A stretch of DNA of 44,392 nucleotides, the filler included, from an uncultured Methanosarcinales archaeon (GTDB taxonomy: Archaea; Nanobdellota; Nanobdellia; Woesearchaeales; JACPBV01): the NCBI GenBank assembly GCA_964492935.1. It is 12 parts of 12 records of this genome, joined end to end, with 100 filler letters (N's around TTAATTAATTAA, not from the genome) between each part and the next. Parts side by side here need not be neighbours in the genome. Positions count along the whole stretch, not along the records: positions 1 to 6,366 come from CAZBLF010000042.1; 11 more parts are not named here. One strand, written 5' to 3'. Position 1 is the first letter of the stretch. Every line of letters starts with the position of its first letter. Below the pieces are notes generated by a model that made no database searches, was not told the origin of the DNA, and worked only from the letters and a program-made list of their open reading frames with translations. This document shows, piece after piece, positions 1 to 44,392 of this stretch. The translations under genes were made by a program, and so were the position numbers.

Positions 1-163
1 CGATGTTAAATACAATAAAATTTCCATTTCTTAGACGATAAAAACGGAGGAGTTCAGTGCTACGCACATATAGTCTCCTTCGGAGAAATTTATTTTTAAT
101 TGGGGGAGTTCTTAACTAATTTGGGAGTTCCTAAAATCTATGGAGGGGGCAAGAAACAATTAA

Positions 164-172
164 ATTTATTAA
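164..172 (+). promoter_or_regulatory. Archaeal TATA box for ORF 197-943
   Basis: TTTATTAAC about 25-33 nt upstream of ATG 197; no SD, so probably leaderless. Confidence 0.45.
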
Positions 173-196
173 CATTAGAAGAATATCTATTAAAAA

Positions 197-943
197 ATGG
201 TACTAAACTGGTTTTTCAAAGATGAATTTGAACAGTTTTATAGCCGAGTTGAGAGACTACAAAAATTTCTCAGAATCGTTGACAAAGAACTACTTATTGA
301 CCATTTTGTAGAATTACGCAGACACTTCAGACAAATAAAAAGAATCCTGCCAAAACTAAATCGTCTATACCAAGAAGAACTTAAAACTGTTGAACATATT
401 CCAGAATCGGGCTACAAAGAAAAACTCAAAAAATTCTCCGTTGATTTAGAGAAAGAACTGAGTGACTTAGAAAACTGGGTAAATAATGCGCTTGCTCTAG
501 TAGCGGAAATCCTCAAAATAAGAGTATTGACACAAGTACAAGAACAAAAGCAGAAACTTAAAACAATAATCAATCATATTACCAATATCTTAATCAAAGC
601 ACAACGAGATGCTTTTGAGTTAGTCAAATTAGAGATAGCTTGGAAAAAATCAATCAAGAAAGCACATAAAAAGCCAATCACAAAAATATCAGTCGTTGGA
701 AAACTCAATAACGGTTGGCGTTTGAGTGATATTCAAAGTGTCGTTATTGATCTGGGTGGAGTTGTTGAGCCAAATCCTGGAGGCACACATCCATACAAAA
801 TTGTATTTTCCGGACATCGTTCAATTCCTTTAGCAGAATCAACTCCGCCATTTATACTCGTGAGAGAAATCAGTTCAGCAACTGGAACGGATAATAAAAT
901 TCTGATAGTGAGTTTTTCTCAGGGAGAATTAGTCGCTGCTTAA
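197..943 (+). CDS. Hypothetical protein: N-terminal coiled coil plus C-terminal HicA-like domain
   Basis: 248-aa ORF; heptad-rich N-terminus; C-terminal GGVVEPNPGGTHPYKIVFSGHRSIPL resembles the HicA G-S/T-H beta-hairpin pattern (by eye). Confidence 0.6.
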   Translation: MVLNWFFKDEFEQFYSRVERLQKFLRIVDKELLIDHFVELRRHFRQIKRILPKLNRLYQEELKTVEHIPESGYKEKLKKFSVDLEKELSDLENWVNNALALVAEILKIRVLTQVQEQKQKLKTIINHITNILIKAQRDAFELVKLEIAWKKSIKKAHKKPITKISVVGKLNNGWRLSDIQSVVIDLGGVVEPNPGGTHPYKIVFSGHRSIPLAESTPPFILVREISSATGTDNKILIVSFSQGELVAA

Positions 944-1303
944 ATATTTGCTTCTGAAAGCCTCATATTCTCTCCTTTTCCTTGCTGATACAAATGGCAA
1001 TAACGGGCCCATATCCTGTAAATTGCCCGCTTCATCACATAAAAGATAAACCTTGTCTTCTCCAGCTTTCATTCTTTCTAAATCCTGAGCATAAGTGTCT
1101 TGGTTAAAAGTAATAAGAACTTCATTTCCTTGCCCAGCAATGGTTCGAAATGCTTCTTTAACAACTTCAACTTCCAGCTGAGAAAGCGAACTTAAATTAA
1201 CTTCAGAATCTCCTATTGCTGTCTGTAATTGACTTCTCAAATATCGTAAGCTTTGATGTTGTTCATTATAAAATTTTAGTTTATCTTTTGGAATTTCTTT
1301 CAT
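929..1303 (-). CDS. Hypothetical protein, convergent with and overlapping the 3' end of ORF 197-943
   Basis: 124-aa ORF; TTTTTAAATA TATA-like box on the minus strand at 1329-1338. Confidence 0.65.
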   Translation of the reverse strand: MKEIPKDKLKFYNEQHQSLRYLRSQLQTAIGDSEVNLSSLSQLEVEVVKEAFRTIAGQGNEVLITFNQDTYAQDLERMKAGEDKVYLLCDEAGNLQDMGPLLPFVSARKRREYEAFRSKYLSSD

Positions 1304-1669
1304 GTTATATTGAATAGAAAATCATACCTATTTAAAAAGCTTTGGTTCATTTACTACCAAACAATAGTATTTCTGTTTCTCGCCTCCCTTAAATTCATGT
1401 TCTCAAAGTATGCTGACGCTCAAAAGAAAGAACGGAACTCCCCTTAATGTACTAACTAAAAGAGCCTTCGGCTAGGATAAAACAAACTCCCCCCTGCTAC
1501 TTGTTCTTGATGTAACGCTTCGCTTTCTAGATAGAACTGAACTCCCCCGGTGCTTCGCACATATACACTCCCTGCGGTCGAATTAATGGGAAATGGAAAT
1601 TTTACTTCTTCGCTCCACTTCGTTCCGCTCGACCACGTTGCACTCTCCCTACGCTTCGCTTCGGTCGGG

Positions 1670-1752
1670 GTATTTAACAGCGATTATCCGGAAAATCCCT
1701 TGCAGGAATTTTCCCAAATTGGCTACGCCAACTTCGCATAGTTGCGATGTAA
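1670..1752 (+). other. attC-like recombination site with branched terminal structure
   Basis: R''-like ATTTAAC (1672-1678); GCGATTAT pairs with ATAGTTGC (two G:T); inner hairpins GGAAAATCCCT-TGC-AGGAATTTTCC (1690-1714) and TTGGC-TAC-GCCAA (1719-1731); ends GATG|TAA. Confidence 0.65.
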
Positions 1753-2289
1753 AGAGACCATCGAATCACCGTGTGCACCTAAGACCATGCCCGTAACCGA
1801 ACTAGGCGAAACCTTTAATTCAGCTGCAATGAAATTGCGTAAGCGAGCACTATCCAAAACACCAGCCATCCCCACAACCTTTTCCTTAGGCAAACCAGAC
1901 TTCTTCAAAAACAGGTACGTCATCACATCTAAGGGATTAGTAACAATAATACAGATAGCGGAAGGAGCATGTGACTTCACAGATGCTGCAATCGAAGACA
2001 TAATGGAACTATTCTTCGCAAGCAAATCCTCCCGAGACATACCAGGTTTTCTAGCAAGTCCAGCAGTAATCACGATGAGTTCGCATCCAGCAAGACTACT
2101 ATAATCAGTACTGCCCGTTATCGTAGTATCAAACGGAAAAAGAGGACTACAACACATCATATCCAATGCCTTACCCACAACAGCATCATCGATATCAATC
2201 ATCACGATTGAAGAAACAATATTCTTTGAAGCGAGAATAAAAGCCGCAGTAGCACCTACCTGCCCTGCACCAACGAAACCAACTTTCAT
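1750..2289 (-). pseudogene. mdh: Malate dehydrogenase (LDH-like MDH), 3'-truncated after about 180 aa
   Basis: GAGQVG Rossmann motif, GLARKPGMSREDLL, NPLD, GMAGVLDSAR, GAHGDSMV. Homology stops at Leu codon 1752-1750, immediately at the attC-like site; normal length is about 310 aa. Confidence 0.85.
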
Positions 2290-2355
2290 GATCGCAGGCA
2301 AGATACAAAATATTTAAATCTATGGATTTTTATATAAAATGAAGATCCTCAGTAC

Positions 2356-2619
2356 ATGTCTAAATGCCCTGAAGAAAAAATATATAGCTTATCAGAAGCA
2401 AGGAAGATTGCCAATATCTCAAAGAGACTTGCAGAAACCATAGATCATGTAGTGAGAAGGGGATATCCGCTGCATACTATACCCAGATTGCTGGACCAAA
2501 TGACCGAATACCCCGATGTCTTTAGACCACAAATCATACCGTATCTTCATAGATTACAAGAAAACGGTAGAAAAACGTATAACCTAGAAAACTTTCTAGG
2601 TAGCACGCACCTAGATTAA
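2356..2619 (+). CDS. Hypothetical protein
   Basis: 87-aa ORF with TTTATATAA box about 25 nt upstream; stop abuts the stop of the convergent gene. Confidence 0.55.
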   Translation: MSKCPEEKIYSLSEARKIANISKRLAETIDHVVRRGYPLHTIPRLLDQMTEYPDVFRPQIIPYLHRLQENGRKTYNLENFLGSTHLD

Positions 2620-2826
2620 CTACCAATCAAGTCCTTCTAAGTCTGCTACAACCGCATCCAAATCATCAGCAAGCTCTTCGGCTAAAACGGCATTTTCCTC
2701 AGTGTCAGAACCTACCTGATTAACAAGAGCATCGCCACTTCCACTATCTGTAGCAGGTTGAGTTTCTTCAGGAACTGCACATCCGACAATAAATAAAAGC
2801 ACCAATACTGCTAGGATTCTTTTCAT
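2620..2826 (-). CDS. Small acidic lipoprotein
   Basis: MKRILAVLVLLFIVGC lipobox-type signal; overlaps the stop of the upstream gene (ATGA). Confidence 0.7.
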   Translation of the reverse strand: MKRILAVLVLLFIVGCAVPEETQPATDSGSGDALVNQVGSDTEENAVLAEELADDLDAVVADLEGLDW

Positions 2827-4310
2827 TCTGCATCCTCCTCCGATTCTTCGGAATCTTCCTCTTCATCCTCAACCAGTTCCTCATCCTCAGCACCCTCTAA
2901 GGTAGCATCGTGCTCTCGCAACCCATGGGAAATCTCCACCAACACGGAATGCGCCTCCTTAAGCTCAGACTGTGACTGCTTGTGCAACTCCTTCGCTTTT
3001 CGAATCATCTCACTCAAAGCATCTCGTTCCTCTGCAGCTACAGTAGATCCCCGTTTCGAAGCAACTTCATCCAATAACGCAACCGATTGCTCATGCAATG
3101 ATTTAGCTTCGGCAACATGCCCACTAAACGTTTCAACTAAAGTATCCAAATCCTCGACCGTTACTTCGGATTCCTCAATCCGTGCAAGAACCTTCTCCAA
3201 TTTGACCTCAAGCTGACGAGCTCGTACAATCGTTGCTTTTGATTCTGCAACAACCACACGCGCCGCACCTGCCTTTGCAACATGCGAAATTCTTTTCCAC
3301 ACCGAAGCAATTTCTTTGGCAGCCGCTCGCAATTCTTCTTTCGTAGTAGCCGCATCTGCAAGCACTAGCGCCTTAGTAACAGACCCAGCCGCATCCGTAA
3401 GTTTTGCGACTAACTCAGCAGCACGCTCCTCTTCAATTAGGTCATTCTCCTCAATCTTGGAAAGGAGCTTCTCGATATGATTCAATATACGCTCACCAGA
3501 CTTTGCAACATGCTCCTTAGCCTTGGCTAGAATCTCCTCTTCAAGTGCATCACAATCCTCAGTACATTCAGCAAGTTTCTTCTTAACATCCTCAAACACC
3601 TTTCCACGATCCTCGCCCTCAGTTTTCAAAGACTCATACCTGACTTTAGCCTCCTCATAGCGTTTCCTAGCCTGTTCTAGTTTATCAGCCGCGACATCAC
3701 GTTTCTTGACCAGGTCGTCAGCTCTCATAATCTTCAAACGAGAAATCTTCTCCTTTACTGCAGCAGCATCCTCTGATGCAAGAATTCGCTTAGCGTGTCC
3801 ACGATCAAGCTGAGCTATCTTCCGAAGCTCATCGGTAGTAAACTCATCCTTTGTAAACGCAAATGCCCGACGAGCTCTTCCTGTATCAGAGATGTGCTCA
3901 TCATCCATACGAGGAGAACATTTCTTTCTACAATCTTCCTTTTCAACTCCACTCTCAACACATTTCTCTAAACAAGTATCAACTCTAGCTGCAATAGTAA
4001 CCGGAACCGGTCTAGCCTCTCGAGTAACATGCGTATCAATATCACATTTTTTAGCACAATCCTCTTTCCCAACACCAGAATCTAAACATCTATCCATACA
4101 ACTCCGTTCACTAATAAGAACAGGCTTAGGAACCGACCTTGCTTCACGTGTAACCTCATCAGAACCAGAATCATCCTTGACATCATCAGAACTAGTAGTT
4201 CCATCACCCTCCTTTGTAGCATCAGAATCTTTACTCTCATCAGCAACCACAAAAGAAACAGAAGAAACCACAAACAACATAACCATCAATAACACGAAAA
4301 CTTTTTTCAT
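2823..4310 (-). CDS. Secreted coiled-coil protein with two Cys-rich repeats
   Basis: Signal peptide; CxxxC-x9-CxxxC repeat twice, each preceded by VTREARxVP; long helical region; acidic tail; GAGGTGA SD; homologous start at 44240. Confidence 0.85.
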   Translation of the reverse strand: MKKVFVLLMVMLFVVSSVSFVVADESKDSDATKEGDGTTSSDDVKDDSGSDEVTREARSVPKPVLISERSCMDRCLDSGVGKEDCAKKCDIDTHVTREARPVPVTIAARVDTCLEKCVESGVEKEDCRKKCSPRMDDEHISDTGRARRAFAFTKDEFTTDELRKIAQLDRGHAKRILASEDAAAVKEKISRLKIMRADDLVKKRDVAADKLEQARKRYEEAKVRYESLKTEGEDRGKVFEDVKKKLAECTEDCDALEEEILAKAKEHVAKSGERILNHIEKLLSKIEENDLIEEERAAELVAKLTDAAGSVTKALVLADAATTKEELRAAAKEIASVWKRISHVAKAGAARVVVAESKATIVRARQLEVKLEKVLARIEESEVTVEDLDTLVETFSGHVAEAKSLHEQSVALLDEVASKRGSTVAAEERDALSEMIRKAKELHKQSQSELKEAHSVLVEISHGLREHDATLEGAEDEELVEDEEEDSEESEEDAE

Positions 4311-4383
4311 TCAAATCACCTCAAAGTTGATATCTAAGGTAACCAGTATTCTCTATTTAAAAACTTTTGTAACTTCTACCGAA

Positions 4384-4734
4384 TTAAAAGCTACCAAAAA
4401 GAGCTCGCAACCGAGTAACGATCTGTACAGGAGCATTCATAATAAGTTCTTCAGTAAACCGAATCACCCGAATCCCATCCCAACCACAACTAATATCCTT
4501 AAAATGATCCTTCCACGCATTCCGATGCCAATACCTTCCATCAGCTTCTAAAGCAATCTTTCGAGAAGGAAAATAAAAGTCAAAGATGCGAACAGAACCA
4601 TTACTCAACAGTTTCTTGTATTCACAATAAAAATCCTTACCCTCAACAAACCCCAACGAAAGCAAAAAAGACAACATCTTCCTTTCCAATAGAGTACGCT
4701 TCCCCAACCGAGAACTAAAACTACCGTATCTCAA
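4384..4734 (-). CDS. DUF559 / Vsr-like (very-short-patch-type) endonuclease
   Basis: DFYFPSRKIALEADGRYWH and GIRVIRF motifs; close homologue at 43834-44178. Confidence 0.8.
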   Translation of the reverse strand: MRYGSFSSRLGKRTLLERKMLSFLLSLGFVEGKDFYCEYKKLLSNGSVRIFDFYFPSRKIALEADGRYWHRNAWKDHFKDISCGWDGIRVIRFTEELIMNAPVQIVTRLRALFGSF

Positions 4735-4925
4735 CCTTTACTCCACCACCTACCTCATACGCAACACAACCTCTTCTATTAAACATTCATGAAACACCTC
4801 AATTTCCAAAAAAATGATGAAACCCATGCATAATCCCTTTCTCTCGGTGCGTTGCAGCCGCATCCACCAACGGAAACGAATATGAGAGCCTCACACAAGG
4901 AAAGTTAAAAATTGAGGTGAAAACC

Positions 4926-5153
4926 ATGAATAAAACAAAAATAGTGAATTTAGTCGAGAGAGATTTTACGACTCTCGCAAACCTTGAGCGCAGCATTCAG
5001 TTTGCGATCAACTCGAGGAAAGGTAGGCAATACCAATACAAGGTAATGCATGCTGCCTTTAAGCGCACGTGTGATATTCTTCTGAAGAGAAGAAAATACA
5101 TTGCGAAACAGCTCGGTCGCAGACTAGAGCTGATAAAAGACCCTTCAGAGTAA
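4926..5153 (+). CDS. Small basic hypothetical protein (75 aa)
   Basis: GAGGTGA SD at 4914-4920 before ATG 4926; K/R-rich; convergent with the recombinase. Confidence 0.6.
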   Translation: MNKTKIVNLVERDFTTLANLERSIQFAINSRKGRQYQYKVMHAAFKRTCDILLKRRKYIAKQLGRRLELIKDPSE

Positions 5154-5165
5154 GGGTCTTTTTTA
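5133..5165. terminator. Bidirectional hairpin between convergent genes
   Basis: AAAAGACCCTT-CAGAGT-AAGGGTCTTTT with A/T tracts on both sides. Confidence 0.6.
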
Positions 5166-6041
5166 TTCCCCCAGCAGAGCAGGAATACCTTTCGTATGAA
5201 AATCATGCGGCAACCGAGCATAATCCAAAGTCGTCTTGCGATCAGCATGCCCCATCAATTTCTGGATAGTATCGACATCAACACCTTTCTGCATGAGATG
5301 CGTAACACAACTTGCACGCATCATATGAGGATACACGTGCATATGAATACCGGCTTTCTTAGCTGCAGTATCAACAAGTGCTTGCGCAGTTCTTCTTGTA
5401 AGGTGTCCACCAAAGCTGTTCTCAAACAAATAGACAGATGAGCGTTTTCGGGAAGCCAAATAAGACCTCATATCCGAATACAATCGAGCAGGCAGCGGCA
5501 CATACCTATCTTTATTCCCCTTTCCACGATAAATAAACAACAATCGAGCAACATCATGGATATGACCTACCTTAATCTTAACACATTCACCAACCCGAAT
5601 CCCCGTTTCATACAACAATCGAATCAACAATCGATGTTTCTCCGATCGAGTACGATTAATCATCATCCGAATCTCCTCAGTGGCCAACACCCGAGGCAAA
5701 CTCCTAGGAATCTTCGCCCTCTTAACACCAACAAACAATTTCTTCCCCATGAAACCGCTAAAATAAGATTTCAATGCACTCACTGCAAGATTAACAGTAC
5801 GCTCCTTTTTGTGCCGATCCAATAGATGAAGAAGATACCTCCTAATATCCGCAGAAGTAACAAATTTAGGCTGCTTCTTTACAAAATCCATAAATTTACC
5901 CACAGTCCAAAGATAAGAATCAATAGTATTTCTACTAAACCCCTGTAAACGCAAGTCATCCACAAAACCCGCAAACCTCTCCTTCAACCTATCCTTTTGT
6001 CTAATTCCCTTTTCTCGTTTTACCTGATGAAATGTGTTCAT
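5163..6041 (-). CDS. Tyrosine recombinase, XerA/XerD-like (292 aa), copy 1
   Basis: N-terminal SAM-like domain (LRLQGFSRNTIDSY); catalytic R (GIRVGE), K (GKGNK), HxxR (HMMR), GH and Y (TTLDY). Start moved to ATG 6041 using the GAGGTGA SD and conservation with copy 2. No IntI-type insertion. Confidence 0.92.
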   Translation of the reverse strand: MNTFHQVKREKGIRQKDRLKERFAGFVDDLRLQGFSRNTIDSYLWTVGKFMDFVKKQPKFVTSADIRRYLLHLLDRHKKERTVNLAVSALKSYFSGFMGKKLFVGVKRAKIPRSLPRVLATEEIRMMINRTRSEKHRLLIRLLYETGIRVGECVKIKVGHIHDVARLLFIYRGKGNKDRYVPLPARLYSDMRSYLASRKRSSVYLFENSFGGHLTRRTAQALVDTAAKKAGIHMHVYPHMMRASCVTHLMQKGVDVDTIQKLMGHADRKTTLDYARLPHDFHTKGIPALLGE

Positions 6042-6077
6042 TCCAATCACCTCATACATATATGACGAAGAACTCAG

Positions 6078-6116
6078 CTTATATACCCTGCGCCCGCATC
6101 TGGCAAGTGGCAAGTG
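6078..6116 (-). promoter_or_regulatory. Recombinase promoter: TATA box plus tandem CACTTGCCACTTGCCA motif
   Basis: GGGTATATAAG and CACTTGCCACTTGCCA are conserved in copy 2 (42902-42912 and 42874-42889). Confidence 0.55.
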
Positions 6117-6134
6117 CAACATGATTTTGCCGCC

Positions 6135-6238
6135 TTAACACCTTTCAAGCAAGAATTTAGCCGTCTCAGACTGGACACTGCCAAATGGCAAGTGCCCCTG
6201 AAACACCAAAACAGCGCTTAAAAGATGTTAAATACAAT
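6135..6238 (+). other. Recombinase-proximal foldable attachment site (attI-equivalent), copy 1
   Basis: TTAACACCTTTCAAGC (6135-6150) pairs 14/16 with GCTTAAAAGATGTTAA (6216-6231); central hairpin GGACACTGCCA-AA-TGGCAAGTGCCC; GTTAAAT at 6227-6233. Confidence 0.65.
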
Positions 6239-6312
6239 TTTTGAAAATGCCTAAGAATAGAAAGGGGGCTAGACTTTCCACAATTTATATAAAACCTAAA
6301 GTTTTGAATATT

Positions 6313-6349
6313 AATGAAGCTCCCAGCCGCCCCAAGGGGCGGGGTATCT
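6313..6349. mobile_element. GC-rich hairpin resembling an IS200/IS605-family or palindromic-element end, at a contig break
   Basis: AATGAAGCTCCCAG-CCGCCCC-AA-GGGGCGG-GGTATC; the contig ends 17 nt later. Confidence 0.35.
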
Positions 6350-6366
6350 AGTTAAAGCTTGCAAGC

Positions 6367-6466
6367 NNNNNNNNNNNNNNNNNNNNNNNNNNNNNNNNNN
6401 NNNNNNNNNNTTAATTAATTAANNNNNNNNNNNNNNNNNNNNNNNNNNNNNNNNNNNNNNNNNNNN
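6367..6466. other. Artificial contig linker (first of 11)
   Basis: N-run/TTAATTAATTAA/N-run; also at 12825, 19278, 25018, 29718, 32305, 34814, 36943, 38977, 40817 and 42612. Confidence 0.99.
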
Positions 6467-8352
6467 TTTTCGATGTTTACATCTTTTAGAAATGCTTTGT
6501 TTGATCTGCCTATGTAGCTGAAATTAAAGTAGAAGTATAGGTTTTCATCTCCTGAGCGTAGACGTTCTACGCTGAGGAAGGTAGGAGATTGGTATTGTGG
6601 AAGGGGCTTAGCAATGAATGAGAAGTTTCCGGAGAAGCAGGTTTCAATGGGGATTCTTAATTGTTCTGCAGATCTTCTGCCGGCTAAGTCTTGAGATACA
6701 AATAAGAGATTTGAAGTGACTGCGTTTTTAAGTCCTGCAGCATTTACCTGTGATGATTGGGGTTCGGACGTTGATTGTTGGCGTATTCTAAATGCTCCTT
6801 GGAAGATGTTTGTAATATCTACATCTTCGAACTCGAAAAGGCCATCTGCATCGGCAATCGTTTCCTCATCCGCATGCGTTGCGCATTTTTCTACTCCTAG
6901 CACGGCGAAATCGCATTTTGCTCTTAAGTCTGAGTCGCCTAATGTTTCTAGTCTTGAGGATAGGCCAGCAATTTCGAAGGTTCGGTCGAATACGTCGTTG
7001 AAAGGTGTTCGTTGGACGTACAGAAAGACTTTTGCTCCGGGTTCGGTCTTTCCGCGAATGGTTACGGCATCGGCAAAGTTTTCAAAGATTTGCTGGCCGC
7101 TTCGTGGAGAGATGATTTCTATTTCGGGTGGTGTGGTGTCGAGTAAAATTTCAAATTGTTCGCTGATTGCGTTACCACCGGGGTCGGTGGCGGTAACACG
7201 CAGCGTGTAAAATTGTTCTTCCTCTCCTAGTTGTACGGGAACGTCGAATTCTCCATTGACGACTACTGATGTGGAAATGGTTCCTACTCCGTCGAGGAAA
7301 TTAATGGATTCTGCTTCAGGGAAGTCTTTTTTGCCGGCAGGTAGGGTGGTTGCTGATAATGCTGCTGAGGAGGAGCCGATATTACCTTTATCGTCTACGG
7401 CGAAAATAGTATATGTGTAGGTGCGCTCTGAATTAACGCCGATGTCTTTGAAGGTGGTTACTTGATCATCGTCAAAGAAGATGAAGGGTTGGCCATCTCG
7501 TGAAAGGACATATCGATTGAAATCTTCATCTGTTGATTGGTTCCACGTTAGTTCGATAACATTTGCTTCGATGTCTGTGATGTTAAAGGCTACTACGGGA
7601 GCAGGAGGAACGTCATCTTCCTCTGTTTCCTCTACGGTGATTTCTAGGGTTACGGGTTCGGAAACCACTCCAATGACATGATACTCTTGTTCTGGAGCAA
7701 AGAGCGGGATGTCGGTGAGATTGAGCTCGGGAGGGATGGTGTCTACGGCGATTGAGAAGATTTTTTCGGTCTGTCTATTGTCTTTTCTTGCAATAATCTT
7801 TATGGAGTGATTTCCATCTGCTAATTCTACGTTCGAGAAGGCGAATTCTCCTTGCTGACCAGATATTCTCTCTTCTTTGAGGAAATTGTCTACTAAGAGT
7901 TGTAATTCGGTTAGTGGTGAGGTGGTACCGGGAATACTTATTGTGTTGCCTTGGTTGAAGGTAGTGGGCACGGTAGCGTTGAGGATGAATGCAGGTTGGG
8001 CGAGCGTGGTGAAGGTGAATGATGCGCCCCCATTGTTGTCTTCTACGGTTTGAGTAAGATTATTAGATGCTACCTTAAAGAGATAGGTTGTGGCTGGATC
8101 TAGGTTGTTGAGGGTGATTTCTTTATTGTTATCGAAATTGAGGGCTTGGGTTTGTGTTTGGTCTAATGCTGAAGTTCCAAAGGTTACGGTGGCGTCTGCG
8201 GACTGATCTACGATCCAGGTGATGGTTGCGGATGTGTCAGAGACTTGTGCTGCCTGGACTGAGTTTATTGACAATGCATCTACGAATGCAATGGGCATTA
8301 GGATAATTAGTTCGATGAGCAGGATTGCTAGGATTGATGTGGTTTTGTTCAT
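6467..8352 (-). CDS. Large secreted protein with fibronectin-III/Ig-like domains (3' partial)
   Basis: Signal peptide; FN3 motifs (SATITW...LDPATTYLFKV; ELTW...YTYTIFAVD); DTTPPEIEIISP Ig-like linkers. Confidence 0.85.
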
Positions 8353-10364
8353 CTTGTTAGGGTAAATTCGGGTAGTTTCTTGGAGTGTTCTGGGAGATCT
8401 GCGTAAAAGAGATAGGCATCATCGTCATCATCGAATTCTTGTTCGATGACGTTGAAGGTTACTTTATCTGCTAGTTTGAGTAGGGTGGGATCGGGAGTCC
8501 AGTTTCCGATGTAGCCGCCTTTGATGTTTTCTTCGTCGGCTAGGTAGATTTCCACACGGTAGTTGAAGCGTGATTTTGCGAGTACTTTGAGTTCGGAGGA
8601 ATCGCCTTTCTTGTGGATAGCGAAGCTTTCGAACTTTTTCTCGGGATGCACAATGGTTATGGTTGCTTGTTCTTCATCGGTTAATGCTATCGGTCCTTGG
8701 AGCTGTCCGTCTTTGAGTTTGAACTTTTTGACTTCTACAACGAGCTCTTTTATGGGTTGCATGGGCACATCATAGGTTTTGATGATTTCGGTCTGCATGA
8801 AGATCTGGCCTTCTTGGTAACCCTGCTTATTTGCTCTTAGGATGGCGTTTGTGCATTGTGGGAGCGGTACTTTGAGTAAAGGAGTGTTAGCAATATCTAG
8901 ATCTAGTCTGGTTCGGCCGATGTCGCATGAGTATCTTCCGCAAGTGAATGTGAAATTGACGTTGTTGAGTTCACTCTGCGTTTCTATATCGGATGCTTGG
9001 AGGGTCATCGTGTTTGCTCCTACGATGTCTTGGCAGTAGTCTTCACTTGTTACGGTATCTCTTTGGAATAAGGTGGTGAAGTCTCTGCTTGTTGTGTCTG
9101 GTACATTTTTGTTGATTTTTCCCATGTAGACGAAGCTGAAGGTGAAAGGGTCATTGTTGTCGGTTCTTTTATCGGAAATGGTTACTTTTATGGGGAAGAC
9201 CATGCTGTAGGTGAAGTGCCAGACTTTGAGGCAGAATGCGGAGAGGATTTGTTGACCTTTCTGGGCGTTTGCTTCTAAGATGGGGCCGCGATTAGGGGAG
9301 ACTTCTAGGATCATCGGCCACGCAGGGTCGTATTGGAAGTTGACGCTAGTTGTAGGGTATTTTTTATCGGTGACGTCCCAGACATAGTGGTAGCCGTAAT
9401 AGGAGTCTTTGTAGGTGTTTTCGATCTCTTCTTCAAGGAATTTTAGGGATTCTCGTTGTTCTGCGGTGAAGGCGAAATTGTCGATCTCTTCTTCGGTGTA
9501 CTTGCCTCTCCAATCGGGAATGGGTGTGGGGATGTACGGGATGGGTGCGTTTTCATCGTACTTGGTGTTTTCGAGCTTGATGTGGTTTAAGTTTACCATC
9601 ATTAACTTCTTTAATTTATCTTCTACTTTCGGAAGTTGCCAGATTTTCTTTCTACAGTCGACGTCGAAGCCGGTTGTCGGTAGATCAGGATCTAGGTTTA
9701 TGAGATCGATAATTCTTTCTTCGACAAAGAAGTCTTTCTTTGCTCGGTCCATGATTTCTGCAGCTAATTCGTAGACTTCGTGGAATCTGATCGGTAGGAT
9801 GACGATGTAGTTTTGTAATTGTGCAAGTGTTTTGTTGAATTTGTCTTGTACTTCTATCGGGTATGTTGTTATGATTTGGATATCTTCCTTTTTTCTGCCT
9901 TCTTTGCCTAGCGTTACTTGCACGCCTAGTTCTCCCTCGTTGAAGATTTGGAACTTGTTGTTGAAGACGGAGAAGTTGTTGAGGCAGTTGGGTAAGCCTT
10001 CTTCGATATACTCCTCGATATCTTGTTCGATTCTTGCTAAGGGAGGGATTGCCGTTATTCCGTCGAACCACCAGTAGGGGTTTCTAATCTGTTCGTTGGG
10101 TGAGTTTTGTAAGACTCTGTAGGGAGCTGCGTCGACCCAGGACGGGAAGGTAAGATAGCCGCCGTTGATGCCTGCTAGTGTTGTTGCTTCTAGTCCTAGA
10201 ATTCTGGTGCAGGATTCTACGAACTGTTGAACTGGAATTAATTCTGGGGTTACGATCTCTTTTTCAAGCTCGGATTCGGTGCCGTAGAAGGTTAAGCTAA
10301 CGTAGGTTAGCAGTATCAGTAGACCGATTACTATGAAGACTGTTATTTGACCCCTTTTTTTCAT
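8349..10364 (-). CDS. Class III (pilin-like) signal peptide surface protein
   Basis: MKKRG|QITVFIVIGLLILL N-terminus; 671 aa; ATGA-coupled to the next gene. Confidence 0.8.
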   Translation of the reverse strand: MKKRGQITVFIVIGLLILLTYVSLTFYGTESELEKEIVTPELIPVQQFVESCTRILGLEATTLAGINGGYLTFPSWVDAAPYRVLQNSPNEQIRNPYWWFDGITAIPPLARIEQDIEEYIEEGLPNCLNNFSVFNNKFQIFNEGELGVQVTLGKEGRKKEDIQIITTYPIEVQDKFNKTLAQLQNYIVILPIRFHEVYELAAEIMDRAKKDFFVEERIIDLINLDPDLPTTGFDVDCRKKIWQLPKVEDKLKKLMMVNLNHIKLENTKYDENAPIPYIPTPIPDWRGKYTEEEIDNFAFTAEQRESLKFLEEEIENTYKDSYYGYHYVWDVTDKKYPTTSVNFQYDPAWPMILEVSPNRGPILEANAQKGQQILSAFCLKVWHFTYSMVFPIKVTISDKRTDNNDPFTFSFVYMGKINKNVPDTTSRDFTTLFQRDTVTSEDYCQDIVGANTMTLQASDIETQSELNNVNFTFTCGRYSCDIGRTRLDLDIANTPLLKVPLPQCTNAILRANKQGYQEGQIFMQTEIIKTYDVPMQPIKELVVEVKKFKLKDGQLQGPIALTDEEQATITIVHPEKKFESFAIHKKGDSSELKVLAKSRFNYRVEIYLADEENIKGGYIGNWTPDPTLLKLADKVTFNVIEQEFDDDDDAYLFYADLPEHSKKLPEFTLTR

Positions 10365-10412
10365 GTACTAGTCTCTTCTGGGTTGTTTTTGGGTTTTTTC
10401 CTTTATAAACTT

Positions 10413-11162
10413 TTACCTTGTTTTCACAGCTTTTACTGTATTTGCAAGGTAAAGTTGGATGAACGCTAAAAAGGTGAATAGGAGGATGGATGAGATTATT
10501 TGAGCAGGGATTTTTCCTAGGTTGATAGTGAGTGGAGATACTTTGTTGAGAATGATGTTTAATGCAGTTATGATTGCATAGGGCAGGATGAAATGGTGTA
10601 TTTTTATTGCTTTTTTTAGAGCTGTTAATAGGGAGGACCATTTTTTTGAGCTTGCTAGCTCGTACCAGAAGATATGGATGAGGTGGAGGAAGAGGAGGAG
10701 TATGAGTGATGCGCCTAACACTAATGATTCGGGATTGCCGCCGAAAATGAGTGAGAAGATGATGATTGCTAAGACGATGAGGTAGCCTGGGGTGAAGAGT
10801 GCTATCTTTAGCGATTTCTTTTTTGTTATTGCTTGGTAGACGATTGTTTTTTCTAGCGCTATTAAGATGAATTGTATGATCAGGAACGTTGGAACAATGA
10901 TGAACATGGCGTCGATGAATTGTCCGGAGGTTCCTGAGATTTGTAATAATTCATCTTTTGTTTTTTCTCCAATATTTTCTACGCTGATGCTTGCTAATTC
11001 TGCGAGTTTGTTGGTTTCGACTACCTTGTACTGTTTCCAGAGGAAGAATGAAAGTATTCCTAATAATGTTTCATATATTGCTATCTTGATGAGTACTCTG
11101 TTTCTGAGGGTGTTTCTCAGTACTGCTAGCTGACTTTTTAGATATCCTTTTGTTTTTTTCAT
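10413..11162 (-). CDS. Multi-pass membrane protein
   Basis: 249 aa with about 6 hydrophobic segments. Confidence 0.75.
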   Translation of the reverse strand: MKKTKGYLKSQLAVLRNTLRNRVLIKIAIYETLLGILSFFLWKQYKVVETNKLAELASISVENIGEKTKDELLQISGTSGQFIDAMFIIVPTFLIIQFILIALEKTIVYQAITKKKSLKIALFTPGYLIVLAIIIFSLIFGGNPESLVLGASLILLLFLHLIHIFWYELASSKKWSSLLTALKKAIKIHHFILPYAIITALNIILNKVSPLTINLGKIPAQIISSILLFTFLAFIQLYLANTVKAVKTR

Positions 11163-11581
11163 TGTTGCATCTCAAGTAGTTGATCAATAAGTTTTTTGCA
11201 TGTTTCGATCGCTTCAGTTGCTACATTGCTTTCCAGTTTGTTGCCATAATAGACGAGCGCATTTCGTTTAGTTCGTATGTCATCGAATTTTCGGTAGTCT
11301 TCTGTTCGTTTAAGCACATCTCTTAGATAATATCCTAGACAGAGATGATTGAGTACCTTGAATCCCTTTCTCAAAAGAAGTGCGTGGAGTATCTCTAAGA
11401 CTGAGGCATAGTATCCTTCGAAGATGTAATTTATTGAACTTTCTTCTCGATGACTCTTTGAGAGAAAGAGTGTTCTTCCTTTTGCAATTTCTATGAGTGA
11501 ATTAGCTTTTGCGTTATCTGGACTCACCGTCAGGCTAGTATTATTTTGAATACATTCTTCCCAGGAACTTTGCTTGTTCAT
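11159..11581 (-). CDS. HEPN-domain protein (putative toxin)
   Basis: YYASVLEILHALL..GFKVLNHLC..RTKRNALVY pattern; coupled to the upstream MNT. Confidence 0.7.
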   Translation of the reverse strand: MNKQSSWEECIQNNTSLTVSPDNAKANSLIEIAKGRTLFLSKSHREESSINYIFEGYYASVLEILHALLLRKGFKVLNHLCLGYYLRDVLKRTEDYRKFDDIRTKRNALVYYGNKLESNVATEAIETCKKLIDQLLEMQQ

Positions 11582-12111
11582 GTAGATACCTCTAGAAATC
11601 CATTGAGTGTGATGCCATTTACGATATTGTTTACTAGTTCTTTATTTTGAATGTTTTTGATTGTTCTTTGCATGATGAGGTGAATCTTTCGTTGTAGTTT
11701 TCTTTCGAATTTTTCTACGCTGATTTTTCTTTGGCTTGGAGTTTCTATGTACAGGTCGATATCGCTCTTTTCCACATCTTCTCCTCTCACATACGAGCCA
11801 AATGCCAGTATTGTTGGATTGTTGAGTTCTTGTATGAGGAAGTCTGTGATTCCGGACTGGTGGAGTGCTTTCAGATTGAAGCATTTTTTTTCAATCAGAT
11901 ATTCTTTTGAGGATCTGTCAGCTTCAAAAGCGGTGATTCCAGCACCTTCCCACCTCTTTAGTATTTTTTCTTGTTCCAATTCTCGTGTATATCGTGATAC
12001 TGAGGGCAACGGAACCTGTACTGTTCTTTCTATTTGTCTTACTCTCAGTTTTTGAGTTGGATTCTGTAGGAAAAATGCTTTTATTTTACCTTTGATATCT
12101 TTTCTTTTCAT
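11578..12111 (-). CDS. HTH plus minimal nucleotidyltransferase (MNT)
   Basis: FGSYVRGED..SDIDLYI motif; N-terminal winged HTH. Confidence 0.85.
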   Translation of the reverse strand: MKRKDIKGKIKAFFLQNPTQKLRVRQIERTVQVPLPSVSRYTRELEQEKILKRWEGAGITAFEADRSSKEYLIEKKCFNLKALHQSGITDFLIQELNNPTILAFGSYVRGEDVEKSDIDLYIETPSQRKISVEKFERKLQRKIHLIMQRTIKNIQNKELVNNIVNGITLNGFLEVST

Positions 12112-12151
12112 TTGATACTTTATGTTATCATTTGATATATAAAGTTATCGT

Positions 12152-12824
12152 TTAAATAATCGCTTCGTTGAAGTCTGCTTCTGTTGGTTCTGGGAAATTA
12201 GCTGATCCCACGGTTCCGAAGGCGTTGGCTACGCTTGTGGGGCGGCCTTTGTATTCGGTGATGAGGTTGCAGACTTCTGATTCTTTGTCTCCCTCTGCGT
12301 TTTCTATACTTGGTGAGAATGTGATGCAGATCTCGTTGTAGAGGTGCTTGCTTGTAGCTACGACAGGCGGTCTCTGAAGATTTGTGTCGGCTGCCTCTTG
12401 GTCGGGGATGAATCCTCTGATGAATTGTTCGCCCTCTTTGATTGGCAAGGGTATTCTGTAGATTTGTACTACTCGGTTGGGTCCTTTGACTACTATGTTT
12501 ACTCTGATCTCTCCTAGCTTTGCGTTAGGAGGATTTCTGAAGCTGTATGAAAGTTTGTAGATGTATTCGGTGCCTTCTGGAGTTACTATGGGTTGTGAAC
12601 GTTCCCCGATGGGGTAGCCGCCTGCAACATCGTATAGACCATTACTGGTGCCTAGCGTTATTACTTTGGAGCTAGATTTAGGGAGGTAGGATTGGCATAA
12701 TAATGATTCCCAGGGGTCTTGTTGGAGGTAGAGCTTGCTGAAGAGGTCGTCTACGTTTCTTCTCCATTTTGCAATGTTTTCTTTTCCTATTACGAATTGT
12801 GAGATTCCGGATAATCCTTTGTAT
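12152..12824 (-). CDS. C-terminal part of a large hypothetical protein (5' partial)
   Basis: Reading frame appears open from the contig edge (YKGLSGISQFVIGKG...) to stop at 12152. Confidence 0.65.
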
Positions 12825-12924
12825 NNNNNNNNNNNNNNNNNNNNNNNNNNNNNNNNNNNNNNNNNNNNTTAATTAATTAANNNNNNNNNNNNNNNNNNNN
12901 NNNNNNNNNNNNNNNNNNNNNNNN

Positions 12925-13174
12925 AAAACTGAATCTCTGCAACCGGTTTCATTCCATTCACCGCCATACCTACAGCCGCTCCCGCAATACCTAGTTCAGA
13001 TAACGGAGTATCAATAACGCGATCTTTACCAAATTCCTTTTGCAATCCATCAGTGGCTCTAAACACACCACCGTTAACACCTACATCTTCACCAATAACA
13101 ACAACGTTCTTGTCGCCCTTAAGCGCTCCACGAAGAGCCATCGTTACTGCCTGGACTGCATTAGCTTTAACCAT
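12925..13174 (-). CDS. pdhB: 2-oxoacid (pyruvate) dehydrogenase E1 beta (3' partial)
   Basis: [33 protein letters not shown]. Confidence 0.92.
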
Positions 13175-14243
13175 TTTTCTTACCTGCCTTATATTCCTCG
13201 AACTGCTCTTTCAACTGAGTGGGCATCTCAGCATACATATATGTGAAAATATCCTCAGGATTAGCTGGCTCCATATTCTCAAACTCATCAATAGCTTTCT
13301 TTACGCTAGCAGTCGAATCCGCAGCTACTTTTTCCTTGTAAGCATCATCAAGCAAATTCTTAGAAGCCAAAAACTTCTCCATTCTATCGAGAGGATCCTT
13401 CTTACTCCATTCCTCAACCTCTTTAGGATCTCGATAACGAGCAGCATCATCACTAGTACTGTGGTCTCCCATCCGATACGTAAAACATTCAATCAACGTA
13501 GGACCGTCACCCTTTCGAGCCTTCTCAATAGCCTCATGAGTAGTTTTATAGACTGCCAAAGCATCATTACCATCAACCTGAATACCTTCAAAACCAAAAG
13601 CAATAGCCTTCTGAGCAATAGTCTCCGAACCCGTCTGTTCATCTCTATGGGTTGAAATAGCAAATTGATTATTCTCCACAATAAAGACCGTAGCAGCATT
13701 AAACACACCAGCAAAATTCATTGCCGACAAGAAATCCTCTTTTGAAGTAGCACCATCTCCGAGATACACAACACTCACTAACTTGTCACCTGTAAGCCGA
13801 GATGCCCATCCTGCACCCAATGCGTGCAAGCTCTGTGTCCCCACCGCAATGCAGATAGGAAAATTGTTAACTTCATCCGGGCTGATAAGACCTCGCTCAT
13901 CGCCGCCCCAATATTGCAGCATTCTAACCATCGGCTGACCACGTGCAATCAATGCACCCGTACTACGATACATAGGAAATAACCAATCTTTATCTTTCAT
14001 AGCATACGTGCTTCCCACCTGAGAGGCTTCCTGACCACGCACCTCCAAGTACGTTCCGAGTCTACCTTGCCTCTGCATAGAAAAAGCTTTTTTATCAAAC
14101 GTACGAACCAAAACCATATTTTCATACAGCTTCTTCAGATCATCATCACTAACATCAGGCATCAAACTATCATCAGCCTTACCGTTCTCATCGAGAACCT
14201 GCAGGTAGTCAACTTCAAATGTTTTCAATACTTTTTTTACCAT
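13167..14243 (-). CDS. pdhA: 2-oxoacid (pyruvate) dehydrogenase E1 alpha
   Basis: [15 protein letters not shown]...[11 protein letters not shown] motif, [11 protein letters not shown]. Confidence 0.95.
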
Positions 14244-14244
14244 G

Positions 14245-14532
14245 TTAATATCGGAATGTTACATTTCCTGGTTTTTTGAATTTGCACTGACACACCAAGC
14301 GCTGATTCTCCTCAAGCGCCATGTCCTTTTCTTCCTGGTTCTTTTCTCCCAGGCACTCCATGCCCTCGTCAACCTCGACGATGCACGTCCCACAAATCCC
14401 ATCAGTACAGCCAAACGTTATACCCAAGTCCTCAGCTTCACTAATAAACTTTTCGTTCTGCTTGACCGTCTTTGTTTGCTCATCGACCGAGATCACACAT
14501 GATTGATATTCTTCAGTTTTCTCTTCGTCCAT
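14245..14532 (-). CDS. [2Fe-2S] ferredoxin
   Basis: GCTDGICGTC...RLVCQ. Confidence 0.9.
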   Translation of the reverse strand: MDEEKTEEYQSCVISVDEQTKTVKQNEKFISEAEDLGITFGCTDGICGTCIVEVDEGMECLGEKNQEEKDMALEENQRLVCQCKFKKPGNVTFRY

Positions 14533-14584
14533 GCTCTCACTCAGACCGTCTAACGGGTGCGATAAGAGTAAAGCACCCGTTTAA

Positions 14585-14700
14585 AAACCTTACGAAAACG
14601 AAGTTGAGTAGGTTTGAAAATCCAAAAATTTTCAACAACCTTGCGAAACGAAGTAAGCAAGGTCTAGAAATTCCAATTTCCAGAACTTGCGAAACGAAGG
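14585..14700. repeat. Intergenic REP-like tandem hairpin repeat (about 2.5 units of about 50 nt)
   Basis: CTT(A/G)CGAAA(A)CGAAG three times; stem ACCTTGC/GCAAGGT alternating with TGAAAAT/ATTTTCA-type stems. Confidence 0.65.
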
Positions 14701-14704
14701 CTAA

Positions 14705-15361
14705 CTATCTACTTTTCCCAACACCCACCCGCTTACAATCCATCTTAACCGGACACCCACTACACCATGGCGAAACAGGACGACATAAATGCTGCCCAAA
14801 CGCCACCAACATCCGGTTGTAGACCTCCCACATCCGCCGAGGCAGTTTCTCACGCAACGCCATCTCCGATTGAAGAGGATTCTTTGTAGAAATATACCCC
14901 AACCGATTAGAAATCCGGTGCACATGCACGTCTACACACATCCCAGGCTTCTTAAATCCTACTACAACAACTAAATTCGCCGTCTTCCTACCAACACCCG
15001 GCAGCTCGATCAATTCCTCCACCGTTGAAGGAATAACACCACCAAACTTCTTATCTAAAACCACAGGCAACTTCTTAAGATGCCGAGCCTTCGTCTTATA
15101 AAACCCAACCGGATAGATCAATTTCTCAAGCTGCTTTAACGTAACCTTCCGCAAATCAGCAACCGTATGAACCCGCTTAAACAATTTCTTACATGCAGCC
15201 GAAGTTGTTTCATCCTTCGTACGGGCAGAAAGAATAGTAGCAATCAGCACCTTAGCCGGATCTGAAGTTTGAACCGCAACTAAATCCACAATAGGAACCT
15301 TGTACGTAGCCGTCTCACGAGCAAGAATCTTGTACACTTGCTCAATCGGAAACTTCTTCAT
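14705..15361 (-). CDS. nth: Endonuclease III
   Basis: HhH LPGVGRKTAN, VDVHVHRISNRLG, C-x6-C-x2-C-x5-C Fe-S motif. Confidence 0.95.
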   Translation of the reverse strand: MKKFPIEQVYKILARETATYKVPIVDLVAVQTSDPAKVLIATILSARTKDETTSAACKKLFKRVHTVADLRKVTLKQLEKLIYPVGFYKTKARHLKKLPVVLDKKFGGVIPSTVEELIELPGVGRKTANLVVVVGFKKPGMCVDVHVHRISNRLGYISTKNPLQSEMALREKLPRRMWEVYNRMLVAFGQHLCRPVSPWCSGCPVKMDCKRVGVGKSR

Positions 15362-15402
15362 CAGTACCCCCAAGAACACGCTCTTAAACGAATATAAAAG
15401 TC

Positions 15403-16089
15403 TTACGTATACCGCTCAATCTTAATATGCTCAGGCTCAACATCCTGATCAAGCAGTTTCTGCCGTGTATCCAACACCATATCCTTCAATCCACAAATAT
15501 AAAATGAAGTCTCAGCAACAGATTCAGGCAAATGTTCCTGCACCCTACCTCGCAAACCGGACCAATCCTCTCGAGTCAACGTAATCAAATACGTAAAATT
15601 ATCAAACTCCGCAGCCATCTGTTCAAATTCAGAACGCAAAACAATATCCTTTTCCAAACGAGTCCCAAATAACAATGTAAACTGATGATCTGGATTACTT
15701 GCCACAAATTCCTTAAAGATAGAGTAAAACGGCGTAATGCCAGTGCCCGTACACACAAAAAAGTGATTTTTATTACTTTCATCAAACCGCAATCCGCCCA
15801 TCGGACCACGAAAAGAAATCTTTTCGCCAGCTTCCATCTTTCTAAATTTTTCAGAGGCATAACCACCATCAATCAACTTGATGCACGATTTCAACACCCC
15901 CGATTCAGAAGGCGGATTAAAGATACTATACGATTTAGGATGCTTCTTCCCATCCTCCTCGAACTCAAAGATAACAAACTGTCCCGCTACAAAAGTAAAC
16001 TCTTTTGGCACGCTTAACGACAATACAAAAACGCTATCGCTCAAGTATTCAATGTCCGTCACCGTTCCCTCATACGTTCCAATTCCCAT
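15403..16089 (-). CDS. FAD/NAD(P)-binding oxidoreductase (ferredoxin reductase-like)
   Basis: FVAGQF, KSYSI, GGYAS, TGTGITPF, YICG. Confidence 0.9.
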   Translation of the reverse strand: MGIGTYEGTVTDIEYLSDSVFVLSLSVPKEFTFVAGQFVIFEFEEDGKKHPKSYSIFNPPSESGVLKSCIKLIDGGYASEKFRKMEAGEKISFRGPMGGLRFDESNKNHFFVCTGTGITPFYSIFKEFVASNPDHQFTLLFGTRLEKDIVLRSEFEQMAAEFDNFTYLITLTREDWSGLRGRVQEHLPESVAETSFYICGLKDMVLDTRQKLLDQDVEPEHIKIERYT

Positions 16090-16167
16090 AGCACTAGCAA
16101 CTAAAACTCAATTTATATAGCTATCGAAAATCTAAATGTTTTTAAGCTGAAAATAAATCTCCCCCTT

Positions 16168-16527
16168 ATGATACTCCCAAGAGGTTCACGAACAATTATA
16201 CGTCACGACGCACCCAGTCTAGTAAGGGTCGTTTCCGATATACAGGCAATTGCGATAGAGTACGGCGCACAAATGGGTAGGCCTGCAGCAGCCATGATAG
16301 TAAGGGGTAGGGAGGACAGGCCCGAGATAGCGCTCAGAGGATCTCAAGAGGATAGGAGCGCCATTTACCTCCTATTTCCGAAGGACCCAGGCAGTAACAC
16401 CTACGAAAGGCTCAGTTTCGAAGGATGTTTTGATCCATTGGTCTACATGGATGAACTCGAAATCAAGGACATCGAAGAAAAGGCTTACCAACATTACAGT
16501 AAACAATTAGAAAAACTAGGACTATAA
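16168..16527 (+). CDS. Hypothetical protein
   Basis: 119-aa ORF filling the gap between two minus-strand genes; TTTTTAAG box upstream. Confidence 0.6.
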   Translation: MILPRGSRTIIRHDAPSLVRVVSDIQAIAIEYGAQMGRPAAAMIVRGREDRPEIALRGSQEDRSAIYLLFPKDPGSNTYERLSFEGCFDPLVYMDELEIKDIEEKAYQHYSKQLEKLGL

Positions 16528-17391
16528 CTATCCCCTAAACAACTTCTGCATCAACATCCCATCTTTCTCCAAGTTGGGACTTTCAGAAACAACAACGCCC
16601 TTAATCTTGTACTCCTTCCAAACCTCAATTAAATCAGCATAATTAAAGTCAGAATCCTCCAAAAACAAGTGATGCTTCTCACCTTTCTCCCCGTACGCAA
16701 TACCAGACATGTGAATGTGCATGTTATCCAACCCTTCACGACCCAAACCCTTCTCAATTTCATCTAACACCGAAGTAAACTCAGCAGTCGTATTATACTT
16801 TCCATTCGTCCGCGCATGCAAGTGTGCAAAGTCCACACACGGCATCACCTGATCCAATTCCTGACTCAATTTAACAATCTCCGTAACCGTTCCAAATTGC
16901 GTACCCTTGCCCGTAGTTTCCGGACGAACCCAAATTTCGTTGCCAGCATCCTTCAATTCAGTAACAATCTTCTTCAACTGTTCTTTCGTCCGATCATACA
17001 CGTCTTTAGGATCTTGCTTCAAATAAAATGCAGCGTGAAATACCAAACTCCAAGCACCTGCCTGCCGCGCCATGTTAGCAGCCTCCAAAACACGCGAACG
17101 TGAAGCCCCACGCTTCTGTGCCTCAATCGCATTCAAATTAATGTAATAGCTCCCGTGACACGTCATCGTAACATCGTTCTCAGAACGAATCGCATTAACC
17201 ACCGCAGCCGATTCAGAATTCAAATTAACCGAATGCACAAACTCCAACTCCATAGCATTTAAACCAAGCGCAGTAATCTGTTTAACACCCTCAGGAGTAT
17301 TCCGCTTCTTAGTACTTAACGGAATCCCACCACAACCAAATTTCAGCTGATCAGGTGCCTTTACGTTAATCGTAGAAAAATCAAAAGCCAT
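16528..17391 (-). CDS. nfo: Endonuclease IV-like TIM-barrel protein
   Basis: HGSYYINLN, RPETTGKGTQFG, DFAHLHAR, HIHMSGI, EKHH. Confidence 0.85.
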   Translation of the reverse strand: MAFDFSTINVKAPDQLKFGCGGIPLSTKKRNTPEGVKQITALGLNAMELEFVHSVNLNSESAAVVNAIRSENDVTMTCHGSYYINLNAIEAQKRGASRSRVLEAANMARQAGAWSLVFHAAFYLKQDPKDVYDRTKEQLKKIVTELKDAGNEIWVRPETTGKGTQFGTVTEIVKLSQELDQVMPCVDFAHLHARTNGKYNTTAEFTSVLDEIEKGLGREGLDNMHIHMSGIAYGEKGEKHHLFLEDSDFNYADLIEVWKEYKIKGVVVSESPNLEKDGMLMQKLFRG

Positions 17392-17975
17392 CAGAGCTTA
17401 CCTACTAAATCCATGCCCGGAGTAAGTGTTTTCTCACCAGGCTTCCAGTTCATGGGGCAGACCTGTCCTTTATTATCGCGCACAAATTGAGCTGCCTGCA
17501 ATTTGCGAATAAGTTCCTCAGTATTTCTACCAATAGCATTATCATGCAACTCATACGCCTTCAACACCCCTTCAGGATCAATAATAAACGTGCCCCGCAA
17601 CGATAACCCCTCGCCCGCAATGTAAGTACCATATTTTTTACAGATACTTCCGGTAGGATCAGCAATCATGGGATATTGAATCTTTGCAATGGTCTCAGAA
17701 TTATCCTTCCACGCCTTATGCACGAATACCGTATCAGTAGAGATGCTCATCAATTCAACACCCATCTCCGTAAATTGAGAATACGAATCTGCAAGCGAAC
17801 CTAGCTCTGTAGGACAGACAAACGTAAAGTCGGCAGGATAAAACACCAACACCACCCATTTACCCTTGTACTGATCCAAAGAAATATCCTTGACCTCGCT
17901 CCCTACAAGCGCCTCAGCCTTAAATCCGGGAGCAGGATCATTAATACCTAAAACTTCCTCACTCACCACTATCAC
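17391..17975 (-). CDS. ahpC: Peroxiredoxin (AhpC); true start may be a few codons downstream
   Basis: FYPADFTFVCPTE, VHKAW, VCPMNW. Confidence 0.95.
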   Translation of the reverse strand: MIVVSEEVLGINDPAPGFKAEALVGSEVKDISLDQYKGKWVVLVFYPADFTFVCPTELGSLADSYSQFTEMGVELMSISTDTVFVHKAWKDNSETIAKIQYPMIADPTGSICKKYGTYIAGEGLSLRGTFIIDPEGVLKAYELHDNAIGRNTEELIRKLQAAQFVRDNKGQVCPMNWKPGEKTLTPGMDLVGKL

Positions 17976-18726
17976 TCTTCATCAATTTCCGATGTTCGCG
18001 ATATTCCTTCAAATGTCCATCATACTTTCCATCCTTGTTCAGAATCTGTACAGCCGCAATCGCAGCATTAACACCATTATTCAATCCCACCCATACATTA
18101 TGTTGCGCATGTTTAAGCACATTCAAAGCCGCCTCCGCCGTATCATCGTCATCCAACAACAACGGAACCTGAATCACCAAATCATCTTTCTCAGGCAACG
18201 TCTCATCTAGCGATACAAATTCAATATTAACAGCATTCTTCTCAATCTTGTGCGTACTTCTAAACGGAATATCAAACTCACGTAACGTCCGCTCACACTT
18301 TTCCTGAGCGCGCGAATGCTGCTCACCAATAATATTGACGTCATGATACGAGCGCATCAATTTTAGTGCCGCAAAAACAGCAGCCTCACCTCGATTAACA
18401 CCAACCCCCAACACCGGAATCCCAGGAGGCATCTGCATGACCGATAAGAACGCATCCAATCCCTGATAGCTACCCTCACACGGTACACCAACAACAGGCT
18501 TCGTAATCGCAGCCGCAATCGCACCAGGCAGTGCAGCCGACAATCCCGCACCCGAAATAACAAAATCATAATCACCCTCTAACAACGGATGCAATTTATG
18601 AGGAGTCCGATGCACACTACACAAATGAAAGTCATATTGAATCTTATGCTCCTCTAAACCTTTCAGGATAGGAGCAAAAGACTTCTCATCCCCCTTCGAC
18701 GCAAAAATAACCAATGCTTTCCCCAT
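17959..18726 (-). CDS. purE: PurE-family AIR carboxylase/mutase with a degenerate second PurE-like domain
   Basis: SVHRTP, AGLSAALPG, PVVGVP, GLDAFLSVMQMPPGIPV; C-terminal VGLNNGVNAAIAAVQIL. Confidence 0.85.
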   Translation of the reverse strand: MGKALVIFASKGDEKSFAPILKGLEEHKIQYDFHLCSVHRTPHKLHPLLEGDYDFVISGAGLSAALPGAIAAAITKPVVGVPCEGSYQGLDAFLSVMQMPPGIPVLGVGVNRGEAAVFAALKLMRSYHDVNIIGEQHSRAQEKCERTLREFDIPFRSTHKIEKNAVNIEFVSLDETLPEKDDLVIQVPLLLDDDDTAEAALNVLKHAQHNVWVGLNNGVNAAIAAVQILNKDGKYDGHLKEYREHRKLMKSDSGE

Positions 18727-18764
18727 AAAAAAACGTCAAGAAATCACGTATAAATAGTTTTCGA

Positions 18765-19202
18765 TTAGTTCGGAGAATAAGTCCCCAAGTAAGGTGCCTT
18801 TTGAGAAGCTAACTGAACCGACAATTGACGCAGCACAAACTCAGTCCGATCTATAGAGTCCGCGTATTTATCAAAAAAGGCGCGTTGATTGGCATACCCT
18901 TCAGTTGATTCAATGAGATCTCGCATATAGCTGATTTCGTCAAAACTATTAAGGAGAGATCGAGTCTCCGCAACTGCCTCTCCTGCAGATCGACCTTCAA
19001 AAAGACAAACCATTAGCGAGTCCAGATTCTCAACACCTTGAAAATCAAAGGGAACGCCATAGGGATGATCCACAATCGGTACCTGAAACGGAAGCACATA
19101 GGGACCATTATCCGTAATCACATTAGGATGAAATCTCGTGTCCTCAATCTCAGAGGTCATCCTAGCTACTATCCCTGTCCCTTTAGTGGAGTTTCGAATC
19201 AT
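18765..19202 (-). CDS. Hypothetical protein
   Basis: 145-aa ORF; TTTAAA box about 22-27 nt upstream. Confidence 0.55.
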   Translation of the reverse strand: MIRNSTKGTGIVARMTSEIEDTRFHPNVITDNGPYVLPFQVPIVDHPYGVPFDFQGVENLDSLMVCLFEGRSAGEAVAETRSLLNSFDEISYMRDLIESTEGYANQRAFFDKYADSIDRTEFVLRQLSVQLASQKAPYLGTYSPN

Positions 19203-19222
19203 AACTACAAGACCACAACTCC

Positions 19223-19277
19223 ATTTAAAGGAGAATTCCGTACTCTGCTTTAGCAGAGTGATAAACGCTAAATAACT
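19223..19277 (+). mobile_element. Repeated element end (IS200/IS605-like), copy 1
   Basis: 55 nt identical to 24963-25017; begins ATTTAA; hairpin ACTCTGCT-TT-AGCAGAGT; both copies terminate contigs. Confidence 0.65.
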
Positions 19278-19377
19278 NNNNNNNNNNNNNNNNNNNNNNN
19301 NNNNNNNNNNNNNNNNNNNNNTTAATTAATTAANNNNNNNNNNNNNNNNNNNNNNNNNNNNNNNNNNNNNNNNNNNN

Positions 19378-20980
19378 CGTCATGGGCTCGGTCCACAACA
19401 TGCAGGCTGATGTGCTGCCGGAGATCATTGTCGAGGTTGTTGACATGGGCGGCGACCGGTTTAAGGTGGTGATTGAGGACAATGGTCCAGGAATTGTGAA
19501 GAAGCAAATTCCTTCTATTTTTGCAAAATTATTGTATGGTTCTAAATTTTTTAAGTTGTCTCAGACGCGTGGACAGCAAGGTATTGGTATCTCGGCTTCT
19601 GTGTTGTATGCACAATTGACTACGGGAAAGCCTGCAAAGATTACGTCGCGGATTAGTTCTGATGATCCAGCTCATTATTATGAATTGCATATTGATACGA
19701 ATACGAATAAACCTGATATTGTGAAGGATGATGTCATTAAGTGGAAGAAGGAACATGGTACTCGGATTGAATTGGAATTAGAGGGAAGTTATCAGCAGGG
19801 TAGTCAATCAGTAGATCAGTATTTGAAGCAGACGGCTATCGTGAATCCACACGTTACTATTATTTACACCAATCCTCGAGCTGAGCAGTTTATTTTTGCT
19901 CGCGCAACTGATGTGTTGCCGGCAAAGGCTAAGGAGATTAAGCCGCACCCGTATGGGGTTGAATTAGGGGTGTTGATGCGGATGATCAAGAATACGGAAG
20001 CACGGACTATTCAATCATTTTTGTGTACTGAGTTTTCTCGTGTCGGTCCGAGCACGGCTAAAGAAATTTGTAGTCATGCTTCTCTTTTACCAGGTACGCG
20101 ACCTGCGAATGTTAACCGAGATATGGCAGACAAACTGATGAAAGGCATTTCTGCTACCAAAATTATTGCTCCGCCTACCGATTGTATTAGTGCAATCGGT
20201 GAAGAATTGCTTGAAAAGGGGATTCGCAAGGAGATTAATGCTGAATTTTACTGTTCTGTTTCTCGACGTCCTGATGTGTATCGAGGCAATCCTTTTGTTA
20301 TTGAAGCGGGTTTGGCGTATGGTGGAGAATTATCTGGAGATGATTCGATTAAGGTGTTACGATATGCGAATCGAGTACCTCTTTTGTTTCAGCAAGGAGC
20401 TTGTTCAGTTAGTAAATCTATTATCGCTACCGGATGGAAGAAATATGGATTAACTCAGAGCCGTGGTGCATTGCCGGTCGGTCCGATGTCTTTGGTCGTA
20501 CACATTGGAAGTGTTTGGGTTCCGTTTACTTCGGAAAGTAAGGAGGCTGTTGCGCATTATCCTGAGATTATCAAGGAAATTAAATTAGCATTGCAGGACA
20601 TTGGTCGGAAGTTGGCTACCTATGTTCGTAAGAAGCACAGTATTCAGATGGAAGGTAAAAAGAGAAGTTACCTTGAGAAATATATCCCTCACGTTGCTGC
20701 GGCTTTGAAGGAATTGCTTGCGTATAAGGATTCTGATGAAGAAAACGTGCGTGTGATGTTGGAGAATATTCTAGAGCATAAGCGCGGAGAATTAGAGGAG
20801 ATTAAAGTAGATAATCCAGAATATGATGCTGATTTAGCTGCTATTGGAAAAGATGAGAAGAAGGTTGATGATTCTGAAGGTTCGAAGGAAGAGGATGCTA
20901 CTGAGACGAAAGAGGATGCTGTAGAAGCTAAAGAAGATGCGAAGGACGATAAGCAGACTACACTTGGTGATAAGAAATGA
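19378..20980 (+). CDS. top6B: DNA topoisomerase VI subunit B (5' partial)
   Basis: EDNGPGI, KLLYGSKF, RGQQGIGIS, KPHPYGVE, RYANRVPLL, VPFTSESKEA. Confidence 0.97.
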
Positions 20981-22065
20981 AAAAAAGCCCCGTGATTGCA
21001 GATATTAAAGACATTGCTGATGGTATTTACAAGAAGATCCTGAAGAAGAAGCAGCCTGAATTAGAGACGCCTTTGCGATCGTTGTCTAATGTTAAATATG
21101 ATCCTAAATCAGGTCACTTTCAGATTCTGAAGAAGATGAAGAATAGGACGTTGACGGTGAATACGATTAAGACGTTTGCTCAGACGCTACGGATGATGGG
21201 ACTTTCTAAGGACCTTATTGAAGCTGAGGATATTGCTACGAAGAGAGAGGCGTATTATGTTTCTAAGAACTGGGGCGATGCGCGATTTTCGGAGCAACCT
21301 GATTCTGATGCGGTGATGGATGACGTTGAAGCTATGTTGATGGTTAATCGTGAAAAGATGGGCTTTATTCCGGAAGAGAAGGGTGGAGATATTGCTGGAA
21401 AGCTTATTGTTGTGGATAAGGACTCGGATACCGGTAAAACGTTGAAGATTGACTGTACTAAATTTGGTTCGGGCGCTTATTCGATTCCTTCTTCAGTTGA
21501 GGAGTTGAAATTTGAGACTTCGGCGAAATTTATTCTAGCTATTGAGACTGCAGGTATGTTTCAGAGACTTGCAAAACATAATTATTGGAAGAAGGCTAAC
21601 TGTATTTTGATTTCGATGGGGGGTGTGCCTTCACGAGCATGTAGAAGATTTATTAGACGATTAAGTGATGAGAAGAAGCTTCCCGTGTACGTGTTTACGG
21701 ACGGAGATCCCTATGGATTCTTTTCGATTTATAGGACTTTGAAAGTTGGAAGTGGGAATGCAGCACACATTAACAAATACTTTTGTGTACCTAATGCTAA
21801 ATTTATTGGTGTTACGCCACAGGATATTATTGAATATAAGTTGCCTACGCATCCTTTGAAGGACGTGGATTTGAAGAAGATTAAGGACGTTTTGAAGAAC
21901 GATCCGTTTTGTGCTCATTACAAGGAATGGCAGAAAGCTCTAAATCAGATGTTTAAGATGAAGGTTCGTGTCGAGCAGCAGGCGTTCGCAGCACAGGGTC
22001 TTAATTTCGTTCTTGAGAAATACCTGCCTGAGAAGTTGAAGAATCCTAAGTCTTGGTTGCCTTAG
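20977..22065 (+). CDS. top6A: DNA topoisomerase VI subunit A
   Basis: TKREAYY catalytic region, IETAGMF, TDGDPYG TOPRIM, EQQAF. Confidence 0.97.
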   Translation: MKKSPVIADIKDIADGIYKKILKKKQPELETPLRSLSNVKYDPKSGHFQILKKMKNRTLTVNTIKTFAQTLRMMGLSKDLIEAEDIATKREAYYVSKNWGDARFSEQPDSDAVMDDVEAMLMVNREKMGFIPEEKGGDIAGKLIVVDKDSDTGKTLKIDCTKFGSGAYSIPSSVEELKFETSAKFILAIETAGMFQRLAKHNYWKKANCILISMGGVPSRACRRFIRRLSDEKKLPVYVFTDGDPYGFFSIYRTLKVGSGNAAHINKYFCVPNAKFIGVTPQDIIEYKLPTHPLKDVDLKKIKDVLKNDPFCAHYKEWQKALNQMFKMKVRVEQQAFAAQGLNFVLEKYLPEKLKNPKSWLP

Positions 22066-22140
22066 AGTCATGGAAGACATTTGATTTGTGAGTCTTCCAA
22101 ACTTTAGTCGTGAAGAAAGATATAATCCTATAGTTCATAA

Positions 22141-23481
22141 CTAAAGGTCCATGAGTTTCGAAAGATTTTTTCTTGCTTTTTTGATGTCGGGTTTGAGCAT
22201 TGATGCAGAATAGAGTGCTATTTCTTGTGCGTCCGAGTCTCGTAATTTATTGTCGTCGGTCATGAGGCCTTTTCTTTTTGCGTAGTCTAGGAGTTTGTCG
22301 GCGGTTGATTTCTTGCTGTCAATCATTTCTTCTATGGGTTTTATTAACGGATGAAATTTCTTGGGTGTTGCGTTTTTCGCAAACTTGTAGAATTTTTTGG
22401 CGTAACTGTGAAGTTCCTTGTTTCTGAATCCTTGATAGACGGATGCTTTTTGAAGTCGATTGCGGACGGTGGTGTGGGGCGGGATGAAGAGCATATTGTC
22501 TTCTATTTTGAAGGCGTTTGCTAGGCCGTGATCCGTCGGAAGGACTTGGATGAACTCTCTTTGGATTTTTCGCATTGCGTATTTGTAGAGAATCATGTTG
22601 GCGAAGTTGATGCTCGGGAGATTAGTGTCCATGCCTCGTTGTTCTAAGGTTCCTAGTTTGTTTATTTTTACTGGATTCCATGAGATGTCTAATGGATAGG
22701 GATAGATGTCGCTGGGTTTTGTCTTAGGGTCTGCTTTTTTTACTAATTGAAACCATTTGATGGTTCTTCTTTTTACTGAATGTAACAAATCTTGGAGCGT
22801 TTGTTTATAGGGAGGTAGACCGGCAAATTGCTGATGGTTGGAGTAGAGTCCTAGATTCGTGTGGAGCTTTCTGCCGCCTCGGTATAACATCACTCGCATA
22901 TCTTTGGCAAGGTGGTTGTTCTCGCTAAAAGGTGAAGACTGTGAAAATACTACTAGTGCTGGGTCTGCAGCTATTGCTAGATTGTAGGATCCTACCATGG
23001 ATCTGGCAATTTTGCTATTCTTGAGAATTTTGACGTATTTTGTAACGGGATCGAAGACTCCTTTCGGAAGAGTATAGTGGCAGTGGAAGCCGAATGAATT
23101 GAGTGCTTTCTCTGCTTTTTCTTTTCCCAGTATTTTTTCTTTAATTTGGTATTTGGGCTCTCGATTGTAGGAGCGTTCAAAGGTTCCGGGATAGCTTCCG
23201 AACGAGAAGAGTCTAAGGTCTAGTTTTTCTACAATCTCATTTACTATTTCGGTAGAATTGAGCATTTCGAAGGCTGGCCCATGGGTTTCGACGTGAGGGA
23301 AACATCCTAGCTCGAGCATGTTGTGGCCGATTTCCTTGTAGATGTTAATTTTGGGATGTTGTTTTTTTACCTTTTTGATGACTTTTGGGGCTTCATTAGA
23401 CATTTTACCGTCTTTGTCTAAAAGAGCTAGCTCTACTTCCATGCCTATTTTTGATCTCTTGAGAACTTTCTCTTCAGCCAT
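22141..23481 (-). CDS. Glutamate-cysteine ligase (GCS2)-like carboxylate-amine ligase
   Basis: IGMEVELALLD, E...MLE, GFHCH, SSPF, TLEQRGMD. Confidence 0.7.
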   Translation of the reverse strand: MAEEKVLKRSKIGMEVELALLDKDGKMSNEAPKVIKKVKKQHPKINIYKEIGHNMLELGCFPHVETHGPAFEMLNSTEIVNEIVEKLDLRLFSFGSYPGTFERSYNREPKYQIKEKILGKEKAEKALNSFGFHCHYTLPKGVFDPVTKYVKILKNSKIARSMVGSYNLAIAADPALVVFSQSSPFSENNHLAKDMRVMLYRGGRKLHTNLGLYSNHQQFAGLPPYKQTLQDLLHSVKRRTIKWFQLVKKADPKTKPSDIYPYPLDISWNPVKINKLGTLEQRGMDTNLPSINFANMILYKYAMRKIQREFIQVLPTDHGLANAFKIEDNMLFIPPHTTVRNRLQKASVYQGFRNKELHSYAKKFYKFAKNATPKKFHPLIKPIEEMIDSKKSTADKLLDYAKRKGLMTDDNKLRDSDAQEIALYSASMLKPDIKKARKNLSKLMDL

Positions 23482-23559
23482 AGTATCCCCTATGTTTTTT
23501 GGTGTATTATGATATATAAAGGTTGTTGGTTGGGAGAAAAAATGATTGATAAGATAATA

Positions 23560-23664
23560 AAATGGGCCTGAAGATAAAGGAAATGAAACATTCCCTAACC
23601 TTCAGTCCGAAATGGGCCTGAAGATAAAGGAAATGAAACATTCCCTAACCTTCAGTCCGAAATG
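23560..23664. repeat. 50-bp tandem repeat starting with the tRNA-Arg 3' end
   Basis: AAATGGGCCTGAAGATAAAGGAAATGAAACATTCCCTAACCTTCAGTCCG twice plus the start of a third, then a scaffold gap. Confidence 0.75.
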
Positions 23665-23764
23665 NNNNNNNNNNNNNNNNNNNNNNNNNNNNNNNNNNNN
23701 NNNNNNNNNNNNNNNNNNNNNNNNNNNNNNNNNNNNNNNNNNNNNNNNNNNNNNNNNNNNNNNN

Positions 23765-24060
23765 GGCCTGAAGGGATTCCCACCTAAGGGTTTCACCCTA
23801 TAGGTACCCGTGCACTAGATGTAGCATTTCGCTTTGCTCAACGCTACTAGGACAATTGAGAAGAGAAAAATGGGCCTGAAGGGATTCCCACCTAAGGGTT
23901 TCACCCTATAGGTACCCGTGCANNNNNNNNNNNNNNNNNNNNNNNNNNNNNNNNNNNNNNNNNNNNNNNNNNNNNNNNNNNNNNNNNNNNNNNNNNNNNN
24001 NNNNNNNNNNNNNNNNNNNNNNTTTGCTCAACGCTACTAGGACAATTGAGAAGAGAAAAA
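23765..24060. repeat. 108-bp tandem repeat containing 17 nt of the tRNA-Arg 3' end and hairpins (gap-interrupted)
   Basis: GGCCTGAAGGGATTC at 23765, 23873 and in the tRNA; unit tail repeated at 24023-24060. Confidence 0.7.
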
Positions 24061-24155
24061 TGGGCCTGAAGGGATTCGAACCCTCGGTCTACAGCTTAGA
24101 AGGCTCTGGCGGAACATAATGTTCTGTCGCCCTATCCAGGCTAGGCTACAGGCCC
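24061..24155 (-). tRNA. tRNA-Arg(TCT) with a 20-nt intron at a non-canonical position (24106-24125)
   Basis: GGGCCTG/CAGGCCC acceptor stem; TTCGAAT T-loop; ACAGC-CTTCTAA-GCTGT anticodon arm after removing AGAACATTATGTTCCGCCAG. Confidence 0.9.
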
Positions 24156-24236
24156 ATGATGTTGAAAGTCGTGAGTGTTTATATAAATCTTTTCTCAATG
24201 GAAACGGTTATAAAGAGAGTTGTGACTTTCTAGGTT

Positions 24237-24968
24237 ATGGCTAAGGAGCGAGTGTTGATGAACGGCGAGGGAAAGAAGTATCTTGTTAGAGATTCGACTA
24301 GTGATTATCATAGTGCGGATGGTTATTTTACTAAGAAGGATTTATCGGGTAAGGCGGGAAAGATTGTTTCTAACAAGGGCAAGGAGTATTCCTGTTTTGA
24401 GGCTTCCTTTCTGGATTTGTATCAGAAGATTAAACGGAATGCTCAGATTATCACGTTAAAGGATATTGGTATTATTATTACAGAAACAGGTATTGGAAAG
24501 GATTCTGTTGTTGTTGATGCAGGTGCTGGTAGCGGTGCGTTATCGTGTTTCTTAGCTCATATTTGTAAGAAGGTTACTGCCTACGAACTTAGGGATGATT
24601 TTATTGCGATTGTGAAGAAGAATAAGGAGACTCTCGGCTTGAAGAACTTTACGGTGAAGAAAGGTAGCGTGTATATGGATGTTACGGAGACGAATATTGA
24701 TGTGATGACTCTTGATGTTCCTGAGCCGTGGGAGGCTTTAGGAAGTGCTACAAGTGCCTTGAAGACGGGTGGTTTTTTAGTTTCTTACAGTCCTACGATT
24801 CCTCAGGTGATGGATTTTGTTACTGCTGTGCAAGCTGATGAAGCGTTTGTTCATCTGAAGACAGTAGAATTGGTGCAGCGAGAGTGGGAGATTATCGAGC
24901 GGAAGGTTCGACCTAAAACTACGCAGACGGTGCATACAGGTTTCTTAACGTTTGCAAGGAAGATTTAA
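24237..24968 (+). CDS. trmI: tRNA (adenine-N1)-methyltransferase
   Basis: RNAQIITLKD, DAGAGSGAL, LDVPEPW, YSPTIPQV, VRP...HTGFL. Confidence 0.93.
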   Translation: MAKERVLMNGEGKKYLVRDSTSDYHSADGYFTKKDLSGKAGKIVSNKGKEYSCFEASFLDLYQKIKRNAQIITLKDIGIIITETGIGKDSVVVDAGAGSGALSCFLAHICKKVTAYELRDDFIAIVKKNKETLGLKNFTVKKGSVYMDVTETNIDVMTLDVPEPWEALGSATSALKTGGFLVSYSPTIPQVMDFVTAVQADEAFVHLKTVELVQREWEIIERKVRPKTTQTVHTGFLTFARKI

Positions 24969-25017
24969 AGGAGAATTCCGTACTCTGCTTTAGCAGAGTG
25001 ATAAACGCTAAATAACT
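24963..25017 (+). mobile_element. Repeated element end (IS200/IS605-like), copy 2
   Basis: Identical to 19223-19277; the TTTAA includes the trmI stop codon. Confidence 0.65.
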
Positions 25018-25117
25018 NNNNNNNNNNNNNNNNNNNNNNNNNNNNNNNNNNNNNNNNNNNNTTAATTAATTAANNNNNNNNNNNNNNNNNNNNNNNNNNN
25101 NNNNNNNNNNNNNNNNN

Positions 25118-25418
25118 CTCTTGTATTCTACAACTTTGTGCGCCTTATTGTCTAGTTTTTCCAGGTAACAGTGGTACCGGGAGAAATAATAATATCACTC
25201 GGAACAAAATCAAAACCAATGATCTCTATCGTAACTTCCTGGGGAATCAACACCGCTGGACGTTCAACCTCTACTACTTCGTCCACGATCTCCTCTCTAA
25301 ATGCAGTATTATCAATAACAGGCTCAACAACAACCTCGGCCGGCACTAAAGCCCGCAATACCACAAGCAACAAACCAATAACAAAAACAGTTAAAATTGC
25401 CCTCTCCGTCTTCTTCAT
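25118..25418 (-). CDS. Membrane-anchored cupredoxin-like protein; 1-nt frameshift near 25155 and 3' partial
   Basis: FVPSDIIISPGTTVTWKN continues as LDNKAHKVVEYK in the shifted frame. Confidence 0.65.
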
Positions 25419-25484
25419 ATAGTCAAATGAGAAATCAACATATTTAAGTGTTGTGTTTTAAAAAAAAAGAAAAAAAGAAGTAAC

Positions 25485-25916
25485 TTATTCAGTTACTGTT
25501 ACTAACATGGTAGCTTTCAACAAAGCATCGAACACCTTATGTTCGCCAACTTCATCAAACGTATAATCTACACGTTCTCCAGCATTCATACGACCGCTGA
25601 ATCTCTCTCCGTTGTCCGACAACAGGTGAGGTCCATCAATCAATACAAACGTAATCGTAGCTCCTTTACTAACGGTTAACGTGTCCGGATCGAAAGTAGA
25701 TTTAGTCAAACTTACCTCTCCTTCTGCAACCGCAACGACTGCCTCTTCAGCATCAGCTGCTGGCGTAGTTGCTACAGCATCTTCAGATGAACTTACTACC
25801 GGAGCGTCATCAACCATCTCCTCTGCGTGATCATCATCATCCACGTGTTCCTCCACAGCACATCCTGCTACAAAGAGAGACATGATAACAATTAATCCTA
25901 ATATAATTTTCTTCAT
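25485..25916 (-). CDS. Lipoprotein with cupredoxin-like domain
   Basis: FVAGC lipobox; FDPDTLTVSKGATITF...YTFDEVGEH; lacks the copper-binding Cys. Confidence 0.75.
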   Translation of the reverse strand: MKKIILGLIVIMSLFVAGCAVEEHVDDDDHAEEMVDDAPVVSSSEDAVATTPAADAEEAVVAVAEGEVSLTKSTFDPDTLTVSKGATITFVLIDGPHLLSDNGERFSGRMNAGERVDYTFDEVGEHKVFDALLKATMLVTVTE

Positions 25917-26045
25917 ATACTTCGCCCCCAGTTTATGGTTAAATTCTCCTGACGAGGGAGGACTATAAAAACCTTGTGTTTTCCTGAGTACCCATGCCTT
26001 TTTATATCTCGATTACAATCAACATCAAAAGCGAGGTGCTTACCA

Positions 26046-26450
26046 ATGTGGAAATGGATTGAAAGTAAACACGATACCCTATACGTAATCTTCAGAGTCT
26101 TCATCGGCCTCTTATTCATGCAGCACGGCCTACAAAAGATCGCAGGAATGTTTGGCGGAATGGGCGGCGCAACCGCACCCGTCTTCACCCTAATGTGGTT
26201 CGCTGGTTATATCGAACTACTAGGCGGATTCGCAATTGCCGTTGGCTTCTTTACAAGACTAGCAGCAGGAATTGCAGCACTAGAGATCGCAATCGCCTAC
26301 GGCATGGCCCACGCATCTGCTGGACTAATACCGTTAGTAAATGGTGGCGAACTGGCACTCCTCTACTTCTTCAGCTTCCTAACCATCCTAGGACATGGAG
26401 CTGTTAAGTTCAGTCTAGAATGGAAGCTCCTAAAAAGGGAAGTCTTCTAG
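26046..26450 (+). CDS. DoxX family membrane protein
   Basis: FMQHGLQK, ELLGG..GFFTRLAA, NGGELALLY; GAGGTG SD before ATG 26046. Confidence 0.9.
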   Translation: MWKWIESKHDTLYVIFRVFIGLLFMQHGLQKIAGMFGGMGGATAPVFTLMWFAGYIELLGGFAIAVGFFTRLAAGIAALEIAIAYGMAHASAGLIPLVNGGELALLYFFSFLTILGHGAVKFSLEWKLLKREVF

Positions 26451-26504
26451 GGTAAATAACCCACCCCCTTCTTTTTTTCTAATTCTTACCTGTAATAGAA
26501 TCAA

Positions 26505-26528
26505 AGTAAATAATCATGTGATTGTTTA
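26505..26528. repeat. 24-bp palindromic site, left
   Basis: AGTAAATAATCATGTGATTGTTTA; its reverse complement matches 28637-28660 at 23/24. Confidence 0.75.
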
Positions 26529-26621
26529 TGGAATTATCATGCAATGGGACATCGGAGTATAATCGAATAATTTATATACTCATTCCTCCAAGGTTGTTGA
26601 ATGAACTTGTGAGGCGATATA

Positions 26622-28073
26622 ATGAAAAAAACAGGAATGCTTTTGAGTATAATGATGATCTTTTCAATCGTTGCAGTGTATGCGATTGAGAACTGTGCAG
26701 ATTTACAAACTAATGGTGAAAAAGACAAATGTTACATTGATCTAAGATTAAATGGGGGAGCTGATTCTCTTTGCGATGAAATCTCAAATAAATACCTCAA
26801 AGATTCCTGTATCTCTATTTCTAACTCAGGGATTAGTTATTTTTTTGTTATAGATGACAAATCTCCTGCAGAAGACATTATTCTTATTCAAGATATCCTC
26901 TCAGATGCACAGCTAGGCATCCCTTCAGGAAATGTTAAATTGAATAGTGAAGTCAATCGAGAGGATTTACCCAATAAAGTTACTACATTTATTTACCAGC
27001 AAAGTGCATTGATCATCGTTGGAGACACCGCTCCTACTGAGCATGTTGTATGGGCACAAAAAATTTCTAGCTATCTTCTTGGAAGGGATATTCCTGCTAC
27101 AATAAAATTAATCTCAGAAATTACGAGTGATGATTTCAAACAAGAAATAGTTCAGAAATTTTGTGGAAAAACCAACACATTGGGTAAGGATGAGACTAAA
27201 ACCTATAAGTTCCCAGATCATGATTATGAGATATCATTGAAGATTAGCAACCTGGGAGCAGTATTCACGATAAACGGAGAGGTAACTGATGCATTATCTG
27301 CAGGAACTAGCTTTTCACTCGTAGACGGAGAAGAACTCTTTGTTGATACTCTATCAGAAAGAGATAGTAAGTTTTGCATCAATGGAGGGCCAGGAGAGAT
27401 TATTAGTGCTCTTCCTCAGAAATTTTGTGGAAAAACCAACACCTTAGGTACGGGTGAGACTAAAACCTACAAGTTCCCAGATCATGACTATGAAATTTCA
27501 TTAACCATCAGTAATGGTAGAGCGTTATTTACAGTGAATGGAGAATTAACCGATGCATTGTCAGCAGGAACTAGTTTCTCCCTAGCAGATGGAGAAGAGT
27601 TCTTTGTTGATACTCTATCTACTAATGAAGGCAAATTCTGTATTAATGGGGGTCCGGGAAAAATTATTAGTGTACCCTCTATCGCAAAACCACCTGCATC
27701 GGTAGCACCAGCAAAAAGAGCGATAATGCCTTCCGTTAAGCCGGTAGAGAATGAACCTGATGAATGTAGCACTAGGACAGACTGTGACGACGACAATGCT
27801 TGTACTTCCGATTTGTGCTCAGGAAGTCCTAAAAAGTGCTCTCACATCGAAGCAAGTTTAGGTTGCAACTACAATGGGAGTTGTATCCCAGCGAGCATAA
27901 GATATGGTGGAATGTATTGCGAAGTAGACAGGACGATGCAATCACAAAAAGAGGAAGCGAGTGATTGCAATAATAACTATGAATGTGATAGCAATGTGTG
28001 CGTAAACAGCACGTGTATCAGTCCAAGTTTTATCCAAAGGTTTATTGAGTGGTTTGGTAAGATATTCGGTTAG
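26622..28073 (+). CDS. Secreted surface protein with a tandem ~88-aa duplication and Cys-rich C-terminus
   Basis: Signal peptide; QKFCGKTNTLG...FCINGGPG twice; CDDDNACTSDLC; amphipathic FIEWFGKIFG tail. Confidence 0.85.
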   Translation: MKKTGMLLSIMMIFSIVAVYAIENCADLQTNGEKDKCYIDLRLNGGADSLCDEISNKYLKDSCISISNSGISYFFVIDDKSPAEDIILIQDILSDAQLGIPSGNVKLNSEVNREDLPNKVTTFIYQQSALIIVGDTAPTEHVVWAQKISSYLLGRDIPATIKLISEITSDDFKQEIVQKFCGKTNTLGKDETKTYKFPDHDYEISLKISNLGAVFTINGEVTDALSAGTSFSLVDGEELFVDTLSERDSKFCINGGPGEIISALPQKFCGKTNTLGTGETKTYKFPDHDYEISLTISNGRALFTVNGELTDALSAGTSFSLADGEEFFVDTLSTNEGKFCINGGPGKIISVPSIAKPPASVAPAKRAIMPSVKPVENEPDECSTRTDCDDDNACTSDLCSGSPKKCSHIEASLGCNYNGSCIPASIRYGGMYCEVDRTMQSQKEEASDCNNNYECDSNVCVNSTCISPSFIQRFIEWFGKIFG

Positions 28074-28135
28074 GTGATATTACAAAATGGTAGACACCAA
28101 TATCTGCGCTCAGTAGAAATTGTAAAAACACATCA

Positions 28136-28543
28136 TTACTTATTTCTATCAAAAAACCAACCTATTAAGGCGAGAATGAAGGATAGTAAACTTCCTATTC
28201 CCATAACTCCAATCACAATTATCAATCCCATCAGTTCTCCAGAAATAGCAACGATAGTGAACATGATGAGTGTAGCAATTATTGTTAAGATGATCCCCCA
28301 TCCAAAAAAGGTTAAGGTTTTCTTATATCGGTTGAAGAATGTTGGATCCTTAAGTAATCTGTAAGATGCATACGTGCCCAGTATAGTGGGTAATATTATC
28401 CATGCTGAAAACTGTAATCCATCTGGATCAGCAACATTTCCTAATCTAATAAGCTGTCCTATGCTTGAAACAGAAGCCGACAGGAGTTGGATTATTCCTG
28501 CAACGGTGAATAGCGATATTAATGCAGTAATTAACTTCTTCAT
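28136..28543 (-). CDS. Four-TM membrane protein
   Basis: 135 aa, hydrophobic; TTTAAATA box upstream on the minus strand. Confidence 0.75.
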   Translation of the reverse strand: MKKLITALISLFTVAGIIQLLSASVSSIGQLIRLGNVADPDGLQFSAWIILPTILGTYASYRLLKDPTFFNRYKKTLTFFGWGIILTIIATLIMFTIVAISGELMGLIIVIGVMGIGSLLSFILALIGWFFDRNK

Positions 28544-28636
28544 GGGTTGGACTAGTGAAGAATATATTTAAATCCTTCGATTTATACTAGCATCTTCTCG
28601 CTTTTAGCTTTCTCTGTCTATTTCATTTTCTTAAAG

Positions 28637-28660
28637 TAAACAATCAGATGATTATTTACT
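28637..28660. repeat. 24-bp palindromic site, right (inverted relative to left)
   Basis: TAAACAATCAGATGATTATTTACT. Confidence 0.75.
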
Positions 28661-28709
28661 CTAAATTAGTTTAGCAACTATTATAAACTTCAATTCTAAA
28701 TAATCAGGA

Positions 28710-29306
28710 ATGAAACCCCTAATCGTATACGCACATCCTCCGGGAGACTCCCACTGTTCTATGCTTCTAGACGAAACCAAAAAATACCTCAATAAACAAA
28801 AGATCAAATACAATCTCATAGATCTCTACAAAATCAAATACGATCCCGTCTTACATAAGGAAGAACACTACACCGCAGGCGGATACGAAATCACCAAACA
28901 AAACAAACAGTTCCAAGATTTGGTAAAAAACACCAACAAACTCATCTTCATCCATCCCGTCTGGTGGAATTCAACGCCAGCAATCTTAAAAGGATTCTTC
29001 GACAAGGTTTTTACAGCGAGATTCGCCTTCAGATTCATCAAACCCAAATGGAGCCCAATAGCAATTCCAAAACCACTCCTAAAAGGAAAAAAGGCAATCG
29101 TCTTCATGTCCGGCGGCACCAACAAACTCCTATCATTAATTTTCACCGGTTGGAGAGTAAGAAAAGTTGTACAAAAAGACACCCTACAATTCTTCGGCAT
29201 CAAGACAAAAACCTATCTTATGGGTTCCGCAACCCAGATGACTGAAAGACACAAAGCAATGGCACCCAAGATGGCAAAGAAAGCTCTAAAATGGCTTCTT
29301 AAATAG
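28710..29306 (+). CDS. NAD(P)H dehydrogenase (quinone), flavodoxin-2 family
   Basis: IVYAHP, DLY, HPVWWNSTPAILKGFFDKVF, LKGKKA. Confidence 0.92.
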   Translation: MKPLIVYAHPPGDSHCSMLLDETKKYLNKQKIKYNLIDLYKIKYDPVLHKEEHYTAGGYEITKQNKQFQDLVKNTNKLIFIHPVWWNSTPAILKGFFDKVFTARFAFRFIKPKWSPIAIPKPLLKGKKAIVFMSGGTNKLLSLIFTGWRVRKVVQKDTLQFFGIKTKTYLMGSATQMTERHKAMAPKMAKKALKWLLK

Positions 29307-29341
29307 TTAGGTTTAAAAACAAGCTCAGATTGCAATACCTC

Positions 29342-29536
29342 ATGGCAAAGAAACTAGCAAACAAAACAAGTAAAGAACTCCTAAGCGAGCCAGAAATCAA
29401 AGAGAAAGGTATGAACAAGAAAGACTTCTCTGCTTCCTGGAACGGTAGAATCAACATTCTAAACCCTGAGAAATCTCTTATTGCAGAGAAAACACACATG
29501 GCCAAAGAAGGCGAATACGCCATCAAAGTCCGTTAA
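29342..29536 (+). CDS. spt4: Transcription elongation factor Spt4 (RpoE''), lacking Zn-binding cysteines
   Basis: FSASWNGRINILNPEKSLIAEK...EGEYAIKVR matches the archaeal Spt4 C-terminus. Confidence 0.85.
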   Translation: MAKKLANKTSKELLSEPEIKEKGMNKKDFSASWNGRINILNPEKSLIAEKTHMAKEGEYAIKVR

Positions 29537-29541
29537 TTCTC

Positions 29542-29717
29542 ATGAATCCTACTGAGTACCTCAAACAAGAACAAGAACTTCTAGCTAGCTTTCCAGAAAA
29601 ACGAGAAATGCTAGAATTACTAGTAGAATACGGAAAAGAACTAGGCGACTTTCCCAAAGCACAAGAAAAAGAAGAAAACAGCGTACCCGGCTGCGTCTCC
29701 AATGTTTATATCACCGC
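29542..29717 (+). CDS. sufE: SufE family protein (3' partial)
   Basis: LLVEYGKEL...ENSVPGCVSNVYI. Confidence 0.8.
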
Positions 29718-29971
29718 NNNNNNNNNNNNNNNNNNNNNNNNNNNNNNNNNNNNNNNNNNNNTTAATTAATTAANNNNNNNNNNNNNNNNNNNNNNNNNNN
29801 NNNNNNNNNNNNNNNNNCGACGGCGAGCTTAACATGACACTGCTTGTTTGTAACCAAATTTCGGAGAAGGTTCGGCCCCCAGTAGCCGACACCGATTTGA
29901 GCAATAGTTAATTCAGAATTCAAAACACAATGGAGAAGGGGCTAAAGCACTAAATTGAGAGACTAAATAAC

Positions 29972-30976
29972 TCAAATATTGTAAAATTCTTTGTACCAAT
30001 CTAAAAACTCTCTAATCCCCTCACCAATGGTAGTAGATGGTTTATAGCCTAAAACTTCTTCCAATTCGTCTACATCCGCATGTGATGCAACCACATCCCC
30101 CGGTTGCAGAGGCATGAAGTTAATCTCAGCCTTTATTCCCAGCCTTTTTTCTATTTCGTTAATAAAATCCATGAGTTTAACAGGGCTATTGTTACCAATA
30201 TTGTAGAGCTTGAATGGCGCTTTGCTTGATGAGGGATCAGGAACCTTACCGTTCCAATGATTTAAGCTTTTTGGGGGCAAATCCAATAGAGACAACACAC
30301 CGTTAATGATATCATCGATATACGTGAAATCCCGACTCATCTCTCCCTTGTTATACACCTCAATAGGTTTACCTTCCAAAATCGCTTTTGTAAACAGAAA
30401 CAGCGCCATGTCGGGCCTGCCCCACGGACCATATACTGTAAAGAAGCGAAGGCCGGTCGTAGGTAAATCGTAGAGATGAGAATAGGTGTGAGCCATGAGT
30501 TCATTAGATCGTTTTGTGGCACCATAAAGGCTAATTGGATGATCTACATTGTGCTGCGTTGAGAACGGCATCTTTTCATTCATTCCATAAACCGAGGAGC
30601 TGCTGGCATAGACAAGATGCTCAACATCGTGATGCCTGCAGACTTCCAATATATTGAAGAATCCGATCGAATTACTCTCCATATAAGCTTTCGGGTTTAC
30701 AAGGGAATACCTGACACCCGCCTGAGCAGCCAAGTGAACCACTAGCCGGGGATTGTGATCAGCAAACACTTTGGCTAGCGTTTGTTCATCTAAAAGATCA
30801 TTACGAAAAAACTCGAATTTTTCATAACCATTTAGAACACCTAAGCGAGCTTCTTTAAGTTCAGGATCGTAATAGTCGTTTACATTATCGTACCCGATAA
30901 CATCATGACCAGTATCAAGCAACTTTTGAGCTAAATGAAACCCTATAAATCCGGCCGCACCGGTAACGAAGATCAT
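29972..30976 (-). CDS. NAD-dependent epimerase (UDP-glucuronate 4-epimerase type)
   Basis: TGAAGFIG, HLAAQAGVRYS, YGATK, RFFTVYGPWGRPDMA. Confidence 0.95.
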   Translation of the reverse strand: MIFVTGAAGFIGFHLAQKLLDTGHDVIGYDNVNDYYDPELKEARLGVLNGYEKFEFFRNDLLDEQTLAKVFADHNPRLVVHLAAQAGVRYSLVNPKAYMESNSIGFFNILEVCRHHDVEHLVYASSSSVYGMNEKMPFSTQHNVDHPISLYGATKRSNELMAHTYSHLYDLPTTGLRFFTVYGPWGRPDMALFLFTKAILEGKPIEVYNKGEMSRDFTYIDDIINGVLSLLDLPPKSLNHWNGKVPDPSSSKAPFKLYNIGNNSPVKLMDFINEIEKRLGIKAEINFMPLQPGDVVASHADVDELEEVLGYKPSTTIGEGIREFLDWYKEFYNI

Positions 30977-31033
30977 AGAGATTTATTTTTTGTAGAGTGG
31001 AAAGTTGACAGAAAGATAAAAAGAAGTGAAAAC

Positions 31034-32266
31034 TTAACCTTTGAAGGATCTTTTCCTTCTGAACAGTGCACTTATTCTAATTGAGGAAACAAATTTCCTT
31101 AAGTTCAACGTAGCTTTTTCCTTTACATCCTTAAGTCGTCTCTTTTCATCTTCTTCAATTATTGAGAAATAACCCTTAGCAAAAGCGATGACGAATCCAA
31201 AACCTAAACCGGCAATTGTGGCTAGAAATACGAATTTCGGACTTCTTAAAGCGCTGGCTTTAACTTCAGATGGCCCTAGAGGAGGAATAGGATAATCCAC
31301 AATCAAAGGTTCTGATGTTGAATTATCATTTTGTTCTATTTTCACAGTTTCTAATTGACCAATAAGCGATGTATAAATTCCCCGATAGAGGCTTACTGGT
31401 TGTTGAACTTCTTCTAATTCCCATTGCAACCTTAGACTGGAAACTGTCCGGTTCGCTTCCGTGAACACCCTGTATTTCTCTTTGGCGATATCGAGTTCTT
31501 TTCCGATGACTTCTATTCTCTCTTCTATATATTGGCGTTTTTCCTGAAGATTTCTGTCATGAAAATATTTTGTGAATTTCTGTAGTTCCTCAAGTAGAAT
31601 GTAACATATATCGACAGAGAGATAAGGTTCAAAGGTTGTAACTGTTAGAGTCTGAAAGGAACCAGAAGAACCGAACTTTATCATCGTTGAAAGAACTCCC
31701 ATATTTTCCATTATCAAAGTGTCCAAACCTACATCCGGTTCTTCCTGAACTTCTTTTTTTGTCCCAAAAACTTTCTGCCAGATGGTAGGTGGTTTCTCTG
31801 CCTTATCCTTTATTACAAGCTGATTGATCTCTAGGAGCGTCTTTTGTTCCCCATATCTTTCCGTATCATACTTGGTTAGCAGCATTCTTTTGGCAAAAGC
31901 GTGGCTCGACAAGAGCTCAGGCCATATTGCCGGCGTTGTGAGACTTGCAGCGCCACTACCTGAAGAGGGAGGAGAAACGGCTCCACGAATTAATTGAGCA
32001 ATTGCTCCACCCCCACCACCTTTATCTGGCTCTGCATCCGCAGTTGCTCCAGGAAAACCACCGCTTCCTGGGACAATCAGTTTTGCAACAGTTGTATATG
32101 TTAGATCTATCTGCCGTAATTCTTTCTCTGGGAGCATGAGCAAGACCAGAAAGTTAGAAGAGCCGAGAAAGAAACAAACGATTGTCGATTTCACTATAAT
32201 GTTCACATTGTCCGCTATGGGTGCGAGAATCTCTGAAAGATGAAAGGTCTTCTCCTTTTCCATCAT
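31034..32266 (-). CDS. Wzz/Wzc-like polysaccharide chain-length regulator
   Basis: Two TM segments flanking a coiled-coil domain; IVDYPIPPLGPS before TM2. Confidence 0.75.
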   Translation of the reverse strand: MMEKEKTFHLSEILAPIADNVNIIVKSTIVCFFLGSSNFLVLLMLPEKELRQIDLTYTTVAKLIVPGSGGFPGATADAEPDKGGGGGAIAQLIRGAVSPPSSGSGAASLTTPAIWPELLSSHAFAKRMLLTKYDTERYGEQKTLLEINQLVIKDKAEKPPTIWQKVFGTKKEVQEEPDVGLDTLIMENMGVLSTMIKFGSSGSFQTLTVTTFEPYLSVDICYILLEELQKFTKYFHDRNLQEKRQYIEERIEVIGKELDIAKEKYRVFTEANRTVSSLRLQWELEEVQQPVSLYRGIYTSLIGQLETVKIEQNDNSTSEPLIVDYPIPPLGPSEVKASALRSPKFVFLATIAGLGFGFVIAFAKGYFSIIEEDEKRRLKDVKEKATLNLRKFVSSIRISALFRRKRSFKG

Positions 32267-32404
32267 GAAAGGAGGGAGAGGAACTGCCGTTTCCCGCCCG
32301 TCTTNNNNNNNNNNNNNNNNNNNNNNNNNNNNNNNNNNNNNNNNNNNNTTAATTAATTAANNNNNNNNNNNNNNNNNNNNNNNNNNNNNNNNNNNNNNNN
32401 NNNN

Positions 32405-34209
32405 GCCTTCGTCGCCAAGATTAACTGTCTCAGTTGCGCAGGATCCTTAAGGATCGGAGAGTCATATTCTCCCTTGCTTACCATATTCCACAATTCGTCA
32501 GTTCGTCTTTCCGTGAGAAGACCCATTTTTATGAAAGTATTATTAGTTGTCGCGACTAAAGTTTTCGCTTCCGCCATCTGTCGATTGGTAATATATCGGT
32601 GTTGTTCACAATCCTTCATATCCTGATAGGGCCAATAAAGGGTGTAGAGAATCAATTCATGTTCATCTTTTATAAAATGTAACAAAAGGGCCTTCTCAAT
32701 TTCCCACTGGCCGCCGAGTTTGAACCCTAGAACGCCCGTCATGCGACCATACCAAAGCCTTTCCATATATTGGCATGCTCTTTCACCTTTTTCCTTTGCA
32801 ACTGATCGCAGACGTCTCAGCATTGCATCGATTTGGCTATTCAGCTCAGCATCTGTCAAATCCTTAAAGTACTTGGTAACGGGTTTAGGCGATTTCCCTC
32901 GTCTGATGAGATCTCGAATCTGTTTCGATCTTGCCTGATCAATCACCCCGATCGAAGTAATAGCCCCTTCAAGATCAGATACGAACGGTCCAAAAAACTT
33001 AGGGGTCTTCCCGGACGCCCCTGCCGTCTTGTAACATTCCTCGAAAATGTGATTCTGCACCAGATTAAGAACGTAAACCCCTTCTTGTTCAGTCGGATCA
33101 TCTAGTGCTTGAATAGCTCTCTTTACTTCAGCTGAAGTTGGCGCAACAAACTCATTTCCCGACGTTCCTTGTGCTAGTGTTATCTGCCCCCCTGACATTG
33201 AACCACTACCACTGGATTTAGCTGCACCTTCCGATTTCTCAACCATCTGGGTTAGTTGGGAAGAGTGTTCTTTATTAGACAACTCACTAATCTGTGTTTT
33301 GTAATCTTCTTCTTTCTCTAAGAGTGACTCATATTCCTTCTTAAGTTGTCCATGCTCGGCAAGCAGATCGTTATAGTGCTGCTCATAATATGCTTTATCT
33401 CTCCCTTTTTTCTTCAATTCCCGGATTTTCTTTTTGTATTCTTTTTCTTTTAGATAAACCGTTTCATACTTTTCTCTATAGACTTCTTCCATCTTTTTCG
33501 TATTTTGTAACTTCGACTCACATTGAGATAAATTAGTTGAACATAGTCCACCAGATTTTTTCTTTGGCACGAGGTTTGGTGGAAGATTCCTAGCATATTT
33601 AAGCGTTTCCTTTGTTTTATCATCAAGTACAATATTGACTAAAATGGCATCTTTAAAGTTGACGCCATTTACATCAGTATCCAAAAGAATCGCGTTAGTT
33701 AGATTTGCCCCTCTAAAATCTGAACGCTTAAAATCCGATCCGCTAAGATCTGCTCCTGTTAAATCAGCGCCAGCCAGTTCTGAAAACCTGAGATTTAGAT
33801 TACGCAAGTTCGCACCACTTAGATTACATTGTTCGCATTTTCCTTTTTTCTTAAATTTCTCCAAATCATTCTGATCAGCCACTACTTGTTTGGACTCTTG
33901 GTTCGTTACATTCGCGTCTTGCCATTGCGCCAGCTCTTCGTCAGATTCGAAATACTTGCCCTTGTACATATTGCACATTTTGGCGAGCATCCCTCGACTA
34001 GGATTATCATCACGCACATAACAGGCGACCAACCCGGAGACCGAAACATTCTTTAACTCCCCTTTCAACACTTGTATACAACCGAAGTATTTTTGTGTTT
34101 TTTCATCCTCCGAAAGGACACAAGATAATCCTGCTTCCACTGTCCCTGAGTAACTCAACAAAAAAGATAACAAACAAACGCCGATAACAGAGATTGATAA
34201 CTTCTTCAT
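32405..34209 (-). CDS. Secreted pentapeptide-repeat and coiled-coil protein (3' partial)
   Basis: Signal peptide; CEQCNLSGANLRNLNL...ADLTGADLSGSDF repeats. Confidence 0.8.
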
Positions 34210-34443
34210 AGTTTTATCCTCAAAGACAATCCACCACTCCAATCACCGAGATGACCGGTAGTGATAGAGAAAGAGAAGAATCCACACCAGAAAATGCAGA
34301 TACAAAAGAACTAGAACGATTGAAACCCTCTGCTGCTGCAAGAACACCGAGAAGACCGACCACTAACAGAATCCTCCTAATTATCCCCAGTGAGAATGAT
34401 GGGGGATGTGGGAAACAATTTCCTTTCCCTAATACAAGATAAT

Positions 34444-34767
34444 TTAACAACCCGCTTTCTTTGTAGATTCAGCTGTAAGTTTCAATATTTCTGGGCGCAT
34501 TTTTTTCTTGGCGCTTTCGTCTAGGGAATTAGCGTAGTCTTTAATTCTCCCATAAGCCACCTGCATTTCATTAGCCTTCGCCTGCAGTTCAGCCAGTTTC
34601 GCCAATTTTTCTGCGTCCGATAAATCTTGTTTATCTAGTTTTTCAATCACGCAAGCATATTTAGTCGTATAAACGATGGCATCGCTAATTTCATCGGGAA
34701 TAGACTCTCCGCAGCCGGCAAGAAGGAATACACACACCGTTAAGATTATGAGTTCACATTTTTTCAC
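34444..34767 (-). CDS. Lipoprotein
   Basis: FLLAGC lipobox; GAGG SD before GTG. Confidence 0.7.
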   Translation of the reverse strand: MKKCELIILTVCVFLLAGCGESIPDEISDAIVYTTKYACVIEKLDKQDLSDAEKLAKLAELQAKANEMQVAYGRIKDYANSLDESAKKKMRPEILKLTAESTKKAGC

Positions 34768-34913
34768 TTCGTTATCCTCTAAGTTTTGATTTGAAGTAAT
34801 TGTTTCCCTCGCGNNNNNNNNNNNNNNNNNNNNNNNNNNNNNNNNNNNNNNNNNNNNTTAATTAATTAANNNNNNNNNNNNNNNNNNNNNNNNNNNNNNN
34901 NNNNNNNNNNNNN

Positions 34914-35136
34914 TGCGGGGAAAGAAAAGATTGTGATTGCTGGTTTTAAGAATAAGGAGCGGAGCTTTGGTGGGTTGACGTGTTATCGCGCTGTATTGAA
35001 TAAACAGGAGGTTGCGATTGCGGTTCCGGATCGAACGGCGCATAGTGGCGATACGCTTGAGGTGATTTCTGCTGTTAATTTACGTCAGAAATTTTCGTTG
35101 AACGATGGAGATCGGATTGAGGTGAAGCCGTTATGA
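34914..35136 (+). CDS. ribK: CTP-dependent riboflavin kinase (5' partial)
   Basis: GF...RSFGG, PDRTAH, LEVISAVNLRQKFSLNDGD. Confidence 0.85.
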
Positions 35137-35597
35137 AGATTGGGATCGCGGATACGATGTTCTCTACCGTTGATATGTTTAGCTTTGCGGAGATGGCTGT
35201 TAATGACAGTAAGGAGTCTCTTACTATTGAACGATATACGGTTCCCGGGTTTAAGGATTTGCCGGTGGCTGCTAAGAAACTGATTGAGGAATTTGATTGT
35301 GCTATTGTTGTTGCGTTAGGGATGGCTGGAAAGGAGGAGATTGATCGTATTTGTGCTACTGAAGCTTCGACTGGTTTAATTCAGGCTGAACTTCTTACTA
35401 ATACACATATCTTGAAGGTGTTCGTGCATATGGATGAGGCTACTTCGGATGAGGATTTGGTTGCTTTAACTAAAGATAGAGTTTATAAGCACACACAGAA
35501 TGCTATTGCTCTGATGAAAGGTAAAACTGAACTGAGTAAGGATTCTGGCAAAGGTATACGTCAGGGTCGTAAGCATGTGGGTGGGATTTCCCAATGA
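35133..35597 (+). CDS. ribC: Archaeal riboflavin synthase
   Basis: KIGIADTMFS, RYTVPGFKDLPVAAKKLIEE, VFVHMDE, GIRQG. Confidence 0.92.
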   Translation: MKIGIADTMFSTVDMFSFAEMAVNDSKESLTIERYTVPGFKDLPVAAKKLIEEFDCAIVVALGMAGKEEIDRICATEASTGLIQAELLTNTHILKVFVHMDEATSDEDLVALTKDRVYKHTQNAIALMKGKTELSKDSGKGIRQGRKHVGGISQ

Positions 35598-36373
35598 AAG
35601 GACGCAAATTGGGGAAACTTTTTGTTTCTCTTTTTCATACCACTCCTGCAGAGCGTACTCAATACTCGATTGCCGATATTCGTTCAAGAAGAGGGTTTCC
35701 TATTGTGGGAGTTATAGGGAGCAGTAGAATATTAGGTGATTCTAACGTTGAACATGCAGCTGCTCGCGCTGGTTATCTTGCACGAGGTATGCTTGAAGAT
35801 TCTGGTGCTATCATGATGGGTGGTTCGGAAGGGGTAGGTAATATCGCTTATGAGGGGCTTCCGTTTTATGATGTAGATGAGCTTCCGGGAGAGACTACCT
35901 CTCTTGGGGAGAACTGGAATCCCTATGGTGGCGTCTGGCTAAGATGTTTTGATGAAAAACTTCTTAGCGATAGAACGTTTATTCTTTTGCCGGATGATTC
36001 CTATGTAAGATTGCAGGTGGATAGAGCTCTCGAAGAAGGCAAACCTGATTATGTTTCTCCACTCTTTCATTTAGAGAGTGATCAGGTCATCCCCGGTGAC
36101 TATCCCTTGCATCCAAGCTACGAATTTGCGGGGGCTGACTATGGAAAGCGACCTGCTGCAATGGCTGAGCTCGGTGATGCGTTTGTGATGATTGCGGGGA
36201 GTGACAATACTAGACTTGAGGCTGAAGCGGTGCTTCGTAATTTCAAACCGTTGTTTGTTGTTCGTGGTACGGGTGGCGTAGCTGATGAATATGTTGATCA
36301 CGATTCTCAAAATGTCCATGTTCTTGATTCTGTCGAGGAACTACCTTCTCGATTGGAAGAGGTATTAGCATGA
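35594..36373 (+). CDS. SLOG/LOG-superfamily nucleotide-binding protein
   Basis: IVGVIGSS, MGGSEGV, R...GDAFVMIAGSDNTRLE, KPLFVVRGTGGVAD; ATGA-coupled on both sides. Confidence 0.7.
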   Translation: MKGRKLGKLFVSLFHTTPAERTQYSIADIRSRRGFPIVGVIGSSRILGDSNVEHAAARAGYLARGMLEDSGAIMMGGSEGVGNIAYEGLPFYDVDELPGETTSLGENWNPYGGVWLRCFDEKLLSDRTFILLPDDSYVRLQVDRALEEGKPDYVSPLFHLESDQVIPGDYPLHPSYEFAGADYGKRPAAMAELGDAFVMIAGSDNTRLEAEAVLRNFKPLFVVRGTGGVADEYVDHDSQNVHVLDSVEELPSRLEEVLA

Positions 36374-36768
36374 ACATCGGTATTGTTGTGGCGGATTTTA
36401 ATGGTGAAATTACTTCGGAGATGTTGGGGTTTGCAGAGAACGAAGCAAGTGTGCTGAAGCTGAATGTGGGTAAGATCTTTCATGTGCCTGGTTTGTATGA
36501 TGTTCCATTAGGTGTTCGAAGGATATTGGATGATCCTGAGATTAAGGGAGTTGTGGTGTTGGGTGCGGTTATTACGGGAGAGACTGGGCACGATGTGTTG
36601 ATTACGGAGGCTACTGCAAAAACATTGCAGACAATTTCTATTAAGACGAATGTTCCGATTACGCTTGGGGTGATTGGACCTGGTGCTTCTCGAGAGCAAG
36701 TTGTGGCAAGAAAGGAAAAGTATGCTCGGAATGCGGTTAAGGCGTTGCAACAGATGTTGAGCCTATAG
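36370..36768 (+). CDS. ribH: 6,7-dimethyl-8-ribityllumazine synthase
   Basis: IVVADFN, VPGLYDVP, LGAVITGETGHD, PITLGVIGPG. Confidence 0.93.
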   Translation: MNIGIVVADFNGEITSEMLGFAENEASVLKLNVGKIFHVPGLYDVPLGVRRILDDPEIKGVVVLGAVITGETGHDVLITEATAKTLQTISIKTNVPITLGVIGPGASREQVVARKEKYARNAVKALQQMLSL

Positions 36769-36853
36769 AAGTCAATACTCTATGATGATTGAGCACATTT
36801 CTTTCTCCCGTGGAAAACAAATATTTTTATAGTTCTTTTCCTTACCTCTTGTT

Positions 36854-36942
36854 ATGAAGGCCACTCGAGTACAGGGGTTCATTCTTTTTACATTAGGGAA
36901 ATGGTTTGAGGAGGCTAATCGGAAAATTGCCGGCAAGCCGTT
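36854..36942 (+). CDS. Start of a hypothetical protein (3' partial)
   Basis: ATG after a TTTTTATA box; frame open to the contig end. Confidence 0.4.
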
Positions 36943-37042
36943 NNNNNNNNNNNNNNNNNNNNNNNNNNNNNNNNNNNNNNNNNNNNTTAATTAATTAANN
37001 NNNNNNNNNNNNNNNNNNNNNNNNNNNNNNNNNNNNNNNNNN

Positions 37043-37278
37043 AGCAGGGGAAAAAAGGTTTTGATTTTCGCGAGGTAGTGACTGAAATTAATCGATTAAC
37101 TTCTTTCAATGACCGGCTGCATTTTATGGAATGCTTTTTTGCGATGGCCACCGCAGATGGTGAGATTGCCCATGAAGAGTCTGAAGAAATCAGGCGGATT
37201 ACTAAATCGATGCGAATTCCCCACAAAAATTTTATTCAAGCGAAGGTGCGCGCAGAAAAAGTCCTTAACAAACAATAG
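37043..37278 (+). CDS. TerB-like protein C-terminus (5' partial)
   Basis: FAMATADGEIAHEESEEIRRITKSMRI. Confidence 0.7.
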
Positions 37279-37290
37279 CTTCCAAAACAT

Positions 37291-37476
37291 TTGATCGGAA
37301 TGGAAAAGGATAATGAATTTTTGGGGATTATGTTTCAGTGTTGCAACATTTATCGCCGTATTTATGTCAATAAAGGGGGTAACGGGTATGAAGGTCGATG
37401 CCCCAAATGTTTTACCGTGGTAAAAGTCCTTATTGGTCCTGGAGGCTCCGACAATAGAATTTTCCGCTCCCGTTGA
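37291..37476 (+). CDS. Small Zn-ribbon-like protein
   Basis: FQCCNIYRRIY...YEGRCPKC. Confidence 0.65.
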   Translation: MIGMEKDNEFLGIMFQCCNIYRRIYVNKGGNGYEGRCPKCFTVVKVLIGPGGSDNRIFRSR

Positions 37477-37624
37477 CCTGAGTGTAGCTAATTTTTACAA
37501 ATCAGAAATTTTACGATTAAAAATTTTCGATGAAAATCGAATTACAGGAGGTTCCCCTGATCAAGATACTTTAGCAATCTGGAAAAGATGTGGTTTAAAA
37601 TACCCATCTTCATACTCTGCTTTC

Positions 37625-38976
37625 TTAAGAATTCTCTTCGCTATATATCTTTTTGACTAAGGACGATAACTCATCCATAGAAACTTCATCCTTCCTTACC
37701 ATGCCAGCTACATTCTTTTCTAAAAGTTCTCGCTGAACATCTGTTAAGTCCTTACCTGAATACACTAAGATTGGTGATCGTTCTTCGGCGGAGAAATCTT
37801 GCATATAGGCTTCTATAAATTCAAAACCGTCCATCCTGGGCATCTCTAAATCGAGAACTATTAATGACGGTTTGGTTGATAATTTTTCAAGACCTTCTTT
37901 TCCGTCTTTTGCAGTTTCAGCTATCCATCCAGAGTCCTTGAGCATCCTTGATAAAAGGTCTCTCACGTCCGCGTCATCATCTATCACCAAGACGTTTTTT
38001 CCTGTTGCGGCACCTCCCATTAGACGTGTAACGGTCGCTAAGAAGAGATCTTTGTCTATAGGTTTTGTGAGGTAATCATCTGCACCTAAAGATTTAGACA
38101 AAATATCTTGAGAAAAATGACTGACCATAATGATTGACATGTCTGCTAACTCAGGATTGGATTTACATTCCTTTAAGATTGACCAACCGTCCCTGCCGGG
38201 CATGAGTACATCCAATAAAAGCATTTTGGGCTTCATTTCCCTTACCATTTGCATGCCCTTCTCGCTGTCAGTTGCGCCTACAAGCGTTAAGCCTATTTTT
38301 GATAGCGATCTTCTTATTAAATCGTGCATAATCACATCATCATCTATAAGCACAACCACCTTTTCGCTTTCTTCAAGATTAACAATAGCGTTCCCTTCTT
38401 CCACTTCATCAAACTCTTGTGCGCATTCTCGCGGGAGGTAAAGTGTAAACACAGACCCTTCACCTACGACGCTTGTTACTTTGACATCCCCACCCATCAG
38501 CTCAGCAAGTTTTTTACTTATTGGTAATCCAAGTCCTGTTCCACCATGCTTTGCTGAAGTGGATCTTTCCGCTTGTTCATATTCTCTGAACATCTTGCTT
38601 AGACCCTCTTCTGACATACCTTCCCCAGTATCAGATACAGCAAACCTAATCATCTCAATTTCATCTTGGAGAAAAGTATCGACATCAAGCGTTATTGTTC
38701 CATTGGATGTAAATTTAAACCCGTTGCTCAAGAAGTTTGTCAAACATTGCCTTATCTTTGTTTCGTCTTGATTCATTGTTCCCAATTGATAAACTAAGTT
38801 AACAACAAAGCTATTATTGTTGGGGATTGCCAACGGTCCTGCTACGTCTTCAATTGTCTCTATCATGGATTCTATTTCGAAGCTTGTTATATAGAGCTCC
38901 ATTCTACCAGCCTCGATTTTTGATATGTCCAGGATGTTATTGATCAAGGACAGCAAATGACTTCCAGCTGAAGTTA
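37625..38976 (-). CDS. Hybrid sensor histidine kinase with two receiver domains (5' partial)
   Basis: LINNILDISKIEAG, N-box NFLSNGFKFT, DTGEG, GGTGLGL; two REC domains. Confidence 0.93.
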
Positions 38977-39076
38977 NNNNNNNNNNNNNNNNNNNNNNNN
39001 NNNNNNNNNNNNNNNNNNNNTTAATTAATTAANNNNNNNNNNNNNNNNNNNNNNNNNNNNNNNNNNNNNNNNNNNN

Positions 39077-40806
39077 CTCACTGTTCTTTCGTCACTTTCG
39101 ATAAATAATGCAAGAGAAACTGGGAAATGACCCATGATAAATGTCGCATATTTATTTTTTTTACTTTTTCGCCTAACCACTCCTGAAATGAGTAGCTTTC
39201 CTTCATTTTTGAAAATTGATTCAGGATGACTCTCTTCTACAGCTTTGAAAATTTTTCCCCATAAGAGAGACGCTTTCTCCTTATCTGTCTCCGATTTCCA
39301 AGCACTAGTTGACGATCGCTCAATTGTCTCCGTTGCTATACTTGTCACGTCTGACATTTCGAGCAGCCTTTTTAGTTCCTCGTCAGATACTTCGATCGCA
39401 GAACTTTCTGAACTCTCACTTTCTCCGCCAGCAAACATGTTTAACAACGCAGAAACTTGATTCGCTTTCGGTCTTAATTCTTCGGAGGCATAACAAATTC
39501 TGAACAACGCCAATTCCCATGGATCATCCCAGAGTGAACCACCTTCAACGCTTTTTTTTGCTTCCTCATATCCATCCATTTCCTTCTCTTTCCCAAGAGT
39601 TTTACGCTTCGCAAACTCGTCATCCCACTTACTAAACTCTGTATTTTCTTTTAGGATTTTGTAGATTTCTGGATACGCAATCTGACAACAAACAAGAGCA
39701 AATAACCGAAGGCAACCATCTGGGGTCCTGAGAACGTCATCTTTACTTATATGCCCAGCAATTCTTCTAATTAGAGATAGGTTGTTTACCATTCTTTTTA
39801 TAGATCTTGGATTTCCCCCAATGGTGCATTCCATTACTTTTGTGACAGTATCTATTATTTTTGGGTCGTTACCTTTTCTCTCTTCAAGGTAACCGACTTG
39901 ATTCAGTAATTTGACAACATAACCACCGATATCGAGCCCCTCCGCAGGCATTGTGAACGGTAACTGAATAATCTTGTCAAAGAAGAACCGATATTCCCGC
40001 TCGTTTTGATCGCTTTTCTCTCCATATTTTGCCCTGAGACCTTTTACAACTACCTGATAGTCGATTGCTAGCACAAACACGCAGTGCTTAAGACTAAAGA
40101 TATTCTTGAGCAGTTCTAGCATTTTCACAGCTATTGTTGGATCTAATCGATCCAGATCATCAATGTAGACAACAAATTTCTTATCTGAACCACTAGTACA
40201 AATATTTTCTATGACACTCTGAAGTTCCTCGCGAAGTTGCTTTACAGAATTTGCAGGTTTGTTTTCGATCAGGTCCCGTACAGCTTGTTCTGCGGCTACT
40301 CCTCCAAATACTGCAGTTGTCATACGTAATCCACTTTTGGCTAAGTTTTCAGTATGTTTCTTTATTTTGTTCCATGTTTCTTGCCCCTGATCGCTAAACG
40401 CTAGAATCTCTAATGTGACGTGCTGAATAATCTTGATTAAAGCTTCTTCAGGGGTTGCCATCAGGGAGTGCTCCCAAGAATTGACCCAAATATTTACGTA
40501 TGACCCAGCTTTTTTGTTTTCTACCCACTCGTTTTGCATTCCTTCCTTGGCAGCTTTCGTATCTTTTCCGGGTTTCTTGATATCGTGTTGTTCATAGCCT
40601 CCAAGTGATTTCCAAAGGTGATTCATAAGGGTGGTCTTTCCGCTTCCCCAATTACCTTGTACACCTATAGTCATTGGCGTATCGGTATGACGTATAAAAT
40701 CCGCTAAAGCGTTGTAATAGCCGACTACCTTCAGGCCATCCTTGCCTTGATTTTCGGATCGAAATTCCGGCTCATCGACTATTCCTACTATAGACCGTTT
40801 GTTCAT
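39077..40806 (-). CDS. KAP-family P-loop NTPase (3' partial)
   Basis: GNWGSGKT, VVYIDDLDRL, FFDKIIQLPF, NPRSIKR. Confidence 0.9.
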
Positions 40807-41011
40807 CGCGCATTACNNNNNNNNNNNNNNNNNNNNNNNNNNNNNNNNNNNNNNNNNNNNTTAATTAATTAANNNNNNNNNNNNNNNNNNNNNNNNNNNN
40901 NNNNNNNNNNNNNNNNAATATTTGATAAAATTCCAGAAAAATCGAGGCTAATTATCGACTATGCACATACATTCACACAACATTTTTATACTGTAAAAAT
41001 TATTGGATGGT

Positions 41012-42379
41012 ATGGGAGCGATTGATGACTATATCAAGAATAAGATCGACCAAGGGTTTAGTTCTGAAGTGATTAGGAGAGAGTTATTGAACGATTATCC
41101 GAAAGCTGAGGTAAATAAGGCTTTTGCTTCTTATAAGGATGCTCCTGATTACACGTGGGCGTGGGCTATTATTGGTATTGTTGTCGTTATTTTTGTGGCT
41201 GCGCTGCTGATTAAACTTACTCCTAGTGGAGATTCTTTAGTTGCTGATACCCCTCCAACTGTAACTCAGAATGAAGTAGAACCTCTGCCTTTGGAAGTTG
41301 GTGTTGTGCCTAATTGTGACGAGTATTGTGGCAAGATTATGGGTGTTTGTGCCGATCATCCTCAGTATCCGGATGAGCGTGCCTGCTTGCTGCAATGTGA
41401 GGATCATCTTACGAATGCAGGAACCTTAGAGGATTATGGTGATAACACCCTAGGATGTAGGCTAGTACATACGGCGAATGCTGAGCGTTCCAATCCGGAG
41501 GTGCATTGTTACCATGCAGGCTTGTTTGGAGGCAATATCTGTGGTGAGTGGTGCGAGAATTACTGTTCTCTTAGTGCGAGTGTTTGCACAGGAGAGGATA
41601 CTCTTTACGGTTCTTCTGGGGAATGTATGGATTCTTGTCGATCGCTTTCTAAGAATAGTAATTTAGGTGATTCTTCTGGTGATACGGTTCAATGTAGGAT
41701 GGAACAATTGCGATTAGCTATTGATGATAGCTCTTTTTGTTCTGGAGCTGCTCCGGAAAGTGCTGTTTGTATTGCTGAACCGGAACCGAGCTGTGATGAG
41801 TATTGCGGAAGGGTTGTTGATGTTTGTGGAACTACTGGGGAGGATGCTCAATATGAAAGTGAACGTGCCTGCCTTGATTTTTGTTCAGCTGAAGATATTC
41901 CCATAGGATCACGAGAGGATACGACAGGTAATAGTCTTGGATGTCGTTTGTCTCATCTTATTATAGCGGAGACGGTTGATACCGTTATTCATTGTCCTCA
42001 TGCTGGAAAGACTGGAGCTGATGTGTGTAGTGATAGGATATCTCTTGAGCCTTTGTCAACCGCTACCGATACTGAGGAGGTTACTATCCGCATTGCGGAT
42101 ATGGCTTTTACTCCTCTTTCTGTTGAGATTTCGGTAGGGACGAAAGTTACCTGGATCAACGATGATACACTTCCTCATCGTGTTACCGATCGTTATGGCT
42201 ACATTCGCTCTCCTACGTTGTATCAAACTGAAACTTTTAGCAAGACGTTTACCGAAGTCGGTACGTATGAGATTAATTGCGCTATTCATCCTTCTATGCA
42301 GCATACTATTGTTGTTGCTGGTGAGCAGTTAGCTCCAGCTAGGAACCTTTTTGATGTTATTAGGGATATCTTTACCTAA
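41012..42379 (+). CDS. Membrane-anchored protein with three Cys-rich repeats and a C-terminal plastocyanin-like domain
   Basis: TM at about aa 50-70; C-x2-YC...C...G[DN]x[LV]xCR repeats; HRV...CAIHPSM type-1 copper ligands. Confidence 0.85.
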   Translation: MGAIDDYIKNKIDQGFSSEVIRRELLNDYPKAEVNKAFASYKDAPDYTWAWAIIGIVVVIFVAALLIKLTPSGDSLVADTPPTVTQNEVEPLPLEVGVVPNCDEYCGKIMGVCADHPQYPDERACLLQCEDHLTNAGTLEDYGDNTLGCRLVHTANAERSNPEVHCYHAGLFGGNICGEWCENYCSLSASVCTGEDTLYGSSGECMDSCRSLSKNSNLGDSSGDTVQCRMEQLRLAIDDSSFCSGAAPESAVCIAEPEPSCDEYCGRVVDVCGTTGEDAQYESERACLDFCSAEDIPIGSREDTTGNSLGCRLSHLIIAETVDTVIHCPHAGKTGADVCSDRISLEPLSTATDTEEVTIRIADMAFTPLSVEISVGTKVTWINDDTLPHRVTDRYGYIRSPTLYQTETFSKTFTEVGTYEINCAIHPSMQHTIVVAGEQLAPARNLFDVIRDIFT

Positions 42380-42751
42380 GTTACTTCTCAGAACTCTCTT
42401 CTTCTCCGAAATCTTCGGAGTCGTCAGGGTGTGCTTCAGGTTTTGGTGTTTCTTTCTTTACTTCTTCCTTTTCTTCCACTACCTTTTCCTTTGGCTCTAC
42501 TTTTCTTGCTTTTGCTAATTTCTTTCCCTTTGTTTTCTTCTCTTCTTCGAGGTGGATTGCTTCTTTTTCTAAAAGAAGAATGAGATTTAGACTAGTGAAA
42601 ATTTAATTGCGNNNNNNNNNNNNNNNNNNNNNNNNNNNNNNNNNNNNNNNNNNNNTTAATTAATTAANNNNNNNNNNNNNNNNNNNNNNNNNNNNNNNNN
42701 NNNNNNNNNNNTTTAGCAGACTAGATATATGTTAATTTGGGCTCTAAAAAA

Positions 42752-42855
42752 ATTGGATTTAACATCTTTTAAGCGAATTTCTTTCAGATGTAGGGCACTT
42801 GCCATTTGGCAGTGTCCAGTCTGAAACTCTTGAATTCTTGCTTTAGAGATGTTAT
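42752..42855 (-). other. Recombinase-proximal foldable attachment site, copy 2
   Basis: TAACATCTTTTAAGC pairs 13/15 with GCTTTAGAGATGTTA (42840-42854); inner GAATT/AATTC and TTTCAGA/TCTGAAA; central hairpin identical to copy 1. Confidence 0.65.
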
Positions 42856-42948
42856 GAGGGGGAAATTGGGTTTCACTTGCCACTTGCCAGGTGGGGGCGC
42901 AGGGTATATAAGGTGAGTTCTTCGCTTTAGTTGTATGAGGTGATTGGG

Positions 42949-43827
42949 ATGAACGTATTTCATCAGGTAAAACGAGAAAAAGGGATTAGACAGAAGGATA
43001 GATTGAAGGAGAGGTTTGCTGGATTTGTGGATGACTTACGATTACAGGGATTTAGTCGGAATACTATTGATTCTTATCTTTGGACGGTTGGGAAATTTAT
43101 GGATACTGTTTCGAAGCCGGCGAAGTTTGTTACTTCCTCAGATATTAAGAAGTATTTGTTGGTGTTGCTTGATCGGAAGAAGGCGGAACGTACGGTTAAT
43201 TTGGCACTTAGTGCGTTGAAGGCTTATTTTGGTGGATTTATGGGGAAGAACTTGTTCAGGAGTATTAAGCGGGCTAAGATTCCTCAGAGTTTACCTCGTG
43301 TGTTGGCAACTGAGGAGATTCAGATGATGATTAATCGTACTCGATCGGAGAAGCATAGGTTGATGATTCGATTGTTGTATGAAACGGGGATTCGTGTGGG
43401 TGAATGTGTAGTGGTGAAGGTTGATCACATCCATGAGGTGGCTAAACTGTTGTTTATTCAGCGAGGTAAAGGGAAAAAGGATCGGTATGTACCGTTGCCG
43501 GATGGATTGTATTCGGATATGATGTCGTATCTGGCTTCCCGAAAACGTTCATCGGTCTATTTGTTTGAAAATAGTTTTGGTGGACATCTTACTCGAAGAA
43601 CGGCGCAAGCTGTTGTAGATGTTGCTGCGAAAAAGGCAGGGATTCACATGCACGTTCATCCGCACATGATGCGAGCTAGTTGTGTTACTCATCTTATGCA
43701 GAAAGGTGTTGAAATTGAGAAAATTCAGAAGTTGATGGGGCATGCAGATCGGAAAACGACTTTGGGTTATGCGCGATTGCCGCATGATTTTCACACTCGA
43801 GGTATTCCTGGACTGTTGGAAGAGTAG
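42949..43827 (+). CDS. Tyrosine recombinase, XerA/XerD-like (292 aa), copy 2
   Basis: Colinear close homologue of 5163-6041; all catalytic residues intact. Confidence 0.92.
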   Translation: MNVFHQVKREKGIRQKDRLKERFAGFVDDLRLQGFSRNTIDSYLWTVGKFMDTVSKPAKFVTSSDIKKYLLVLLDRKKAERTVNLALSALKAYFGGFMGKNLFRSIKRAKIPQSLPRVLATEEIQMMINRTRSEKHRLMIRLLYETGIRVGECVVVKVDHIHEVAKLLFIQRGKGKKDRYVPLPDGLYSDMMSYLASRKRSSVYLFENSFGGHLTRRTAQAVVDVAAKKAGIHMHVHPHMMRASCVTHLMQKGVEIEKIQKLMGHADRKTTLGYARLPHDFHTRGIPGLLEE

Positions 43828-43833
43828 ATTGCG

Positions 43834-44178
43834 TTGAGGTATAGTGGTTTTAGTTCTCGGTTAGGGAAGCGGACTATTTTGGAGAGGAGGATGCTTTCTT
43901 TTTTGCTTTCGTTGGGGTTTGTTGAAGGTACTGATTTTCATTGTGAGTACAAGCAGGTGTTGAGTAACGGTTCTGTTAGGATATTCGACTTTTATTTTCC
44001 TTCTCGGAAGATTGCTTTGGAAGCTGATGGTGCGTATTGGCATCGGAATGCGTGGAGGGATCATTTTAAGGATATTTCTTGTGGTTGGGATGGGATTCGG
44101 GTGATTCGGTTTACTGAAGAACATATTATGAATGCTCCTCTGCAGATTAAGACTCGGTTGCGGGCTTTATTCCTTTGA
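43834..44178 (+). CDS. DUF559 / Vsr-like endonuclease, copy 2
   Basis: DFYFPSRKIALEADGAYWH; starts 6 nt after the recombinase stop. Confidence 0.8.
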   Translation: MRYSGFSSRLGKRTILERRMLSFLLSLGFVEGTDFHCEYKQVLSNGSVRIFDFYFPSRKIALEADGAYWHRNAWRDHFKDISCGWDGIRVIRFTEEHIMNAPLQIKTRLRALFL

Positions 44179-44239
44179 ATCGAAGGATTTATATATTCCT
44201 AGTCTCAGTATGCAAGTATATCAAATTGAGGTGATTGTT

Positions 44240-44392
44240 ATGAAGAAAGTTTTCGTTGTATTGATGGTTATATTGGTTGCTGCGTTCTCAGCTTTTTTGG
44301 TGATTGCAGAATCGGATAGCTCAAATGAGACTCGGGATAGTACGAGTGATGTTGAGGATAAGGAGGATGCTACAGATGAAGTTTCTGAAGAA
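44240..44392 (+). CDS. Secreted protein, homologue of 2823-4310 (3' partial)
   Basis: MKKVFVVLMVILVAAFSAFLVIAESDSS... after a GAGGTGA SD. Confidence 0.75.
   Translation, partial: MKKVFVVLMVILVAAFSAFLVIAESDSSNETRDSTSDVEDKEDATDEVSEE

Follow-up and report, generated by a model that had tools for sequence, protein, structure and literature searches.

Candidate cassette-docking sites beside XerA paralogues in a Woesearchaeota-like archaeon and its relatives

Several described systems join or exchange DNA segments at Xer sites. IMEX are phages or islands that lodge at the single chromosomal dif and are handled by housekeeping XerCD, and CTX phage is a prime case: its single-stranded attP is formed by the folding of two inverted dif-like sites. 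The pdif modules of Acinetobacter plasmids are bounded by XerC/XerD sites of alternating orientation and have no dedicated recombinase. In Thermococcales, dif is a site found once in each chromosome and lies away from xerA (Cortez et al. 2010, PMC2958812). Archaeal integrons with a true IntI, and CALINs, are already in print (Ghaly et al. 2022, PMC9668308). We found no description in print of the system reported here as such, though the Nanoarchaeota CALINs of PMC9668308 may be the same elements. We think it probable, though well short of certain, that a site beside XerA paralogues is a docking point for mobile cassettes, placing this system between integrons and Xer-exploiting elements.

The window, that is, the whole stretch of 44,392 nucleotides that we analysed, derives from a marine DPANN (Woesearchaeota-like) MAG of 57 contigs and 1.15 Mb, referred to as G000 and 85% complete. 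An earlier sequence-only reading had treated it as one molecule, which is incorrect: it consists of small contigs strung together by N...TTAATTAATTAA...N linkers. Positions 1-6366 are the entire contig C42, the sole duplicated contig of the assembly, and 42712-44392 are the separate contig C57 (1681 nt), recognised by its exact length and the position of its motif. C57 joins contig C38 via a 32-nt end overlap; the assembly also shows contig end overlaps of 55 nt. The co-occurrence of C42 and C38/C57 holds at the level of the MAG rather than of the cell.

The recombinase and its dif-like site

The features on which the argument turns are as follows.

1-16, plus strand: site A at the start of C42, with one base (c), GATG and right arm TTAAATACAAT; the left arm is absent from the contig
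5163-6041, minus strand: intact XerA-type tyrosine recombinase, copy 1 (292 aa; PF00589 at 1e-36)
6078-6197, no strand assigned: upstream module with a TATA box and repeated GGCAAGTG boxes
6211-6238, plus strand: site B, 28-bp dif-like core with left arm ACAGCGCTTAA, centre AAGATG and right arm TTAAATACAAT
6239-6366, plus strand: first stretch of DNA attached at site B; its terminal 55-mer (6312-6366) starts at a branch point of other assemblies
42752-42779, minus strand: site C on C57, with right arm TTAAATCCAAT, centre AAGATG and left arm AATTCGCTTAA
42949-43827, plus strand: XerA-type recombinase copy 2 on C57 (292 aa; 86% identical to copy 1)
downstream of copy 2: DUF559-like gene, then the beginning of a secreted protein

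Copy 1 probably starts at MNTFHQ, with GAGGTGA before the start, although the longer ORF reaches 6122. As had been claimed, the gene is intact and is transcribed away from GATGTTAAAT at 6224-6233, and 19 residues do separate DRYVPLP from YLF. Judged by model scores, the enzyme is XerA-like and lacks the IntI-specific insertion, in agreement with the earlier view of it: it reaches 214 bits with the XerA model NF040815 (cut-off 220) and 146 bits with the IntI model, the latter split over two stretches and under the IntI cut-off, and its best relative of solved structure is XerA 4a8e. A second copy of the locus does lie at 42712-44392, but its earlier framing has to change, since it occupies a separate contig that ends 40 nt past site C, and the in-window comparison beyond the site spans those 40 nt only. 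The recombinase regions of C42 and C57 are 82% identical. Because no XerA gene beyond these two was found in the 85%-complete G000, they may also serve as the housekeeping enzyme. Upstream modules of the 6078-6197 type are also found before LAGLIDADG endonuclease genes elsewhere in G000.

GATG|TTAAAT forms the right half of a dif-like site of 28 bp, laid out as 11-6-11. Site B scores 30.8 bits and site C 34.4 bits with a weight matrix for which no match in a shuffled genome reached 16 bits, and a single unitig of another study passes directly through site B. The consensus from 27 sites consists of ACTTCGTTTAA, TAGATG and TTAAATTCAAT; by a count made by eye, 7 of the 11 positions in its left arm agree with the reverse-complemented right arm, and strong sites still score 11-18 bits on the reverse strand. 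With up to two mismatches allowed, a 15-mer retrieves the three sites of the window (two without a mismatch, one with a single mismatch) plus four places with 2 mismatches elsewhere in the 1.15-Mb assembly; the 10-mer with one mismatch is, by itself, not significant (11 matches versus 5.3 expected). A 22-mer pattern with at most one mismatch occurs at 38 places in 21 of 41 relatives (reversed control, 6 places), and exact matches at 24 places in 20 of the 301 genomes of the order (control, 2). Genomes carry 2-5 sites each, some at ordinary gene ends without a nearby recombinase.

The recombinase genes of C42 and C57 each have their own core site about 170 nt upstream, with the left arm on the gene side. 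Among 32 related recombinase loci, 14 have a site of at least 20 bits within 900 nt upstream; all 14 are divergent, and the same orientation is seen in 0 of the 32. The site-linked enzymes form three well-supported clades of XerA paralogues, which branch off a backbone of XerA genes that have short branches and no site next to them, and shuffles clustered the site label equally tightly in 0 to 1 of 500 trials. These sequence comparisons support the site as a conserved partner of the recombinase lineage. Counts across relatives overstate independence because the relatives are kin, and some data come from unpublished genomes: the site pair, private repeat and cargo of G005, the tree position of G013 and one exact match in G256.

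Breakpoints and cassettes

Homology between orthologous and paralogous loci ends at the site. C42 and C57 share the island CGCTTAAAAGATGTTAAAT[A/C]CAATTTTT, on both flanks of which they differ. Contig G001:C6, which runs collinearly with C38+C57 over more than 8 kb, equals C57 exactly over 35 nt up to GATGTT and then diverges, which upholds the expectation that DNA past the site varies among orthologous loci; its 5.3 kb beyond GATGTT have no counterpart in G000. Site pairs within each of G010, G005 and G009 have a common left half and differ past GTGTTA or GATGTTA. Assemblies break at the same place. Among 27 occurrences with known contig extent, 9 have a contig end at most 130 nt away on the right-arm side, where simple arithmetic predicts about 0.4, and terminal 55-mers of contigs start at GATG or no more than 3 nt from it. 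The last 55 bases of C57 start exactly at GATG, the first base of C42 lies 1 nt before GATG, and C1 terminates 58 nt past a junction-type GATG site. Leftward from position 2, two contigs extend site A in each of two other assemblies, and in both assemblies the two differ from each other. We saw no recombination product directly; in public contigs the sides of the joints are only 21-26 nt long.

The separate 1.75-kb unit that the sequence-only reading described, with matched ends and a hairpin, is present at the start of C42. It opens with GATGTTAAATACAAT at position 2, the second base of the contig, and its cargo segment spans 197-1303.

17-196, plus strand: left non-coding end with TAAAATTTCCATTTC, three GGRGAGTTC repeats and two small hairpins
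197-943, plus strand: cargo ORF, 248 aa
929-1303, minus strand: cargo ORF, 124 aa
1380-1720, plus strand: right non-coding end with three inverted GAACTCCCC repeats, a GTGCTTCGCAC hairpin, an inverted TAAAATTTCCATTTC copy and an CGTTGCACT module
1669-1677: right-end element GTATTTAAC, with a hairpin at about 1690-1714

Its composition and recurrence suggest that this 1.7-kb unit behaves like a cassette. Five other genera also carry its non-coding ends; identity is 85% between positions 1-97 and G010:C11, and 88% between positions 5-55 and G034:C37. Where the left-end hairpin stems depart from those of G010, the changes are paired. Set against its G002 version, the right end stops short after CCCAAATT, and the orientation of the right-end site is ambiguous because sites are nearly palindromic. 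The two-gene cargo recurs in metagenome contigs at 79-86% DNA identity with other ends and neighbours, in one contig amid MazG and Fic/DOC genes. Across four metagenomes from four studies, the end modules reach about 5-15 times the depth of the cargo (left end 5-7 times, right end up to 16 times). Neither cargo ORF matched a Pfam or NCBIfam family, and the loci fetched from relatives contained no relatives of the cargo.

Related genomes do hold further units in which conserved ends enclose differing cargo. G000 yielded no further complete unit; it holds one cassette and no array. G002:C335 carries two units in tandem. On a 1-Mb contig of G111, an island of two or three site-bounded segments is flanked by housekeeping genes; here a 5.85-kb segment with the recombinase is bracketed by two full sites whose left flanks have about 115 nt in common, and two segments carry metabolic genes, in one case a leuBCD-like row. 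In several segments there are two or more genes, distributed over both strands. Cargo of accessory type among the relatives includes GNAT, nucleotidyltransferase, Fic/DOC and MazG genes. The insertions observed on long contigs were short, and in several relatives housekeeping genes resume within a few kb of the site. Between the end module of C1 and the end of a G010 cassette, 46 of 48 positions agree. In five cassettes the right arm matches the cassette's own right-end element at 9/9, 9/9, 9/9, 7/9 and 7/9 positions, versus only 7, 7 and 5 for the next cassette's arm; of 13 cassettes, only 6 have private inverted repeats past the right arm that outscore the shuffles. At the G002 inter-cassette junction, the predicted single-stranded fold reaches -37.6 kcal/mol (z = -6.7; 0 of 200 shuffles as good), with a closing stem made of two inverted site halves and a 2-nt bulge. 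A recognisable left arm is often absent from inter-cassette junction sites, so a simple two-arm double-stranded reaction may fail there.

A proposed mechanism and its rivals

The remainder of C42 contains the following.

1723-2301, minus strand: truncated malate/lactate dehydrogenase gene, whose homology to the intact 310-aa C38 copy ends at about residue 186
2356-5162, no strand assigned: segment paralogous to C38+C57, including a small ORF and a lipoprotein-like ORF
2823-4310, minus strand: secreted coiled-coil protein
4384-4734, minus strand: DUF559/Vsr-like gene
within 2356-5162: insert of about 430 nt with a 78-aa ORF, absent from C57

In the core, the 11-bp left arm lies on the gene side, the 6-bp centre ends in GATG, and the right arm, also 11 bp, starts with TTAAAT. 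We propose that strand exchange at or beside the GATG|TTA border, where the recombinase itself presumably does the cutting, attaches mobile segments of 1-6 kb on the right-arm side. Such segments begin with a right arm and finish in a hairpin-rich non-coding module, whose '...TAAC' element is an inverted match to the segment's own right arm; the ends are common to several genera and the cargo is variable. Within the window, 1 to about 1720 would be one cassette, its far end probably lost by a deletion that also took half of an mdh gene, 1723-6238 an old paralogue of the chromosomal mdh...xerA locus together with its site, and 6239-6366 the first bases of the next joined segment. We lean toward a double-stranded rather than a folded single-stranded cassette partner because complete cores exist; what points to the use of folded single-stranded DNA is one strong fold together with the matched cassette ends.

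That fold and those ends also speak for a strict integron analogue, in which a recombinase at the edge of an array would capture promoterless cassettes at folded, single-stranded attC-like sites (R''/R' pairing) and resolve them by one strand exchange. G|TTAAAT of the right arm agrees with the integron core G|TTRRRY, as does ATTTAAC with RYYYAAC, cassette ends match their own right arm at 9/9 in three of five cases, small hairpin stems are preserved through paired changes, and some junction sites have no left arm. The same features would equally suit cruciforms, protein binding or RNA, and complete double-stranded 11-6-11 cores stand at the platform and at some cassette borders. Of the integron-like layout claimed earlier, the divergent gene and site hold, but in two genomes (G000, on C42, and G111) the recombinase gene lies between two directly oriented sites, within a site-bounded segment. 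Several segments are multi-gene on both strands, two in G111 are metabolic, the insertions observed were short, and there is one such fold only. We regard this analogy as possible but on balance unlikely. The findings that the sequence-only reading had named as fatal to it (an absence of other cassette-like units, invariant DNA past the site, recombination at a double-stranded dif alone, a protein grouping within canonical IntI) were not made; its gene-capture interpretation as a whole is partly supported, given a single cassette in the window, short insertions and a complete double-stranded Xer-type core.

Those bracketing sites would instead suit a known kind of element, with C42 being, or lying within, a self-mobile integrative element with its own integrase, sites A and B as attL/attR, and the other cassettes as IMEX-like elements accumulated at one dif. 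In its favour, A and B repeat each other in direct orientation at a distance of 6.2 kb, the recombinase gene lies beside B, the 5.85-kb G111 segment is likewise bracketed by two full sites, cassettes have no recombinase of their own, and G000 yielded no second XerA gene. Yet the mdh...xerA order is chromosomal and conserved in C38+C57 and G001:C6, genomes have 2-5 sites, some without a recombinase nearby, and the site-linked enzymes are separate paralogue clades in genomes that also have a XerA without an adjacent site. We know of no IMEX counterpart to conserved, matched ends that span genera, and we consider this explanation rather improbable.

An ordinary XerA/dif dimer-resolution locus, with the remainder due to contig chaining, strain mixtures and chance repeats, is very hard to uphold. 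The enzyme is near the XerA cut-off (214 versus 220 bits), the site has dif architecture and the window is an artificial contig chain; but G000 has two recombinase-plus-site copies and relatives have up to 5 sites, duplication affects C42 alone among the contigs, and the pile-up of contig ends, exact 55-mer boundaries and conserved cassette ends are unexpected for a lone dif. Least credible of all is an archaeal promoter that drives a small structured RNA family, with coincidental breakpoints: TTTAATAG is TATA-box-like and the end modules are hairpin-rich, including UUCG-type loops, but neither the window nor nine related loci gave an Rfam match, the strong GATGTTA conservation and dyad symmetry are unlike a promoter, and the breaks in homology and assembly fall inside the site.

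Comparison with described systems

Docking of cassettes at a XerA-paralogue site, the reading we favour, would share much with integrons: a recombinase gene that faces away from the docking site, a G|TT crossover followed by purines, structure-rich unit ends with complementary halves, conserved ends around variable cargo, and accessory-type cargo such as the GNAT, nucleotidyltransferase, Fic/DOC and MazG genes of relatives. It differs in an enzyme that lacks the IntI insertion and scores under the IntI cut-off, in a docking site that is a full 11-6-11 Xer core, in short insertions and several multi-gene, two-stranded segments (two of them metabolic in G111), and in a recombinase gene that can sit within a site-bounded segment, unlike intI at the array end.

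Archaeal XerA/dif supplies the closest enzyme family, matched over its full length (solved structures 4a8e and 5hxy), and the two inverted 11-bp arms around a 6-bp spacer; the right arm resembles the XerD arm of bacterial dif. Here, in contrast, the site lies directly beside the gene, with 2-5 sites in each genome; the enzymes linked to it form paralogue clades of their own, and DNA varies on one side of the site. As with IMEX, elements without their own recombinase join at a Xer site, and the G002 junction, like CTX phage, has inverted site halves that would fold on each other; here, however, the elements are small cassettes with a cross-genus end architecture, tied to dedicated XerA paralogues. 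Like pdif modules, these are discrete gene modules bounded by Xer-type sites in differing surroundings. To our knowledge, no hairpin-rich matched ends have been reported for pdif modules, which are bacterial and plasmid-borne, whereas the modules described here are archaeal and tied to a dedicated recombinase.

A XerA-type recombinase at two paralogous loci

The window links small contigs of a 1.15-Mb, 57-contig MAG by N...TTAATTAATTAA...N and is not a single molecule. Its relevant features are as follows.

1 to 6366: contig C42, entire
1 to 16: site A, the right arm at the start of C42
1 to about 1720: the unit, a candidate cassette with non-coding ends and two-ORF cargo
5163 to 6041, minus strand: recombinase gene, copy 1, with the ribosome-binding site GAGGTGA ahead of MNTFHQ, directed away from GATGTTAAAT at 6224
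6211 to 6238: site B, on C42
42712 to 44392: taken as contig C57, having its exact length of 1681 nt and its motif position
42752 to 42779: site C, on C57

The end of contig C38 continues into C57 through a 32-nt overlap, and the joined locus carries, in order, an intact mdh gene (310 aa), a small ORF, a gene for a secreted coiled-coil protein, a DUF559/Vsr-like gene, the recombinase gene and the site. C42 is a diverged paralogue of this locus (the recombinases are 82% identical, the rest 65-77%), with homology in mdh ending at about residue 186. This pair is the only between-contig duplication in the assembly, which argues against general strain contamination; a circular C42 was rejected because its two ends do not overlap. 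C42 is nearly complete in public marine and hydrothermal metagenomes (at least half of the sampled words in 13 runs), and all or part of it was found in 20 rows from 17 studies. Between its DUF559-like and recombinase genes, C42 carries some 430 nt of inserted DNA (4735-5162), including a 78-aa ORF (4917-5153), where the gap in C57 is only 6 nt. At the contig end, the final 20 bases (6346-6366) are unlike the contigs from the four public runs, all of which go on with another 14 nt from 6346, reflecting either an alternative junction or an assembly-end error.

In Pfam, the recombinase matches Phage_integrase and the SAM-like N-terminal domain. Their top NCBIfam model is archaeal XerA (NF040815), at 214.2 and 202.8 bits, slightly under the 220-bit cut-off. 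The IntI model TIGR02249 gives 145.8 and 140 bits against a cut-off of 265, each in two stretches, with the matches breaking apart at positions 180 and 237, and the IntI model NF011946 gives 77-83 bits, also under its cut-off; no hit above the IntI cut-off was found in 41 related genomes. Only 19 residues separate DRYVPLP from YLF, the IntI-specific extra domain around patch III is absent, and the alignment to VchIntIA/IntI4 (2a3v) ends at residue 212. Among solved structures, XerA of P. abyssi (4a8e, 2e-41, full length) and the XerA entry 5hxy come closest. The sequence-only reading of this DNA, which had described a XerA-type enzyme free of the IntI insertion and transcribed away from GATGTTAAAT, is upheld by the residue spacing, the model scores, the full-length match to 4a8e and the gene's orientation.

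Beyond the two copies, no other tyrosine recombinase gene was found in this 85%-complete genome, and the copies may also act as the host's housekeeping Xer. In a tree of 32 enzymes, the members linked to a site form three well-supported clades, one of which holds the enzyme studied here. Since these clades arise from a backbone of short-branched XerA genes without an adjacent site, the site-linked enzymes look like specialised paralogues; the placement of one of the enzymes, that of G013, relies on an unpublished genome.

Upstream of both recombinase copies lies a module of about 120 nt (6078-6197 and 42795-42912) with a TATA box, CACTTGCCACTTGCCAGGTG, TGTCCAGTCTG and an extra GGCAAGTG box. 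The same module is present on contigs C3, C6, C8, C9, C11, C16, C27 and C36 of this genome, and six of seven other genes downstream of it encode free-standing LAGLIDADG endonucleases (PF14528). A shared operator is one possible explanation, and a mobile promoter that serves DNA-cutting genes is another.

The core site and the breaks beside it

The consensus of 27 sites from this genome and its relatives reads ACTTCGTTTAA for the left arm, TAGATG for the centre and TTAAATTCAAT for the right arm. This 11-6-11 layout has the Xer/dif-type architecture, in which a 6-bp spacer separates two inverted arms of 11 bp each; the arms are complementary at 7 of 11 positions when counted by eye, and in strong sites the reverse strand also scores 11-18 bits. 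The GATG/TTAAAT motif first picked out from the sequence alone corresponds to the border between centre and right arm. Of 41 relatives, 21 contain a 22-letter pattern with at most one mismatch, at 38 places in all, where a reversed control gives 6. Exact matches number 24 and come from 20 of 301 genomes in the order (control: 2); one of them, in G256, is from an unpublished genome. Fourteen of 32 recombinase loci have a site of at least 20 bits in the 900 nt upstream of the gene, and all of these are divergent, none co-oriented. Rather than a single dif per chromosome, we find two gene-plus-site copies here and up to five sites per related genome. A whole-genome search with a 15-mer, at two mismatches or fewer, returned the three places in the window and four others with two mismatches.

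Contig C3 carries a degenerate site of 20.3 bits (52502-52527) some 100 nt downstream from a tRNA gene, behind what seem to be repeats of that tRNA's tail; a docking site that has decayed would be one explanation. In three sites from three genera (the end of contig C1 of this genome, G003:C17 and G111:C1 at about 124.9 kb), ATTACTC(A/G)G directly follows the right arm. We rejected the idea that this motif marks a conserved chromosomal dif, as the flanks lack homology at the protein level and the flanking genes are unrelated; it may represent an extended arm or an accessory binding element.

Comparison of loci places a break in similarity at the site. The sequence-only reading had proposed a second copy of the locus that aligns up to about 15 nt past the GTT of the site and is unrelated beyond. 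The copy itself stands, since C57 has the same arrangement, sharing the island CGCTTAAAAGATGTTAAAT[A/C]CAATTTTT between flanks that are unlike on either side; for the second half of the proposal, the window offers no more than the 40 nt of C57 past its site. In a genome of the same genus, contig G001:C6 (locus L034) is collinear with C38 and C57 over a stretch exceeding 8 kb and identical to C57 along the 35 nt that end at GATGTT; past this point the right half of the site is degenerate and the next 5.3 kb have no counterpart in our genome. The orthologous recombinase gene of this sister species (6316-7191) has an in-frame TAG stop, and gene and site together look like a decaying platform. Within each of G010, G005 and G009, pairs of sites have the left half in common and diverge after GTGTTA or GATGTTA (the G005 site pair, like the private repeat and cargo of that genome, comes from an unpublished genome).

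Contigs also often end near the site. Among 27 occurrences on contigs of known size, nine lie within 130 nt of a contig end on the right-arm side, where an arithmetic estimate would expect about 0.4. Of the 24 exact matches in the order, six are no more than 136 nt from a contig start, with the right arm outward in all six. In this assembly, with its 55-nt end overlaps, the final 55 bases of C57 start exactly at GATG, the first base of C42 is the one before GATG, and the largest contig, C1, stops 58 nt past a junction-type GATG; in other MAGs the site occupies contig positions 41-62 or 43-64. From these coordinates rather than from reads, we infer that such ends are branching nodes of the assembly graph, which would mean that in the sample a single right-hand sequence has several left-hand partners, or a single left-hand sequence several right-hand ones. 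In two of four metagenome runs, position 2 is extended to the left by two contigs that differ from each other. Joints in public contigs at 31>1582, 76>1665 and 33>6313 were not counted as junction evidence, their sides of 21-26 nt being too short. Ribosomal RNA and tRNA genes were rejected as the cause of the contig ends past the site, as nine related loci gave no Rfam family; the window contains a single tRNA, an unrelated one. ARAGORN calls a 97-nt tRNA with anticodon TTA ('tRNA-Stop') at 24060-24156 on the minus strand (49.6 bits with the Rfam tRNA model), adjoining N runs within a scaffolded contig; it is probably a misread intron-bearing tRNA, the alternative being a UAA-reading tRNA.

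Putative cassettes: ends, cargo and site-bounded segments

The unit was recognised from its two ends, both of which we recovered: it starts one base inside C42 with GATGTTAAATACAAT, and GTATTTAAC at 1669-1677 is followed by a hairpin. These ends are patchy inverted repeats of each other, with TAAAATTTCCATTTC, GGRGGAGTTCAGT and three GGGGAGTTC-type repeats per side, and they recur in other genera. Positions 1-97 are found at 85% in G010, positions 5-55 at 88% in G034, where they adjoin a recombinase gene at a contig start, and pieces of 1431-1720 in G002, G003, G005 and G010. Neither of the unit's ORFs was found in the relatives' loci that share its ends. On G002:C335 there are two tandem units, the first of which closes with the same GTATTTAAC and hairpin, followed by about 110 nt of hairpins and then the next site, whereas the C42 unit stops after CCCAAATT, directly at the mdh remnant. 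The final 58 nt of C1 are likewise a cassette right-end module, which agrees with the end of a G010 cassette in 46 of 48 positions, and modules of this type also occur in G019, G036, G009 and G001:C6, in the last case 4.7 kb past the degenerate site.

Depth over the body of C42 is 13-19, 6-7, about 8 and about 5 in four metagenomes, each from a different study, against 95-213, 47-129, 22-80 and 24-32 in bins over the unit ends and the DNA past site B. Because depth was summed over all contigs at least 90% alike, these values indicate that the end modules are multi-copy in the community and do not give a per-cell copy number.

Within cassettes, the right arm matches the '...TAAC' element of the cassette's own right end at 9/9, 9/9, 9/9, 7/9 and 7/9 positions in five cases, against only 7, 7 and 5 positions for the arm of the next cassette; the perfect matches are not all independent, because two of them share one end family. 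Private inverted repeats were not significant in 7 of 13 cassettes.

The 248-aa and 124-aa cargo ORFs matched no family in Pfam or NCBIfam, relaxed thresholds included, and our impression is of a HicA-like C-terminus. The two-gene cargo recurs in metagenome contigs at 79-86% DNA identity, in one of them with other ends, among MazG and Fic/DOC genes and between two junction-type sites.

Past the sites of other relatives we found many ORFs without a Pfam family and some accessory-type genes. The insertions are short, several have more than one gene and genes on both strands, and in several relatives housekeeping genes follow a few kb past the site. One fully assembled case comes from G111. Within a contig of 1.0 Mb, Cbf5/UbiA on one side and the genes for ribosomal proteins L31e/S19e on the other enclose an island of about 12.8 kb, in which all sites are co-oriented and the order is:

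possible junction
leuBCD-like row
full site S1
sugar-metabolism genes and recombinase gene
full site S2
two hypothetical genes
junction J2, bearing the canonical right-end module

S1 and S2 have about 115 nt of left flank in common, and an element GGCAAATGRCAAGTG occurs on the flanks of both. Lying between them, the recombinase segment is itself site-bounded, as is the stretch of C42 from site A to site B. A recombinase inside a site-bounded segment departs from the integron layout and would allow the segment to be read as a self-mobile element.

A candidate mechanism and its relation to known systems

We propose that the XerA paralogue would bind its 28-bp core site and exchange strands at or beside the GATG/TTA border, the partner site being carried by a circular cassette, which would thereby be inserted or excised, and that the mirrored cassette ends would rebuild a site-like palindrome on the circle. 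The partner could be double-stranded, as the complete cores favour, or a folded single strand, as favoured by junctions without a left arm, the matched ends (three of five cassettes), the paired changes seen in small hairpins and the one strong fold, that of the inter-cassette junction in G002, which folds as a single strand at z = -6.7. ATTTAAC and GTTAAAT fit the integron motifs RYYYAAC and GTTRRRY.

It is tempting to hypothesize, although we hold this to be somewhat doubtful, that in Woesearchaeota-like DPANN archaea paralogues of the housekeeping XerA serve as dedicated cassette recombinases, and that gene capture arose there independently of integrons, through cassettes whose matched fold-back ends present the crossover point; this might also explain archaeal 'attC clusters without an integrase'. 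If true, gene-cassette capture would not be peculiar to IntI, and an ordinary Xer enzyme, without the domain thought to be needed to read attC, would have been recruited in tiny-genome archaea that rely on acquired genes. It would also provide a minimal tyrosine recombinase (292 aa) with a 28-bp site for study and possibly as a tool, explain recurrent assembly breaks in DPANN MAGs, and make the archaeal attC clusters reported without an integrase worth re-examining.

Searches of full texts on XerA/dif, archaeal integrons, DPANN gene cassettes and integron-like Xer systems yielded no description of XerA-run cassettes, and the part of Smyshlyaev et al. 2021 that classes XerA with the Xer enzymes does not mention such a system. 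In Xer/dif dimer resolution, one dif lies at the replication terminus, in contrast to the two gene-plus-site copies found here. In an integron, intI adjoins an array of single-gene cassettes that share one orientation and are mostly promoterless, whereas the window contains a single unit whose two ORFs are opposed; an integron integrase reaches the cut-off score and carries the extra patch III domain, neither of which applies to our enzyme, and for attC sites Rfam gave no match. As described in the relevant part of Ghaly et al. 2022 (PMC9668308), archaeal integrons have a true IntI, with six IntI genes in 75 genomes, and most of the elements are attC clusters without an integrase, in taxa that include Nanoarchaeota. 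Finally, an IMEX lacks a recombinase, sits at a host Xer site and is bounded by copies of that site; the unit described here carries no recombinase and begins with the right arm of a site, and its far border is truncated.

Follow-up and report, generated by a model that had tools for sequence, protein, structure and literature searches.

Why should the two non-coding ends of a small two-gene unit be complementary to each other across the genes they enclose? The question arises at the left end of the stretch analysed here (the window, 44,392 nt), which consists of small contigs of one archaeal genome joined by N runs. The first contig (C42) starts with two convergent genes between long flanks. 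A first-pass annotation had described these flanks as the ends of a cassette that pair through six strictly nested inverted arms, and had proposed a long interrupted stem that could align the ends for excision or gene capture. The features discussed below are collected in Table 1.

Table 1. Features of the cassette, its borders and the neighbouring recombinase locus (positions in the window).
Feature	Position	Strand	Evidence or relation
CGATG, last 5 nt of the preceding recombination site (spacer GAT plus G before the crossover)	1-5	+	Identical to 1745-1749
R' box (arm A) GTTAAATACA	5-14	+	9/10 complementary to R'' at 1669-1678
Arm B TAAAATTTCCATTTC	16-30	+	15/15 with 1590-1604
Arm C GGAGGAGTTCAG...	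45-62	+	18 nt, 89% with 1532-1549
Module U: mini-hairpins GTGCTACGCAC (57-67) and CTCCTTCGGAG (75-85), then AAATTTATT	57-101	+	Direct copy of 1550-1590
Arms D (102-111) and E (123-131), GGGAGTTC boxes	102-131	+	Repeat search, motif count
Arm F GGGGGCAAGAAACA, directly upstream of a TATA-like box (161-174, by eye)	145-158	+	7-mer 152-158/1374-1380
ORF1, 248 aa, four-helix bundle and small alpha/beta C-terminal domain	197-943	+	Predicted structure, pLDDT 84.4
ORF2, 124 aa, convergent with ORF1, 15-nt overlap	929-1303	-	Model pLDDT 73.7
Arm F', upstream of the TATA-like box of ORF2 (about 1327-1340, - strand, by eye)	1374-1387	+	Pairs with arm F
Module M1: arms E' (1434-1442), D' (1485-1493), C' (1536-1549) and B' (1590-1604), small covarying hairpins between	1430-1607	+	
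CTTCG-rich insert of 64 nt between B' and R''	1605-1668	+	Hairpins H4 and H5 at the equivalent place in other loci
attC/dif-like core site	1669-1749	+	Same layout as at least 14 sites elsewhere, their L stems covarying
Core site, first part: R'' GGTATTTAAC, then A, then L'' GCGATTATCCGG	1669-1678; 1680-1691	+	
Core site, second part: variable hairpins; L' TCGCATAGTTGC; GAT; G	1690-1714 and 1719-1731; 1734-1745; 1749 (G)	+	
mdh', a truncated malate dehydrogenase gene adjoining the crossover point	1750-2301	-	Model positions 4-185 of 313 only
XerA-type tyrosine recombinase gene	5163-6122	-	NF040815 XerA_Arch, 213.9 bits (cut-off 220)
attI-like site GCGCTTAAAAGATG|TTAAATACAAT (crossover about 6227|6228), then a further cassette start that runs to the contig end	6205-6366	+	

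Nested complementarity of the flanks

The six nested inverted arms are real and exceed chance in repeat search, shuffling and DNA cofolding. A repeat search of the window recovered five of the six. Arm A pairs over 1-13 with 1670-1682 (13 nt, 92%), which includes the 5-13/1670-1678 first described, and the arm C match includes 45-58/1536-1549. Arm D (102-110 with 1485-1493) and arm E (123-131 with 1434-1442) match at 9/9 positions each. Arm F pairs at 12/14 positions by eye and enters the seed chain through its exact 7-mer. The nested order was confirmed by a colinear chain of exact inverted seeds, which comprises 53-60 nt. Dinucleotide shuffles of the flanks gave chain means of 4.9-24.4 with a maximum of 54, and for k = 7, 8 and 9 alike, 0/1000 shuffles came up to the observed chain. 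The same flanks compared directly, without inversion, scored 10-24. The cofold of 1-190 with 1310-1750 under DNA parameters (+ strand), a check suggested with the first description, was better than in shuffles, with an interaction energy of -33.5 kcal/mol against -10.9 +/- 2.9 (0/135; z -7.7) and a total energy at z -5.0. The 44-kb window contains five copies of the motif GGGAGTTC where 1.02 are expected, and four of these copies lie in the cassette flanks. Because each side has three copies of the motif, the three motif arms can pair in more than one register; 102-111, for instance, is complementary to 1539-1548 at 10/10 positions as well.

The left border of the cassette is cut by the assembly, since the contig begins at position 1. 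The contig end and the concatenation of small contigs in the window could suggest that the arms arose by chance or as an assembly artefact. We rejected this explanation, to which we assign virtually no probability: none of the shuffles in either test reached the observed values, the independent contig L006 retains the flanks, and contigs from four studies span the region. Summed contig depth in the metagenome runs is 197/101/36/65 in 1-80 against 13/6/8/7 in the genes (0 to 7 in X5), and several different sequences precede position 2 in metagenome contigs. The left contig end fits an assembly break within a high-copy repeat.

An integron-like cassette with an attC/dif-like site

The description of the unit as a cassette with ends complementary far beyond a local attC was borne out, with 6-1749 organised as an integron-like cassette that carries an attC/dif-like site at its 3' end. 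In attC sites, the inverted R boxes have the consensus RYYYAAC (R'') and GTTRRRY (R'). The boxes here fit that consensus, with ATTTAAC at 1672-1678, GTTAAAT at 5-11, ATATAAC/GTTATAT in L006 and similar pairs at at least 14 sites. The left crossover most likely falls between positions 5 and 6. If strands cross at G|TT, the start of a cassette carries an R' that matches its own R''. This match is 9/10 in six of the seven L039 cassettes, in cassette 40Y and in the window, against only 5-8/10 between the R'' and R' of the same core. The outermost arm thus pairs as first described, but represents the ordinary R'/R'' relation of integron-type cassettes and nothing new. In L043, one cassette lies inside an outer matched R pair, which is an insertion footprint. 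At the right border (1749/1750), the window and L006 diverge, and the homology of mdh' to an intact copy on contig C38 stops at 1752. Contigs of metagenome runs X2 and X5 span the junction, as does a variant contig of X1.

The L stems of the core sites change in sequence and keep their pairing. They have 8-12 bp and different sequences at 14 sites, with CG 4, GC 6, TA 1 and AT 1 at position 2 and AT 4, GC 7 and TA 1 at position 3. The asymmetry of the site is constant, R'' being followed by a 1-nt spacer and R' preceded by one of 3 nt, and no bulged bases were noticed in the L stems. Long forms have 60-170 nt between the arms, and short forms have 10-nt inverted arms around about 8 nt (L025, L038 and L022; 30-34 nt in total). 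The site of L006 folds at -32/-34 kcal/mol (z -7.8/-8.5). The L stem of the copy in the window is weakened to eight Watson-Crick pairs, three G-T pairs and one mismatch (read against L023), and the core has GTAAAGA in place of a proper R'. This copy of the site may be inert. A geometry-based finder of further core sites in the MAG detected none beyond chance, with 40 matches against 51 in shuffled sequence, and also missed the weakened site of the window. Neither an 11-mer census nor blastn of C42 against the whole MAG found a second copy of either flank.

Sites of this type occur in arrays. One 15.5-kb contig contains at least eight same-polarity sites together with three tandem empty cassettes of 249 nt. 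Full arrays are found in the relatives L039 and L043, and a cassette start lies beside xerA in genomes G240 and G220. On the contig studied here, a single complete cassette and the initial 139 nt of a second one flank a 4.5-kb block with xerA. The core is the highest-copy part of the region in four metagenomes, where the repeat begins at 1672/1673 and contig depth over 1681-1760 reaches 585/474/179/270. High-copy sequences are also expected if the flanks terminate a non-autonomous transposon, either MITE-like or of the kind with Tn7/Mu-type subterminal repeats, that a transposase mobilises in trans. Such ends could account for three copies of a 9-nt motif per side in inverted orientation, for a unit that has no transposase of its own and for the interruption of mdh. 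We nevertheless consider a transposon extremely unlikely, since the borders fall at the G|TT of a hairpin site found in same-polarity arrays, the ends are contiguous elsewhere without cargo, and the conserved repeat begins at R'' rather than at the outermost arm. No candidate transposase gene was noticed on the contig, and the left junction, the place of a target-site duplication, is lost at the contig end.

Shared modules and the promoters of the cargo genes

The right-hand arms are not peculiar to this unit and belong to a module common to many genomes. Module M1 is found with 77-87% identity over about 180 nt in 14 loci of other genomes, arm F' is conserved as GTTTTCTCGCCCC in several loci, and 166 of 401 genomes of the same order have a BLAST match to some part of 1304-1760. 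From the end of B' to R'', six cassettes have 50-74 nt. The left flank has a pairing score of 42-63 with seven other loci in trans and of 63, 54 and 49 with M1 of other genomes, against 50 with its own end. The arms of the window are of the common type of the family, so this cassette alone gives no covariation. On the left side, arm B starts 12 nt past the G of R', as do the arms of 39a, 39b, 39c, 39g and 43a, and arm B recurs unchanged after the xerA-side site of G240 and after a core of L022 (genome G244). In cassette 40Y the place of arm C is taken by a 15-nt arm of different sequence, and L006 has both GGGAGTTC boxes on both sides. The region is not a simple palindrome because module U is a direct rather than an inverted repeat (57-78 with 1550-1571, 86%). 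The hairpin stems of module U covary across 16 sequences, and the module occurs in other contexts too, with loose ends at 55-57 and 112 in four runs.

Convergent genes that each carry the same upstream leader (boxes, F box and TATA) would produce mirrored flanks with no pairing function, in which GGGAGTTC could be the site of a regulator or accessory protein. The position of arm F directly upstream of the TATA-like box of ORF1, with F' about 35 nt upstream of that of ORF2 (by eye), would follow from such leaders. They would also explain why other genomes keep M1 with F' at 130-260 nt ahead of large, unrelated genes (HsdR-like, PLD/SNF2-like, MmeI-like and unknowns), why the box sequences are nearly invariant among 16 sequences, and why the boxes are spaced by 51, 54, 55 and 21 nt, near whole helical turns. 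Mirrored leaders leave unexplained arm A, which is the R boxes, the unrelated arm sequences at equal distances from the crossover in other cassettes, and a circle-junction fold that is better by 15-29 kcal/mol. Furthermore, the start-side arms of 40Y lie at the 3' end of a gene rather than at a promoter, and in L007 the gene pair is retained (85% protein identity) while all of these flanks are missing. We regard promoter leaders as an unlikely explanation of the arms.

The hairpins of the flanks could also belong to non-coding RNA genes or UTR structures, with the long-range complementarity acting in RNA. Hairpins with TTCG-type loops show compensatory changes, H1 in 2/16 and H2 in 4/16 sequences, and H3-H5 show such changes by eye. 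However, an Rfam scan of 1-2400 on both strands, with E up to 10, gave four weak matches and none in the flanks, and as RNA neither strand of 1304-1760 folds more stably than its shuffles (z 0.29 and -0.43). The arm sets lie upstream of convergent genes and would share a transcript only with read-through of both genes, and the TATA-like boxes are located between the arms and the start codons. A structured RNA is thus very unlikely.

Arms private to each cassette

Covariation between arms that flank different cargo, which had been named as a check on the stem, was found across other cassettes. The comparison covered 11 complete cassettes, including that of the window, from four contigs of three genomes. 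In nine of the 11, the longest match between the two ends of the same cassette is 12-17 nt, with arm sequences unrelated between cassettes. Pairs of ends from different cassettes have a mean of 8.16 nt (sd 1.30, maximum 13, n=110). The own end ranked first of 11 in six cassettes. Cassettes 39d and 39e are exceptions without private arms, and the start of 39e copies that of 39c. The first-pass annotation had also considered the GGAGTT boxes as arrayed protein-binding sites, which they may be; for arms B and C, however, the unrelated sequences that other cassettes bear at the same places make a sequence-specific binder less likely.

When the two ends of a cassette are joined as in a circle, the fold at the junction is more stable than that of the actual junction in the array by 15.1-28.8 kcal/mol in eight of nine cassettes. 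In L026, the equivalent of 1633-1749 continues straight into that of 6-103 without cargo (80.5% identity over 221 nt). The proposal of a long interrupted stem therefore holds in that the arms are palindrome halves, but L026 and the circle-junction folds suggest closure over the recombination junction rather than over the genes; inside an array the arms might in addition zip across the cargo. Own-end arms and better circle-junction folding together suggest that the arms are the halves of one extended palindrome closing over the crossover. Array junctions showed no mirror symmetry, with a mean of 33.0 for the upstream against the downstream flank of one core and of 28.3 (sd 10) for mismatched flanks. 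The 1749-to-6 joint of a circle was absent among the metagenome contigs examined. Two other joints in these contigs (31 to 1582 and 76 to 1665) allow no interpretation, as their sides comprise just 22-26 letters.

A XerA-type recombinase beside an attI-like site

The attI-like site lies about 100 nt upstream of xerA. The same site is found beside xerA on contig C57 and beside xerA of G240 (contig end), and a related form lies beside xerA of G220. A XerA-type gene, an adjacent GATG|TTAAAT-type site and a cassette start thus occur together on C42 and C57 and in G240 and G220. The integron integrase model TIGR02249 aligns with the C42 gene in two stretches (7-182 and 235-298) and leaves out model positions 183-234. 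No IntI-type integrase was detected in the five genomes searched, where TIGR02249 never reached its cut-off of 265 bits (highest score 127). With the MAG at 84.8% completeness, that genome could still encode an IntI gene elsewhere. In the single-contig genome G220, the search with the IntI model gave one candidate gene, the XerA-type gene adjacent to the site. Judging from gene neighbourhood alone, the system seems to use a XerA-type recombinase in place of an integron integrase.

A proposed split fold-back recombination site

We suggest that 6-1749 is probably a mobile gene cassette of a tiny marine archaeon, part of an integron-like system, and that its arms are the halves of a split fold-back recombination site. 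The joining site of the cassette would have the order R''(..TATTTAAC)-A-L''...L'-GAT-R'(GTTAAAT..), with strands crossing at G|TT. Its stem would extend past the R box through arms B and C, and here through D-F too, interrupted by small local hairpins. With the crossover inside this long stem, insertion of a circular cassette would split the palindrome. The 5' arm and the hairpin tip would remain at the cassette end (1374-1749), and the rest of the 3' arm would become the cassette start (5-158). A palindrome split in this way would appear as nested inverted arms. A complete and well-pairing site would form only when the two ends of one cassette are joined, either in an excised circle or through single-stranded pairing across the cargo. 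Arms D-F might additionally or instead be promoter-proximal modules, mirrored since the convergent genes each carry the same leader.

As to function, we infer that the arms stabilise folding of the site of a free cassette for XerA-type capture at the xerA-side site. Hybrid array junctions would fold poorly, and inserted cassettes might consequently stay put. A further and more tentative possibility, which we hold to be somewhat less probable than its negation, is that the arms act as a private address. Complementary arms of its own would flank the recombination box of each cassette, only its own ends would build the fully folded substrate, and direction and precision would be controlled without a dedicated protein by a housekeeping XerA. 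If so, free circles would be strong capture substrates and array junctions weak ones, and own-end pairing in single-stranded DNA would pick exactly one cassette for excision. DPANN archaea would then harbour a widespread Xer-driven counterpart of integrons with a new site logic.

Integrons are the textbook system of gene-cassette capture, and the origin of attC sites and the formation of cassettes are open questions. A related logic appears here in very small archaea, apparently without an integron integrase, with parts of the site module matching about four in ten sampled genomes of one order. The system has defence-type and unknown genes as cargo. Cassette-private extended arms predict that the excised circle and not the array junction is a good substrate. 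Should this prediction hold, it would link Xer/dif resolution of chromosome dimers to integron-type recombination and provide a handle on cassettes possibly missed by attC detectors built on bacterial sites. The literature searched contained no published account of this cassette system.

Relation to known recombination systems

The core site is dif-like, and its GATGTTAAAT is similar to the XerD arm of E. coli dif. Elements that exploit Xer (CTX phage, other IMEX and the pdif modules of Acinetobacter plasmids) similarly borrow a housekeeping-type Xer to move DNA. Single-stranded fold-back builds the attP site of CTX phage, and pdif modules have small cargo units between Xer sites, often toxin-antitoxin pairs. 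In contrast to these elements, the system here has a single archaeal XerA rather than XerC/XerD, arrays of one polarity where pdif sites alternate, and a crossover that probably lies inside the R arm. Private nested arms are apparently no described feature of those elements.

Free lambda-type attP is a large composite site with arm-type sites, and integration parts the arms to the two ends of the insert. The repeated short boxes in opposite orientation on two arms are alike here, whereas no arm-binding domain or Xis-like gene was identified. That the arms differ in sequence between cassettes and yet stay complementary points to pairing rather than to a common binding protein. A dif-type site, as described by Cortez et al. 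(2010, PMC2958812), consists of a 6-bp centre with an 11-bp arm on either side. The layout here is not 11-6-11, given short forms with 10-nt arms around about 8 nt, and the P. abyssi dif oligonucleotide of that source shares only the ATATAA-type flavour of an arm with the core sites.

Integrons offer the closest comparison. Bacterial integrons and the archaeal integrons and CALINs of Ghaly et al. (2022, PMC9668308) likewise comprise promoter-independent units in same-polarity arrays; a recombinase gene and an attI-like site head the array, as may also be the case here. Their attC is an imperfect palindrome with R''(..AAC), R'(GTT..), a structure-conserved L stem and a variable tip; the crossover is at G|TT, the R' of a cassette start matches its own R'', and empty cassettes occur. 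The system here differs in that it is without the IntI-specific insert and its linked gene scores as XerA. The sites differ from attC in spacers of 1 nt and 3 nt, in an L stem without noticed classical extrahelical bases and in the existence of short duplex-type forms of only 30-34 nt. The stem also runs 60-150 nt past the R box as cassette-private arms, which places the crossover inside the palindrome and not at its base as in classical attC. Cassettes here have long non-coding ends and promoters of their own, unlike those of integrons. None of four core motifs occurred in two supplement files of Ghaly et al. (2022), whose attC set may nonetheless include this family.

Cargo genes

The 20 homologues of ORF1 come from uncultured archaea, and no precomputed Pfam domain is assigned to any of them. 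No match at curated Pfam or NCBIfam cut-offs was obtained for ORF1, for its C-terminal 87 aa or for four small stand-alone relatives, and fold searches with the whole model (Foldseek, VIA-align) returned generic helical bundles only. The C-terminal domain might resemble HicA. Relatives of ORF1 were absent from viral contigs, and one contig of a GTDB representative contains a 33-residue ORF1 fragment. ORF2 has no Pfam or NCBIfam family and no fold match in Foldseek or VIA-align. It has 10 homologues, and contigs of 13928, 10493, 2149 and 1539 nt recur in the match lists of ORF1 and ORF2.

Borders and cargo of the unit

The source MAG comprises 1.15 Mb in 57 contigs and is 84.8% complete, and the window consists of small contigs strung together with N runs between them. 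Positions 1-6366 are contig C42 entire, with position 1 a contig end. The proposed integron-like gene cassette at the start of this contig is followed on the right by a malate dehydrogenase gene (mdh) cut at model position 185 of 313. An intact mdh copy lies on contig C38, and its nucleotide homology to the window stops at 1752. L006, an independent metagenome contig of 1780 nt, is 86% identical across the unit, keeps the right flank to window position 1750 and diverges beyond. These two limits place the unit border at 1749/1750. The junction with the truncated mdh is spanned by contigs in the metagenome runs X2 and X5, and in X1 by a variant contig. Two copies of the block formed by mdh, a secreted coiled-coil protein, a DUF559 gene and xerA (1752-6242) are in the bin, 65-81% identical at the nucleotide level, one with the truncated mdh (C42) and one with the intact mdh (C38 plus C57). 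Either the block was duplicated or the bin combines two related populations.

Neither of the two cargo genes was explained by any match in family-model and fold searches. Homologues of both come from uncultured archaea only, and contigs of the same sizes recur in both match lists. Open frames of 87-124 aa in five fetched loci (L013, L015, L016, L017 and L018, from genomes G136, G159, G191, G333 and G365) match the C-terminal domain of ORF1 only (E 1e-8 to 8e-4), hence this domain exists outside the fusion too; L017 stems from an unpublished genome (G333). L005, a contig titled as from an uncultured Methanosarcinales archaeon, opens (1-99) with 33 residues that are 94% identical to residues 19-51 of ORF1, where the match ends. 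L012 (892-1710, G162:C2) retains only the last ~140 residues of ORF1, which contain one in-frame TAA, together with an intact ORF2 and none of the shared flanks. The gene pair occurs outside a recognizable cassette as well.

Coordinates of features on contig C42
Feature	Position	Length	Description
Unit	6-1749		Proposed cassette
R' box	5-11		GTTAAAT, at cassette start
Arms A-F	5-158; 1374-1678		Left flank; partners A'-F' in right flank
Module U	57-101; 1550-1590		Direct repeat, not inverted
ORF1	197-943	248 aa	Converges with ORF2, overlap 15 nt
ORF2	1303-929	124 aa	Converges with ORF1, overlap 15 nt
Module M1	1430-1607	178 nt	
Core site	1669-1749		R'' GGTATTTAAC, A, L'' GCGATTATCCGG, two small hairpins, L' TCGCATAGTTGC, GAT, G
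xerA	5163-6122		Sole tyrosine recombinase gene on C42

A hairpin site at the cassette end

The right end of the unit carries an attC/dif-like hairpin site (core site). The site of L006 shares this layout, its boxes are perfectly complementary (ATATAAC...GTTATAT), and its fold energy is -32 to -34 kcal/mol (z about -8). The window's complementary R' is found at the cassette start, after CGATG, which repeats the five letters of 1745-1749; what follows 1749 is mdh sequence instead. Such a match between the R' at the start and the R'' at the same cassette's end is what an integron-type cassette with crossover at G|TT should show, and it accounts for the outermost arm. The window copy is probably degenerate, with the L stem weakened and R' replaced by mdh sequence. 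Between 1460 and 1740, a 280-nt stretch, there are eight CTTCG pentamers and three copies of GCTTCGC; on the opposite strand the latter reads GCGAAGC, a very stable DNA mini-hairpin.

Relatives carry such sites in arrays. On L039, a 15.5-kb contig of one relative, at least eight sites with this layout share a single polarity, and three empty cassettes of 249 nt stand in tandem. These three copies (7888-8639, G240:C24) are 99% alike, each with its own hairpin site and R boxes TTCTAAC/GTTAGAA, and no ORF of at least 90 aa was found in the 2.3-kb stretch around them. The L stems vary in sequence from site to site with pairing kept, and short site forms of 30-34 nt exist as well. The start R' matches the own-end R'' at 9/10 positions in six of seven L039 cassettes, against only 5-8/10 between the R'' and R' that belong to one core. 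One L043 cassette, with GTTAGTTTCA...CGAAACTAAC, is nested inside an outer matched pair, CGAATAGAAC/GTTCTATTCA, which marks its insertion into a site already resident there.

Pairing between the flanks

The first-pass annotation had described six nested inverted arms joining the ends of the unit. A repeat search of the window recovered five of the six in place; the sixth is represented in the seed chain by an exact 7-mer (152-158/1374-1380) and pairs at 12/14 by eye. The colinear chain of exact inverted seeds covers 53-60 nt, against shuffle means of 4.9-24.4, and for each of k=7, 8 and 9 all 1000 shuffles fell short of the real chain. Direct, non-inverted comparison of the same flanks gave chains of 10-24. 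The cofold proposed alongside the arms (1-190 with 1310-1750, DNA parameters, + strand) likewise supported them, with an interaction of -33.5 kcal/mol versus -10.9 +/- 2.9 in shuffles (0/135), and the minimum-energy structure includes the arms. GGGAGTTC occurs five times in the window versus 1.02 expected, with four of the five copies in the flanks. The motif stands three times per side, and the pairing register of those arms is therefore not unique.

Small hairpins with TTCG-type loops stand between the arms. The pairing of H1 and H2 is preserved by compensatory changes in 2 and 4, respectively, of 16 aligned sequences, and such changes were seen by eye in H3-H5 (H5 stems GGTTTTCCG/CGGAAAAC, TTTTCCCA/TGGGAAAA and CTTTACCC/GGGTAAAG). 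When folded, the region would make a branched stem with interruptions rather than a plain hairpin.

A dispersed flank module

BLAST with 1304-1760 against 401 sampled genomes of the same order gave matches in 166, the source genome counted; a genome frequently has two or more, lying within a few kb of one another. M1 is 77-87% identical in 14 fetched loci; one of these loci, also one row of the 16-sequence alignment, is L033 from unpublished genome G452. At L026, 1633-1749 passes directly into 6-103 (80.5% over 221 nt) between two convergent genes, with no match to ORF1 or ORF2 found there, so the two ends of the window's unit are a single element elsewhere. In four marine or vent metagenomes (four studies), the contigs aligned to 1-2400 reached summed depths of 585/474/179/270 in 1681-1760 and 197/101/36/65 in 1-80, and 13/6/8/7 across most of ORF1 and ORF2 (0 to 7 in X5). 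Several different sequences stand before 1672/1673, thus the repeat begins exactly at R''. Contig C42 starts at CGATG because the assembly broke within this high-copy site. An identical copy of arm B precedes another gene in L022, from unpublished genome G244. The main conclusions are independent of the points from unpublished genomes (L022/G244, L033/G452, L017/G333).

Arms D-F could instead be promoter-leader elements of the two convergent genes. In both the window and L006 they adjoin the promoters of both genes, and M1 is found upstream of unrelated genes elsewhere, which keeps a promoter-leader role of these inner arms a live rival reading. In L030, L031 and L034, the first gene past the shared leader (toward the large genes) is by eye a short ORF, whose start (MESKNITLKVNSELYDKYREICKQEGW in L031) resembles a ribbon-helix-helix protein, also by eye; it precedes restriction- or helicase-type large genes in L031 and L034.

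Arms private to each cassette

The window's left flank pairs with M1 of seven other loci at 42-63 versus 50 with its own end, and flanks on either side of one core showed no excess of mirror pairing. On these comparisons alone the inner arms look like family-wide sequence only; the own-end test on complete cassettes spoke otherwise. Eleven were compared (seven of L039, two of L043, one of L040 and the window). With R boxes removed, the longest exact own-end matches were 12, 13, 13, 8, 17, 14, 8, 14, 15, 15 and 15 nt; 110 non-own end pairs had a mean of 8.16 (sd 1.30, maximum 13). By chain score, the own end ranked first among the 11 candidate ends in six cassettes, second in two and third in one, the exceptions being 39d and 39e of L039, the latter with a start that duplicates the start of 39c. 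The L040 cassette has TCGAATTTTCA and AAAGAGTTGGGGGCG at the places of arms B and C; these bear no relation to the window's arms, yet they are complementary across its own two ends. Arm B begins 12 nt past the G of R' in six cassettes, and its partner ends 50-74 nt ahead of R''. A circle junction, with the end joined to its own start, folds as DNA 15.1-28.8 kcal/mol more stably than the real array junction in eight of nine cassettes (-15.1 kcal/mol for the window; exception 39d, +2.8). The test of covariation across different cargo suggested in the first-pass annotation is thus passed at family level.

We suggest from these comparisons that the nested arms are the two halves of a single long fold-back recombination site; its crossover point falls within the stem, so that insertion parts the halves. 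The data establish the unit borders, the family of sites, the matching of own ends, the private arms and the difference in folding energy. The extended site might fold in single-stranded or extruded DNA, and its arms might make the free circle the preferred substrate.

A candidate recombinase

XerA may be the enzyme of the cassette system. The gene reaches 213.9 bits against the archaeal XerA model (cut-off 220), and its match to the integron-integrase model falls into two stretches, skipping model positions 183-234. GCGCTTAAAAGATG|TTAAATACAAT stands about 100 nt upstream of where the gene starts, and what follows it up to the contig end looks like a further cassette start. The same arrangement adjoins the xerA copy on C57. 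It recurs beside the G240 xerA at the end of a contig, and the bases following that site are identical to the window's arms A and B. A related form adjoins xerA of the single-contig genome G220, in which an IntI-model search gave that gene as the one candidate. This gene neighborhood suggests XerA as the recombinase of these sites. Ghaly et al. 2022 (PMC9668308) describe integrons with IntI and attC in archaea, a few Woesearchaeales genomes among them. A full-text literature search turned up no account of cassette arrays linked to XerA or of extended arms private to a cassette, and the terms DPANN, cassette, hairpin and IMEX were all absent from the searched text of a review of archaeal tyrosine recombinases (PMC8371274). 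The stretch 6078-6197, overlapping the start of the xerA frame and just upstream, contains TGGCAAGTG motifs and is a dispersed repeat, with matches of 72-96% on C27, C3, C6, C36, C16, C8 and C9, seven other MAG contigs.

Follow-up and report, generated by a model that had tools for sequence, protein, structure and literature searches.

One-sided triloop hairpins in an archaeal integron-like cassette array suggest that one DNA strand folds during cassette recombination

Introduction

Integrons are the model for recombination through folded single-stranded DNA, for which a specialised integrase domain is thought to be necessary. Their attC sites (R'' RYYYAAC ... R' GTTRRRY) are imperfect dyads of 57–141 nt with extrahelical bases. 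Xer recombinases are in turn exploited by other elements, namely IMEX and the dif modules on Acinetobacter plasmids, and the ends of IS200/IS605 elements and the palindromes of REP/RAYT systems are recognised as single-stranded DNA. Among small hairpins, C-GNA-G triloops of the d(GCGAAGC) type are unusually stable in DNA, and the heptamer GCGAAGC is a stability motif of DNA, not of RNA.

The locus studied here resembles integrons in that a tyrosine recombinase gene diverges from co-oriented cassettes and has a simple site beside it. Its cassette sites are, like attC, imperfect palindromes (here 82–155 nt, with ...TAAC at the 5′ and GTTA... at the 3′ end), for which we infer a G|TT crossover; the bottom strand folds better, and the cargo consists of accessory and defence genes. 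Unlike in integrons, the recombinase is an XerA by score, with no IntI-specific domain, R'' and L'' abut, a 2-nt GA bulge is found on one arm only, unpaired CCCAAAT and ACTTC are conserved, and cassette genes are often antisense to the site (8/12). In addition, many cassettes carry long conserved frames made of a two-hairpin module (module M) and G-run repeats; we know of no integron with such frames. An Xer-family recombinase, inverted site copies that bound modules and accessory genes beside the site are shared with Xer/dif modules, but dif acts as a duplex, whereas the sites described here are palindromic and branched, and their wobbles and loops differ between the strands. IS200/IS605 and REP/RAYT likewise have strand-specific hairpins that flank a segment as direct repeats; in contrast to those systems, no Y1 transposase is linked to the locus and the copies lie in one array per genome.

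Integron cassette arrays with attC sites occur in bacteria and have also been reported in Archaea (Ghaly et al. 2022, PMC9668308), and for about 17 Nanoarchaeota genomes Data S1 of that study lists clusters of attC sites with no IntI. Neither strand of our site motifs had a match in the supplement text of that study, its attC sequence files excepted, and a literature search for XerA-linked arrays or module M returned nothing beyond it. The dif site is described as 28 bp long, 11 + 6 + 11 (PMC8371274).

Results and Discussion

Organization of the cassette

The analysed stretch of DNA, 44,392 nt in length, is referred to as the window. Its positions 1–1749 form one two-gene cassette within a conserved repeat framework, which supports the view of an earlier note that this is a cassette-like region with an attC-like site. 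The cassette comprises the following elements, apart from its site, which is described further below:

1–13, + strand: cassette start, where the last part of the preceding site (C-GA) is followed by the R' core TGTTAAAT (4–11); the contig begins here
16–30, + strand: TAAAATTTCCATTTC, inverted-repeat partner of 1590–1604 (15 nt, 100% complementary)
45–56, + strand: G-run motif CGGAGGAGTTCA, inverted partner of 1538–1549
57–98, + strand: left copy of module M, with hairpin H1 GTGC-TAC-GCAC (57–67), ATATA (68–72), hairpin H2 TCTCC-TTC-GGAGA (74–86) and AAATTTATTTTT
100–160, + strand: three G-run repeats, GGGGGAGTTC (102–111), GGGAGTTCC (123–131) and GGAGGGGGC (142–150), aimed at the 248-aa gene
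197–943, + strand: cassette gene of 248 aa, with relatives in 3 other genomes (E <= 1e-37)
929–1303, − strand: cassette gene of 124 aa, convergent with the 248-aa gene
1427–1549, + strand: right frame, in which AACTCCCC recurs as a C-run repeat at 1436, 1485 and 1540, aimed at the 124-aa gene
1463–1473 and 1517–1523: right-frame mini-hairpins AGCC-TTC-GGCT and GC-TTC-GC, respectively
1550–1585, + strand: right copy of module M, with H1 GTGC-TTC-GCAC (1550–1560), ATATA and a bulged H2, ACTC-CC-TGC-GG-TCGA
1590–1604, + strand: GAAATGGAAATTTTA, inverted-repeat partner of 16–30
1653–1659, + strand: heptamer GCTTCGC, which reads GCGAAGC on the bottom strand

The repeats of the right frame mirror those of the left, and the second copy of M keeps the direction of the first. 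The pair 16–30/1590–1604 covaries by subfamily in other genomes, and GGAGTTC is present in 5 copies in the flanks, compared with 132 in the whole genome (both strands). The 15-mer at the cassette start is the same as that at 6224–6238, adjoining the recombinase gene, and fits the GA-TGTTA end of the 32 attC-like sites described below; the G|TT crossover would here fall between positions 5 and 6. The two cassette proteins had no match in Pfam, NCBIfam or PADLOC.

The possibility that the hairpins are part of the homologous gene pair was rejected. The flanks of this pair in three other families (G207, G201 and G118) are devoid of G/C-rich T-N-C hairpins, so the hairpins belong with the array framework and not with the cassette genes. 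The G-run motif was also absent from these three flanks, apart from one AACTCCC match in G118.

Loop bias of the small hairpins

The earlier note listed eight small hairpins whose minus-strand loops read GAA, GTA or GCA. All eight were found letter for letter at the given positions, with exactly these loops, and the direct repeat GTGCTWCGCACATATA was confirmed at 57 and 1550, with no further copy in the 1.15-Mb genome. The accompanying argument that the register does not fit RNA tetraloops holds as well. The eight include two copies of one repeat, and most of the hairpins lie outside the attC-like site (those of module M at 57–86 and 1550–1560 as well as those at 1463, 1517 and 1653).

Unselected enumeration of perfect triloop hairpins in the flanks (1–196 and 1304–1750, 643 nt) yielded 20 hairpins with stems of at least 3 bp. 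Six of these have T-N-C loops and one has a G-N-A loop; the latter, at 79–87, overlaps the 74–86 hairpin. When stems of at least 4 bp were required, 5 of 6 hairpins were T-N-C. With their 2-bp stems, the two GC-TTC-GC items are below the threshold of the enumeration. The whole genome contains 4318 triloop hairpins with stems of at least 4 bp (3.75 per kb), including 322 T-N-C and 285 G-N-A, from which simple arithmetic gives an expectation of about 2.4 hairpins and about 0.18 T-N-C for 643 nt.

Short palindromes are common, and the TTC and TAC loops might have been hand-picked, so that the pattern would be due to chance. The 2-bp stems of the two items mentioned above are in line with this, as are the energies of single mini-hairpins (−2.4 to −5.5 kcal/mol), several of which are no better than shuffles. 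Moreover, clusters of 3 same-class hairpins within 450 nt recur at about 6 other loci of the window's genome, which makes the right flank alone unexceptional. Against chance stand the unselected T-N-C share of 5/6, compared with 7.5% genome-wide, and conservation with compensatory changes at more than 100 loci. We find chance scarcely credible, and the conserved covarying elements and the loop bias in related regions refute it. It is worth stressing that the significance is carried by these comparative data and not by the window alone.

For the comparative count by strand, which the earlier note had proposed as a test, we used 128 homologous regions (65 kb) and left the search-anchor hairpin out of the counts. 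The outcome agreed with the proposal: T-N-C outnumbered G-N-A loops 199 to 46, distinct C:G-closed hairpins were T-N-C in 72 cases and G-N-A in 6, and the heptamer GCTTCGC was found 81 times compared with a single GCGAAGC, the copies being kin to one another so that these counts overstate the number of independent events. Over the window's own genome the same two comparisons are unbiased (322 vs 285 and 49 vs 51). As the C:G-closed triloops are T-N-C on top, the bottom strand reads C-GNA-G, including the exact heptamer GCGAAGC; outside the anchor hairpin, the bottom-strand heptamers are GCGAAGC (81) and GCGTAGC (34). Thus, the sequence of a C-GNA-G mini-hairpin, a G-N-A triloop with C:G closure, is present on the bottom strand. 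Nearest-neighbour energies, calculated with parameters that give no stability bonus to C-GNA-G loops, did not separate the strands of the mini-hairpins (−5.5 vs −5.2; −2.4 vs −2.4 kcal/mol). The small hairpins are all of the same polarity, with T-N-C read on the strand leading away from the recombinase gene. This strand preference of the loops points to folding of one DNA strand in the course of cassette recombination.

The item at 1517 is not conserved as a hairpin: a stem of at least 4 bp is missing at this position from 43 of 57 related copies. The sequence AGCCTTCGGCT occurs in 15 of the 128 related regions, in 14 of them upstream of H1.

The attC-like site

The site at the right end of the cassette is composed as follows:

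1669–1756, + strand: attC-like site of 88 nt, fused to the mdh gene from 1750
1672–1679: R'' ATTTAACA
1680–1689: L'' GCGATTATCC
1690–1714: variable hairpin, containing CCT-TGC-AGG at 1698–1706
1713–1719: CCCAAAT
1719–1731: hairpin TTGGC-TAC-GCCAA
1731–1735: ACTTC
1736–1745: degenerate L' GCATAGTTGC
1746–1747: GA
1748–1749: TG

In total, we collected 32 distinct attC-like sites of one common architecture. A strict pattern of the 3′ half of the site matched 61 of 401 genomes of the archaeal order, with 0 control matches. Because the collecting pattern fixes TAAC and GTTA, the R-box conformity of the 32 sites is by construction; beyond these positions the attC consensus (RYYYAAC ... GTTRRRY) was matched only partly. 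Short collapsed sites, such as ATATAACAGGAATTCCGATGTTAAAT, also occur.

The bottom strand was more stable in 32/32 sites, with DNA and RNA parameters alike. Of the non-Watson-Crick pairs in the L box, 17 were A:C and 2 were G:T as read on the top strand, and the simple loops of the inner hairpin of the site were TTC, TAC or TGC in 13/13. The predicted folding of the bottom strand of the site is well supported by these features. As for stem mismatches, several of which the earlier note had described as A:C on top and G:T on the bottom, the description applies to the inner stem (10 vs 1 of 22 distinct arm pairs), and the stems of module M are uninformative on this point (6 vs 6). The window's own L box has G:T on top, against the trend.

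Module M

Module M is 40 nt long and consists of two hairpins with covarying stems. Its pattern was found 22 times, in 9 of 14 family genomes, compared with 3 control matches. An exact 20-mer of M is present in 117 stretches of public genomes, whose titles are mostly Woesearchaeota, Nanoarchaeota and Pacearchaeota. In H1 the third pair swaps from G:C to C:G (GTGC/GCAC to GTCC/GGAC), and H2 has 28 different 5′ arms, with a perfect stem of at least 4 bp in 70 of 122 distinct copies as compared with 419 of 2440 shuffles; these covariation figures come from purpose-written scripts. The H2 triloops are C:G-closed in 71 of 84 copies, and TTT loops (AAA on the bottom strand) are seen in 12–14 copies. 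Since the stems of M are nearly pure Watson-Crick, with no wobble inside and with equal numbers of G:T and A:C (6 each) at the first pair past the stem, they are uninformative as to which strand folds.

The module lies 50–150 nt outside the attC-like site, and the two are on one strand in 32/32 pairs. In 5 large genomes M is found at one locus per genome, in 1–3 copies (2–3 in four of them), and multiple copies are always co-oriented. A dispersed MITE or REP-like repeat was rejected in view of this confinement to a single locus. A related proposal is that the hairpins are IS200/IS605-type or REP-like ends moved as single-stranded DNA by a Y1 HUH transposase, and the two M copies per cassette are indeed direct repeats on one strand. 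Across five genomes, PF01797 (Y1_Tnp) was detected in one, the window's own, as a single unlinked gene on contig C16; it was not found in the 4 other genomes with both M and the arrays, one of which is closed. Together with cassettes that carry no transposase and the lack of dispersal, this makes such an origin highly improbable.

Alternatively, M could be a cassette-borne transcription insulator (a terminator and/or promoter) unrelated to recombination, with the hairpins serving as terminator stems. The ATATA within M and a T-rich run after it would suit this role, as would the G-run repeats upstream of inward-facing genes at both cassette ends and the presence of TTTATATA where M would stand in the window's recombinase-proximal copy. 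Yet the common polarity of M and the site is independent of the neighbouring genes, small cassettes of the same arrays have no M, no T run comes after right-type M, and M is separated from the next start codon by varying lengths (129, 114 and 81 nt at three loci). We therefore consider an insulator quite improbable.

Recombinase and array polarity

Two further features of the window are needed at this point:

5163–6122, − strand: gene of an XerA-like tyrosine recombinase without the IntI extra domain
6218–6238, + strand: recombinase-proximal simple site, with TTAA (6218–6221), AAGATG and TTAAAT (6228–6233)

The recombinase proteins are 252–273 aa long; that of the window has 319 aa, with an N-terminal extension. 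Their best family is NF040815 (XerA_Arch), at 197–228 bits compared with a cut-off of 220. TIGR02249, with a cut-off of 265, gave 145–183 bits; its match is split into two segments that leave out model positions ~183–238, and the IntI-specific domain around patch III was not found. In a closed genome, the recombinase is the only uninterrupted match to the XerA family model at E <= 1e-5. As it is XerA-like and lacks the extra domain of integron integrases, we call the array integron-like and not a canonical integron. The earlier note had spoken of the strand that integrons recombine; this wording holds by analogy and not by membership.

The proximal site bears GATGTTAAATACAAT, which is also found at 2–16, and its layout recurs in 5 further loci. 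Crossover there would take place between 6227 and 6228. The recombinase gene is divergent from the array in 6/6 loci, with the core TGTTAAAT about 100–260 nt upstream of the gene, and the sites within arrays are co-oriented and lead away from it, again in 6/6. Thus, co-oriented sites, a divergent recombinase gene and a simple attI-like site are all present, as in integrons. Cassette genes mostly co-oriented with attC, another integron trait, were not observed: according to the array map, 4 of the genes directly upstream of a site share its orientation and 8 oppose it. Most genes are on the bottom strand in three arrays, and in one array all 8 are on the top strand. These counts support the conclusion that site polarity tracks the recombinase gene and not the cassette genes.

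The same data bear on a possible role of the folds in RNA, where they would be hairpins for the processing, stabilisation or termination of bottom-strand cassette transcripts and the wobbles would be G:U. Since cassette genes are often on the bottom strand, as most are in three arrays, many arrays would have RNA that folds in the same way. RNA parameters also favour the bottom strand in 32/32 sites, H2 of left-type M is followed by AAATTTATTTTT, and on the opposite strand a T5 run comes after the G-run motif. However, the polarity of site and M stays constant despite gene orientation and follows the recombinase gene at all six loci, G:U is nearly absent from the stems, an uncommon trait among RNA families, and GCGAAGC is known for stability in DNA. 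Nor did the folds match an Rfam family: at gathering score the whole window gave one match, a tRNA at 24061–24155, and at E <= 5 positions 1–2400 gave two chance-level snoRNA matches inside the mdh gene only. On balance we judge an RNA role unlikely. As regards the claim of the earlier note that selection acts on the folded bottom DNA strand, folding of the bottom strand is the well-supported part, while we infer that the molecule is DNA and not RNA.

Recombination of the Xer/dif type on duplex DNA, in which no single-stranded fold is used and the palindromes either bind protein or arose as by-products of repeated recombination, must also be weighed. The scores of the recombinase and its status as the sole uninterrupted XerA match in a closed genome speak for it, and so do the proximal site, a simple TTAA-N6-TTAA core, the short collapsed sites and the inverted repeats at cassette ends. 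What speaks against it is the free covariation of stem sequences (22 L-box arm pairs and 28 H2 arms), for which base pairing is a better fit than protein read-out. Furthermore, an A:C to G:T ratio of 10 vs 1 and a loop bias of 81 to 1 make no sense in duplex DNA, and sites of this length, internally branched, are far above the 28 bp described for dif (PMC8371274). Duplex recombination is in our view fairly improbable.

Proposed mechanism

The reading we prefer, to which we give about an even chance of being right, is that the hairpins belong to a conserved non-coding cassette framework in an integron-like array, the bottom strand of which folds for cassette exchange by the XerA-like recombinase. 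In such a scheme the bottom strand would fold once it is single-stranded, and the R box, 2-nt bulge and L box then formed by the attC-like site would jointly mimic the double-stranded TTAA-N6-TTAA core beside the recombinase gene. Strand exchange at G|TT by the recombinase, whose action on the fold is presumed here, would then move cassettes. The GNA mini-hairpins inside and beside the site may make the bottom strand fold fast and stably, and M may contribute to this.

A broader proposal, which we put forward tentatively and regard as possible but doubtful, is that DPANN archaea exchange integron-like cassettes by means of an ordinary XerA-type recombinase, with C-GNA-G mini-hairpins and the portable module M setting the strand that folds. 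Single-strand cassette recombination would then have arisen here independently or be represented in an ancestral form. The IntI domain would be unneeded in this case, because the bottom strand of the sites would fold so as to imitate TTAA-N6-TTAA, and the IntI-less attC clusters of Nanoarchaeota would be accounted for.

The architecture of integrons is here linked to a plain Xer-type recombinase. The site pattern is present in 61 of the 401 genomes sampled from the order, and the DNA mini-hairpin heptamer in these arrays shows an extreme strand bias, 81 to 1. If the fold is indeed one of DNA, the loops offer a direct sequence read-out of the strand used, the recombinase becomes a candidate enzyme for the integrase-less archaeal attC clusters, and simple oligonucleotides could serve as substrates for studying strand choice.

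Cassette junction and cargo

To the right, the cassette adjoins an interrupted gene:

1723–2289, − strand: malate/lactate dehydrogenase (mdh) gene, cut after residue 180

Homology to mdh stops at 1750, at the G|T of the site, right after GATG. That the right flank is a decayed mdh tail was rejected, as tblastn with the intact copy on contig C38 gave only E > 0.2 to the left of 1750.

Comparison of the contigs of four metagenomes with positions 1–6366 revealed no excised circle and no empty site. Three metagenome joints have sides of 21–26 letters, which is under the reliability mark. Summed depth in the repeat parts is 5–15 times that in the unique parts, and the contigs are interrupted at the repeats.

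In relatives, the cassette cargo includes restriction-modification, GmrSD and HEPN genes as well as transporters. As cassettes carry restriction-modification and other defence genes, the cassette system may shape the defence repertoires of these small-genome archaea.

Hairpins of the cassette flanks

The hairpin observation of the earlier note is confirmed and generalised. All eight hairpins that it described were found exactly as given, with minus-strand loops reading GAA, GTA or GCA throughout, and so was the claimed direct repeat, a 16-mer (GTGCTWCGCACATATA) at 57 and 1550 with no other copy in the genome. An unselected count over the flanks (window 1-196 and 1304-1750) yielded 20 perfect triloop hairpins with stems of at least 3 bp, among them six T-N-C loops and one G-N-A, read on the top strand (the one running away from the recombinase gene), where T-N-C corresponds to G-N-A on the bottom strand. 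With stems of at least 4 bp, T-N-C was seen in five out of six hairpins of the same unselected count. Genome-wide, 4318 hairpins of this stem length hold 322 T-N-C vs 285 G-N-A loops, and the window's genome therefore has no general loop bias.

Some points weigh against relying on the window alone. Elsewhere in the genome, about six loci likewise carry clusters of three same-class hairpins, two of the listed hairpins have stems of only 2 bp, and the folding energies of single hairpins (-2.4 to -5.5 kcal/mol) are in several cases no better than those of shuffles.

Window 1-6366 is one entire contig (C42) of a 1.15-Mb assembly in 57 contigs; the remainder consists of more small contigs joined by N runs. 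A tRNA of intron-bearing size is among the signs of a DPANN archaeon. The features of the cassette (window 1-1749) and its right border are as follows.

1-13/1670-1682, 16-30/1590-1604, 45-62/1532-1549: nested inverted arms
57-98 and 1550-1585, both plus strand: copies of module M
1669-1756: attC-like site
1698-1706: CCT-TGC-AGG, within the variable hairpin of the site
1719-1731: TTGGC-TAC-GCCAA, the conserved inner hairpin of the site
1723-2289, minus strand: mdh, gene for malate/lactate dehydrogenase, truncated after residue 180, right of the cassette

The flanks are diverged inverted copies (alignment score 39 vs a mean of 21.7 for shuffles; sd 3.6, maximum 38, n=300), and their symmetry is broken by module M, a two-hairpin unit of about 40 nt (H1, ATATA, H2). 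At the start of the contig stands CGATGTTAAAT, with which a preceding site ends. G-run repeats resembling GGGGAGTTC lie at both cassette ends, directed inwards, and GGAGTTC has five copies in the flanks vs 132 genome-wide (both strands).

Two to three of the GGGGAGTTC-like repeats occur per side (window 102-150, plus; 1434-1549, minus), always aimed at the inward-facing gene and about 50-130 nt upstream of it; they are likewise found upstream of a GmrSD gene in array L213. They could serve the cassettes as operator or promoter elements.

Flank DNA matches 11 of the 13 other genomes of the family (a count that takes in the unpublished G005 and G013), often several times each, and the two cassette genes are unmatched there. 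The repeat family consists of the flanks; the cassette genes are not part of it. These convergent genes (window 197-1303; 248 and 124 aa) matched no family or defence model. The pair is kept in three genomes of other families (G207:C77, G201:C7, G118:C3), where these flanks are absent, and G207 carries three copies of the 124-aa gene. It looks like a two-gene module.

Arrays and attC-like sites

The loci that carry M are arrays, in which genes are separated by a second, commoner repeat, the attC-like site. The site runs from NNNTAACA through a 10-nt arm, 21-51 variable nt, CCCAAAT, a hairpin, ACTTC and the complementary arm of 10 nt to GA and TGTTA. We collected 32 distinct sites of 82-155 nt. 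A strict pattern of the 3' half was present in 61 out of 401 sampled genomes of the order (including the unpublished G005, G145 and G261), with none for the control.

Cassette cargo in the relatives includes type I restriction-modification (R-M), GmrSD, an AlwI-type enzyme with methylases and HEPN, as well as ArsR with a transporter and ABC transporter genes.

On the closed 1.84-Mb chromosome of G213, the entire array (L213; G213:C1:838000-857999) spans about 20 kb and adjoins the sole intact XerA-family gene. The cargo entered for L213 and L217 comprises type I R-M, GmrSD, AlwI-type R-M and AAA genes; with its R-M, GmrSD and AAA cargo, L213 is therefore a defence island made of cassettes.

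In locus L058 (4700-5040; G011:C24), two cassettes stand head to head and the arms at their junction come from different subfamilies. The two ends of each cassette match one another and do not match across the junction, so the matching unit is the cassette. Some units carry a collapsed site with abutting arms (ATATAACAGGAATTCCGATGTTAAAT), namely L061:5620-5700 (G010:C11) and L058:4860-4900 (G011:C24). The hairpin interior could have been lost naturally, or the palindrome could have collapsed in assembly.

Which strand folds

Across the 32 sites, the inner stem (10 bp) comprises 295 Watson-Crick pairs and 17 pairs that are A:C on the top strand, hence G:T on the bottom one. Two pairs are G:T on top, both in the window's own degenerate site, and six are of other kinds. 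Counted by distinct arm pairs (n=22), A:C exceeds G:T on top by 10 to 1; the inner hairpin contributes three A:C and no G:T. Predicted stability favours the bottom strand in all 32 sites, with a mean gap of 2.4 kcal/mol under DNA parameters and 7.1 under RNA parameters. The inner hairpin has 13 simple loops, and each reads TTC, TAC or TGC.

The strand bias of the loops also holds across homologous flanks. For this count, 128 regions surrounding M and totalling 65,006 nt were oriented by M, and the anchor hairpin was left out. Their 665 triloop hairpins with stems of at least 4 bp include 199 T-N-C vs 46 G-N-A, and distinct C:G-closed hairpins number 72 vs 6. GCTTCGC occurs 81 times vs one GCGAAGC, and GCTACGC 34 times vs one GCGTAGC; the heptamer balance in the window's genome is 49 vs 51. 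As the copies are related, these loop and pair counts are not independent events, though they are spread over many positions and several sequence subfamilies. In 32/32 pairs, the site has the same strand as M.

The argument that the folded bottom strand would be DNA rather than RNA is indirect: the polarity tracks the recombinase gene irrespective of neighbouring genes, the stems hold almost no wobble pairs, and the favoured heptamer is an unusually stable DNA mini-hairpin. Genes just upstream of a site are co-oriented in four cases and anti-oriented in eight, and one array has all its genes on the top strand. Against the DNA reading, cassette genes are often on the bottom strand, and RNA of that strand would carry identical folds.

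Module M

The M pattern occurs 22 times in nine out of 14 family genomes vs three times for a reversed control. An exact 20-mer of M retrieved 117 stretches from a collection of species-representative genomes, giving 127 distinct copies. Among relatives, the third pair of H1 is swapped from G:C to C:G, and H2, whose 5' arm takes 28 different forms, covaries freely. A perfect H2 stem of at least 4 bp was found in 70 of 122 distinct copies vs 419 of 2440 shuffles; its loops are led by TTC (35), TTT (14) and TAC (13), and 71 of 84 copies close the loop with C:G.

On large contigs, copies of M are not scattered: five genomes have one locus each with 1-3 copies, on a single strand wherever there are at least two. 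It lies outside the attC-like site and is absent from small cassettes of arrays that otherwise carry it; doubled M was also seen. Its stems are uninformative as to strand. We rank first a role as an accessory in bottom-strand folding and second a role as a transcription insulator.

The linked recombinase and comparison with integrons

A tyrosine recombinase gene adjoins the arrays and diverges from them. About 100-260 nt upstream of it lies a core (TGTTAAAT) followed by a left-type frame, in 6/6 loci (G213, G214, G215, G217 and the window's contigs C42, at 6218-6238, and C57). The recombinase-proximal copy of C42 lacks H1, and in L214 GTTAGTT replaces GTTAAAT; TTAA-N6-TTAA is common to the recombinase-proximal sites. 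The best-scoring family for the recombinases is archaeal XerA (197-228 bits; cut-off 220). Against the integron-integrase model they reach 145-183 bits (cut-off 265), with a match in two pieces that leaves out model positions ~183-238. In the closed genome G213, the array recombinase is the only uninterrupted XerA-model match at E <= 1e-5.

The array architecture works like that of an integron, but the integrase domain and the orientation of the genes exclude it from the class. Of the earlier interpretation, the folding strand and the kind of element stand, whereas the term integron proved too narrow. As far as Data S1 of Ghaly et al. 2022 (PMC9668308) indicates, attC clusters without IntI occur in about 17 Nanoarchaeota genomes, and these may be the sites described here. 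Our literature search found no paper on XerA-linked arrays or module M.

The mdh junction and other observations

The site ends in ...GCGATG at 1749, and mdh homology runs from 1750 on. To the left no mdh homology remains, and the intact copy (contig C38, G000:C38:5785-6702; 85% identity) differs there in sequence. In integrons, crossover takes place between the G and the T of the core. Since the site ends at 1749 and mdh starts at 1750, the break falls at this very point. The junction looks like the product of recombination between a cassette site and a secondary site within a housekeeping gene.

The C38 neighbours of the intact mdh are syntenic with window 1752-4128. The assembly thus has one region in two versions: besides the two mdh copies (85% identity), the recombinases at 5163-6122 and 42931-43827 are 86% identical and have the same upstream site. 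Two related strains may be mixed in the bin, or this may be a duplication of the region.

The stretch from the mdh region to the recombinase gene includes a DUF559 gene (Vsr-like endonuclease fold; window 4384-4734, minus). The window's genome also carries a gene for a Y1 transposase of IS200/IS605 type (G000:C16:1666-2010, minus), unlinked to the array. At window 24060-24156 (minus), ARAGORN parsed a 97-nt tRNA as 'tRNA-Stop, anticodon tta' and Rfam matched it as tRNA (49.6 bits); the Stop reading probably reflects misparsing of an archaeal tRNA that contains an intron.

Follow-up and report, generated by a model that had tools for sequence, protein, structure and literature searches.

Xer-family recombinases act on mobile DNA in IMEX of the CTX-phage type, where attP is folded and single-stranded, and in the pdif modules of Acinetobacter plasmids, which Xer sites delimit; dif itself, on which XerA acts in archaeal chromosome-dimer resolution, is a single 28-bp site. 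We know of no R/L-box attC-like architecture, and no ordered array beside the recombinase gene, in these bacterial IMEX and pdif elements. Integrons also occur in archaea, and the available text of the report on them describes six archaeal IntIs that have the IntI additional domain (PMC9668308). Bacterial integrases insert cassettes at non-att genomic sites as well (attG, 5′-GWT-3′), according to the available text of a second report (10.1101/2022.09.11.507474). Our literature searches of titles and abstracts gave no link of XerA, DPANN and cassettes, nor of Woesearchaeota and integrons, and a search on XerA, archaea and integron found no arrays of the kind described below in any title or abstract.

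The locus analysed here comes from a Woesearchaeota-type (DPANN) MAG of 1,151,202 bases in 57 contigs (completeness 84.8%, contamination 0.13%); its repeats recur in public relatives under the labels Woesearchaeota and Nanoarchaeota. The window, that is, the whole stretch of 44,392 nucleotides under analysis, consists of 16 small contigs of this MAG (C42 and 15 further ones), each separated from the next by 44 N, a 12-letter linker and another 44 N, and the long 'repeats' in it that are made of N runs are artefacts of contig joining. C42 occupies positions 1–6366 and carries a junction between an attC-like site and a malate dehydrogenase gene (mdh). The first-pass annotation had spoken of the order cassette, 5′ mdh, recombinase, att site, cassette as that of 'this contig'; the order holds for 1–6366, but the rest of the window is other contigs, N-joined.

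Like integrons, the locus and its relatives have a recombinase gene beside a docking site, a cassette array in one orientation and a folded cassette-end site with inverse core boxes, an L″/L′ stem and a variable-length centre, with boundaries at G/TT (the slash marks the crossover throughout). Unlike in integrons, however, the recombinase has no IntI-specific domain and is XerA-like by score; cassettes, even those of different families, have in common some 130 nt past the crossover and several hairpin modules ahead of the site; and there are compact sites of ~30 nt as well as some multi-gene cassettes of up to ~10 kb. Archaeal XerA of P. abyssi is the best structural-sequence relative of the C42 recombinase, but the C42-type enzyme goes with hairpin sites and an array of cassettes and not with one dif. 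The junction itself resembles attC × attG insertion, in which a folded attC-type partner is joined to ordinary genomic sequence by exchange at the usual cleavage point after G and genes can be interrupted; however, that process, as far as the available text of the report goes, was followed in experiments in E. coli with IntI1, IntI2 and IntI3, while here the event is natural and fixed, in an archaeon with a Xer-type recombinase, and the post-crossover bases are TA, not WT (10.1101/2022.09.11.507474). The break, G/TA, thus has the W of the GWT rule but not the T at +2, in a rule derived from bacterial IntI1–3.

The features of C42, together with those of the second contig that the comparison needs (C57), are as follows, in window coordinates.

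1–133, plus: right half of an upstream site (CGATG/TTAAATAC; G5/T6) and conserved cassette leader, 75–100% identical in other families.
197–943, plus: cassette ORF of 248 aa (ORF call, profile searches), no family match.
929–1303, minus: cassette ORF of 124 aa (ORF call, profile searches), no family match.
1376–1671, plus: hairpin-rich non-coding modules before the site, common to many relatives by identity, no Rfam match.
1672–1749, plus: attC-like site, aligning over its full length to the sites of 13 relatives, up to GATGT.
1749–1750, no strand: junction of the final G of the site with a T, the earliest base that can be assigned to mdh, bridged by independent contigs, with an ambiguity of ~2 nt.
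1750–2289, minus: 5′ 180 codons of an LDH-like malate dehydrogenase gene, mdh (ORF, Pfam, NCBIfam, homologues).
2356–2619, plus: 87-aa ORF between mdh and the 495-aa gene (ORF call).
2620–2826, minus: 68-aa ORF with a lipoprotein-like N-terminus as judged by eye (ORF call).
2823–4310, minus: 495-aa secreted or coiled-coil-type protein, syntenic with C38 of the same MAG and with the same-genus genome G001.
4384–4734, minus: DUF559/Vsr-like small endonuclease-type protein (profile match), conserved beside the recombinase.
5163–6041, minus: XerA-like tyrosine recombinase, 292 aa from a likely ATG at 6041 (Pfam, NCBIfam, structure alignments).
6079–6197, plus: promoter-like repeat with a TATA-like box and GGCAAGTG repeats, pointing to the docking site.
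6224–6235, plus: attI-like docking site GATG/TTAAATAC (G6227/T6228), where similarity to C57 and G001 ends.
6228–6366, plus: first cassette after the docking site, start only (contig end).
42712–44392, plus: C57, with the resident docking site, recombinase and DUF559 gene, 80–82% identical in nucleotides to C42.

The mdh frame runs on the minus strand from the ATG at 2289 to ...GAHGDSMVSL and then through eight foreign codons (HRNYAKLA) to a stop at 1723–1725, retaining 180 of about 306 codons in a product of 188 aa. On the plus strand the junction reads GCGATG/TAAAGAGACC, with G1749 followed by T1750, and both coordinates and sequence agree with the end of mdh homology at ...HGDSMVSL that the first-pass annotation had described. 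Of the two domains expected of an LDH-like malate dehydrogenase only Ldh_1_N is complete (Pfam positions 1–141 of 141), Ldh_1_C being matched over just 3–37 of 174; the NCBIfam match to PRK06223 spans 4–185 of 313. All close homologues have 306–313 aa, and none is of the naturally ~190-aa kind that the first-pass annotation had named as a refuting case. C38 of the same MAG encodes a full-length protein of 306 aa that is 85% identical to the C42 mdh, G001 has an open frame of 313 aa (82%), and P0121, from another assembly, is an intact mdh of 306 aa that is 91.7% identical to the C42 type. Since Ldh_1_C is partial and the close homologues are of full length, the C42 mdh is truncated and not naturally short, and its truncation at the crossover window of the attC-like site is confirmed. 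Nucleotide homology between C42 and C38 begins at 1752–1756, and the break can be placed only to ~2 nt because the Leu codon 1750–1752 is too diverged; mdh starts within the 7-nt GATGTTA window that holds all cassette boundaries of the site family. The search for intact alleles and for the missing 3′ half that had been proposed with the original claim had a divided outcome. The nearest intact allele is P0121, with no intact C42-type mdh found above its 91.7% identity, and the displaced 3′ half was not found in the 84.8% complete MAG, in which the PF02866 profile finds only C38 and the C42 stub. None of the loose ends listed (24, from 4 metagenomes) falls at 1750, where it would mark an intact allele.

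The junction is real. Under a rule of 31 letters for bridging, Logan contigs from two of the four studies compared with C42 bridge 1749/1750, namely X4 (1707–3310) and X5 (1707–2697), with 43 site letters on the left and 0 differences; the X2 contig (1721–2309) also shows 0 differences but with 29 left letters stays under the rule, and X3 has no spanning contig among the records listed. L037, an independent JGI metagenome contig, is identical to C42 1051–5399 at 4349 of 4349 positions, so 100% identical across the junction, and also confirms the linkage through the repeat at 1664–1736. It was the one match among longer metagenome contigs and lies inside C42; a search of viral contigs gave none. 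The exact 188-aa product is encoded in six contigs from four sources (NCBI, JGI, Logan and ENA), one of them 8056 nt long, and words of C42 occur in marine and vent metagenomes, in 20 runs that belong to 17 studies. Depth, a coarse measure, is similar on both sides of the junction in all four runs compared. Both checks suggested at the outset, for misassembly across 1749/1750 and for a change in coverage, therefore speak for a true junction, which on the favoured reading has become fixed in the chromosome of a marine population with a wide distribution. The 'recent activity' that the first-pass annotation had read into it may be real but is not demonstrated: the same junction recurs with 0 differences in several independent metagenomes, and no intact allele above 91.7% was found.

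The site that adjoins mdh is built of R″ ATTTAAC (1672–1678), L″ (1680–1690), inner hairpins (1691–1730), L′ (1735–1745) and GATG (1746–1749). It is without the distal half of R′ (TTA...), so that R′ reads GTAAAGA and is broken after GT; the relatives go on ...GATG/TTA, while C42 turns into mdh after GATGT. The motif GATGTTAAATAC is found at 2–13 and 6224–6235 and the inverse GTATTTAAC at 1670–1678. In the family as a whole, R″ (RYYYAAC), an A and an 11-nt L″ are followed by one to three small hairpins of variable length, then by AACTT, an L′ that complements L″, GAT and finally G/TTA, so that core boxes of the type ATTTAAC, GTTTAAC and similar on one side face GTTAAAT and similar on the other, as in attC. 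In relatives, G is followed by TTA in all 15 displayed copies, 12 of which have the full GATGTTA.

The unbiased figure for pairing comes from 23 sites chosen by the R′ pattern alone (one of these, and of the displayed copies, was contributed by genome G005, on which no claim rests). An upstream complement to the 10 nt before GATG, with at most two mismatches, is present in 12 of the 23 sites versus 57 of 1150 shuffles, and follows AAC(A) in 11 of those 12. In the alignment of 13 relatives and C42, where the sites were pre-selected for complementarity, 92.0% of the cells pair versus 75.4% in shuffles (none of 500 as high as the real alignment) and 27.5–48.3% in slid controls, and 10 of 11 L-stem pairs are changed on both sides. 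The stem is thus compensated around a variable centre, as in attC, in sites of 83–162 nt; single bulges occur in some sites, e.g. GGGCTTAAAGGG versus CCCTTAAGCCC. The C42 stem has eight Watson-Crick pairs, two G-T pairs and one mismatch, and in the complement test C42 shows 3/10 mismatches, with AACA context. Folded alone, the C42 site forms three small hairpins (z −1.5 and −2.1; z +0.6 for the 466-nt region), a result of little weight, given that the site lacks the distal half of R′. That the site is a true attC-like element, as originally claimed, is supported by the inverse core boxes RYYYAAC/GTTRRRY, the compensated stem, the variable centre and the same-orientation arrays by the recombinase. 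The non-coding segments 1–133 and 1376–1731 recur at 70–100% identity in about half of a set of 60 relatives (some 30), which span many families of the order, several of them with arrays. C42 starts 4 nt before the crossover G of its upstream site, and 1–133 is multi-copy in metagenomes (depth 11–22 versus 4–8). An Rfam search of 1–6366 gave no match at the gathering threshold nor at E up to 1, and the cassette ORFs of 248 and 124 aa had no Pfam, NCBIfam or PADLOC match.

The recombinase has the Pfam Phage_integrase and SAM-like N-domains. Its best NCBIfam model is archaeal XerA, NF040815, with 214.2 bits just under the cut-off of 220; the integron integrase model TIGR02249 gives 145.8 bits versus a cut-off of 265, and NF011946 76.8 versus 435. 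Residues 14–278 of 292 align to P. abyssi XerA (PDB 4a8e; E 2.3e-41), and this alignment contains R, HxxR, H and Y, which we take to be the catalytic residues. Against V. cholerae IntIA (2a3v), residues 212 and 213 of the query are contiguous, and IntI 200–240 are without counterpart. Since the IntI-specific domain of ~41 residues is absent and the best model is XerA, the enzyme is not an IntI; assignment as IntI is ruled out also by the score below the TIGR02249 cut-off, and the parallel with integron integrases that the first-pass annotation drew has to be corrected: the enzyme is a XerA-like recombinase. The system is, on sequence criteria, integron-like and not a canonical integron. Relatives have one to three Xer-like paralogues each; the search of the MAG turned up no others than those on C42 and C57.

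The complete arrangement is best seen in relatives. On the closed Woesearchaeota chromosome G061, a recombinase that is 47% identical lies on the minus strand with a docking site ...GATG/TTAAATAC ~200 nt upstream, and the 29-kb array holds at least seven attC-like sites, every one of them on the plus strand, that delimit cassettes of 0.3 to ~10 kb. In G001 an intact mdh follows housekeeping genes, and after it come a 547-aa protein, DUF559, the recombinase, the docking site and three to four sites. A recombinase with adjacent docking site and one-orientation array, i.e. an integron-type platform, is therefore present in G061 and in contig C6 of G001; C42 and C57 carry the docking site, and both contigs end soon after it. 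Similarity of C42 to C57 and G001 stops at 6232–6242, and in run X5 a 2.3-kb contig is identical to 3946–6230 and then carries a different cassette, with the leader GTTTCAATAAAATTTCC, which shows that cassettes next to the docking site have been exchanged from one population to another. Since similarity ends, and X5 switches, at the docking site, the cassette boundaries lie inside GATGTTA.

The MAG has two copies of this platform. The end of C38, a contig outside the window that holds the intact mdh, overlaps the start of reverse-complemented C57 by 32 identical bases, and on this overlap the two contigs form a resident locus (intact mdh, large protein, DUF559, recombinase, docking site) organised like that of G001. 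Contig-end overlaps in the MAG comprise three of 55 nt and this one, and none involve C42. C42 is the second copy, at 65–82% nucleotide identity, and the only inter-contig duplication in the MAG. Compared with C38 and C57, its mdh shows dS 1.11 and dN/dS 0.12 and its recombinase dS 0.91 and dN/dS 0.10; C42, C38 and G001 are about equidistant. Since dS is about 1 (0.9–1.1 over the two genes), recent duplication within this genome, which the proposed circle or duplication might have implied, is excluded. The mdh fragment has been under purifying selection (dN/dS 0.12–0.16), with no clear signal of relaxation on the C42 branch (0.14 versus 0.09 and 0.20 on the others), and C42 has seven derived residue changes versus six in its intact sister P0121, three of the C42 changes striking otherwise invariant residues near the break. 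Its branch is not clearly relaxed, and the C42 mdh therefore remained functional while its own lineage diverged, and was cut late. C42 may be the orthologous locus of a sister lineage that was mis-binned, or it may be a foreign platform copy residing in this genome.

How did the junction arise? Site-specific exchange of the folded site with a non-canonical site in mdh is the most likely cause, and we regard it as probable. The XerA-like recombinase would run an integron-like system with a docking site GATG/TTA... upstream of its gene, an array after the docking site, and cassettes that each end R″-L″-variable hairpins-L′-GATG/TTA. In the lineage of C42 one attC-like site would have recombined with an mdh site and not with another att site, and since the exchange would have taken place at the normal crossover, the site would be left intact to ...GATG with mdh codon 180 directly after it. 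In the simplest topology a circle of at least two cassettes would have been inserted into mdh, moving the 3′ half to the far side. The left end of C42, CGATG/TTAAATAC, matches the att consensus and not mdh, and because this end is another att-type site, either a circle with two or more cassettes or some other route would be needed. Both the role of the C42 recombinase in making the junction and the topology of the event we infer. The functional site may be larger than assumed, since the ~130 nt conserved between cassettes after the crossover are atypical of integrons. If site-specific exchange was the cause, C42 is a natural, fixed example of off-target cassette insertion in an archaeon whose Xer-type recombinase is without the integron-specific domain. 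The scar would mark the strand-exchange point of the cassette system, within GATG/TTA, and show that this system can act on ordinary genes; it also supplies a substrate pair, in which the hairpin site is matched with mdh sequence from the closest allele that is intact, and bears on the relationship between integron and Xer recombination.

The second route offered by the first-pass annotation, in which the array or docking site recombined with an mdh site beyond the recombinase to give a circle or duplication with 5′ mdh, neighbours, recombinase and docking site, the unit now persisting as an element or captured in another array, possibly after sister-lineage transfer, seems unlikely to us. It predicts the order seen in C42 (cassette, site, 5′ mdh, recombinase, docking site, cassette); the segment common to C42 and the resident locus has the junction (1752) and the docking site (6242) as its exact limits; an intact C38 and C57 locus and C42 stand together in a MAG with only this inter-contig duplication and 0.13% contamination; and purifying selection over nearly all of the mdh divergence fits a foreign origin followed by recent truncation. 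However, the same homology limits are expected of an orthologous locus in a sister species, because the arrays differ past the docking site anyway (G001 versus C42 stops at 6232), and with dS about 1 a recent in-genome duplication cannot be the source. No end-to-start joint was found in four runs and no overlap of the C42 ends, although these are weak tests and the one for the circle joint is uninformative because both ends are multi-copy repeats; the sequence past the docking site departs from the contig start after ACAAT, and a short repeat-rich contig is easily mis-binned. It is quite unlikely, too, that the 4.5-kb block 1750–6227, which has a crossover point at either end and takes in 5′ mdh, its neighbours, the recombinase and the docking site's left half, itself moved like a giant cassette, excised from a sister-lineage chromosome via the off-target mdh site and then taken up into the array of a platform-bearing genome; if true, the cassette system would be able to mobilise its own recombinase.

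Illegitimate, non-site-specific deletion or rearrangement that ended by chance at the site core would suit the fact that the partners have only G (or GT) in common, but the break would then have hit, within a non-coding region of ~450 nt, the 7-nt window that is the sole place of all cassette boundaries, and left the remainder of the site intact, which makes this explanation highly unlikely. A chimeric contig, or a naturally short mdh, is barely credible. The segment 1664–1736 is indeed a multi-copy repeat where unitigs break, but unitigs from 1707 carry 43 nt of the 3′ side of the site into mdh in two independent runs, the independent assembly is 100% identical across cassette, site and mdh, the partners have no k-mer in common at the junction, and the homologues close to this mdh are all 306–313 aa long.

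Several further observations concern the sites and their surroundings. Compact sites of ~30 nt (loci L019 and L028) have R″/R′ around a short palindrome, e.g. AGGAATTCC or AAGGATCC, and no variable centre. The last 80 bases of contig C1, outside the window, hold a compact attC-like site (..CTAACAGCGATCGCGATGTTAAGC..), and C43 starts with TTTTCGATGTTTAC (window 6467–6490); contig breaks of the MAG and its relatives often fall at attC-like sites. The pre-site hairpins show compensatory changes by eye (GTGC..GCAC versus GTCC..GGAC). At L021 (G009:C87, ~32478) and L023 (G034:C19, ~35910) the leader G/TTAAAT... is preceded by sequence that is not attC-like, the G034:C19 copy adjoining housekeeping genes. 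Each could be the end of an array, a docking site that has no recombinase near it, or a further off-target junction. In an ENA assembly, the mdh P0002 is of the C42 type over residues 1–50 and of the C38 type over the remainder, with the switch at the only 23-nt word common to both mdh genes; it is probably an assembly chimera, and shows just that both mdh types co-occur in one sample. The recombinase gene of G001 (C6:6316–7191) has one in-frame TAG, which a pseudogene, a sequencing error or a recoded stop could explain.

In the promoter-like repeat upstream of the C42 recombinase, the TATA-like box is followed by CTGGCAAGTGGCAAGTG, with a second GGCAAGTG ~90 nt on; copies at 72–96% identity occur on seven other contigs of the MAG and in relatives, and the repeat at 6079–6197 could serve as a promoter or operator used in common, or else represent a small RNA. 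Another multi-copy repeat lies at 6313–6347. Elsewhere in the window, at 23560–24156, tandem repeats of 50–60 nt and partial tRNA copies lie beside a 97-nt tRNA call (ARAGORN anticodon tta; Rfam tRNA 49.6 bits).
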